Below, piece after piece: positions 1-64,000 of a stretch of DNA of 64,000 nucleotides. The stretch lies in the NCBI RefSeq assembly GCF_009914755.1, contig NC_060947.1; one strand, 5' to 3'. The translations under genes and the position numbers were made by a program. Numbering within the stretch: position 1 is the stretch's first letter; the number at the start of each line of letters is the position of its first letter. The notes under the pieces were generated by a model. That model had not been told where the DNA came from. It was given only the letters and a program-made list of their open reading frames with translations, and ran no database searches. This DNA comes from the human T2T-CHM13v2.0 reference genome, Homo sapiens.

Positions 1-865
1 GCAAGATAAATACAAAGAAATTAACACCTAAGATTCACTGTAGTAAAAATATAGAATACAAAAGACAAACTATATTAAAAACAATGTGAGAGAAAAAAAG
101 ATATCTTTGTAACTTGTCATAATAAAAAATGACAAAGTAGGCTGACACTGAACTTTTCAGTGGCAAAAATGGAACACAAATGACAATGGAATAAAATTTT
201 AAAGTATTAACAAAAATTGTCAGCCTAGCATTGTTTACTCAGTAAACTTCCACTCAAGAGAAAAAAGAAGAAAAAGTTATTTTCAGATACACACAACTAG
301 AAAGCATTTGCCACCAGTAGATGTAAACTAGAGGAACTATTCTTAAATGCTTATATTAAAAAATATTTAAAAGATGAATACTTAATTCACGGAACTTCAG
401 CCTAATAATTGCCAAGGGCAGGGGAGGGGAGAGATGATCTAAATATAATCCAGAGAAAGCAAAACAAAGGAGATAATAAAGAGCAGAAAATAATGAATTA
501 GGACACAAAGCTACAACTGAATAAAAAAATCCCAAATTTGATTCCTGAAAAACAGAGAGAGGTCGTAAAACTTGCCCAAAGTTACATGGATAATAAACAG
601 AAAAGTCAGGACTTAAATCTAAGCAGTCTTGTCTCTATACTTCAGGTATACTAAATGACCTCCCAAAAAAAGCTAAGCATAAAAAAAAAAGATTGCTCTA
701 TTTGACTATATTAATCTTCATGACCTTTATGTATCATAAAAACCATAAGACAAAATACATCCAACACATATAACTGAAAAAAGATCACTAATCAGAATAT
801 ATTTTAAAACTCCTACAAATCAATAAGACAACAACCCAATAGACAAATGGGCAAAAGTCAACAAT

Positions 866-4612
<3,747 letters not shown>

Positions 4613-5366
4613 TTTAAAAATGTGTAAAACAAACAAAAAAAGACACAAACAAGTATTCCCTGAAGATAAAACATGAATGGCCAGTAAACATATGAGAAAA
4701 GGTTCAACTTCATAGGTAATTAGGGAAATGAAAAATAAAAATCCAATGCAATGATAATTTATGTGAGTTAGGTTGACAAAAAAATTTTAAATGTTGGCAA
4801 ACATGTAAAGCTTTGGGTATTCTTATGTACGGCTAAAAGGTTATAATTGGTACAGCCCTCTAGAGAAATAACTGAACACGATGTTGTAAAGTGTTAACAT
4901 TCATGTATCTCAGGACTGGGGAATTCCACCCCTAGATATGTTTCCGAGAGAAATTCTTGAACATACACAACTTGAAACATACACAAGGGTGTTAACCTCA
5001 AAAAACTGGAAACATCCTGTGTTCATCAACAGAAAAATGAAAAAATAGATTGTGGTGTATTCACAATAACATACTATATAGTAATAAAAAATTAACTAAA
5101 ATTATATGCAATGACAATACTTTCCATCATGCTATTGAGTGGAAAAAGGAATTTATAGTATTTTTATCAAGCTCAAAAAGAGGCCACACTGAATATATCA
5201 CTTAGGTGGGTAGATAGGTAGGTAAATAGATTATAAAAAATAAATAGAATAAAGTATATATTTGCATATACTAAATCTTGAATAAATCTCATTTTTGCCT
5301 GCCTAATTTTCATCTGTTATTCAAGTATCACTTTTAGAAGGGACAAGAAAATCAATGGCAAACTTA

Positions 5367-5618
<252 letters not shown>

Positions 5619-7052
5619 TTAAAATCAGAACTAAACTTCTATTTAAAACCACCCCACAAAAAGGAGATGAAGTGTGTTTCACAGACCTCACAAAGGACAT
5701 AGGTGGTATTACATTTTGGACACTGATGGTTGATCTTAGGAAAAAATGGAAACAATCTCTCTCTCTTATTTGGAGTAATGGCACAATTTTTAGCTTTAAA
5801 TGATGAATTATGATTGAGCATTTCATGGATTTAAAAAAAACTAGAAAATATTAAATAACTCAATGGGTTGTCATAGTTGGCAATAATCTCACTTTATTAT
5901 CATGAAACCTGCAGGATAATGCCAATAATGGTACTGAAAATATTAAACAACTATGACAACATGGGAATGTATTGATTTAAAATGATAAATATGTGAGTTT
6001 TGTAAAACGTATACTTCTCACTGATACTCAGAAAATAAACTAAAAAATAATGAAATGAATTTCCATGTGGCTACTGGAATCAGTCTTATGGCCACATAAT
6101 CACATCAAAACATACGGGACCCCCAGAAGTTACTCCTTTAAACCAAGAACAGAATATAATGTAATTGGACTGTTAGTGGTGGGAAATAAATCCCATGATA
6201 AAAGACAAAAACTTTACAGAAATAATTTACATAAATAAAAATTATGAAAATTTACTGAGAGAATTGAATTTTACACAGCCACTGTGGATAACAACATGAC
6301 AGTACCTAGTAGACTTGAAGCTTTAAGAGCAAGGATTAGACTTTCATTATTTCACAGAGGAAAAAAAATATCGCTGCACTTCTCATTGTAACTTTATAAA
6401 TAAATTATCAATAGTATATTCCAATTTTGGATAACATTTTCAGACCAATGGACTTAAAGTATATAGCTCTGACACTAAAATGGCATATTCAATTTTTAAC
6501 AGACAATGAAGTAACTGGCCCCAGATCACATAATGAAATAGGTCAAAGCCAAGAATAGAAACCATGCCTTTTCTGAATCCAGTATTTTTCCCCATATACC
6601 ATCTAGCCTTTTTTTTTCAAACGAAATAGTTCAAGATTCTATGCAAAAGCAATCCTGGAAAATGATAAAATATATAGTATTTTTACTTATGAGAAAAAAT
6701 AATGGAATCATGAAAACAGATTATCATCTATGAAGAGCCAGTTGACAGTAGTATTTAAATAATAAGAATAAAAATTAAAATCTAGCATGCCACTTCAGCA
6801 ATGAAAATATCTGCACTGTAGCCACATGGGGCTATGGGAGCCCTTGAAATACAGCTAATAAGACTGAGAAACTGAATTTATTTTATTTTATTTCACTTTA
6901 ATTAATTTAAATTTAAATAGCTAAATGTTACTAATGGCTAACCTATTGATAGTGCAGAGTTAGAATGCATTTTAAAACAGTAATAAGTGGCTCACTAAAT
7001 CAGAGCAAGCATATTAAAATAGTAAGAAATGTCAAATAATTGGAGAGCACTA

Positions 7053-7208
<156 letters not shown>

Positions 7209-7484
7209 TTAAGTTAAGAAACTGCTTCCTAATGATATAACTATTCCAAATTACACTTTTTTCCCCTTTACATATAACAGGATTATCGTTTCCACTCTAG
7301 CCAGGCTTTTTCACATCACCGTCCATCAGTACTAATGGCATCTCTGCTAACTTCAGAGCTAATTGTGAGCTTTCTTACTTAATTCTGCCAAGTTACTCCC
7401 CATGCCATTAAAAGGCCAACGGCATGTCATCCTAACAGAGAAAAATTTAGCAGTGCTATCTAAAACAAACACTGTGGTTCTCCC

Positions 7485-7878
7485 TATGTACATGTTAGTA
7501 CATTTTTATGCCTTTTCTCCAATTAATCTGCCTTTGTGAGTTGATTTTTCAGTGAAACTTCAGAGGCTTAAGAGGGAGTGTTTCCCTTGGCCCCTACAGT
7601 TTTGGTGCTGTGAGCAGGATAGCAAAGCTCTGCTCTTCTGGAAGCTGCAGTGAAGAACCCAGGATCTGATCAGCTGTCATAAGGGTAAGAATTTTTTCCC
7701 AACCAGGCTCCGGGCCTCCTCCTCTGTGTGGAATCTGATCAAGTGGACAGCAAAAATCACCGTTTCTTTCTTTTCCCTCTCCAAAATCTTGATTAATGGG
7801 AGAAAAGGATTTGTGTGACTAGTCTTGGGTATAGTAACTCTGGTGTGCTTTTTGGTTTTTTGTGTGCTGCTTGGTACC
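7485..7878 (+). mobile_element. ERV1 (MER4-group, MER34/39-like) fragment: LTR 3' end, PBS region and leader
   Basis: LTR end ...ttcccttggcccctaca at 7598, followed by ttttggtgctgtgagcagg and ERV leader-like sequence. Confidence 0.6.
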
Positions 7879-8066
7879 AACACCAAGCTGCAGAGTAAGC
7901 CATGAGAAAATTAGCACTAGAAATTTTAATTAAGCATTTACATTTGTAAATCACCACGGAGGACTGGAATTTACTGCTTTATGAGGAAAATAACAATCTT
8001 ATTTGCTTATCTTTCCAAAACAAACCATAATAACTTAAGCTGATGCCCAGTTACAATTCTTGATCA

Positions 8067-8210
<144 letters not shown>

Positions 8211-9645
8211 TTACAAGATAAAAGTTGAAATAGTAGAAAAATTGGAAAACAATAAAGATACATAATTTTGCTATATTTTTTATTATTTGTAGAAACAATC
8301 ATACCTATAAATATTATAATACATAACACAATCTATTACAGGCTCAGAATTGATTAGCTGAAATTCAAAATTCAAAAAACTTTGCAATCCATAAGTTTTT
8401 ACAAAACATGTTTAGCAGCAAAACCTGATCCATACTGATAAGGCACTCTGGCTTTGTTTGTCCAAATTAACATAAATATTCATATATTTCACTGCAGAAA
8501 TAATGTGTTTAGTTAGAGTTCCTCCTCAGACCCTGCTAATAATTTAACCTAACATATAACATATCAGTATATGTACTTCATTACTTTCTAAAATATATTT
8601 TTTTAATCTTAATGATAGAATACACCAGGCCCTGAGGGTTTTGGATAAGAATCTATAGTCTTACACAAAGCCAGGTAGTTATAAGAAGAAATCAGTCCAG
8701 TGAACCTCCCTACCCCATCAAAAAAAGAAAAAAATATTTGTGATGCATTTACACTGAAAAAGTCAAATTATAAGGTACTTCTGTAATTCTAGAAGTCTGG
8801 GTTTATATGAGATATGTCTTTCTCAAAAAGTGAAGATGATGATTATTGCTGGCATGTATGGGAGAAATTGATTTAATCTTTCAACATCTCATAAGTAATA
8901 TCAGAGAGATAAAATCAATAATGTAAACAGTATTATCTAGCATGTTAACCGTATGGTTAAATGCAACAGATTTGACTATTTCCTATATTAAGATACTCTT
9001 AATGCCTATAACTCAATAAATATTAAAAATGAATGTTACATCTATAATAAATAAATGGGAAAATTAGCTTTACTATACAAAGAAAAAGGAATCTCAAAAA
9101 TCAATCTAAACCATTAGTCTGAGCAACTAATAAGTCAGTAAAGACTATCAGTAAATCAATACCATTCAAGTAAAATTTTATAAACTAATAGTTCAGCATT
9201 CTGCAAAACAAAATTGACATCACTTTTTTGAAGCTAATCTGATCATCCTGATTAAATATGGCACGTTACTTCATTACCCTCTTCCTAACACACTACATTA
9301 CTGAAAGAGACCATGTTTTAAAGAATATATTGCCAATTCTTAACTCTATAATAATGATAAAAAATAGTTACTTCAAAAATCACTTGTTTAAAAAGATACA
9401 CATTTGAGACTCAAGGATCCCTGCATAGCCATAATAATGTCACAAACATTAAGATATAAAATATGAAACTGCATTTTTATTTAATAAGATCCAATAAACC
9501 TTAAGGTTTAATGCCAGCTTGAAAAATAATGCATTTAAGATATCACAAGAACAAAAACAAATTTCAATTAAAATTATACTAGATTTTTGTTTCTGAAGCT
9601 CACAAATAATAAATGTGTACATATCAGAATCTAAGCCTCTTTTTC

Positions 9646-9980
<335 letters not shown>

Positions 9981-10354
9981 TGATGAGGGGCTAAAGAGCA
10001 GTGCAATTTGATTACAATAATGGAAATTAGATTTATTAATTAACAATTTTTCCTTAGCATGTTGGTTCCATAATTATTAAGAGTATGGACTTACTTAGAA
10101 ATGAGCTTTCATTTTAAGAATTTCATCTTTGACCTTCTCTATTAGTCTGAGCAGTATGACACTATACGTATTTTATTTAACTAACCTACCTTGAGCTATT
10201 ACTTTTTAAAAGGCTATATACATGAATGTGTATTGTCAACTGTAAAGCCCCACAGTATTTAATTATATCATGATGTCTTTGAGGTTGAACGCATATAGAA
10301 ATGTCAACTAGTTTGGAGATACTGAGTTGGACTTTAGAAAAGAGGTAGGTCTTT

Positions 10355-10669
<315 letters not shown>

Positions 10670-12216
10670 TTAGGGCTTTAAGATAGATATTTGGCAATCA
10701 TCCTAAACTTAGACGTTTATTAACTGCAATTATTAGAACAGATAAAATTTCTAAGGAGTGACCAATTGCCCCAATAACATGGAATACATTGCTTTCCATC
10801 TAGCATGCACTGAATATGTATTAAATGACTTAACATTTTAAAAACGGAAAATTAATCTCCTGTATTACTATGGTTATATGTGATTAAGATACTTCTGGTT
10901 TTGAAAATGAGTACATTAAATGTTTATTAGTTATTTTGTAGAACGTATGAACCCATGAAACTCTGCAGGACGCAGTCCCAACTGCCTAGTCCACTGCCTC
11001 TAGACATGTTTGGTTTTTACTTACCATAAGAGAACTGGTTATTACTAACCATTCAAACCGATGAAAATACCCAGAAGTCTCCTTCAGGGTATCTTCAAAT
11101 GTGTCAACTTCTAATTCAATTGTCTTTTTCCTCCCACAACCAGCATTCATTTTCTTATACAACTGAATAATTTTCTACACCAATTCCTACAATTGAAACA
11201 GCACCGTCTTCTACCATTTCCCTTTGCAAGATATATACTAAATTTCAGCTAACATAAAAGTTACAGACTTTTATGAAATAGCCTTGATTCTTAACCACAT
11301 TTATATCATCATTTATTTAGGTAAAACATTCCAAATTCCAAGTAATTACTTCAAAATGGAATTGTCACACAAAGCCCATTTGTTATTTGACTTGTTCAGT
11401 TTTTATGTTTTGTTTAACCTATTTCATAGAGTACTGCTCATGGGACCAGGAAGGTTATTAGTGAGCTAGGATTAAACTTCCATCCACAGATGAACAGCCA
11501 AGGTAATGTGGAAAAAATGCTAGATTTCAAATCATGACAGGGTCAAAGTAGATGGAGGTGGGAGAGATAGTACGGAAGTATGAAGTAGAACCAATGCAAT
11601 AGCCAACTATGCAAAATCAGACACAGAGTGCTACATGACAGACAGAAAGAAAAATGGGTAGTAAAAAGATATTTATATTTTCAGGCATCAAGTTCAAAGG
11701 GAGCAAGAGTATGAGGATATGGGATTTGCAGAAACAACTTGTCAAGGGAAATGTTTTGGTCCCTCTCTGTCCCCTATCACTTGGAACTTGAAGAAAGTAC
11801 ATTAAATTGAAAAGCCTAGTTCTGTGCTAGTTCTGTGGCAAGTCTTGTGCTATTCACTATCCTCTCCTACTTCTTTTCAATTACTTATTGTTAGCTCTCA
11901 ACTTATAGGATTTAGTCTGTTTTTCTCTACTTTTACCCTGTCCTGTATCATGACCCTTTAAGGCCATAATCCTTTATCTTACTGATTTTCTATTCTTTTG
12001 CACTAAAAATAGTCTTGCTTCCTATAAACCAAATGCAATATTGTACGCTTCTAAGATGGAGGGACCTCCTGTGAAGTTACAGTGAACTAACATTCAAGTT
12101 AGTTATGTTCAGGAACATAACCGAAGACAATAGCTTTCTTCCCAGCCTTCCTGCCTCCATCACTATTAAATTTTCCTCTGAAGCTTTCAAACCTGAACAC
12201 ATGATTTTTTTGAGAC

Positions 12217-12449
12217 TTTTTTCTTAAATTATACTTTAAGTTCTGGGATACATGTGCAGAAAGTGCAGATTTGTTACATAGGTATACACACGCCATGGTG
12301 TTTTGCTGCACCCATCAACCCGTCATCTACATACCCGTCATCTACATACCCATCATCTACATAAGTATTTCTCCTAATGCTATCCCTTCCCTAACCCCCA
12401 ACCCCGACAGGCCCTGGTGTGTGATGTTCCCCTCGCTGTGTCCATGTGA
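12217..12449 (-). mobile_element. 5'-truncated L1PA 3' end, sense to CHM
   Basis: ttatactttaagttctgggatacatgtgcag...ccctggtgtgtgatgttcccc; flanked by tgaacac(at)gattttt direct repeats. Confidence 0.88.
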
Positions 12450-12783
12450 ACACGATTTTTAAAAATTCATTGGTTTATTCTGAGTATTCATCATCATACA
12501 GTTGTGAAAATAGTTACTATACATAAAGGCTAAAAGAATCGATGGAAATTGACTGTAAATAACATGGATTTCTAAACAGGTTCATTAGAATTTTTCTTTT
12601 GATAGAATTCATAGTGTCCAGAGAATATTAGGTTGTAGTATGTGCTCAAGCACAAAAGTATTCTTCAGGTATAGATTAAAAACATAATTAAAGCATTTTC
12701 ATGTGAGCACTTTAAATATGTTTTTAATTTGTACTTAAGGAATATTTTAAATGAATTACAAACATCTGGCTACTATCTCTTTA

Positions 12784-13299
<516 letters not shown>

Positions 13300-15283
13300 T
13301 TATATATATATTCCCTTACCCCTTTTATCAAGTTCAGTGTACGTTTTGCTTATGTGACTCAGACATTAAACATTCATCTGTTAATGTTTCAGTAAAATAT
13401 GAAACAAAATTAAGATTTGAAAGATATAAAGATTTCATGTCACATGCACATTTTTGAGAATTTAAGACAGACAGGGGAACTGTATTGGAAGCAAATTACC
13501 ACAGTGATGAAGAACACAGTCTTCAGAATAACAGATCTTGGTTCAAACCCTGACCATATGACTAGTAAGCTCTGCGAACTTAGATACTTATGTATCCTCT
13601 CTGAGACCACCTAAATTACCCTCAATTTAGGTAATTACCTAAATTACCCTCTCTGAGACCACCTAAATTACCCATCTATGACACAGAGATAATACCACCT
13701 ACCACAAGGTTGTTTTGAAGATTAAATTAAGTACTGCATGCAAAGAGCCTGACACAGTGCCTGGGACATAGTAAATACTCAACAGTGGTAGTTATCAAAG
13801 ATGATTATTACTGAGGAATTCCTGACTTGGTGATACGACAGAAGACCTTCAATAAAGGGAAAAATATCTGCCTTGAAAAGATTAAGTTGGCCTATCACAA
13901 TGTGGTATCTAATAGGACCTTTCTGTATAATTTCCTGCCTATTTTAGTACTGATGTCTATTACTCTAGTCGAAGCCCCATTTCCAAATTTATTATTGGAG
14001 CTAACATTCTCAGTCCACCATTGTCTTGATTTATAGAACAGGCTCCCATTCAGTCTGCCTGCTTTATGAATTTCTGTGATATTTTATCCTCCACAGAACC
14101 CACTATTTTCACTGAGTTGCCACACTGCTCAATACCTGGCAGAATGCCTTGTATGTGATTGGTCTTGGCAAGTAAAAATCTGCTAGTTGACTAACAGTAG
14201 CCCTAACAGTAGCCCTTCCTTATATCAAATACCCCACAAAAAAAATCTTCCTTTTCCTGTCTCTAAACCAAACCACCTTCCTTATTTACTAATCTTCTGG
14301 TTTCATCTCCACCTACTTTCCAACATGGCATCTCTAACTCCGAATTTATCAATTCTAATTGTCAAATCATGACAGTTTGGTTCATATCATTTGTTTCTTC
14401 TGTCCTTTTCTTCCCACTCTGCATAATATCACAATTCTTCCATTCTCAAACATAATCACATACTTTAGCAAACTACTTTAAGAAAAAGTTTAAATTTAAC
14501 TTCCAATTAGTCTTCCTTACTCCAATTACACTCATCACTCTATTATACCATGCTCCCATAATACACATATGCAGTTTACCTTGCATGTATTTATCCATTC
14601 CTTTTTAATAGTCCTTTAGTTTTCCAGTATATCCTTTATCTTCCAAATCAGACTGTAATTCCTTGAGGGAATACCTTAGCACCGCTCCTTCTGTGCCCCT
14701 CACGACACCTACCACACTGCTCCATAGATGTGGTATCCAATAAATGCTTAATTAATAATGGTTTATACGTGCAGACTATTTTTGTTTCAAATGCGAAACA
14801 AACTTGTTGCAAAAAACACAAAAAATAAGGCCAAGAAAAAAACACGGTATTGTAAATTAGAAAGTCCGAGTTAAGTGAAAAAAAGAAGTGCCTTATTAAA
14901 AATAACACAATGAACACTACAAAAAAAAATGAGGGACAATGATAGAATAACACTCAAATGTCAAGAAATAAAATGCCATATTTACTGTTATAGTAATTCT
15001 AATAAAATCTAGTGAAGAAACAAATTGATATCATTAATGTTACATGAATATTTTTGAGATCTAGGAAACCAAAGTGAGGAAAACACCCACTTTGTTCTAT
15101 CCTAGATTTATCACTTAGGAAACACTTGGCAAGTCATTTAATCTCTCTGATTCACCACATATAAAATGGGGATCAGTCCATTTGCCTTACCTTTTATGAA
15201 ACTGTTGTGAGATAAGGAAGCTAACATATATGAAAAGTAGTTTATAAACTCTAAAAGGTTAATCAAAGATAAGATACTAATCA

Positions 15284-15626
<343 letters not shown>

Positions 15627-16675
15627 TCAACTCAAAACCTGTATACCTAGGTTTTCTGCATTCACATGACAAAAGCCCATTGGCCATATAAGCACATAAT
15701 AGCATCGCTATTAACAGCATTAAGAATGAAGAGTCATAATATGAAAGGTGATTTATATATTTTCTACAGAATTGTTCACACTCTTATTCACTTTTATTAT
15801 CTTGAAAACCAACAAAACTAAAGTGTGTTACATGAGGGATCTAAGGGGACAATTTTCAGCAAAAGTTCCACACCTAATTTTTTGTTTTTCAGTAAAAGTT
15901 CCATGCCTAACTCTTAAAGCAAAAGTTCCATGCCTTTAATTTTAAGAAAGGATAATTAATTACACTTTACAGATAAGACAAAATATGGCAACTTCTCTTA
16001 TTACAGACTATGATGATGACACTGTGAAAACTGAGCATAGCAAATGATCTAGTCAGTGGTTCTCTATTACATTCTGTGATGGGGGCCCTATAGAGTGAAT
16101 GAAATACATTAACCAGTACTGGACAACCTGGAAGATATAAGTCAAAATACTTAATTAAAGGTATAAGCGAAGAGAAGAAATTATTCTTCGGAAATTTTTT
16201 CTACATCAATAAACTATCGTTTTACTGTTCTCAACATTATAATTTGGTGAGATTCCTAGCACTACGGAAAACACAAGCAATAAAAACACAACACTGTCCT
16301 CACTTTCCATTAAAAACAACCACAGTATTTTTGGAGTTCTGCCAAGGTTGAAGTTAATACCTAATGAGAAAATATAAAGACACCCAAAAGCTCCTAAAAC
16401 TCCACTGACATCCTCAGAAAGCAAAATTCTGTTCATCTAAAAGGGTTATCTTTCCCCAAATTTAAAACTTTATACTGTGGTAAAAGACATTTTCTTAAAA
16501 AGATATTCAACCTTTCAGAGAAAACCTCAGAATCCAGTAATAGTTCAATTCTACTAATTTAAAAGTGTTTGAAAACTATAAAAACACATTTACCAATTAC
16601 AAAACAATGTAGCTGCATTATAAGCCTTCAAATGAACCTTGGAGTTCTAAGATATTACAATGATTTTAACATACA

Positions 16676-16814
16676 CAGGTGCTCCTCGACTTATGATGGG
16701 GTTACGTCCTGATAAACCCAATATAGTAAGACAAAGTGCATTTAATACCCCAATAAAACCATTACAAAGTTGAAAAATCATTAAGTCGAACCATCTTAAG
16801 CTGCAGACTGTTTA
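16676..16814. mobile_element. Short Tigger-derived MITE
   Basis: caggtgctcctcgacttatgatgg...aaccatcttaagctg. Confidence 0.6.
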
Positions 16815-18684
16815 TCTAAAGGAAAACAATCTGCATCATTAGTTCTTATAAAAATGTTCACTATCAAAATTGATTTCACAAATTAAATTTAGTGTCATTT
16901 ACATTGCTAGCTTTAATTCCAAAGGTCATTTATAATGTAACAATATTTTTTAGATAATTTTTCTTAATAAAAACTGCTTAACACTGCTTTTTGTAAATGC
17001 ATTTTTCACTAATTGCCAAAATTCATATACTACTCTGAGAGTTTGGAGGTATATATTCTGATATCATCTAGTACTGCTTCCCAATTAATAGTAATAACAA
17101 AGAAACACCTCAAAGTAAATGTGTCTTATGAATACCTTGTAACAGCCTTTTAGAGGAATCAAATGAAAAACTGAGGAACAGGTGTTTAATTTATTCAGCA
17201 CAGGTGTTCACCATTTATTTTTCAGCCATTTGCACCTTCTCTTACCCAATACGACTTGCTGCAGACATTGTATTCTTTTACTTTGATGTTTATACTTTGT
17301 TCTAAGGCCATTTATTTCTGATTTTCACAGTATATATTATACTGCTACCCAGCTGTTTATTCCTAAAATAAATGTTTAATGGCTATTCATAAGAATTACA
17401 AAAATCAGACTATTCAGAAATTGTTGTTCTACAAAATAGCAATATAAAAAGTGAAATCAATTTTGAATTGCTGCAATATGATACATTGGTAGATATATAT
17501 TTCCCAGTTTGTTACCAACCTAAAACGTTAACACATACTATAGAATACAGGTGAAATGTCAACCTCTTGTCATGTTTACCCAAGAACAAAACTTCATAAA
17601 ATGGTGTGCAGCAGGACTGTTGGTTGTCTACTCAACAACAAATACCCTTTTTCTCTTTGCTTTAAGAGCTCCAATTTTGTTCCAATATTAGAGAGAAGCT
17701 GCTCAGTCCTTGGGGATGGATCATGACAGATCAAAACCAATTATGATAATTTTACCTCCCTTTGCTGGTGTTTGATTTAGAAGTGAGTACATTATCCAGT
17801 TTCAGCCAATAAGATAATGATGAGTCTGCTGGGGGCCCTTGTTGAAGACTTTCCAGTAAAATAAAAAAGCATAAACATGTTAAGAAAACCTCTTCCCCTT
17901 TTCCTCATGTTTAGAAGTTTTTTTCTTATGTGAGAACCTCTTTGAAATCCTGGCAAACATCTTGTAACTCCAAATGGAAGGCTAAGAGAAGTGTGGAGTG
18001 CTGCCCCAGGGCTCTGATGGGCTGAAGCAGCACAATTACAAATCCTCTACCTACCCACCCACCCACTTACCTATGGACTTGTTTAAACCACATTTAGTTG
18101 GGCAGTGTTTCAATTCTGGCCTAAAACACACTTAACTGTAGACAGTGATGAGTAATTTCCTCTAAACTGTAAAAATTACAGGTGATTTTACATTTTATTT
18201 GTATTCGCTTCATCTAAATTAGAAGTATTAGTGTTCGAGAAGCTCCTGTTGCTTGTATAATTTTTAAGTGGAAATTTAAGAATTCAAAATAAATCAGTAG
18301 AATTTTAGATTCCTATTGCAAAAAAATCTTTATTTTTGGTATGAATACATTAGAGTTGGTTCATTTGAAGGTAACAAATAAGTTTTCATCCTGCTTTAAT
18401 ATTATACCAGAAAAAGGGAAACAACGTTCAGTACAATGCAGAAAATAGGACAGAAAATGTATAAAGCTATTGTTAATATTTTAGAAAGATAAAATCTCTT
18501 CTCACTAAAGAAACTAGATGACTTTATGCAATTAACAAGCAACGATATTTTACCTAAGAATAACTTGAGTTTGTGTGATTTAAGTGTGAATTAATATATT
18601 GCACCTTTTTATAGTCTGTTCAAGATCTAAAACTAGAAACAATAGCTACTTTTATTTCCCCACATAAACTATGAAACTATTACA

Positions 18685-19450
18685 TGGTAAGAAAGAAGAA
18701 CTCTCACACACTGTTGGTAGGAATGCAAATCAGTACAGCCATTATGGAAAACAGTACAGAAGTTCCTCAAAAAATTAAAAATAAATCTATCATATGATCC
18801 AGCAATCTTCACCCTCACTACTGGGTATATAGCCAAAGGAAATGAAATCAGTAGGTTGAAGAGACATCTGCACTCCCATGTTTATTGGAGCACTATTCAC
18901 AATTGCGAAAATATGGAATCAACTTAAATGCCCATCAACAAATGAATTAACAAGGAAAATGTGGCATATATACACAATAGAATACTGCACAGCCATAAAA
19001 AAAATTAAATCCTGTCATTTGTGACAACATGGATGAGCCTGGAGAACATTATATTAAGTGAAATAAGCTGAGAACAGAAAGAAAAATACTGAATGATCTC
19101 ACTCATATGTGAAATCTAAAAAACTTGATAGTGGTTACCAGAGACTGGGGAGAACAGGAGGGAGGGGAAGATGAGGAGAGGTTGGTCAATGGGTATAATG
19201 TTACAGTTAGGTAGGAGGAATACATTCTGGTACTCTATCACACAGTAAGGTGAGTATAGCTAACAATAATGCATTGCATATTTCAAATAGCTAAAAGAGA
19301 TGATTCTGAATGTTCTCACAAAAAATAATAAAGGTTTAAGGTGATGGATATGCTAATTAGCCTAATTTGATCATTCTACAATGTTTATATGTACCAAAAC
19401 ATATTGTATCCCATGAATATATACAATTATTATGTATCAATTTAAAAAAT
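18685..19450 (+). mobile_element. L1MA 3' end
   Basis: Contains catatgatccagcaatc, acaacatggatgagcctggag and ggtgatggatatgctaatt. Confidence 0.8.
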
Positions 19451-20783
19451 CCCATGGCATATAAACTGGTCTCAACAACTAAAGAATATTGGATTCTTCC
19501 CATAGCTTCCTAACACTGGGAGTTAGGCACTTTAATTTCTCATTACAGATATAACTACATTACAATACTATATAGTATTCCAGTAAATTAAAGAAGTAAA
19601 TGCACTTTCTTAGGTGCTAGTCTTCACAAAGGAAATACTTAATTCACTTGGTGGAACGGTTGGTTCCCTTGATGTGCATACATGTGTTTACCTGATGACT
19701 GAAATACAACATGATACACTGGAAATAGCACACGTTTTTGAGTTAGAAAAACACAAGTTCAAATTTGGCTCTGCTATCTCTAGCATTCCTTGAGCTTCTG
19801 TTTGTCAGTAAGATGTACCTATAGCTCATGCACATGACTGCTGCACAGAATAAATGAAATTAATATGTAAAGCAACAGGTTACAGCAGTTGCCACAAAGA
19901 TAATATCCAATAAACACTAGTCCTTTTTCATTTCCCTTCCATAACTCGATTGTGTAATCACAAAAAATCACTTCAATGAAAAACAATCTTTGTGTAGCAA
20001 AAATATTTTAGGTCCAAAATATTAAGTAGCCCACTTATTGTAAGGAAGAATCAGGAAAACAAAGCTCTGATAAAACAATCTGGATAGTTCTTTACAGTCT
20101 ATGATGTTTGAACCTAGCCTATGATAGAATAATTACTACAATTTACATTTTAGTCTTTAGCCTGTTTTGCAATACCCAACGTATTAAATTTAATGTTGAA
20201 ATGATCATGAAAACCTTTAAGTTGAATAATACTTCAGAATACTTTTTAAATAAGTCATGGTAATCAAAAAATAACTATCCTATATATTTATATTAGAATA
20301 CATAATATATAAATACACCCTATATATTTATATTAGAATACATATATTAGAATTATATTGCCCAAATACTTTGACGTATTTTCCAAGCAGTGGTAATGGG
20401 TTTGCACTAATCCATTTGAATTCTCGCCTAGTCCTCCTTGCAATCAAATGTAAAATATTAGAATGCTATCGGTGTGTCCGGAATTGGTGGGTTCTTGGTC
20501 TCACTGACTTAAAGAATGAAGCCGCGGACCCGCGCGGTGAGTGTTACAGCTCTTAAGGTGGCACGTCTGGAGTTTGTTCCTTCTGATGTTCAGATGTGTT
20601 CGGAGTTTCTTCCTTCTGGTGGGTTCGTGGTCTCGCTGGCTCAGGAGTGAAGCTGCAGACCTTCGCGGTGAATGTTACAGCTCTTAAGGCAGAGCGTCTG
20701 GAGTTGTTCGTTCCTCCCGGTGGGCTTGTGGTCTCGGTGGGCGCAGGAGTGAAGCTGCAGATCTTCGCGGTGAGTGTTACAGC

Positions 20784-20802
20784 TCATAAAAGCAGCGTGG
20801 AC
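20784..20802 (-). CDS. CHM: Coding part of an alternative CHM terminal exon inside LTR12C (short isoform ending ...FCYARSTLLL*)
   Basis: Minus strand reads gtctttAG|G TCC ACG CTG CTT TTA TGA. Spliced to exon 4 (ends ...GCC AG) this gives R-S-T-L-L-L-stop, a 110-aa product. This matches my recollection of the annotated short CHM isoform C-terminus. Confidence 0.8.
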
Positions 20803-20825
20803 CTAAAGACCGAGCAGCAGCAAGA

Positions 20826-21440
20826 TTTATTGCAAAGAGCAAAAGAGCAAAGCCTCCACAGTGTGGAAGGGGACCGGAGCTGGTTGCCACTGCTGGCTGG
20901 GCAGCCTGCTTTTATTGTCTTATCTGGCCCCACCCACATCCCGCTGATTGGTAGAGCCAAGTGGTCTGTTTTGACAGGGTGCTGATTGGTGCGTTTACAA
21001 TCCCTGAGCTAGATATAAAGGTTCTCCACATCCCCATCAGATTAGTTAGATACAGAGTATAGATACAAAGGTTCTCCAAGGCCCCACCAGAGCAGCTAGA
21101 TACAGAGTGTCGATTGGTGCATTCACAAACCTTGAGCGAAACACAGGGTGCTGATTGGTGTGTTTACAAACCTTGAGCTAGATACAGAGTGCCAATTGGT
21201 GTATTTACAATCCCTGAGCTAGACACAAAGGTTCTCCAAGGCCCCACCAGAGCAGCTAGATACAGAGTGTCGATTGGTGCACTCACAAACCTTGAGCTAA
21301 ACACAGGGTGCTGACTGGTGTGTTTACAATCCCTGAGCTAGACATAAAGGTTCTCCAAGGCCCCACCACAGCAGCTAGATACAGAGTGTCGATTGGTGCA
21401 CTCACAAACCCTGAGCTAGACACAGGGTGCTGATTGGTGT
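20826..21440 (-). promoter_or_regulatory. LTR12C enhancer/promoter: CCAAT (NF-Y) array, AATAAA-type TATA box and LTR polyA signal
   Basis: Eight ATTGG on the plus strand (CCAAT on minus) in ~40-bp repeats between 20947 and 21438. AATAAA on minus at 20911-20916 (ERV9 TATA position) and at 20826-20831 (polyA signal position). Confidence 0.75.
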
Positions 21441-22234
21441 ATTTACAATCCCTGAGCTAGATATAAAGACTCTCCACGTCCCCACCAGACTCAGGAGCCC
21501 AGCTGGCTTCACCCAGTGGATCCCGCACCAGGGCTGCAGGTGGAGCTGCCTGCCAGTCCCGCGCCATGCGCTCACACTCCTCAGCCCTTGGGCGGTTGAT
21601 GGGACTGGGCGCCGTGGAGCAGGGGGCGGCATTTGTCGGGGAGGCTCGGGCTGCACAGGAACCCACGGAGGCGGGGGAAGGCTCAGGCATGGCGGGCTGC
21701 AGTCCCGAGGCCTGCCCCGTGGGAAGGCAGCTAAGGCCCGGTGAGAAATTGACCACAGCGCCGGTGGGCTGGCACTGCTGGGGGACCCAGTACACCCTCC
21801 GCAGCCACTGGCCCGGGTGCTAAGCCCCTCACTGCCCGGGGCCGGCAGGGCTGGCCGGCCGCTCCGAGTGCGGGGCCCGCCAAGCCCACGCCCACCCGGA
21901 ACTCCAGCTGGCCCGCAAGCGCCACGCGCAGCCCCAGTTCCCGCTCGTGCCTCTCCCTCGACACCTCCCTGCAAGCTGAGGGAGCCAGCTCTGGCCTTGC
22001 CAGCCCAGAAAGGGGCTCCCACAGTGCAGCGGCGGGCCGAAGGGCTCCTCAAGTGCCGCCAAAGTGGGAACCCAGGCAGAGGAGGCGCCGAGAGCAAGCG
22101 AGGGCTCTGAGGACTGCCAGCACGCTGTCACCTCTCATCGGTATGGCTATGACATTGTTTATAACCAAGAAATACACATTTTACTCTTCCTTAATGTTAA
22201 ATAATCAAGTGGCATATATGAAAATCAAACCATA

Positions 22235-22582
<348 letters not shown>

Positions 22583-23174
22583 CTAATATACACCAACTCT
22601 ATAAATAAGCTAAGTCATCTGGTCTAAAGTGACAAGACATGTCATAATATTTTAGCCTTCATATCATTATAAAGTAATTTTTACATGATGTTTTGGAAAT
22701 TTACAAAAACATTTAAAACAATATCCCACATATATAGTGCACCAATGATTCAAGTTTGACTTATATCTATTTACTTGCTTGATACAAGCAAATACAGTAA
22801 ACTCTTGGCATGAATGATCATTTAAGGGTAATACTTTTGGTAATTTGTCATTTGGCCAGATTATGGATTTGAATTGCATATGCTGAGACACCATGTGCAA
22901 GAACAATATATTCAGCAAATGAGAGACATGATTGCCCAGCATTAGCATATAATTAAAATGTCCTCAGGAAGTGATGAGAACTTCCTTTCTGGGAAAAAAG
23001 AACAAAGTAGGGCTTATTAAGTGAGCCTAAGGATAAGTAGAAAACACAATTAACCTGTTGCCATATGGCTGTGGATGGAAAACACATGACTCACAAGAGA
23101 AAATAGATTCTTAAAAACAAAACCAAACCAACAAACAAAAAAGCAGCCAGTGAAAAGAAAGGCATAAAACTTTT

Positions 23175-25030
23175 CCTCTTTACTGTACACATAATTATCT
23201 AGGTAGAAAATCCCAAGCAATCTACAAAAAAGCTTCCAGAACTGGGAAGTAAATTCAGCAAGATTTCAAGAAATATCCAAAATCAAAACATAAAAGGCAA
23301 GTGCATTGCTAGATAGTAGCAATGAATATGTGAAAACCAAAATTAAAAAGACAATACCATTTATAATTGTTCCAAAGAAAATTAAATATTTAGGTATGCA
23401 ATTAGTAAAACATGTACAGGATCAGTATGCTGAAAATTACAAAATTCTATTGAAGAAAATCAAAGATGAGCTTCATAAGTAGAGAGACATACCATGTTCA
23501 TAGATTGGAAGACTCAAAATAATAAAGAGGTCAATCCTCCCAAACTATAGTATTAAAGTAATTGTTATCAAAATCTCAGCAAGATTTTTCTTTAGACATA
23601 GACAAGCTTATTTAAACATTTATATGGAAAGGCACAAACTCTAGAATATCTAAAACAATCTTGACAAGGAAAAATAAATTGGGAGGAATTTATCTGATAG
23701 TAAAGCCTATCACATAGCTTCAGTAATAAAGATAATGTGGTATTGGTGGAGGAAAAAACATATAGATCGAACAGAATAAAGAACCTCAAAATAGACCCAT
23801 CCAAGTACAATCAACTGATTTTTGACCAAGGTATAAAAGTAATTCAATGGAGGAAGAATAGCCTTTTCAATAAATGGTGTTGAAGCAATTGGATATCCTT
23901 AGATCGAAAAACAAAAAAGAACACTGATCTAAACGTACAACATAAAACTATAATTAAAAAAAAAAGAGAAAATCTATACCTATAGGTAGGCAAAAAGTTC
24001 TTAGACTTCACACCAAAATAATCAAAATAATCAAAATAATAATAATTGATAAATTAGACCTCATCAAGATTAAAAATATTTGCTCTGCAAAATATCCTAT
24101 TTAAAGAGGATGAAAAGACAAGCTAGAGTCATGGGGAAAATATTCTCCAACCACATATCTGACAAAGGACACATATTTAGAATGGATTTTTTTTAACTCT
24201 GAAAACTCAACAGTAAAAAACTACTCCAATTTTAAAAACAAGCAAAAGACATGAACAGACACTTCACCAAAAATGGTATATGGATGGCAAATAAGAGAAC
24301 ATGAAAAAATATTCAAAATGAGCCATCAAAATGGCTAAAATAAGAAAGTGACAACACCAAATTAAGGTAAGTATGTGGAGAAATTGGATTACTTACACAT
24401 TTCTGGTGGGAATGTAAAATAGTACAGCTCCTCTGAAACAGCTCTGCAGTTTCTTTTAAAACTAAATATGCAATTACCATATGACCCAGCAATTATACAC
24501 TTGGGTATTTATCCCAGAGAAATGAAAACTTTTATCCCAGAGAAAGTCACATGAAAACCAATGCACAAAATTGCATAACAGCTTTATTTGTAATAGCAAA
24601 AACTAGAAACAGTAAGATGTTTCTCAATGGGTGAATGATTAAACAAACTGTGGTAAACCCATTACTGTGGAATACTATTCAGTGATGAAAAATGAACAAA
24701 CTACTGATGTACACAACAACCTGGATGAATCTCCAGGGAATTATGCTGAGTAAAAAAAAGCCCATGCCAAAACATTACATACTATACAGTTCCATTTACA
24801 TAATATTCTTAAAATGACAAGATTATAGAGCTGGAAAACAGATTAGTGATTGTCAGGAGTTATGAATGGTAGGGGTGAGTAAGAAGTAGATCAGATGTGC
24901 TTACAGAAAAATAATAGTAGGGGTCCTTGTGGTGATAGAACTGTTCTGCTCTGTAACTTGACTGTGACAGTGAATACATGAACCCACAAATGTGATAAAA
25001 TTGTATGGAACTAAATACACACAAACTCCA
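23175..25030 (+). mobile_element. Old L1M (L1MC-like) ORF2/3'UTR remnant
   Basis: Degenerate ORF2 C-terminal motifs (tggaagactcaa, caataaatggtg) and ttaccatatgacccagcaatt. Confidence 0.75.
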
Positions 25031-25556
25031 TATCTGCAAAATGTAACATTAGCATCACTAACACATATGTTTCAAAAAGCAACGACAAAAAGCCAGAAAC
25101 CTGTACCATATTTTTCATTATTTACAAAAGGGTATGCATGAAGATTTTGCAATGTATCCTTTAAGAATGTTAAAGATCTACTATATAGTGATACTCTTAC
25201 TTACTCAAGAGGAAATAAGAGAATTTTCTAGATAACAAAACCTCGTCTCTTAAAAGGGTACAATTTTTATTCTAATCATTTTTAATACTCATCTTTCTAA
25301 AACGTACTTCAAATCCTCTACTTTTTCAAGTGGAGGATAAAGAACATTATTTAACTTTTGCCTGAAGACACTGGAATACAACTGTGATCATCAGCTGTTA
25401 CACTGTACTATAATATAGTGACGGCCTTGAGGGATCTTCTGATATGAAAAGCCACTTACCCATACACTAAATGGCCCAAAGTCTGCTTTCAGCTTGCCGA
25501 TGCTGTCTTCTCCTTTATTATTCTACCAAGCAGCACTTAAAATAGTAGCATGTTAG

Positions 25557-25850
25557 AGCCGGGCGCAGTGGCTCACGCCTGTAATCCCAGCACTTTGGGA
25601 GGCCGAGGCAGGTGGATCACGAGGTCAGGAGATCGAGACCATCCTGCCTAACACGGTGAAACCCTGTCTCTACTAAAAATACAAAAAATTAGCCGGGTGT
25701 GGTGGCAGGCGCCTGCAGTCCCAGCTACTCGGGAGGCTGAGGCAGGAGAATGGCATGAACCTGGGAGGCGGAGCTTGCAGTGAGCAGAGACCACGCACCA
25801 CTGCACTCCAGCTTGGGTAGCAGAGTGAGACTCCGTCTCAAAAAAAAAAA
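25557..25850 (+). mobile_element. AluY-like
   Basis: Contains gatcgagaccatcctg.ctaacacggtg and gcggagcttgcagtgag; TSD aaaatagtagcatgttag. Confidence 0.93.
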
Positions 25851-26081
25851 AATAGTAGCATGTTAGAGCCCAGAGAGACTTCTGAGATCGCCTAGTCCAA
25901 ACCCTTCCAAACACGTTTCATTAATGGCAAAACATAGACTCAAAATAGAGACATCCCTTGCTCAGTATCACATAGCAAGTCAAGGACTATAACCCTAGTC
26001 TCCATGTGGTTCTCAGTTTGCTTGCCTCTAGCAGATACCCCTTTCCTATTTGCTGCTTTAAACTACAATGCTAGGGGGAAA

Positions 26082-26088
26082 ACACACA

Positions 26089-26130
<42 letters not shown>
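26082..26130. repeat. (CA)n microsatellite
   Basis: About 20 uninterrupted CA units preceded by a short interrupted run. Confidence 0.97.
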
Positions 26131-26139
<9 letters not shown>

Positions 26140-27954
26140 TGAGGTTGTCAGAAATATGTATTAAATAAATAAGGCTTTTAAGTCAGTGAGTGCTGATGAT
26201 AACCTCCTGTATAATGTAAAACTTTGTGACAACTATTTTGGCCCTAGCCCCTTTCATATAATTTCAAGTTTGTGAACATGATCCAAAAGATTAAGGATGC
26301 CAGTCTTGCTGGGGCTAAGTGAGATATTGTTAGTCCTATTTACCCATGTTGCCAGCACTTACTATAGATAGCCCTTACAAATGGATTTTCTGTACTTTCT
26401 CTACTTTCCTGATGTTCTCAAGGCTTTTCCTGCTTACTACTATGACATTAATAACCAGCTAACTTTTCCAAGTGAATTAAGACATATAAAACATTATCCC
26501 AGTTCACTTTATGCTCCACGCTCTAACTGGCAAGAGGAACATATAACAGAGTTCTATTTCGTTGTCTTCAAACAAACCTTCCACCAACAACCATTTAGTT
26601 TCTCACTTTGAGAAGTTATACAAACGAAACTGAAGAGATCAGGAACTGAAAATGAGATAATTTTCTTTGCACTCAAAATGTATCAACTCAGCCATTAGAA
26701 ACTATTAACCTCAATTATCATAAAAAGTAATCAGTGGCCTTGAAGTAACAAAAGTATAATACCTCTCAGAAGGCCAGTGTGACTGTCACTATATTGTAGT
26801 CAAGTAATATAATATTCATGGGCACACAAAAGCACGTAAGAAAGTTACCAAATATTTATTCCTCATTTCGTTAAAGCATATGTCTTTTCAGTTGAAATCA
26901 TCTTCCGTTTTAAATCTTTCAGCACTGGCTCTGAAGAATATCTAGTGAGCTGTACCTTTTCATACCAAATGGTATTTAGCATTATACAAATTATAATCTA
27001 TACCAGACATTTCAAAGGCTGTGCTTTTACAGAAAATCACAGAACACAAACAGTATATTATGGGGAAAGAATGCTACTTACATGGAAGATATGAACATAG
27101 GTTAAGAAGTCAAGCACATGTTACCAAACTTTTCACAGGCTCATGCTTAACACTCTGCCACAACAATGATATGTAAGATGACAAAGCGTATCCTGAAGAA
27201 TCTCTGGTGTATTGAATTTTAAGTTTTAATTACTATTAAAGTGCCTGACAGACTGATGTTCTAAGCCTCTGGACTCTATAACTACTTGAATGGCTTAACT
27301 ATGTGATTATTACCTTTTAACCTGTCAATCATATATCATTTGAAAAAGTATACTAATCCAATTGTTTTTAAACAGTGAATCTCTCACTCAGAGGGAGATA
27401 CTTAAAACATTACTTCCAACTGTTCTATCCTAATTTACCAAAATATGTACCCAAATATTATGCCCACAAAATTTACGTATTCAAAAATGATAATCTTCCA
27501 TTTTGCTACACTGAGTATTATCTAAGAAAGATGATATAGTTGGAAGAACACTGGAGCACTAGGAAAAACTCTGGAATTTAATCTTGAGCTCTACCACTCT
27601 GGAGCTTAAGTGTGGCCCTGCCGTTTACCAAGCCACGTGACCTTCTGCAACTACTTAATCTCCTTAAGTTCCATTGAGGATTCTGTAAAAAAAATCCAAC
27701 TATTAATACTACTATCTGCCCTACCCTAGCAAAGAATTGTTTTAATGATCAAATGAGATAATATATTTAAAACGGCTTGGTAAATTCGGAGGCGTTAAGG
27801 TAAAATGTTATCATTATTACCTAAACAGAGACAACTGAAAGTTCCATTTAAAAACAGGCAAAACCAGCATATTAACGTGACTTGTAGCAACCAATGCCAC
27901 ATAAATCTTTATTGTTGGCTTCTTCTAAAGAAGAGTGAAAAAGTCATTAATTTA

Positions 27955-28107
<153 letters not shown>

Positions 28108-30370
28108 CTAAACAAAACACAGATAAGAAGTTTTAATCAAAGTGGGCAGTGTGAAACATGCAATTTTCTGAGAAAATTTACCTCTTGTCTAAATTCATGC
28201 TTATTTCATCTTACCAAAACTCAAAGGATATCACCTCAGAGTCACCAAAGAAAGTCCAACAAGTGTTTCAACTTCAAAGGAAGGGGAGAAAAACAATGTG
28301 TAAAATCTGTACTATCAAAAACTAGATCTGATTTACAGATTTCTGTCAGGGTATATGAAATTTTGAAAAAGTCATTCGGACATGGCTGTTTGGACATTGC
28401 TTAAGAACTAGGACAACTAACCCTCTATCTGCTGAGAATCAAGTATATCTGTTATATACATTACTTATTAATAAAAACAGGGCCTTTTTTTTAACATTTT
28501 TTGGTCAAAACAGCAGAGTCAAAATAACTTCGTTCTATTTATTTTCAGATCTTTGAAGGTTGGTCGCTAGTCATATCAAATTTTGATTACATATAAAAGT
28601 ACTTCTGAAAAATATTCAGCCCAGTATAACTAAGGGCTTTATAATAATTAGTCCCTGAATACCTTAAAAAACAAGAAAGACAATAAAAAACAAGAATGTG
28701 TACTAAAGCATGTAAACTCTCACTAAGGGTTGAAAGTGGTCCGTTAAAATGTTCAGTAATTCCTAATTATATTTTATGGAGTATTTGAATACACAGTATT
28801 TTTGAAGGTGTCAAGATATACCTTTTTCAAATGTCAAGGATCAATTTTTAATCTGTTTAAAATTTTAAGCTGTTTAATACACATCTTTCTCAGAGAAAAC
28901 TTTTTGAAACTGTATTATACATACTGAAGGAACTAGTAGGAAAATAGAATTACAATATCTTTTAAGTAAATTCATCTCAGAAAACTTTTAAACTTACAAA
29001 TGTCATAAAGGCAATAAATATTTTTAAAAGGCTTTGTTGTCCTGAGTTTAACATTTTAAACTGAAGAAAAGTAGTGACATACAGCTCTTATTATCAAGTA
29101 TAATATTAGATAGTACTAAACATCCAAACATAAGTAGAAGAGAAGGTGAAATACAAGATTTTTGAATGTGTAGACATGAGGTTACCAGCCTAAGAAAAGA
29201 ACTGTGGACCAGGGAAAGGGAATGGAGAGACAAAGACAGTGGCAGGGTCAAGATTCTGGAGTAAAACAATCATTAAAATAAACTAAACTTCAAGAAAAAC
29301 ATTTTTATTTGAATAAATAATAAACATTACCAAATGTATTTTTTTTAATTTCCATTCAGACTATTGGGGTATATTTTGTTATTGTTGTTTTGAGAATCTA
29401 CACTACATTTTCTCATGGAAGTACTAAATATGCCTAAATATAAGGTGACCCTCACATACACTTCCCAAAAATGAGGTGCAAAAAAGAGTTTCTGATCAAA
29501 GTAAATACATGAATATTTAAGCACAGACTAAACAGTTAAATATCTACTTATTTACTCTCTTGACTTACACAGTTTGAATTATTATATGAAATGCTACTTT
29601 ACAAATACTGCTTGTTTCTCTATACTCATTTCATGCAACAATATTCAAACTGAATTTTCACTGCATCTTCAATATCAGTGTCTTTGTCATCATGAGAGGC
29701 ACTTTTTGAGTCATGTATACTGATTAAGTCATGTACATTGATTAAATCAATCAATCAATGCAATGGTGCTTGGCACATGATAAATGCTTAACAAGTCTTA
29801 GCTAACTGAATACAATTTTCTGGACTACATCATCCTCCTTTCCAAACATCTAAATTCTTTTGCGATACAGCAGTTTCTGATCTTCTGTATGATGCTCTCA
29901 GCAGAAATTTCATTTCAAGCCACATGTACCAATCTGCATAAGAGTAGGACAGATTTTTTTAAATCTGTCTTATAAAAGTTGGCAAGCTCCATAACTGACT
30001 CTCCATATTATGCTATACGTGATCCCTAAACAGTTTCTTTATAATGGTATTCAACAGCTTAGTATTGAGATCCTACTCTTAGAAAAAAAATTACTTAATT
30101 CATACTAAATTTCTTTGATTTTTTCTTTTGGCTGATTGTGTCAGGTGACCTCTATAAAATACAAAATCACCACTGAGATCATTTCAAATTAATGTATATT
30201 CCCCAAATTGTTAGGTTTTTTCTTTTTTTTCAAAAAAGGTTTTTGTTCAAAATATACTGACTCTAAGAGCAACCAGTAAATGTGAGATTTTATAAGGACT
30301 AGGATATTTTTTCTAAAGATGATTTTGGGGAAAAAATTATCATCTTATATTTGGGCACATAAATAATTAG

Positions 30371-30747
<377 letters not shown>

Positions 30748-30899
30748 TCTATTTATATTTAAAAAGGGATAAAGACATTGGGAAAATATTAGCTAAAAAG
30801 GTGACTTTACATATTTTTTGTAAAATAAGTGAATAAAAATAAAGAATCAATCCTGTGTTACAGGTGAAGCTTAGGGTTTTCTTCAGTGCAGGGTTACTA

Positions 30900-31076
<177 letters not shown>

Positions 31077-31434
31077 TCACTGATCTTCATCAACAAACCA
31101 TCTTTAACCCTTAAACTTACTTCACTTTTTAATATTACTGCCTCAAGAGTTCAAAAGTACACATAATTGGAAGGCTCACATAAGTGGAAGTGGTAGGCTA
31201 AAAGTAGGCCTCTCAGATCCCAAAAGAAATGTTTCATCACATAAGGAGTTAAAAAACATCTTTGGCTCCCTTAAAGCTTTCTCCACTGATTATGTGAACC
31301 GCCTGACATGGGCATTTAGCAGGTAACATGAATATATATGACTCTTGGGTTAACAAATGTGGCAAGGAAGAAAACCTTGATAGATCTCAAAGAAAGCTAC
31401 TGAAAAACTGCTAAGTTTTCTGTAAGTACTTAAA

Positions 31435-31485
31435 TCTCCTCCTCCTCCACCACCACCTCCGCCACCTCCACCACCACCACCACCA
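31435..31485. repeat. (CCA/CCT)n trinucleotide repeat
   Basis: cctcctcctccaccaccacctccgccacctccaccaccaccaccacca. Confidence 0.93.
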
Positions 31486-32069
31486 AACCCATCTCCAACA
31501 CAAAACATACACATACACACAGACACACAATTGGCTACTCTAGATAAAGTGGAAGACCCTGTGCTATTCTTAGCCTTTAGGGCCAAAAATAAAAGGAGAT
31601 ACTGGGAAACAGTTATTCACATCACATCAAGATATTTGCAATAAGTATAATAGAAACAAAACTATCACTAATAACCGGGTGAGCTATTATTCTTCATTAC
31701 TCAGTCCTGTGAAGATCGCTGTTTTGGACAACCCAGAGGTCTCCTAAATAGGTCAGGTAAACCTTGTAGACATTAGATCATTAAGTGGGGATTTTTTGCA
31801 ACCAGAACTCTTTAATTCTTCACTGCATATTGGGGCTCCGGATCCTTGTAAAACGATTTGCACTTACTGACTCTGTATGATGAGCCCCCAAGTACACTTG
31901 ATCCCACCTACAACACCCATTCTGGTTCTGGTTGGGAGGGATTCTTGGTTTTGTTTCCATTTTCATTTTTGCTTCTCTGTTTCTCTAATAAAATAAAAAT
32001 CCATGAAAGGTTTTTAAACAATTAAACAAAAAATAAAACCTATAATGTGATATCTAAAATTACTCTTCC

Positions 32070-32220
32070 AGCCAGGCACAGTGGCACACACCTGTAATCC
32101 CAGCTACTTGGGAGGCTGAAGAGAGAGGAGTCCTTGAGCCCAGAAGTTCAATACCAGCCTGTGCAAAATAGCAAGACCCTATCATAAAATAAAATAATGA
32201 AATGAAATAAAATATAAAAT
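32070..32220 (+). mobile_element. Alu monomer (FLAM-like)
   Basis: Single 7SL-derived arm with (TAAAA)n tail; TSD aaattactcttcc / aaataactcttcc. Confidence 0.8.
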
Positions 32221-33133
32221 AACTCTTCCATAATGCTACTGGAGATCATCTCCCAATTCTGATTCATGTTTCCTAAATCAACTGTCAACACAGGTCTGAA
32301 AAGTAAGCAGATTTTAGGCTCAAGCATTTTACCAAACAAATACTGCTTTTCTCTAACAGAGAAAAGGGTTAAATAAAATGCCTGTGAAAGTAGCTTTATT
32401 AATATAGATCATATCGTACTTACATCTGATGGTCTCTTCGGAAATAATGTAAATTCATGCACTGTCCAGAATCTCCAATGGTCTTTAAAATTTAGCTAGA
32501 ATTTCAGCTATAGTAGCAATTCTAGATGGTCACCCTTTACCAAAATGTTGGAATCAGGAAACCTACAAGCAGTGACCCCTTGCATCAGAGAGAACAGTGA
32601 AAGGAAGGAGAAGGTGGGTGATGGCAGGTATAGAGAAGACAGAGGAATGTTAGAATTTGAGGTTTTCCCATAGCAATTTATACTTCCATCCCTTTTGCCT
32701 GAGAAGAATACAATTCTGCTATCTCTTCCCATCCTCCAAATATAATACTCAACAAAACTAGAAAATATCCTAGGTTTTGAAGGAGGGGAAAAAAACCTGA
32801 AACTACTGACACTATATTTATTTGTTGAGATATTTAGATTTATTTGCAATCAACATAAAGTCTTAAGTGAGCAGCACTGGCTAATGGGTGAAAGCTTCAA
32901 GATCAAAGTAAAATTTATTTGAATGGATATACCAATATATAAGTAATAAATATATATCAAAAATCTAACATTGGGGACAGACAAAAGTTTCTTCGGACAC
33001 AAAAAGCAATTAAAACTATTGATAAATTAGGTTTCCTCAAAATGAAAAACTTCCCTAAAAAATAAATTATTTTAATAAATGAATGGGCCAGACACAAATA
33101 TTCACAAAACATATCTAATAAAGGCTTGGTATT

Positions 33134-33454
<321 letters not shown>

Positions 33455-34164
33455 TTATCCAGAATATATAAAGAACTCTTTCAACTTAATAAGACAGATA
33501 TTAAAAGGTAAAAATGGGCAAAGGGTTTGAAGAGACACTTCACAAAAGAACATGGTTAATGAGCACATGAAAAAGTACGCAATATCATTAGGTAAGTGCA
33601 TATTATAATAGCATTACAAATGAGCATATGAGATACCAGTACGTAGCCACCAAAATAATTAAAAAGATTGTCAATACCTGGTATTGATGTGGATGGCCAG
33701 AATGCTCATATATTTTGGTGAACATACAAAATGGTACAAGCACTTTCTAATATCTGGTAGTTTTTTAATAAATAAATATATACCCACCTTATGATCGAGT
33801 AATTTCAATTTCTAGGAAATTACACATGAGAAAAGCATATACTGACAAAAATACTTGTACAAGTCTTTCCACAGCAGCTTTATTAATAGCCCCAAACTGA
33901 TAATAATCCAAGTATCCATCAACAGGAGAATGAATAAACAAACTGTCGTATATCCATAAAATGGGATACTATTCACCAATAGAAAGGAATAATCACCTGC
34001 TATATACAACATAAATGCATCTCAAAAGCATTATGCTGAGTGAAAGCCTTGGCCAAAGAGTACATACTATATGATACCATTTATATAAAATTATGGAAAA
34101 AGTTAATCTATGATGAAAAATATCACAAGACTGGGAGTGGGGTCAGGACTTGACTGTGACTTTC

Positions 34165-37100
34165 CAGGCAACCTGGCTAAAGAAGCTGCGACTCCAAAGA
34201 AGTGGGAGGTTAGACCCCCATACATACCCCTAGGAAAGGGGCTGAATTCAGAGGACTGGGCAGCAACAATCTGCAGGCCCCACTTCCATGGCACCTCACA
34301 GGATAAGAACCACTGGCTTGGAAGTCTAGCCAGCCAAAGGGAGCCGCATTGCACACCTCTCTGAGACAGAGCTCCCAGCGGGAGAGGTGGGCTGCCATTT
34401 TTGCTATTTGAGCAACTTAGTCTTTCCAGCCTTTGGACTTTGGAGACTCCAAGCCATCGCAGGTCAGACCCAGTCCCCCAAGCCCAGCACAGCGGCTCTA
34501 CAAAAACGTGACCAGACTGCTTTTATAAGTGGTCCCCGATTCCATTCCTCCTCACTGGGTGGGATGTCCCAACTGGGACCAGCAGCCCCTGCCAGTGTTC
34601 TCTGGCCAAAAGAGATTTGAAACCTCCCTGGAAGGAAGCTCCCAGAGGGAGGGGTGGGCCACCATCTTTGCTCTTTGGATGACATAGCCATTCCAGCCTT
34701 CAGGCTTCGGAGAGTCCAAGCCAACCAGGGACGGAAGCGGTCCACCAGCACATCACAGCTACTCTACAAAAAGATGGCCAGACAGCATTTCTTAAGTGGA
34801 ACCTCAATCCCATTCCTCCTCATGAGGCAGGACCTCCCAACCAAAGTCTCCAGCCATATTCTACAGGTGCCTTAAGGCTGGCAACAAGTCCACATCTTCC
34901 TCGGATGGATCTCCCAGAGGGAGGGGCAGGCCATCATCTTTGCTGCTTCACAACCTTCTATGTTGATACTTTGAGGTACTGGAAAATCCAAGGTCATTAG
35001 CAACTGGAGCAGGCACCCAGTATACCATAGCAGCCCTACAGAAAAGCAGCCAGACTGTTACATGGGAGCCTGTTCCCATAACTCCACACCAGGCAGGTCC
35101 TCCAGTCCTGGGTCACCAGCTACCCTCACCAGAGCTATTTAAGCCAGTAGCAGCTCGGCAACTCCCTGGACAGAGCCCCCAGGAGCAACTGAAAGCCTCT
35201 CTGCCACTGCCTCTGCAGCAGACTTCCCTTGCTACCCTTGGACTAACGAAGAAGCAAAGACCCTAAGTGCCTTACCCAAACCTCCAACTAACTGTAGTCA
35301 ACAGAAAAAGGGGTCAGTCCATTTCCCATAGGTCACACCCACCCCCGACTGCTCGCCACTAGAGAACACCCCGGTTGGGCCCAGAGCACAGATCCTGAAT
35401 CCTGGACTGCTCTCACTGAGCAACTGCTGACCTGCATCTCTCTGGGGTGGAGCCCCCAGGATACAAGTAAAAGACCCTTGGCCAAAATCACTACTAAGGT
35501 CCGTTACTCTGCTGCCTCCAAGTTGTGGAAAAAACATAAATGCTGAGATCACCCCAGAGTTTCAGTGGGCAGCCCAGGAGCACCAAGCTATGGTCTACAG
35601 CCAGCACTCAAAGGGGAGAGGAACCCACACTTTCAGAGCATTGATAGGGAACATGGCTGCAACTGTGAGGAAACATAGCGGAGGCACACAACCAAGCAAG
35701 AATCTATCAACTAACCAGTACACTTAAATGCCACCTACTGGATGACACGCCAAAGCTTCAAGACCAAAAATACTCACTAACATACGTACCTCTCTTAAAC
35801 CAAAGACAAGAAGTCAGCTTCCAATAAAGACCCTGTACGAAGCCTCGGTCCTGTGAAAATAACCAGAAAAGAAGTCTACTGACTGTACTCACTCTACACT
35901 TTAGTTAAAGGAATACCCACAGGCAGATATGGGAAAGAATCAATGCACGAACTCGGGTAACTCAAATGGCCAGTGTTGTATGTCCTTCAAACAACCACAC
36001 CAGTTCTCCAACAAGAGTTCTTGACCAGGCTAAGCCGCCTGAAATGACAGAAATGCAATTCAGAATATGGAAAGAAATGAAAATCTTTGAGATTCAGGAG
36101 GATGGAGAAACCCAACCCAAAGAAGCTAAGAATCACAATAAAATAATACAAGAGCTGAAGGATGAAACAGCTGGAAAAAAAAAAAACTAACAAATCTGAC
36201 AAAGTGGAATAACACAATACAAGGATATCACAATGCAATCACAAGTATTAACAGCAGAATAAACCAACCTGAGGGAAGAATCTCAGAACTTGCAAACTGG
36301 TTCTCTAAAATAAGACAGACAAAAATAAAAAAGAATAAAAAGATATAAACAATATGACTGAGAGGTATGGGATTCTGTAAACAGGCAAAATCTATAAATC
36401 ACTGGCATCCCTGAAAGAGACAGGGGAAAAGCAAACAACTTGGAAAACATATTTCAGGATATCTTCCATGATAATTTTCCCAACCTGGCTAGAGAGGCCA
36501 ACAGTCAAATACAGAAAATACATAAAACCCCTGCAAGATTCTACACAAGAAGATCATCCCCAAAACACATAATCTTCAGATGTTCCAAGGGCAAAATGAA
36601 AGAAACAACATTAAGGGCAGCTAGAGAGAAAGGGCACCCCATCAGGCTAAAAGTGGTCCTCTCAGCTGAAACCACCCAAGCAACAAAAGATTGGGAACCC
36701 ATATTCAACATTCTTAAAGAAAAAGATTTGCAACCAAGAATGTCAATGAAGACAGGAAAAACTATTCAAAACATCCATGAATCCAGGAGTTGGCTTTTTG
36801 AAAAAATTAATAAGATAGATAGGATGTTAGCTAGACTTAAAGAAGAGAAGAAAGAAGACACAAATAAACACAATTACAAATGACGAAGGGAATGTTGCCA
36901 CTGACCCCACAGGAATATAAATAACCATCAGAAGCTACTATTAACACCACTATGCATACAAACTAGAAAACATAAAAGAAATGGATAAATTCCTGGACAC
37001 ATACACCCTCCCAAGACTGAACTAGGAATAAACTGATTCTCTGAACAGACCAATAACAAGCTTTGAAATGGAATCAGAAATAAATAGCCTATCAACCAAA

Positions 37101-39708
37101 AAGGCCCAGGACCAGATGGATTCACAGCCGAATTCTACCAGATGCACAAAAGAAGAGCTGGTACCATTCCTACTGAAACTATTCCAAAAAAATGAGGGAC
37201 TCCTCCCCAACTCATTCTATGAGGCCAGCATCATCCTGAAACAAAAACCTCGCAGGGATATAACAGAAAAAGAAAACTTCGGGCCAGTATCCTTGATTGA
37301 ATATTGATGCAAAAATCCTCAACAAAATACTTGCAAACGGAATCCAGCAGCAAATCAAAAGGCTAATTCACCACGATCAAGAAGGCTTCATCCCCGGGAT
37401 GCAAGGTTACTTCAACATACATAAATCAATAAATGTGATTCATCACATAAACAGAACTGAAGACAAAAACCATGTTTATCTCAATAGATGCAGGAAAGAC
37501 TTTTGATAAAATTCAACACTCATTCATGTTAAAAACTCTCAGCACACTAAGTATTAAAGGAATACATCTCAAAATAATAAGAACAATCTATGACAAACCC
37601 ACAGACAACATCATGCTGAATGGGCTAAAGCTAGGATTCACCTTGAAAACTGGCACAAGACAAGAATGCCCTCTCTCACCACTCCTATTCAACGTAGTAT
37701 TGGAAGTCCTAGCCAGATCAATTAGGCAAGAGAAAGAGATAATGGGCATCCAAAAGAAAAAGAGGAAGTCAAACCGTCTTGGTTTGCAGACTACATGATT
37801 CTATATCTAGAAAACCCCAGTCTGGGCCCAAAAGCTCCTTCAGCTGATAAACAACTTCAGCAAAGTTTCAGGATACAAAACCAATGTTCAAAAATCCCTA
37901 CCATTCCCATGCATCGATAATAGGCAAGCTAAGAGCCAAATCAGAAAGCCAATCTCATTCACAATTACCACAAAAAGAATAAAACACCTAGGAATACAGC
38001 TAACCAGGGAAGTAAAAGTTCTCTACAATAAGAATTAGAAACCACTGCTCAGAGAAATCAAAAGACACAAATAAAATGTAAAAACATCCCATGCTCATGA
38101 ATAGGAAGAATCAAAATTATTAAAATGGCCATACTGCCCAAAGCGATTTACAGATTAAATGCAATCCCTATCAAACTACCAACAACACTGTTTACAGAAC
38201 TAGAAAAGACTACTTTAAAATTTATATGTAACCAAAAAATACCCAAATAGCCAAGGCAATCCTAAGCAAAAAGAACAAAGCTGGAGGCATCACGTTACCA
38301 GATTTCAAACTATACTACAAGGCTACAGTGACCAAAACAGTATGGTACTGGTACAAAACCAGGTACATAGACCAATGGAACTGAATAGAGAGCCCAGAAA
38401 TAAGGTTGCCCACCTATGACCACCTGATCTTCGACAAAGCTGACAAAAAGAAGCAATGGGGAAAAGACTCCCTATTCAATAAATGGTGCTGGGATAACAG
38501 GCTAGCCATATGTAGAAGACTGTATCTGGAGCCCTTCCTTACACCATATACAAAAATCAACTCAAGATGGATTAAAGACTTAAATGCAAAACCCAAAACT
38601 ATTAAATTGTTGGAAGACTACCTAGGCAATACCATCCTGGACATAGGAATGGGCAAAGATTTCATAACAAAGATACCAAAAGCAATCACAACAAAAGCAA
38701 AAATTGACAAGTGGAATCTAATTAAACTTCAGAGTTTCTGCACAGCAAAAGAAACTGTCAACAGAGTAAACACACAACCTACAGAATGGGAGAAAATTTT
38801 TGCAAACCATGCATCTGACAAGGGTCTAATATCCAACATCTAAAAAGAACTTCAACAAATTTACAAGAGAAAAACAATCCCATTAAAAAGTGGACAAAGT
38901 ACATGAACACTTTTCAAAAGAAAACATACATGTAGTCAATAGCATATGGAAAAAAAACTCAATATTACTAATCATTAGAGAAATGAAAATCAAAACCACA
39001 ATGAGATACCATCTCACACTAGTCAAAATGGCCATTACTAAAAAGTGAAAAAATAACAGATGCTGGCAAGGTTGCAGAGAAAAGGGAACACTTGTACACT
39101 GTTGGTGGAAGTGTAAATTTAACCACTGTGGAAAGCATTATGGCAATTCTTCAAAGAGCTAAAAGCAGAGCTACCATCCAATCCAGCAATCCCAGTAGTG
39201 GGTATATACCCAAAGGAATATAAATAATTCTACCATAAAGACACATGCATGCAAATGTTCACTGTAGCACTATTCCCAATAGCTAAGACATAGAATCAAC
39301 TTAAATGTGCATCAATGACGGACTGGATAAAGAAAATGTGGTGCATATACACCATGGAATACTATGCAGCCATAAAAAAGAACAAGATTGTGTCTTTTGT
39401 GGGAACACAGATGGAGCTGGAGGTTATTATCCTTAGCAAACTAACGCAGGAACAGAAAACCAAATACCAAGTGTTTTCACTTATAAGTGGGAGCTAAATC
39501 ATGAGAACTTATGAACACAAAGAAGGCAAGAGCAAACACTGGAGTCTACTTGAGGGTGAGAGGAGGAAGAGAAGCAGAAAATATAACTTTTGGATACTGC
39601 GCTTAATACCTGGTTGCTGAGATAATGAGTACAACGAACCCCCATCACACGAGTTTACCTATGTAACAAACCTTCACATGTACCTGCAGACATAAAAGTT
39701 TTAAAAAA
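34165..39708 (+). mobile_element. Older primate LINE-1 (L1PA13-16/L1PREC2-like) with an internal deletion
   Basis: Long 5'UTR with repeated ~270-bp units; ORF1 remnants at 35928-36745 joined directly to mid-ORF2; RT and C-terminal fragments; 3'UTR ending in A-rich sequence. The 5' boundary is approximate. Confidence 0.85.
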
Positions 39709-42189
39709 ATTGTAGAAAACATGGTTGTAATCTTTTGAAAGCTTCGCATAGCTTATTCAGAGTGCCACCTAAGGTTTTCCAGAAACAATAAGGAAATAAG
39801 TTATACAACCCTCTCTTAACACTAATCAAGAAGATAATAGAAAAAAATAGTACTGAAACTAAATCAAGATCTTTCTCATCCTTCATATGGTGTTTAATGT
39901 TAAAGCAATATCAGTTTGCTTAACATCTCTTAACAGAAAAGCAATACTACAGGTAGACTCAAAGAAAGTTGAACTATATGAGAAGGCTGAGCATTAAACC
40001 CATTAACTGGAGCTTATTAATTAAATCCTAACAATCTTCTTTTCCATTGTGCATCATAATTACAATTCAGTGTTGAATATTCAGCAGCAGGCATAGCTAA
40101 ATGCTACTAAACTACATATTGTATTGTGAAATGGCTTCTGTAAGCAAGTCCAAGAACAGTAACAAAAGATGAAGCTACTGACATTCAAGCATATTCATCT
40201 GGGAACCATTCTAATTATTAAGAAATTAGGAGTTGAAAATGTTTTCAGGCAGGTAGCTAATGGGATCCAAGGTTGCTCGATGGGAACAAGAGCAGCATAG
40301 CTCAACCTCAGACTGTCCTAGTATTCATTCACTGCTCTTACAATTCCTTTTCCTAGAGTAGTAGTAATACCATCTTCCATTGACAGCAGTTTTAATTTCC
40401 CAACTTGTTTTTACAACTATTCTCTCATAGATTCTTCTGGCAATCTTGTGAGGCAGATAGAAAGGGTGTTATTTCATAGATGAGGACACTATGACTTGTC
40501 TGTGTAGAGTTTAGTCACTAGTCAGGGCCACACAGTTACAATTTGCAGAACTGCAATTGAAACTCAGTTCTCCTGAACTCTAATCCTGTCCATTACAACC
40601 TACAAATTCCCAAACTTTTAAGCTGGCTAGCACCATTTAGTCCACAAGATATATTGGTAGCTGTGGTTCAATGAAGTCAAACACTTAATTGAGTAGTGCC
40701 TGGTCCTGATTACTAAATTAACCTTTTCTAAAATGTACCCCATCAAAATGAGCTATTATTAATAGGTCTCCCAAGAAAAAACAATGCACAGTGACAAAAT
40801 AAACTTGGAAAATGCTAGGTTGAAAAATTTAAACAACACCAACAAAAAAAGATTTGTTTATATGATGGCTTCTCAGCACGATTAAATATGTTAATGTCTG
40901 TTATAGCTCTCCAAGAGGGAATTATAGCAGTAGGCAGAATTTCTCAAATTCAGTTAACCAACAAACATGTTTTTTTTTTTAAAGTATATTAAAGGATTAG
41001 GGCTTAATAGAGCATCTGTTGAGAAACGCTGGCTTAATCCATGTTAAGTAGAACAACAAAAATAGGTTACTAAATACGTTGAGTTTGGCATTTTATATTC
41101 ACTATTCTCACAAGAATCCAGAGACTGGTGCTACAATTATCCCCGTTTTACAATTAGGGAGAAAACAACAACAACTGTGAAGCTGAATATTGTCTAACTC
41201 TCTCAGCTAGGAAATGGCAAAACCCAGATTTAAGACCAGGGACAATCAGGCACCAAAGCCTCTGCTCTTTCCACTAAATACACTGTCTCCTATAATTTAC
41301 AAGATTAGAATATTTAAATTATAAACATAAGCATATAATACAAATCCTGGAATCTGACATACTATAAGTAAAGACAGTGGCATCTATTCACAAACAGCAG
41401 ATGGAATGAAATCTAGTTTTTATTTTGTTACCCCAATTCATCTGGATAATAATTCCATGGCTATGATTACTCTAATGTCAGAGCTGGGGAAACTATTCAT
41501 TTCTAGGACCTAAAATACAACCAATTTTATTGCTTATCTCACATTTAATGTGCACAAATATCTTCACACATATGATAAGAATAGGAAAATAATAGTCTGG
41601 CATGTCTACTAGTATTGATTTGCCAGATATTATTGAGTACAATATACTATGGACATTAAAAGAGGCTCTATTTCATTTAAATTTGGTTGAAGTACTACAA
41701 AGAGTCATGACATCTCCCTGGTGACAAATAATAGAATAGGCTAGAAAATATACTGGACTTACTCCCTACACAAATTCTCATTTACTGTAAGTTCCACATA
41801 CTTGCTACACAAGAAAGCTGAGCTCCTTTCACCATCTCCTCATTCCAAGACCAAGGAAAGTGGGCCTCTATGACAAGGTATGCAGAAGCAATTCTAATGT
41901 CAGAGAGGAAGACCAGGATCTTATTTGCTTTTATTAATTGACAAGCAAAAAGTGTATATATATTTCTCACGTACAACATGTTGTTTTGAAATGTTACTTG
42001 GTTTTAAGAGAGCCCTATGAATCTACAAGAAGTTGCTTTGGCAATCAGATCAGCCTGCCAGAAAGAAATACCAGATCGTGTTCGCAGTCATTAGGGCTGG
42101 AGAAAGATTTTCCTGTGTTTGAGTTATTACTCATTCCACATTAGTCCACCCATTCAAATCCGTTTATAGACAACCAAGGCAGGTAGATG

Positions 42190-43280
42190 AACAAATAATA
42201 CACAAAGGTTGCCCTCAATTTTTGTTTCCCTCTGTGATCTCATCTGTTTTCACTGATTCAATTATCACTTCTCTGTTGATGACTCACTAATTGGTATCTC
42301 CAATCTGGGCCCCTCTGGTGAGCTCCAGACTCAAATCTACTTCTAGTTGGTTGAAAACACAGATCATGACTCATGAGCTTATTGGACACCTCCTTTCACT
42401 AAAAGTCCCAGATGTACTTTAATCTCTACATGTCCAAAAGACAAATTTATTATCTGTCCCACACCCCCAATTTGGTCATCCATTCAGTTTCCCTATCTCA
42501 ATAAATGGCAACACCATCCTTACAGCCTCCTATCCTGAGAAAAAAAAAATCTTAAACTCATTCATCATTCCTTCCTCACATATCCATTCTAGTTAATTTC
42601 TTAAGCCCCTTCTATCCTTGCTATCCCTACCACTGCTGCATTATTTCAGGCCCTCACTCCCTCTTATCTATCTATTGCATTAGTCTTATCAAAGGTTTCC
42701 CTGCCTGTAGTTTCTTCCCCTTCCAATTCAATCTTCACACTACTGCCATTGTGATCAGGTGTTGGCAAACAGTATTATGCCATTCCTGGCTTAAAGATGT
42801 TTAATGGCTCACTAATGTTTCTATAGTAGAGTCCAAAATTCTTAGCATTGCTATAAGACCCTTCAAAACTTAGTGCCAACCTAACTCCCCAGTCTTATCT
42901 CTGGACATTGCCTTTCTCTGCCATGCATCAGCCACAACTGCACACTCAACATTGTTTGAGTGAGCCAAGGGCCTGCATATCTCTCTGCTTTTATTAGTGC
43001 TATTGCCTATGCCCCAAATGCTATTCCACCATAAAACTAATGATGGAACTAGTAAAAAAAGACAGAACTACTCAAATTCAGTATCATCTCTTCTGTGAAG
43101 CCTTCAACTCTTCAAAAAGAACCGATCCCTGTGCTTCCACAGCTTTGCACATACTTCCATTAGAGTTTTGTCATGCTGTCTTATAATCAGATTACATGAA
43201 TGCTTCCTGTGACTAGACTGAGAGCAACTTAAGGGCAAGGACAGTAGCTTAGTCATCTCTGAATCCTTAATGCATAATAA
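42190..43280 (+). mobile_element. Degenerate L2 3' region
   Basis: Pyrimidine-rich L2-like motifs (gagctccagactc, atgtccaaaa, tagactgagagcaacttaagggcaaggac). Boundaries are approximate. Confidence 0.55.
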
Positions 43281-44474
43281 TTATAGTTAACTAAGGGAAT
43301 TATTACGATTAATGCAATGATATTAATCAAGCCTTTGGCACCAGACAAATCTGGATTCAAATTGTAGTTGTGCCTTTTACTAGCAGCATGACCTCAGTCA
43401 GTAATTTTACAGAAGTTACTCTAAAACTCATTTTCTTTACCTGTAACATAGAAATGAAAGTATTTGAAGCAATGCCTAGCACATAGTAAGTTATCAACAG
43501 CATCATCACCATCCTCCGCTCCTTGCAAAATGTGAACACAGAAGAACGTACCCACAGCCAGCACACTTCTGCAAGCAATTAACACAGTCCAGTGCCAGTC
43601 AGGCATTGCTACATTCACTGACAACCCTGGGAAGGAAGAAGACAAACAGAAACAAGAATGGGGACACAGATGAGAGGACAGAAATGACAGATCAAAGGGT
43701 TAAGGACTGCTGATTCCCTCTTCCTTTCTCCCTATCCTCTACTTCAGAATATTCATGGTTCCTTAAATTTAACCCTTCCTTTGTCTTGGAAGGGAAAATT
43801 AAACTCTATTTTCATTAATAGGAAAAATAGCAAAATTAGAATGTCAGAAAAAAGCTTAAAGCTTTATTGCTGCAGAGCACACTTTCAGCTGTGAAACTGA
43901 CTGACATTCTTCAACTACCACCCCCACCCAATGGTTGTAGGGATAGTTGCCATTTCAAAGTCAAAGCAAGCCAACAAAACAATAAAACTAAAACCAAACA
44001 AAAAAATAAGGAGGAAAAATATAAGAGAAAAAGCTTTCTCTTTATTTTTGAAAGAGGAAGGATAGTAAAGAAATTGCTCAAGGGGAGAAGAGAGTTGTAT
44101 GTAGAAGCAGTACATTTCAATTATCTTTGCTTGTATTTTTCTAGTCATATAAAAGCTGTCCTAATTCAAATCCACTGAATAAACAAGTCAAAGTAGTATG
44201 TAGAGAGAAGCTGATGTTTCACAATTTCTACATTAAGAGCTGTCTCAATCTAGCCTCTGTTTGAGCTCTATGGGAAAAAAATTCTCTCCTCATGTAAAAA
44301 CTATAATATCATTTGCAAATGAAGCTCCTGAAATTTGCAAATGTCAATACGGATTTCAGTGACCTAAAAATATAATGACATTTGGTTTAAGACCATACAA
44401 ATACATAAATTACTTTTAAATATTTTTCCCATTCTGCCCTCCAAAGTAAAGGGTGAAAACATTCCTTATTACTT

Positions 44475-44505
<31 letters not shown>

Positions 44506-45717
44506 TTGTGGAACCTGCTACATTTTATTATCAGGCCTTGGCAGCCACACTTCAACTTTTTACAGGTAACTCGCTGGACCCTCACAGTGACTCTTCAAAT
44601 GAGGTTTTGCACTAGACCCATTTCACAGTTGAGGAAAACAAGACAAGTCACATAACTAATCAGTGAGAGTCATAACTTGAACCAGATCTCCTGACCATCA
44701 AACCCAGTATTTGTGTCTTTTCCAACCCTACAGCTTATCTTAGAGAAAAGAGCACAAGCTTTGTTGTCAAATGGACCTAGATTTAAAACCTGGTTCTTTC
44801 CCTTAATACGCATGTGACATTGGACAAGTTATTTCAATTCTCTGAGTTTGTTTCCTCATCTGCAAAAGGAGGGAAATCATACTTATTTTAGAGAAATGTA
44901 ATAATTAAATGTTAAAACACTTGTAAAATACCTAGTAGAGCACCAAGTAACTGTTCAGTAAATGGTAGCTATTATTACATGTTGGCTTCAACAGCTTACA
45001 TCTTGAATACTAGATTAGTTTGAACAAATGACAATCACTTTCATTCATAAATTAGTTCCACAGACATCATAAAATCTGTCTTCAACATGGGGGAAAAAGG
45101 AAAGGAGAAAACTAGGGTAACACTGATTCTTTGATACTTGTTCATTTTTCTCACTCTTACAGGGTTGCACTGTTTTATTTATCTAAAGAGACAATTTCTT
45201 CTAAGTGAAGTTACGTTTACTTTATTCTCCTATCCCTTTATGGTAGTCTTGAATCTAAAACCTTTAAAATACTTATCTCTGAGTTACCTTATTCACATAT
45301 ATATGATTATTTTGGTAGAAGAGAAAGAGCCATTTTATTTTACTTTTGCTGTAAAGAAAATATAAACTAACCAACCTTAATTTCCAAACAAGCCACTAAA
45401 AAGAAACCTCACATGAATAGCTGTTGAATCAATATTGTTTTCTTAAGAGCAAATAATAATTGAGCATCTATACAAAGTATTTTTGTCCTTTCATTACTGA
45501 AGCAGAGCATCACAACTAAATTTCTCACCCAATTCTACATATGTACAGTTAATTTCCAAGGCAGAAAAAATAGCATAAAATTGACTTGACGAATATAGAT
45601 GCAATTTCTGAAATAAGTCCATGAGGTAGAGCTTTTTCAAGCCACAAAAATCCGGCTCTACTAAAAAATCAACTATTTCTATAAAAGGATTACGGAGGAA
45701 AATAATGCTGGCTCCCT

Positions 45718-46330
45718 GTGAAAGGAAAATAAATCTTGGGACCCCAAACTCACTAAGCCCAAGGGAAAAGTCAAGCTGGGAACTGGGTCATGCAGATCTG
45801 CTTCTCATTTGGTTGCTAAATAAGATGGCTATGAAGATAAAAAGCAACATACCTCCCTCACAATTTGCCCACAAGGAAATTCCTTATATATATAGCTTAT
45901 CTTCACAGGTGCTGGACAAAGGAAAGAGAACTCAAAGTCACCCTTCTGCTCACCTAAGACAAATGAGTATCTGATTGCTTCCTCCACCCTATTGTCTACA
46001 CTATCTTATGTAAAAATGCAGATTCACTGAGCCAGATGAAGGTATGAGTGGCTATTTCCTCTATCTACCCAGACTCATATGAAAATTGTGTATTCAGTGA
46101 AGGCTGATCAAAGATTCAAAAGGATGCAACCCTTTTGTCTTTTTATCTATCAACACAGTTTTTAAAGATTTTTCTTCCCTCAACATCTGCCCTTTCCCTT
46201 TCAAATACTGAAGCCCTCAAAAGCATCTTTGGAGAAAGGCACAGACCTGCCTCCCAGGCACATGTCCTTAATGTTGGCAAATAAACCTAATATGATTAAG
46301 ACTTGCCTCTGTCATTTTCTTTCATTTGTA
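45718..46330 (+). mobile_element. ERV1 (MER4-group) solo LTR
   Basis: Starts tgtgaaaggaaaataaatcttgggacccc; contains ggagaaaggcacagacc and ggcaaataaacc near the 3' end. The 3' boundary is approximate. Confidence 0.75.
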
Positions 46331-46856
46331 TTTCAAACATTTTCAGAGTGTCATATCCACAGTGAGAAGTCAATAAGGGATTATTGCATTGCGGCCACTC
46401 CAATTCACTCCAACCTCCTACCACCAAATCTAAATGATGCCCCTATTATTCTTTAGTAGTACTCCCCTTTTGCCTTTCATAGTACAGTTTATAATATAAA
46501 ATTTGAGCATGTTTAATGTCTATACCCCCTAGGGTCCAAGGGCAGGGGTCATAGTCTGTTTTATTGTTCACCTCGATACCCAGGAACTAGAAAAGAACAT
46601 AACCTCAATCAGTTTTACAACTGCTTTCTAATTATATTATAATTTCTATATTTCTTGAGAAGTGACAATTATTGACAAGTTTTAGGGTATCCCACTTGAG
46701 TGCCACAACATAGCCAACAATGACATGTAGGAAAACGGATGCCAATACAATGTCAAGTCAATGCTGAAGAAAAAGTGAGCACAAAAAGCCCCTACTCCAC
46801 TTTCCCCACCACTACTACCTACCCTACCTTACAAAGCCCTGAAGGAGGAAATTCTA

Positions 46857-47228
<372 letters not shown>

Positions 47229-47652
47229 CTACACTTTGAAATGACTGTTGGCCATAGCTCTACAGCTCCCAAGAAATCTATTGGGATGAATTTTCTTTAT
47301 ACATTCCTATATGGTCTCATTTCGTTTTGTAGCTTTTGTCAAATATTTATTTGTAAAAAAAAAATTAATTTTTTATTGTTCTTTCACTATTAGTACTACA
47401 GCATACTATTACTAAATAATATTCTCAAATGTGAAAAGAATGAGTAAATACACAGAGGTGATGGTGAGATACTATTATGGCATATTTTCACTACATCAAT
47501 TCACTTCATTTCATCCTTTCACTCATACTCTCCTTCATCTGTCATGAAACTTTCTCTCTTAAGTCCCCCAGACAGAACATAAAAAACGATAATGAGTCTC
47601 TTGGGAGTGGTATGTGGGAAGGATAACGCATATTTTTCATTTTTCATGTATA

Positions 47653-48055
47653 CAGATGTGCCTTGACTTATGATATAACATCCTGATGTACCCACAATAA
47701 GTTAAAAATATCATAAATCAAAAATGCATTTAATATACTTAGCCTACCTAACACCATAGCTTAGCCTAGCCTACCTTAAACATGTAAGCATACCTTACGT
47801 TGGACTACAGTTGGACAAAATCATCAGGCAACACTGTAGAGTATCAGCTACTTACCCTCAAGATCACATGGCTGCCTGGAAGCTGTGACTGGCTGTCACT
47901 ACCCAGCATCACAGGAGAGTATCCTATCGCATACTGTTTGCCCAAGATCAAATTTTAAAATTTGAGATATGAGTTCTACTGAATGAGTATGGCTTCTGTA
48001 CCATCATAAAGTTGAAAAACTGTAAGTTAAACCATCAGAAGTTGGGGACAATCTA
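47653..48055. mobile_element. Tigger-derived MITE (MER47-like)
   Basis: Inverted termini cagatgtgccttgacttatgat...atcagaagttggggacaatct with TA flanks. Confidence 0.7.
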
Positions 48056-49624
48056 TATTGATGGTCTATTGGGAGTGGTATATGGGAAGGATGACATGTA
48101 TATCTTACATGTATGTATGCATATATGCTTGTAATATATAGATATATACGTTGCTTGAATTCTTATGACAAGCATATGTATATTTTTATAATTACAGAAA
48201 AAAAGGTTTTTTTCAAACCAATAAACAAAAAACAACTACAGAGACAAAGATAATTGGTCATTTTTCTTTATCACAATTCCTAAATAGTCACAACTCCTAC
48301 CTAGAAAAAAAAAATTCATTTGTCAGGCCAAAGAGAAATCTAGTCCAGGGACTGACAGACATATAACAATGACATCATCAATTCTTAATCTAAGATAATA
48401 CTATTTAGATGAATATGCTTACTTGGTGAAATTATTAAAACATACCAATGTTTTCACCTTTTAGGAATAATATGGTTATTATATAAGATTTAAAAATCAA
48501 CAACTGTATTTATGACAATTATTTGGACCCATGACATAAATTCACCAAACACTTGGTATAATGAGATTTAAAGACCCCAAATATTAAGTATTCTCTTTTT
48601 AATAATGACTAAGAAAAACTGAATCTAAATGAATTGTTAGCATATATATGAAGGTAGTATATAACAGAACATGAAGACTGATATGAAAAAAATATAAAGC
48701 CAAATGACATAAATGATCAGAAAAAAGGATCAGTTGAGGTCATGTAAATGAACAATTATTGGTAGAAGTAGATTTTGTTCAAGTATAAACTTCTGTGCTT
48801 ACTACACCTCCATTTAACAACTTCGAGTTTAAAGTAAATGCCAATCTCTACATTTAAGAATTGCAAATTGCTCTTTTAAATCACATCTATTCTTTAAATT
48901 TCACGTGTCCGCAGCTCATTAATATTTACAGCAATTGTAGGCCTCTGAAAAAAACTAGAGATTTTACATTTACTGAGACAGATAGCTGGCACACAAAAAT
49001 AGAGCTCCCTCAATTACAATATAGCAGAAGTTAACTTTAGTTTAAAATATGTCTGCAGAAATTTATGGCAACACAACAATGAAGTGACTATTTTGAATAA
49101 GATTAGCTGCTCTTGATAATGACAGACACTGTTTATAAATCAACAGAGGTTGTACTTGATATTTATAGCGGGGCACTTCAGAATCATCAACCAATATCAC
49201 TTGAATAGAATATACATGCAAACAATAGCAAAAGATTACAAGTACTAAGATGATCTTCACAAAGTCATGAATGTAATACACGCACATAAAAAAGTCAAAG
49301 TGTATTTTTGTTTGCTGTTAGTCTTACAGTTTTTGTCTCATTTAATATTCAATGTTTCCAAGTAAGAAATATTTAATGAAAATTAGGAAGATAGCCCTAC
49401 TCAGCAGTTTTATCAGGATGAAATTACATTTCTTGAGTTCAGGTTACTATTCTACTAGCTACCTAACTAAGTAAGTCTTCCTGAAAAAAAAAAAAAAAAA
49501 GTAAATTTCACCTAATTCCTTACTGTAACATTCAGTTTTATTGAGGCACAGAAGTTATACAAGTTCAATAAGTCAAACTGACTTTGTGACAGTTGTTTAA
49601 ATTAGAGAAAAAGAAAAAGATCAG

Positions 49625-50365
49625 TAAAGTAGTATAGCCATTATGGAAAACAGTATGGAGGGTCCTCAAAAAACTACAAGTACAACTAGCATATGATCCA
49701 GCAATCCCACTACTGGGAATATATTCAAAAAAAAAAAAAAAAAAAAAGAGGAAATCAGTATATCAAAGAACTGCAGCACTACTCACAACAGCGAAGATAT
49801 GGAATCAACTTTAATGTACATTAATGGTTAAATGGATAAAGAAATATTGTATATATACACAATGGAATATTATTCAGCCTGAAAAAGAATTAAGTCCTGT
49901 CATTTTCAGCAACATGGGTGGAACTGGAGGTCATTATGTTTAGTGAAATAAGCCAAGCACAAAAAGACAAATATCTCATGTTCTCACTCATATGTCGGAG
50001 CTAAAACAGTGGATGTCATGGTGGTAGAGAGTAGAATGATAGTTAACAGAGGCTGGGAAGGAAAGGGGAGCAGAGGGCATGAAGTAAAGTTGGTAAATGG
50101 GTATAAAAATACAGGTAGATATAATAAGTTCTGGTATTTGATAGCATAGTAGGGAAATTACAGTTTAAAATAATTATGTATTTCAAAATAGCTAAAAGAG
50201 AAGAATTTTAATGTTTCCAACAAAAAGACAAATGTTTAGATGATATATTTCCCAATTAGCTTGACTTGATCATTACACATTGTATACATGTATGAAAATA
50301 TCACGTATACCCCAAAAATATATACAACTATGGTGTATCAATTGTTTAAAAATACAAATAAATAA
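49625..50365 (+). mobile_element. L1MA 3' end
   Basis: Contains catatgatccagcaatcccactactggg and an L1MA-type 3'UTR. Confidence 0.8.
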
Positions 50366-50594
50366 GAAAAATATCATAAGTCCATTTTACAAACACAAAA
50401 ATGTGATAAAGATGTGGGACAATGCCCCTTTTTTAAATATTGGACAGTTATAAATAGAAACGACATGCATATATGAATGTTTACATTTTGTTCATAACAA
50501 GAAATCAGGAACAGCTTAATATGCAACAGTAGAGAAATGGCTAAATAAATCATGACATGTTCATCTGCAAAAAAAAAAAAATACTATACTGCCA

Positions 50595-51010
50595 GTATTA
50601 GGGAGTTCTTGCATTGCTATACAGAAATATCTGAGGCTGGGTAATTTATAAAGAAAAGAGGTTTAGTTGGCTCAAGGTTCTGCAGACAGGACAAAAAGTG
50701 AGGTGCCAACATCCGCTTCTGGAAAGGGTCTTAGGAAGCTAACAATCACGGCAGAAGGTGAAGGGAAAGCAGGCACCATGCATGATGAGAGTGGAAGCAA
50801 AAGAACAAGGGGGAGGTGCCACACACTTTTAAACAACCAGAACTCACGTGAACTGAGTGAGAACTAACTTATCATCAAGGGGATGGTGCTAAATCATTCA
50901 CGAGGGATGCACTCCCATGATCCAAACATCTCCCACCAGGCCCCACCTACTAAACTAGGGATTACATTTCAACATGAAATTTGGAGGGGACAAATATCCG
51001 AGCCACATCA
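50595..51010 (-). mobile_element. MST-type MaLR LTR
   Basis: Contains ctgggtaatttataaagaaaagagg and tttcaacatgaaatttggaggggaca. Confidence 0.85.
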
Positions 51011-51132
51011 CAGCCCATTACAATCAATTGAAAAACAATTTTTTCAAAAAAAAAAGTTGTTGTTAAAGTGTTGTTTAAAAAAACAACAACAACAAGTACA
51101 TCTTCTGTAAGAAAACTGCATGCAATTAAGCC

Positions 51133-51170
51133 AGCCCCATGGTGTAATGGTCAACACCCTGGACTCTGAA
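51133..51170 (+). pseudogene. Tailless retropseudogene of the 5' half of tRNA-Gln(CTG)
   Basis: agccccatggtgtaatggtcaacaccctggactctgaa resembles tRNA-Gln GGTTCCATGGTGTAATGGTTAGCACTCTGGACTCTGAA. It stops at the anticodon loop and is flanked by an 18-bp direct repeat (51111-51128 and 51168-51185). Confidence 0.85.
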
Positions 51171-51644
51171 AATTGCATGCAATTACAAGCAAAGACCACT
51201 ACCTCTCTACCGAATCTCCCATCTCCCACAGGTGGATATAGACATATGGCAATCAAGCTAGCGATGAGTTTTATAACTCCATAAAACTGTATGTGGATTA
51301 TGACTAGTTTTTGTCCAGGAACTATGAGCAAAGATGATATATGCCACTCCAGGTCCAGGACTTAAAAGAACAAAAGTCTATCCACTCTCTATCTCCTCTC
51401 TGAAAGCTGGAACCTGGGCAAACCTGTGACCCGTTTTAGACTGTGCTAACAAAGAAAACCCTAGGGGGTGGTAAAGAAAATGAGATAAAAGGAACCAGAG
51501 TGCTCATGGACTCTTCACATTTGTTTTAACCACAAAATATTTTCAGTTATTGTTTTCAAGCCATTGTGTCTGGGTCTTTTTTTTTTACAGCTTCTTATTC
51601 TTTCATTCTAACTAATGTAGTACAACATAGAAAAATGCCATAAC

Positions 51645-57629
<5,985 letters not shown>

Positions 57630-57885
57630 CTGCCATGACACATGTTCATGGCACCTATATTTTAAAAAGTGATAGCAGTATGCTTTTTATTGTTGTCTTC
57701 ATGATCTTGTATACATGTATTATTTTGCAATAAACTTTAAAAGTAGTATTTTAATAAATTTTAAAATATGAATCATTATTTAATTATTCTCTGATCCTTA
57801 CTTCGCTGTCTTCCCTTAATAAACAGCTATTGTACAGTTAAATATACAATATATGCGTTTATATGGGCTAAAAAAATTTTCTAGT

Positions 57886-58084
57886 GGAGGGTCAGCAAAC
57901 ATTTTCCATAAAGGATGAGATAGTAAATATTTTAAGCCATATGGTCTCTGTTGGAACTAGTCAACACTGCCATTGTCTAACAAAAGCAGACAGAGGCAAT
58001 ACAAAAATGAATGGACATGTCTGTTTTCCGAAAAACTTTATTCACAAAAGCAACTGTACTGTGGGCCACAGTTTGCCAACCCTT
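57886..58084. mobile_element. MER58-like hAT MITE
   Basis: gggtcagcaaac...tagtaaatattttaagc...gtttgccaaccc. Confidence 0.7.
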
Positions 58085-59156
58085 TCAGAACATAGTCCTT
58101 ATTGTACTATTTTTATAGTTTAGATTGTTTTAAAATATTAAAGAAAATATCAAGTAGCATTCATTCTCCATGAATGGAAAAATCTTTAAAAATTGAAAAG
58201 GTGAAAAGCAAATCAAACGAGTTCTGTGAAAACTTTCATATACTAATCCTCATAGAAATGAACAGTAAGCTTTCTTCAACACTACCCTATTACCAAATAG
58301 CATTTGTGAAGTGTCTACCCTCATATGGTGCTCTGCCAAGTAACAAAGGTAAGGAAGGTCCTTCATATGACAAGATGATGCCAGGATATGTGCTAACTGC
58401 TGTTGTTCTAGATGTGATGGTGAATTGAAAGGGTTAATTTATTTATTGAATCTCCCATATGGTCAATGATATACATCTGGCAAGATGGCCAGGGTTACAA
58501 ATTCTGACCATGATCATGGAACAATGTAAGTTTCTGGTCCCACCAGTCATATACTATTATATTGAGTCATACATCCAGAAAGTATTTACTGAGTACCTAC
58601 TATGTGCCAACCATCTCAGAGCAGACAAAGTGTACACTAACACAAGGCTTCCAACATTTCCTTCAAAGCAGCTCTCATGGCTTAAGGGAAAGCTTATGCT
58701 AGGGGAAGCCAGGAGAGAGCTTACAGTCGTCCTATATAAACACAAAATGTTTAATTTTCATGGGTCATCCTAACAAAAAAATCTGGTATATTTTGCATCT
58801 TATTCCACTGTATATCCATGTTTTAAATAATATTCTTAAATGTATTCTATTTAATTGAAAGTATCAACACAGATTTATGGTTTTTAGTGTTTCAGATCTT
58901 GGTTTCTAAATATCACTCTCAAATACATAGAGGCAAGGCTCTTGTAGAAATACCTAATGTAAACCTCTTTCATAGAGGTAAGTGGTTGATTCTATAGCAA
59001 GAGCAAGAAAAATATCAGCATAGGAAAACACCACAGTGTATCATGGGGAAGATGATCTGAGACTATTAACAACTAAATGCAAGGTAGTATCCTGGACCAG
59101 ATCCTGGAACAGAATAACATTTTTTTAAAAATCCATCAATAATAATAATTTTAAAG

Positions 59157-59592
59157 TCCATCAATGATAGACTGGATAAAGAAAATGTGGCACATATACA
59201 ACATGGAATACTATGCAGCCATAAAAAGGATGAGTTCATTTCCTTTGCAGGGACATGGATGAAGCTGGAAACCATCATTCTCAGCAAACTATTATAAGGA
59301 CAGAAAACCAAACACTGCATGTTCTCACTCATAAGTGGGAGTTGAACAATGAGAACACATGGACACAGGGAGGGGAACATCACACACCGGGGCCTGTAGA
59401 GGGGTGGGGGGGTAGGGGGGTGGGGGGGGCTGGAGGAGGGATAGTGTTAGGAGAAATACCTAATGTAAATGATGAGTTGATGGGTGCAGCAAACCAACAT
59501 GGCACATGTATACCTATGTAACAAACCTGCATGTTGCGCACATGTACCCTAGAACTTAAAGGATAATTAAAAAAAAAAAAAAGAAAGAAAAA
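59157..59592 (+). mobile_element. 5'-truncated L1PA (PA5-6-like) 3' end inside an older L1M remnant
   Basis: End of ORF2, G-rich 3'UTR and polyA tail. Confidence 0.9.
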
Positions 59593-60805
59593 AATTGGTG
59601 AAATTCAAATAAGGTCTGTAGTTAATAGTATTCTACCAATATTAATTCCTGAGTTTTTATAATTATACTATGGATATATAAGATATTAGCATTAGGGAAA
59701 GTAAAATTAAATATATTCAAAAACTATCTATACCAATTTCACAACTTTTCTGTAAGTCTAAACTTAGACCAATAAAAACTTTAATGTTTTCAATTTAATA
59801 AAACGTATATACCAGGCAGATGCTCCAGTGTTTATCCTGTGGCTTTATATTCCACCACCACCCCACCAAGTGCCAGAATACGACTACAGTTTCTTAGAAG
59901 CATGCTTCTAGCCTATTCAAAAGCAGAACTTAATTGAGGAATATCCAAAAATATAAGGTGATGATGTATTTTGTCTATAAATTATAATTAGAGTAATACA
60001 AATCATCAACAGCAAAGTTAGTGTGGTATATTTCAAAGAATGCTGGAATAGGAACAAGAAGATCTTAGTTTTGGCACCAGTCCTGCTGTGATCTGTCCAT
60101 TTGACACTGGGCTCACCTCAACTTTCTCATCAACAGATGACTTCCATCTGAACTACCATAAATTTATAAATCTACAGATGATCAGCAAGGGATCAATGCT
60201 TCCTTTATACTAGGCAACTGTACTAGGCAATTGTAAATTACTACCAACAGCACAGTGGCTTGGCACATATACATATTCTTAAACTTTATTCATTTATCAA
60301 AGGTTTATTGAGGGATTGTTATATTCCAGGCACTCTTAGGCACTGAGGATATATAGACATATAAGACATGATCCCCCATCTTTAAGAGTCTAATAGGGCC
60401 AACAGATCTATAAACAATAATACAGTATGAAAAATGTTATATTACAAAAACATGCATGGTACTTGAAAGCACAAAGAGAAAAATTGATACTACCGGGATT
60501 ATCAAATAAGCCATCACTAGAAAGCAGTATTTTAGATGGGTCCTGAAGGAGGAGAAAGAATTGTTCACGTACAATGGGGACCAGCATAAAAAAGGCATAA
60601 AGGTATGAGAGAATATATATTCAGACAGCAAGGTGCATGGTGTCATGCTGCTGAAGCATGACTGTAGAAGGAGGGGAAATTTTCCTGAGAAGCATATATA
60701 ACTGTAAACTTGGAGCACAAGTAAATATAGTGCTCTAATTTATACTACTCACATACAACAGGAACCCTCAATTCTAGAAATAAACACAAACATTGCTTTG
60801 GCCCA

Positions 60806-61293
60806 AGGTGGTAGACAATGGCTCCCCAAAGATGCTCAAGTCCTAATACCCAGAAGCTATGAATATATTATCTTATATGGCAAAAAGGATTTTGTTAATG
60901 CAATTAAGGATCTTCACACGGGAAGATTATCCTGGATTATCCAGGTAGGCCCTAATGTAATCACAAAGTTCCTTAAAATGGGGAGGCAAAAAATTCAAAG
61001 GCAGAAGAAGGAGATGGAATGAGAAGCAGAGTCTGAAGTGATGCACTCTGAAGTTGGAGGAAGGGCCATGAGCCAAAGGATTCAGGTGACCTCTAGAAAC
61101 TGGAAAAGATAAGGAAACCGATTTTCCCCTGGAACCTCCAAAACTAATGCAGCACCGCCTACACCTTGACTTCGTCCCCGTAAGACTCATTTTGAACTTC
61201 TGACCTACAGAACTGTAAAAGAATAAGTCTGTATTGGTTTTAGCCACTACAATTGTGGTAATTTATAACAGCAGTAATAGGAAACTAAGACCA
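60806..61293 (+). mobile_element. MLT1-type MaLR LTR
   Basis: Contains aatggctccccaaagatg, gattatcctggattatccagg and cagcagtaataggaaacta. Confidence 0.8.
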
Positions 61294-61489
61294 CTAGTAA
61301 TAGCAGTAAGTGATGAGGCAAAAGGAAATGCAAAACCACTCGGCAGAAACATAGGGATCCTCCAGGCAAAGTGCCACTTAAGAGAAATTCAAAATTCAAC
61401 ATTTCAGGGGGAAAAGGAAGGAAAAATACTGACCCTAAAGCTGGAGAGAAAATAACAAATCATATTAAACCCTCCAAAAACATTATATA

Positions 61490-61970
61490 TGAGGAAAGTG
61501 AAAATCGCCTGGTGGCAATTGAACAGGCCCTGGAGACAAAAACTCATTATCTGAGGAATTTAAAAGGGAGCAAAGACCACCTGGTGGCCATCAAACAGGC
61601 CATTTGGAGGATAAACTCCTTATCTAGGGAATTTAGAAATAATTAAACTTCCCTGGTATATAAAGTTGACATCTGATTCCAGGCCTCTTTCAACTTTTAT
61701 AAGTAACTAAAATTTCTATACATCTCTGGAATGCCATGTTGAAACTCATTTTACAACCCTAAGCTCCCACTTTAAGGTCCATAAATAGCCCTAAGGAAAA
61801 AGCCAAGGCTGAATGCTCAGTCCTCTCATTGAGGCACCCCGCTGGAACCTTTTGCAGAGTTCTTCCTAATAAACTCCTTTTTCAAACCTATACTGTTGTT
61901 GGCAAATTCTTTTTACCAACCCAGAAGTTGACCACTTCCCAGTGCCAGGGCTCTGATACCTCACCTGGCA
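61490..61970 (+). mobile_element. ERV solo LTR (subfamily not assigned)
   Basis: TG...CA ends, an internal repeat, a TATA-like cataaata and an AATAAA; flanked by atata on both sides. Confidence 0.65.
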
Positions 61971-61999
61971 ATATAATAGAAATATGTGAAAGAGGCTAC

Positions 62000-62622
62000 T
62001 GATAGTGGCAGGAGGCAGACAAAGGCCTAGGCAGACAGTGGCAGGTCTACAGTGAAACCCCACCTCCAAGCTGAAGACAGTTTAAAGCCTGAAAGCCAAG
62101 CTAGAAGTCAAATCCACAGATCGGATTGAAAACCTGTGTTCCTGTCTGGCATGCTTTCTCTGACTGATCCCCACCCTTCACCTATTTTACTTATATCTAC
62201 CCTTTCCTAATTGCTTTTCTACACTGCTATGCCCAACTTTGAGTGGTGCCTTTGCTTTAGCCTTTCTTTGCATACTCAGCAATCAGCACACACTCCCCTA
62301 TTCTGAGCCCATAAAAAACCCCGGACACAGCCATACTGACAGAGAGAGAGAAACCACCTGGAGTCCCCTTTCCTCTTCCATCGCTCAATAAAATTCTTCT
62401 CTGCCCATCCAGACCCTTCTAATTGTCAGTGTATCCTCATTCTTCCTGAACACAGGAAAAGAGCTCGGGGAACCACCAAACTCGAGTACAATCTGCAACA
62501 CAGGCTGAGTGGGCGGGTCACCTCCAGTGGAAGGCCCAGGACCAGGTGAGGTCCAGGCGTGGGGATGTTGCTGGCTGTGGAGGTCCCTGGTTGGCAAAGT
62601 GGCCAAGAAAAATCCTGCGTCA
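62000..62622 (+). mobile_element. ERV1 solo LTR (LTR1/LTR27/LTR28-like)
   Basis: Starts tgatagtggcaggaggcag and ends aaaaatcctgcgtca; TSD ctac/ctat; AATAAA near 62387. Confidence 0.75.
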
Positions 62623-62665
62623 CTATAAAACAAGTATGCTTTACATGTTTTAAAACAATGAAATA

Positions 62666-63033
<368 letters not shown>

Positions 63034-63109
63034 CTAGAAGCCATTGAGATAAAAATGATAGCTAAGTTAAAATCAGACACATCTTAAGGAAGAAGGGGAG
63101 AACCGGCAA

Positions 63110-63303
63110 AGAGGTCTGCAAGCAATGTTTATAAAGGGCCAGAGAGTAAATATTTTAGGCTTTGCAGGCCACACAGCCTCTGTTGCAGTTACTGAATTCT
63201 GCCTTTGTAGTGTGAAACCTGCCATAGTTAATGTGTAAATATGCGTTCCAATAAGATTTTACTTACAAAACCAAGTGGCCAGTGGGCCATAGTTTGCAAA
63301 CTC
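63110..63303. mobile_element. MER58-like hAT MITE
   Basis: taaagggccagagagtaaatattttaggctttgcaggcca...gggccatagtttgc. Confidence 0.7.
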
Positions 63304-63786
63304 AAAACCAGAAGATAAAGCTGAGGAAATTACTCAGAATACAGCATCGAAAAGAAAAAGACAAGAAATGGGAAAGAGATGTTATGAGGAATAAAAGAAT
63401 GAGAAGATCCAATATATTTCTAAGAATTTCCAAAAGGAAGAATAAGAGACAGGCAACATTAAAAAAACTATATCGGCACTTTCCTCCCAATAAAAGGCAT
63501 AAAATATCTGATTTCAAGTGGCAAAACAAGTCCTGAGCAGGATAAATAAAAACAAAGCCCAAATCTAGACAGCTAAGAGCAAGACTGCCTGACTATAAAC
63601 ACAAACAAGAGAATGTTAAAGTTACCAGAAGGAAAAGAGAATTCATCTACAAAAGAATGACAGACTAACAGCAGACTTCTCAAAAGCAATAAAAGAAGCC
63701 AGAGGACAAAGTGCTGATGGAAAACACTATGAATTACAGAACTAACTAAACTGTAATTTGAAACTGAAGGTGAAATCAAGACACTG

Positions 63787-63980
63787 CCAGGACCAGGCGA
63801 GGCCCAGGCAGTGGGGGTGTCCCCGGCTGTGGAGGTCTCTGGTTGGCAAAGTGGCCAAGAAAAATCCTGCATCACTATATAACAAGTATGCTTTACATGT
63901 TTTAAAACAATGAAATAGGCCAGGCACGGTGGCTCACACCTGTAATTGCAGCACTTTGTGTGGCCAAGGCGGGCGGATCA
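63787..63980 (+). repeat. ~194-bp direct copy of 62536-62728
   Basis: The LTR 3' end, unique spacer and Alu 5' end recur in the same order. Confidence 0.92.
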
Positions 63981-64000
63981 CAAAGACAGAGTGTGAAACA

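What the first reader, a model, noticed from the sequence alone, without database searches (positions are those of the whole stretch)
20473..20831. An apparent single substitution in a solo LTR12C creates a splice acceptor and a truncating CHM terminal exon
Seen: the minus strand reads ...ctgctgctcggtctttAG|GTCCACGCTGCTTTTATGA. Spliced to exon 4 this encodes ...FCYA-RSTLLL*, 110 aa lacking most of REP1. Recalled: a short CHM isoform with this C-terminus is annotated, and the LTR12C consensus here is GGACCCAAAGAG (plus sense) whereas this copy reads GGACCTAAAGAC. Inference: a copy-specific C>T at 20804 made the AG, so the isoform is a young, ape-lineage exonisation of the LTR R/U5 region that could divert transcripts from full-length REP1. 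Candidate downstream polyA signals on minus are ATTAAA at 20189-20194 and 19531-19536 and AATAAA at 18881-18886.
Basis: partly seen in the sequence, partly recalled or inferred. Interest (0 to 1): 0.8.

Follow-up and report, generated by a model that had tools for sequence, protein, structure and literature searches.

The report
Known LTR12C-derived CHM terminal exon
A retroviral LTR in intron 4 of the human CHM gene carries a one-base change that makes a splice acceptor and yields the short 110-residue REP1 isoform b, a case already published in 2011.

Summary
On the minus strand a 1665-base solo LTR (20473-22137) is flanked by a CCGA duplication. It reads ...ctcggtctttAG|GTCC, and splicing CHM exon 4 to 20802 gives ...FCYA-RSTLLL*, 110 residues. 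This is the known CHM isoform b (NM_001145414). Jung et al. 2011 (Gene 489:1-5) attributed it to an LTR12C splice site in intron 4, and several reviews repeat this.

- None of the 29 closest full-length LTR copies in the same genome has A at that base (28 GG, 1 GA).
- Genome-wide, the same 30-mer occurs 336 times with G and 10 times with A, the window's copy included.
- In a tree built without that column, the CHM copy nests inside G-only groups, away from the nine other A-bearing copies. An AU test rejects a single A clade (p 1e-5).

So the A is private to this copy but has arisen elsewhere too. The ape-lineage timing and actual usage could not be tested.

Verdict: real, ordinary and already known.

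The parts
20473..22137 (-). Solo LTR of the ERV9/LTR12 family (called LTR12C in print), 1665 bases, TG...CA ends, in the same orientation as CHM
   Evidence: Searches show the ends TGAGAGG... and ...CCGGACACA. In one search, the 29 other loci returned match at 89-93% identity over nearly the whole 1665 bases (q 1-1665 for most). The review table lists an LTR12C of the same length (hg38 chrX:85971257-85972921) as the CHM splice acceptor.
22138..22141 (-). Target-site duplication CCGA, 5' side
   Evidence: read directly
20469..20472 (-). Target-site duplication CCGA, 3' side
   Evidence: read directly
20826..20831 (-). The LTR's own AATAAA hexamer, at -24 to -29 of the acceptor. It holds three of the five adenines between -18 and -40 (the other two, at -28 and -29 within the same hexamer run gcAAtAAA, adjoin them), so it is the likely branch-site region (inference).
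   Evidence: The adenine count was read from the 40 nt printed.
20805..20825 (-). Pyrimidine-rich stretch between the hexamer and the AG, with no AG inside it. Most other copies share it.
   Evidence: 15 of 20 pyrimidines at -23..-4; the codons over 20812-20853 are shared by 87-115 of 116-119 copies.
20803..20804 (-). AG splice acceptor. Base 20804 (A on minus, T on plus) is the rare, copy-private state.
18310..20802 (-). Alternative terminal exon of CHM isoform b, 2493 nt. Only 20473-20802 (330 nt) is LTR; the remaining 2163 nt are ordinary intron sequence.
   Evidence: Supplied annotation; length 2493; a 2856-base, 5-exon transcript whose last exon lies in intron 4
20784..20802 (-). Coding part of the terminal exon: G completing AGG (R), then S T L L L, then the stop TGA at 20784-20786
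   Evidence: (RSTLLL and a new stop in print)
18329..18334 (-). AATAAA 19 nt upstream of the annotated transcript end (18310)
27983..28107 (-). CHM exon 4 (REP1 residues 64-104 plus 2 nt). Its donor GT at 27982-27981 is shared by both isoforms.
13267..13269 (-). Competing constitutive acceptor of exon 5 (AG at 13269-13268, first exon base 13267)

Best explanation
A solo ERV9/LTR12-family LTR lies in the sense orientation in CHM intron 4. Like its relatives, it carries a pyrimidine-rich stretch just downstream of its own AATAAA. In this copy one transition, G to A on the minus strand at 20804 (C to T on plus), turned ...tttGG|gtcc into ...tttAG|GTCC, completing a 3' splice site. The exon 4 donor can then pair with this acceptor instead of the exon 5 acceptor 7.5 kb further on. 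The reading frame continues for six codons (RSTLLL) to a TGA inside the LTR. The transcript runs on through 2.2 kb of ordinary intron and is cleaved 19 nt after an AATAAA at 18329-18334. Because the stop lies in the last exon, the mRNA should escape nonsense-mediated decay (an established rule, applied by inference). The product is REP1 residues 1-104 plus 6. It lacks nearly the whole protein, so it is very unlikely to escort Rab proteins (inference). The most plausible effect is a modest, context-dependent loss of full-length transcripts. Shown here: the anatomy, the reading frame and the copy-private origin of the AG. Taken from annotation and print: that the junction is used. Inferred: the branch site in the AATAAA region, escape from decay and the lack of function.
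For: Known isoform:
- PMC4517409 (passage) gives NM_001145414.2 as 2856 bases, 5 exons and 110 aa, with the last exon lying in intron 4.
- PMC11007075 (passage) says a solitary LTR12C in intron 4 provides the alternative splice site, RSTLLL and a new stop.

Origin of the AG:
- Of 120 related spurious ORFs from other LTR copies, 119 cover the site codon. 110 read P (C at the site base) and 3 read L like the window.
- Of the 29 best 181-nt matches in the same genome, 27 read GG and 2 read AG.
- The exact 30-mer occurs 336 times with G and 10 times with A, the window included. The reversed-pattern controls gave 0.
- Of the 29 best full-length matches, 28 read GG, 1 reads GA and none has the A.
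- In a 44-row ML tree built without the site column, the window's copy lies in nested starred sets of 4, 7 and 8 rows whose other members all have G. The other nine A-bearing copies lie across a 93/93 branch.
- An AU test rejects one clade of all A-bearing copies (lnL difference 99, p 1.1e-5).

The pyrimidine tract and the hexamer are shared with most copies. The only other rare codons within 50 nt upstream are 20809-20811 and 20854-20856.
Against: - No RNA data could be examined, so use of the junction rests on the supplied annotation and on reviews of a paper I could not read.
- The sequence alone does not single out this AG: 38 of 921 AGs in the intron pass a crude filter.
- The first, sparser tree put the copy in a starred 8-row set with 5 A-bearing and 3 G-bearing copies, where one ancestral A is as parsimonious as three gains. 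Only the wider sampling dissolved this.
- The genome search scores only 40 of 2191 or 4013 candidates, so closer A-bearing relatives could have been missed. The exhaustive pattern scan found only nine other A-bearing copies, and all nine are in the tree.
- 'After insertion' as opposed to 'in a private source lineage just before insertion' cannot be told apart without orthologues.
Confidence: 0.85

Rival explanations
1. The A was not a mutation of this copy. The LTR was inserted by an ERV9 lineage that already carried the A, so the acceptor arrived ready-made with the insertion.
For: A-bearing elements did propagate. L034 and L035 (5.9 kb apart on C23) both carry A and are sisters at 100/100. 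L032 and L033, on different chromosomes, form an A-only starred pair. In the sparse tree the window's copy sat in a starred set with 5 A-bearing and 3 G-bearing rows.
Against: None of the 29 nearest full-length relatives has the A. With these added, the copy nests in G-only starred sets and all other A-bearing copies lie elsewhere. The AU test rejects a single A clade. None of the nine other A-bearing copies shares the window's G at -8 next to the site; all nine read CTCTTTAG against the window's GTCTTTAG.
Confidence: 0.07
2. The A was copied in by non-allelic gene conversion from another A-bearing LTR, for example one of the four others on the X chromosome.
For: Five of the ten A-bearing 30-mers lie on C23. 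Gene conversion among LTRs is reported (PMC4921805, title and abstract seen in the listing).
Against: The window's rare bases at -8 and -9 are in none of the nine A-bearing copies, so any conversion tract would have to end within about 5 nt of the site. Three of the four other X copies belong to one lineage in the 34-row tree (L034 and L035, with L036 as sister at 98/90), which largely explains the excess on X. That sister link is unresolved in the 44-row tree.
Confidence: 0.03
3. The short isoform is a regulated, functional product rather than a by-product. It would act as a lineage-specific brake on REP1 dosage, or the 110-residue peptide would have an activity of its own.
For: Reviews report, citing Jung 2011, higher isoform b levels in colon, lung and testis tumours than in adjacent tissue. 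The stop lies in the last exon, so the mRNA should be stable (inference).
Against: The product keeps only residues 1-104 of a protein of 650-653 residues. PMC4517409 says no disease mutation is reported in this exon. Nothing here measures how much it is used or whether it is conserved.
Confidence: 0.1

Closest known systems
CHM transcript variant 2 / isoform b (NM_001145414), LTR12C-derived last exon: Jung et al. 2011, Gene 489:1-5
   Same: It is the same locus, the same acceptor, the same RSTLLL* ending and the same 110 residues.
   Different: Nothing differs in kind. I could not read the 2011 paper, so it may already show this.
CHM c.315-4587T>A deep-intronic pseudoexon (choroideremia)
   Same: It lies in the same intron and works the same way: one base change creates an AG after a T-rich stretch. 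In the window the T at 17855 sits in ttttttattttacTgg, and an A there would give a 98-nt exon (17853-17756) followed by gtaaaa. This matches the published 98-bp size.
   Different: It is a rare pathogenic allele that makes an internal exon which disrupts REP1, and it is not in the LTR. The LTR acceptor is the reference state and makes a terminal exon.
Exonisation of transposable elements by a single splice-site-creating mutation (classic Alu cases; recalled, not looked up here)
   Same: A pre-existing pyrimidine-rich stretch in a repeat needs only one base change to become a 3' splice site.
   Different: Those cases mostly involve antisense Alu elements and internal cassette exons. Here a sense-oriented LTR is involved, its R/U5 border region is used, and the result is an alternative last exon. 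The review read calls LTR12-derived splice sites uncommon.
LTRs that supply polyadenylation signals to host genes (HHLA2/HHLA3, HERV-K-T47D; seen only as titles in the reference list of PMC11853044)
   Same: A sense-oriented LTR truncates a host transcript.
   Different: Here the LTR's own AATAAA (20826-20831) lies in the intron, upstream of the acceptor. The annotated 3' end instead uses a non-LTR AATAAA 2.5 kb downstream.

Membership tests
ERV9 / LTR12-family solo LTR (LTR12C in print) | Full-length similarity to many dispersed genomic LTR copies | tested here: met
   In one search, 4013 first-look candidates were found. The 29 other loci returned match at 89-93% identity over nearly the whole 1665 bases (q 1-1665 for most).
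ERV9 / LTR12-family solo LTR (LTR12C in print) | TG...CA termini and a short target-site duplication directly flanking a single LTR, with no internal proviral sequence | tested here: met
   Searches show TGAGAGG...GGACACA with CCGA on both sides (22138-22141 and 20469-20472). The flanks are an Alu-like stretch and unique intron. A 4-base match alone has a chance of 1 in 256.
ERV9 / LTR12-family solo LTR (LTR12C in print) | Assignment to subfamily C rather than another LTR12 subfamily | not testable with these tools
   No Dfam or Repbase library is on hand. The label comes from print: where the listed hg38 interval has the identical length of 1665 bases.
TE-derived alternative terminal exon (CHM isoform b) | AG acceptor with an upstream pyrimidine tract and no intervening AG | tested here: met
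   15 of 20 pyrimidines at -23..-4, within the range of the six constitutive CHM acceptors in the window (12-16 of 20). No AG occurs between -24 and -3.
TE-derived alternative terminal exon (CHM isoform b) | In-frame junction with exon 4 giving the annotated C-terminus and length | tested here: met
   Searches give ...FCYARSTLLL*, 104 + 6 residues. One search gives 110 aa in print.
TE-derived alternative terminal exon (CHM isoform b) | Polyadenylation signal at the annotated 3' end | tested here: met
   AATAAA at 18329-18334, 19 nt before 18310.
TE-derived alternative terminal exon (CHM isoform b) | Junction seen in RNA (27983 joined to 20802) | not testable with these tools
   No RNA data are available. 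The junction rests on the supplied RefSeq table and on reviews that cite the qPCR work of Jung 2011.

The most novel reading that the evidence does not exclude
The G-to-A change may be recent (human, or human and African apes only). It would make CHM isoform b a lineage-specific terminal-exon trap in which the LTR's own AAUAAA serves as the branch-site region, so that cleavage at the LTR and splicing into it compete on the same 30 nt. The nine other A-bearing LTR12 copies would then be a small class of latent traps of the same kind in other genes.
Probability: 0.12. Interest if true: 0.4.

Novelty: already known. Interest (0 to 1): 0.15.

Why it matters
CHM is the choroideremia gene, so any route that ends its transcripts after exon 4 bears on how much REP1 is made and on how intron 4 variants are read. 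This route has been in RefSeq and in print since 2011.
- a base-level test that one private transition in the LTR made the acceptor;
- the count of sister copies with the same change (nine);
- the note that the annotated 3' end uses a signal outside the LTR.

These are useful for annotation and for anyone screening LTR12 copies for cryptic acceptors. They do not change what is known.

Tried and rejected
- The genome search on the window's own genome failed three times for machine reasons before it answered.
- No second LTR copy lies in the window.
- A 26-base stretch of the LTR had no exact match in viral contigs or genome contigs, so no copies from other sources came that way.
- Jung et al. 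2011 is not held. I saw only what four reviews and two reference lists say of it.
- The search for 'c.315-4587T' found nothing. The form '315-4587' found 3 papers, of which I read one passage.
- The search for choroideremia + 'isoform b' + REP1 gave 2 unrelated papers.
- Orthologues from other primates could not be reached. The best protein-database hit to the ORF spanning the site is 79-81% identical over most of its length, so none of the listed hits is an orthologue.
- I dropped the idea that the LTR's own AATAAA ends the transcript, because it lies upstream of the acceptor.
- I did not try to date the copy beyond quoting its terminal branch (0.036). CpG decay makes such an estimate unreliable.
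- Rows dropped before the tree: L003 (only 485 bases matched), L007 (3017 bases, apparently more than one copy) and L008 (partial).
- For the tree I used 5 of the 24 G-bearing rows (L005, L006, L012, L015, L018), plus all 29 loci and all nine other A-bearing copies.

Full report
**What is in the sequence**

On the minus strand the window reads ...gcaataaatcttgctgctgctcggtctttag|gtccacgctgcttttatgagctg. The AG is at 20804-20803 and the first exon base is 20802. Exon 4 of CHM (27983-28107) ends ...tgttatgccag|gtatga.

Translated from its first base, exon 4 matches rat REP1 residues 64-104 in two solved structures (1ltx, 1vg0; E 6e-16). That fixes the frame without relying on memory. A script that spliced the window's exons by coordinates gave ...[13 protein letters not shown] for exon 3 + exon 4 + the exon starting at 20802, and an open REP1 frame for exon 3 + 4 + 5. 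The isoform therefore has 104 + 6 = 110 residues, with the stop TGA at 20786-20784.

**The element**

The repeat runs on the minus strand from TGAGAGG... at 22137 to ...CCGGACACA at 20473, which is 1665 bases. CCGA flanks it on both sides, at 22138-22141 and 20469-20472. It is a solo LTR in the same orientation as CHM.

A search of the window's own genome gave 4013 first-look candidates. The 29 other loci returned match at 89-93% identity over nearly the whole length. I could not test the subfamily label 'LTR12C' because no repeat library is on hand. [quoted passage not shown]

**The terminal exon**

The supplied annotation gives the exon as 18310-20802, which is 2493 nt. Only its first 330 nt (20802-20473) are LTR. 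The remaining 2163 nt are ordinary intron.

The minus strand of 18250-20850 holds seven polyA hexamers:
- 20826-20831, the LTR's own, which lies upstream of the acceptor and so in the intron;
- 18651-18656, 18395-18400 and 18329-18334.

**Already in print**

A search for LTR12C + CHM found 7 papers. All of them cite Jung et al. [quoted passage not shown] That paper is not held. From the others I read passages only:
- PMC11007075 says intron 4 holds a solitary LTR12C that provides an alternative splice site, six residues (RSTLLL) and a new stop.
- PMC9502224, PMC9385571 and PMC12255080 repeat the tumour-marker point.
- PMC5386492 and PMC4921805 hold it only in their reference lists.
- PMC4517409 describes NM_001145414.2 as 2856 bases, 5 exons and 110 aa, with its last exon in intron 4 and no disease mutation reported in it.

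The exonisation is therefore known.

**Testing the single-base origin: protein-level proxy**

Before the genome search answered, I used a plus-strand open frame (20590-20985, 131 aa) that crosses the site with codon CTA (L) at 20803-20805. It has 3223 database relatives at E of 1e-3 or better. These are evidently spurious ORFs over other LTR copies.

Of the best 120, 119 cover the codon: 110 read P, 3 L, 2 Q, 2 T, 1 R and 1 A. P means C at the middle base, which is G on the minus strand and so no AG. Because the hits were ranked by likeness to the window, any bias favours L.

**Testing the single-base origin: DNA level in the same genome**

- Of the 29 best matches to 181 bases around the site, 27 read GG and 2 read AG.
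- An exact 30-mer spanning the site, with one N at a CpG-decay position, occurs 10 times with A, the window included, and 336 times with G. The reversed-pattern controls gave 0.
- Of the 29 best matches to the whole LTR, chosen without regard to the site, 28 read GG, 1 reads GA and none has the A.

**Private change or A-bearing lineage?**

The A is not unique to this copy, so I asked whether the CHM copy belongs to an A-bearing lineage.

A first tree had 34 rows: all 10 A-bearing copies and 24 G-bearing copies, with the site column removed. L003, L007 and L008 were dropped as partial or compound. It put the CHM copy next to two G-bearing copies, but inside a starred 8-row set with 5 A-bearing and 3 G-bearing rows, where one ancestral A is as parsimonious as three gains.

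With the 29 nearest full-length relatives added (44 rows), the CHM copy lies in nested starred sets of 4 rows (99/80), 7 rows (95/86) and 8 rows (95/84). All other members of these sets have G. The nine other A-bearing copies lie across a 93/93 branch. An AU test rejects a tree that holds all A-bearing copies together (lnL lower by 99, p 1.1e-5).

Some other A-bearing copies did inherit the base. L034 and L035, 5.9 kb apart on the X chromosome, are sisters at 100/100, and L032 and L033 form a starred pair. The same transition has thus arisen or spread several times, and in the CHM copy it stands alone among its kin. It is not a CpG change: the context is tttGgg on the minus strand.

**What else differs near the acceptor**

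At the codon level, only three codons in 20770-20868 are rare among the copies (shared by fewer than 10%): the site itself, 20809-20811 (-7 to -9) and 20854-20856. At the DNA level, most copies read CACTCTTTGG where the window reads CGGTCTTTAG. The changes at -9 and -8 put purines into the tract and cannot have helped.

Most copies share the pyrimidine stretch and the AATAAA. The LTR was one base short of a 3' splice site.

Between -18 and -40 the only adenines are those at -24, -25, -26, -28 and -29, in and beside the AATAAA (read). The branch point is probably there. This is an inference and is untested.

**How distinctive the site is**

By a crude filter (at least 15 of 20 pyrimidines at -23..-4 and no AG in the preceding 20 nt), 38 of 921 AGs in intron 4 qualify. 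The sequence alone would not identify this one. Its status rests on the annotation and the literature.

**Age**

The review says ERV9/LTR12 entered about 30 million years ago. It adds that the main expansion fell between the split of lesser apes and the divergence of gorillas, and that many human LTR12C copies are shared with chimpanzee and gorilla but absent from macaques. The CHM copy's terminal branch is 0.036 changes per column against a median of 0.048, which is ordinary for the family.

This makes an ape-age insertion plausible. It says nothing about when the G-to-A change happened.

**Mechanism and function**

The shared exon 4 donor chooses between this acceptor and the exon 5 acceptor at 13267. 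The stop is in the last exon, so the mRNA should escape nonsense-mediated decay (an established rule, applied by inference). The product keeps REP1 residues 1-104 of about 650 and is very unlikely to escort Rab proteins (inference). Whether it diverts a meaningful share of transcripts was not testable here.

**Context in the same intron**

The published choroideremia variant c.315-4587T>A, which makes a 98-bp pseudoexon (PMC7610829, passage), maps to the T at 17855. An A there gives ...tttacAG|G and a 98-nt exon (17853-17756) followed by gtaaaa. A naive count from exon 5 lands on 17854, a one-base offset I cannot resolve. It is a second case of a single base making an AG in this intron, about 455 nt beyond the end of the isoform b exon.

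**Verdict**

The feature is real, correctly read and ordinary in kind, and it has been described since 2011. The base-level origin is supported here. The timing and the usage remain open.

Noticed in passing
window 17756-17855 (minus strand): The known pathogenic deep-intronic CHM variant c.315-4587T>A (98-bp pseudoexon, PMC7610829 passage) fits the T at 17855. An A there makes ...tttacAG|G, and 98 nt later comes GAG|gtaaaa. Counting from exon 5 gives 17854, one base off. It is the same intron and the same AG-creating mechanism as the LTR acceptor.
   Followed up: partly
G000 places listed; loci L002, L019, L031-L037: Nine other LTR12-family copies in this genome carry the same A, and so an AG after the same pyrimidine stretch. 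Four of them are on the X chromosome. Whether any lies in sense orientation inside a gene and is used as an acceptor was not checked.
   Followed up: no
L034 and L035 (G000:C23:73606057-73608036 and 73611974-73613953): These two A-bearing LTRs lie 5.9 kb apart on the same strand and are sisters at 100/100. They look like the two LTRs of one element, so there the A was present at integration or spread by conversion. The sequence between them was not examined.
   Followed up: no
window 20473-20809: NCBI's soft-mask covers the LTR only from 20810 to 22140. The last 337 bases of the LTR, which form the start of the isoform b exon, are not listed as masked, although the 30-mer at the acceptor alone has 346 near-identical copies in the genome. 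The mask makes the exon look unique when it is not.
   Followed up: partly
window 20500-20790 (minus strand): The U5 part of the LTR holds three imperfect tandem units, each starting gagctgtaaca(c/t)tcaccgcg. In one search the second and third units produced secondary matches next to most hits.
   Followed up: no
window 20590-20985 (plus strand): A 131-codon open frame on the antisense strand of the LTR has 3223 relatives (E of 1e-3 or better) in the protein database. Most come from short contigs of metagenome sources. These look like spurious gene calls on primate LTR DNA, probably host contamination in metagenomes.
   Followed up: partly
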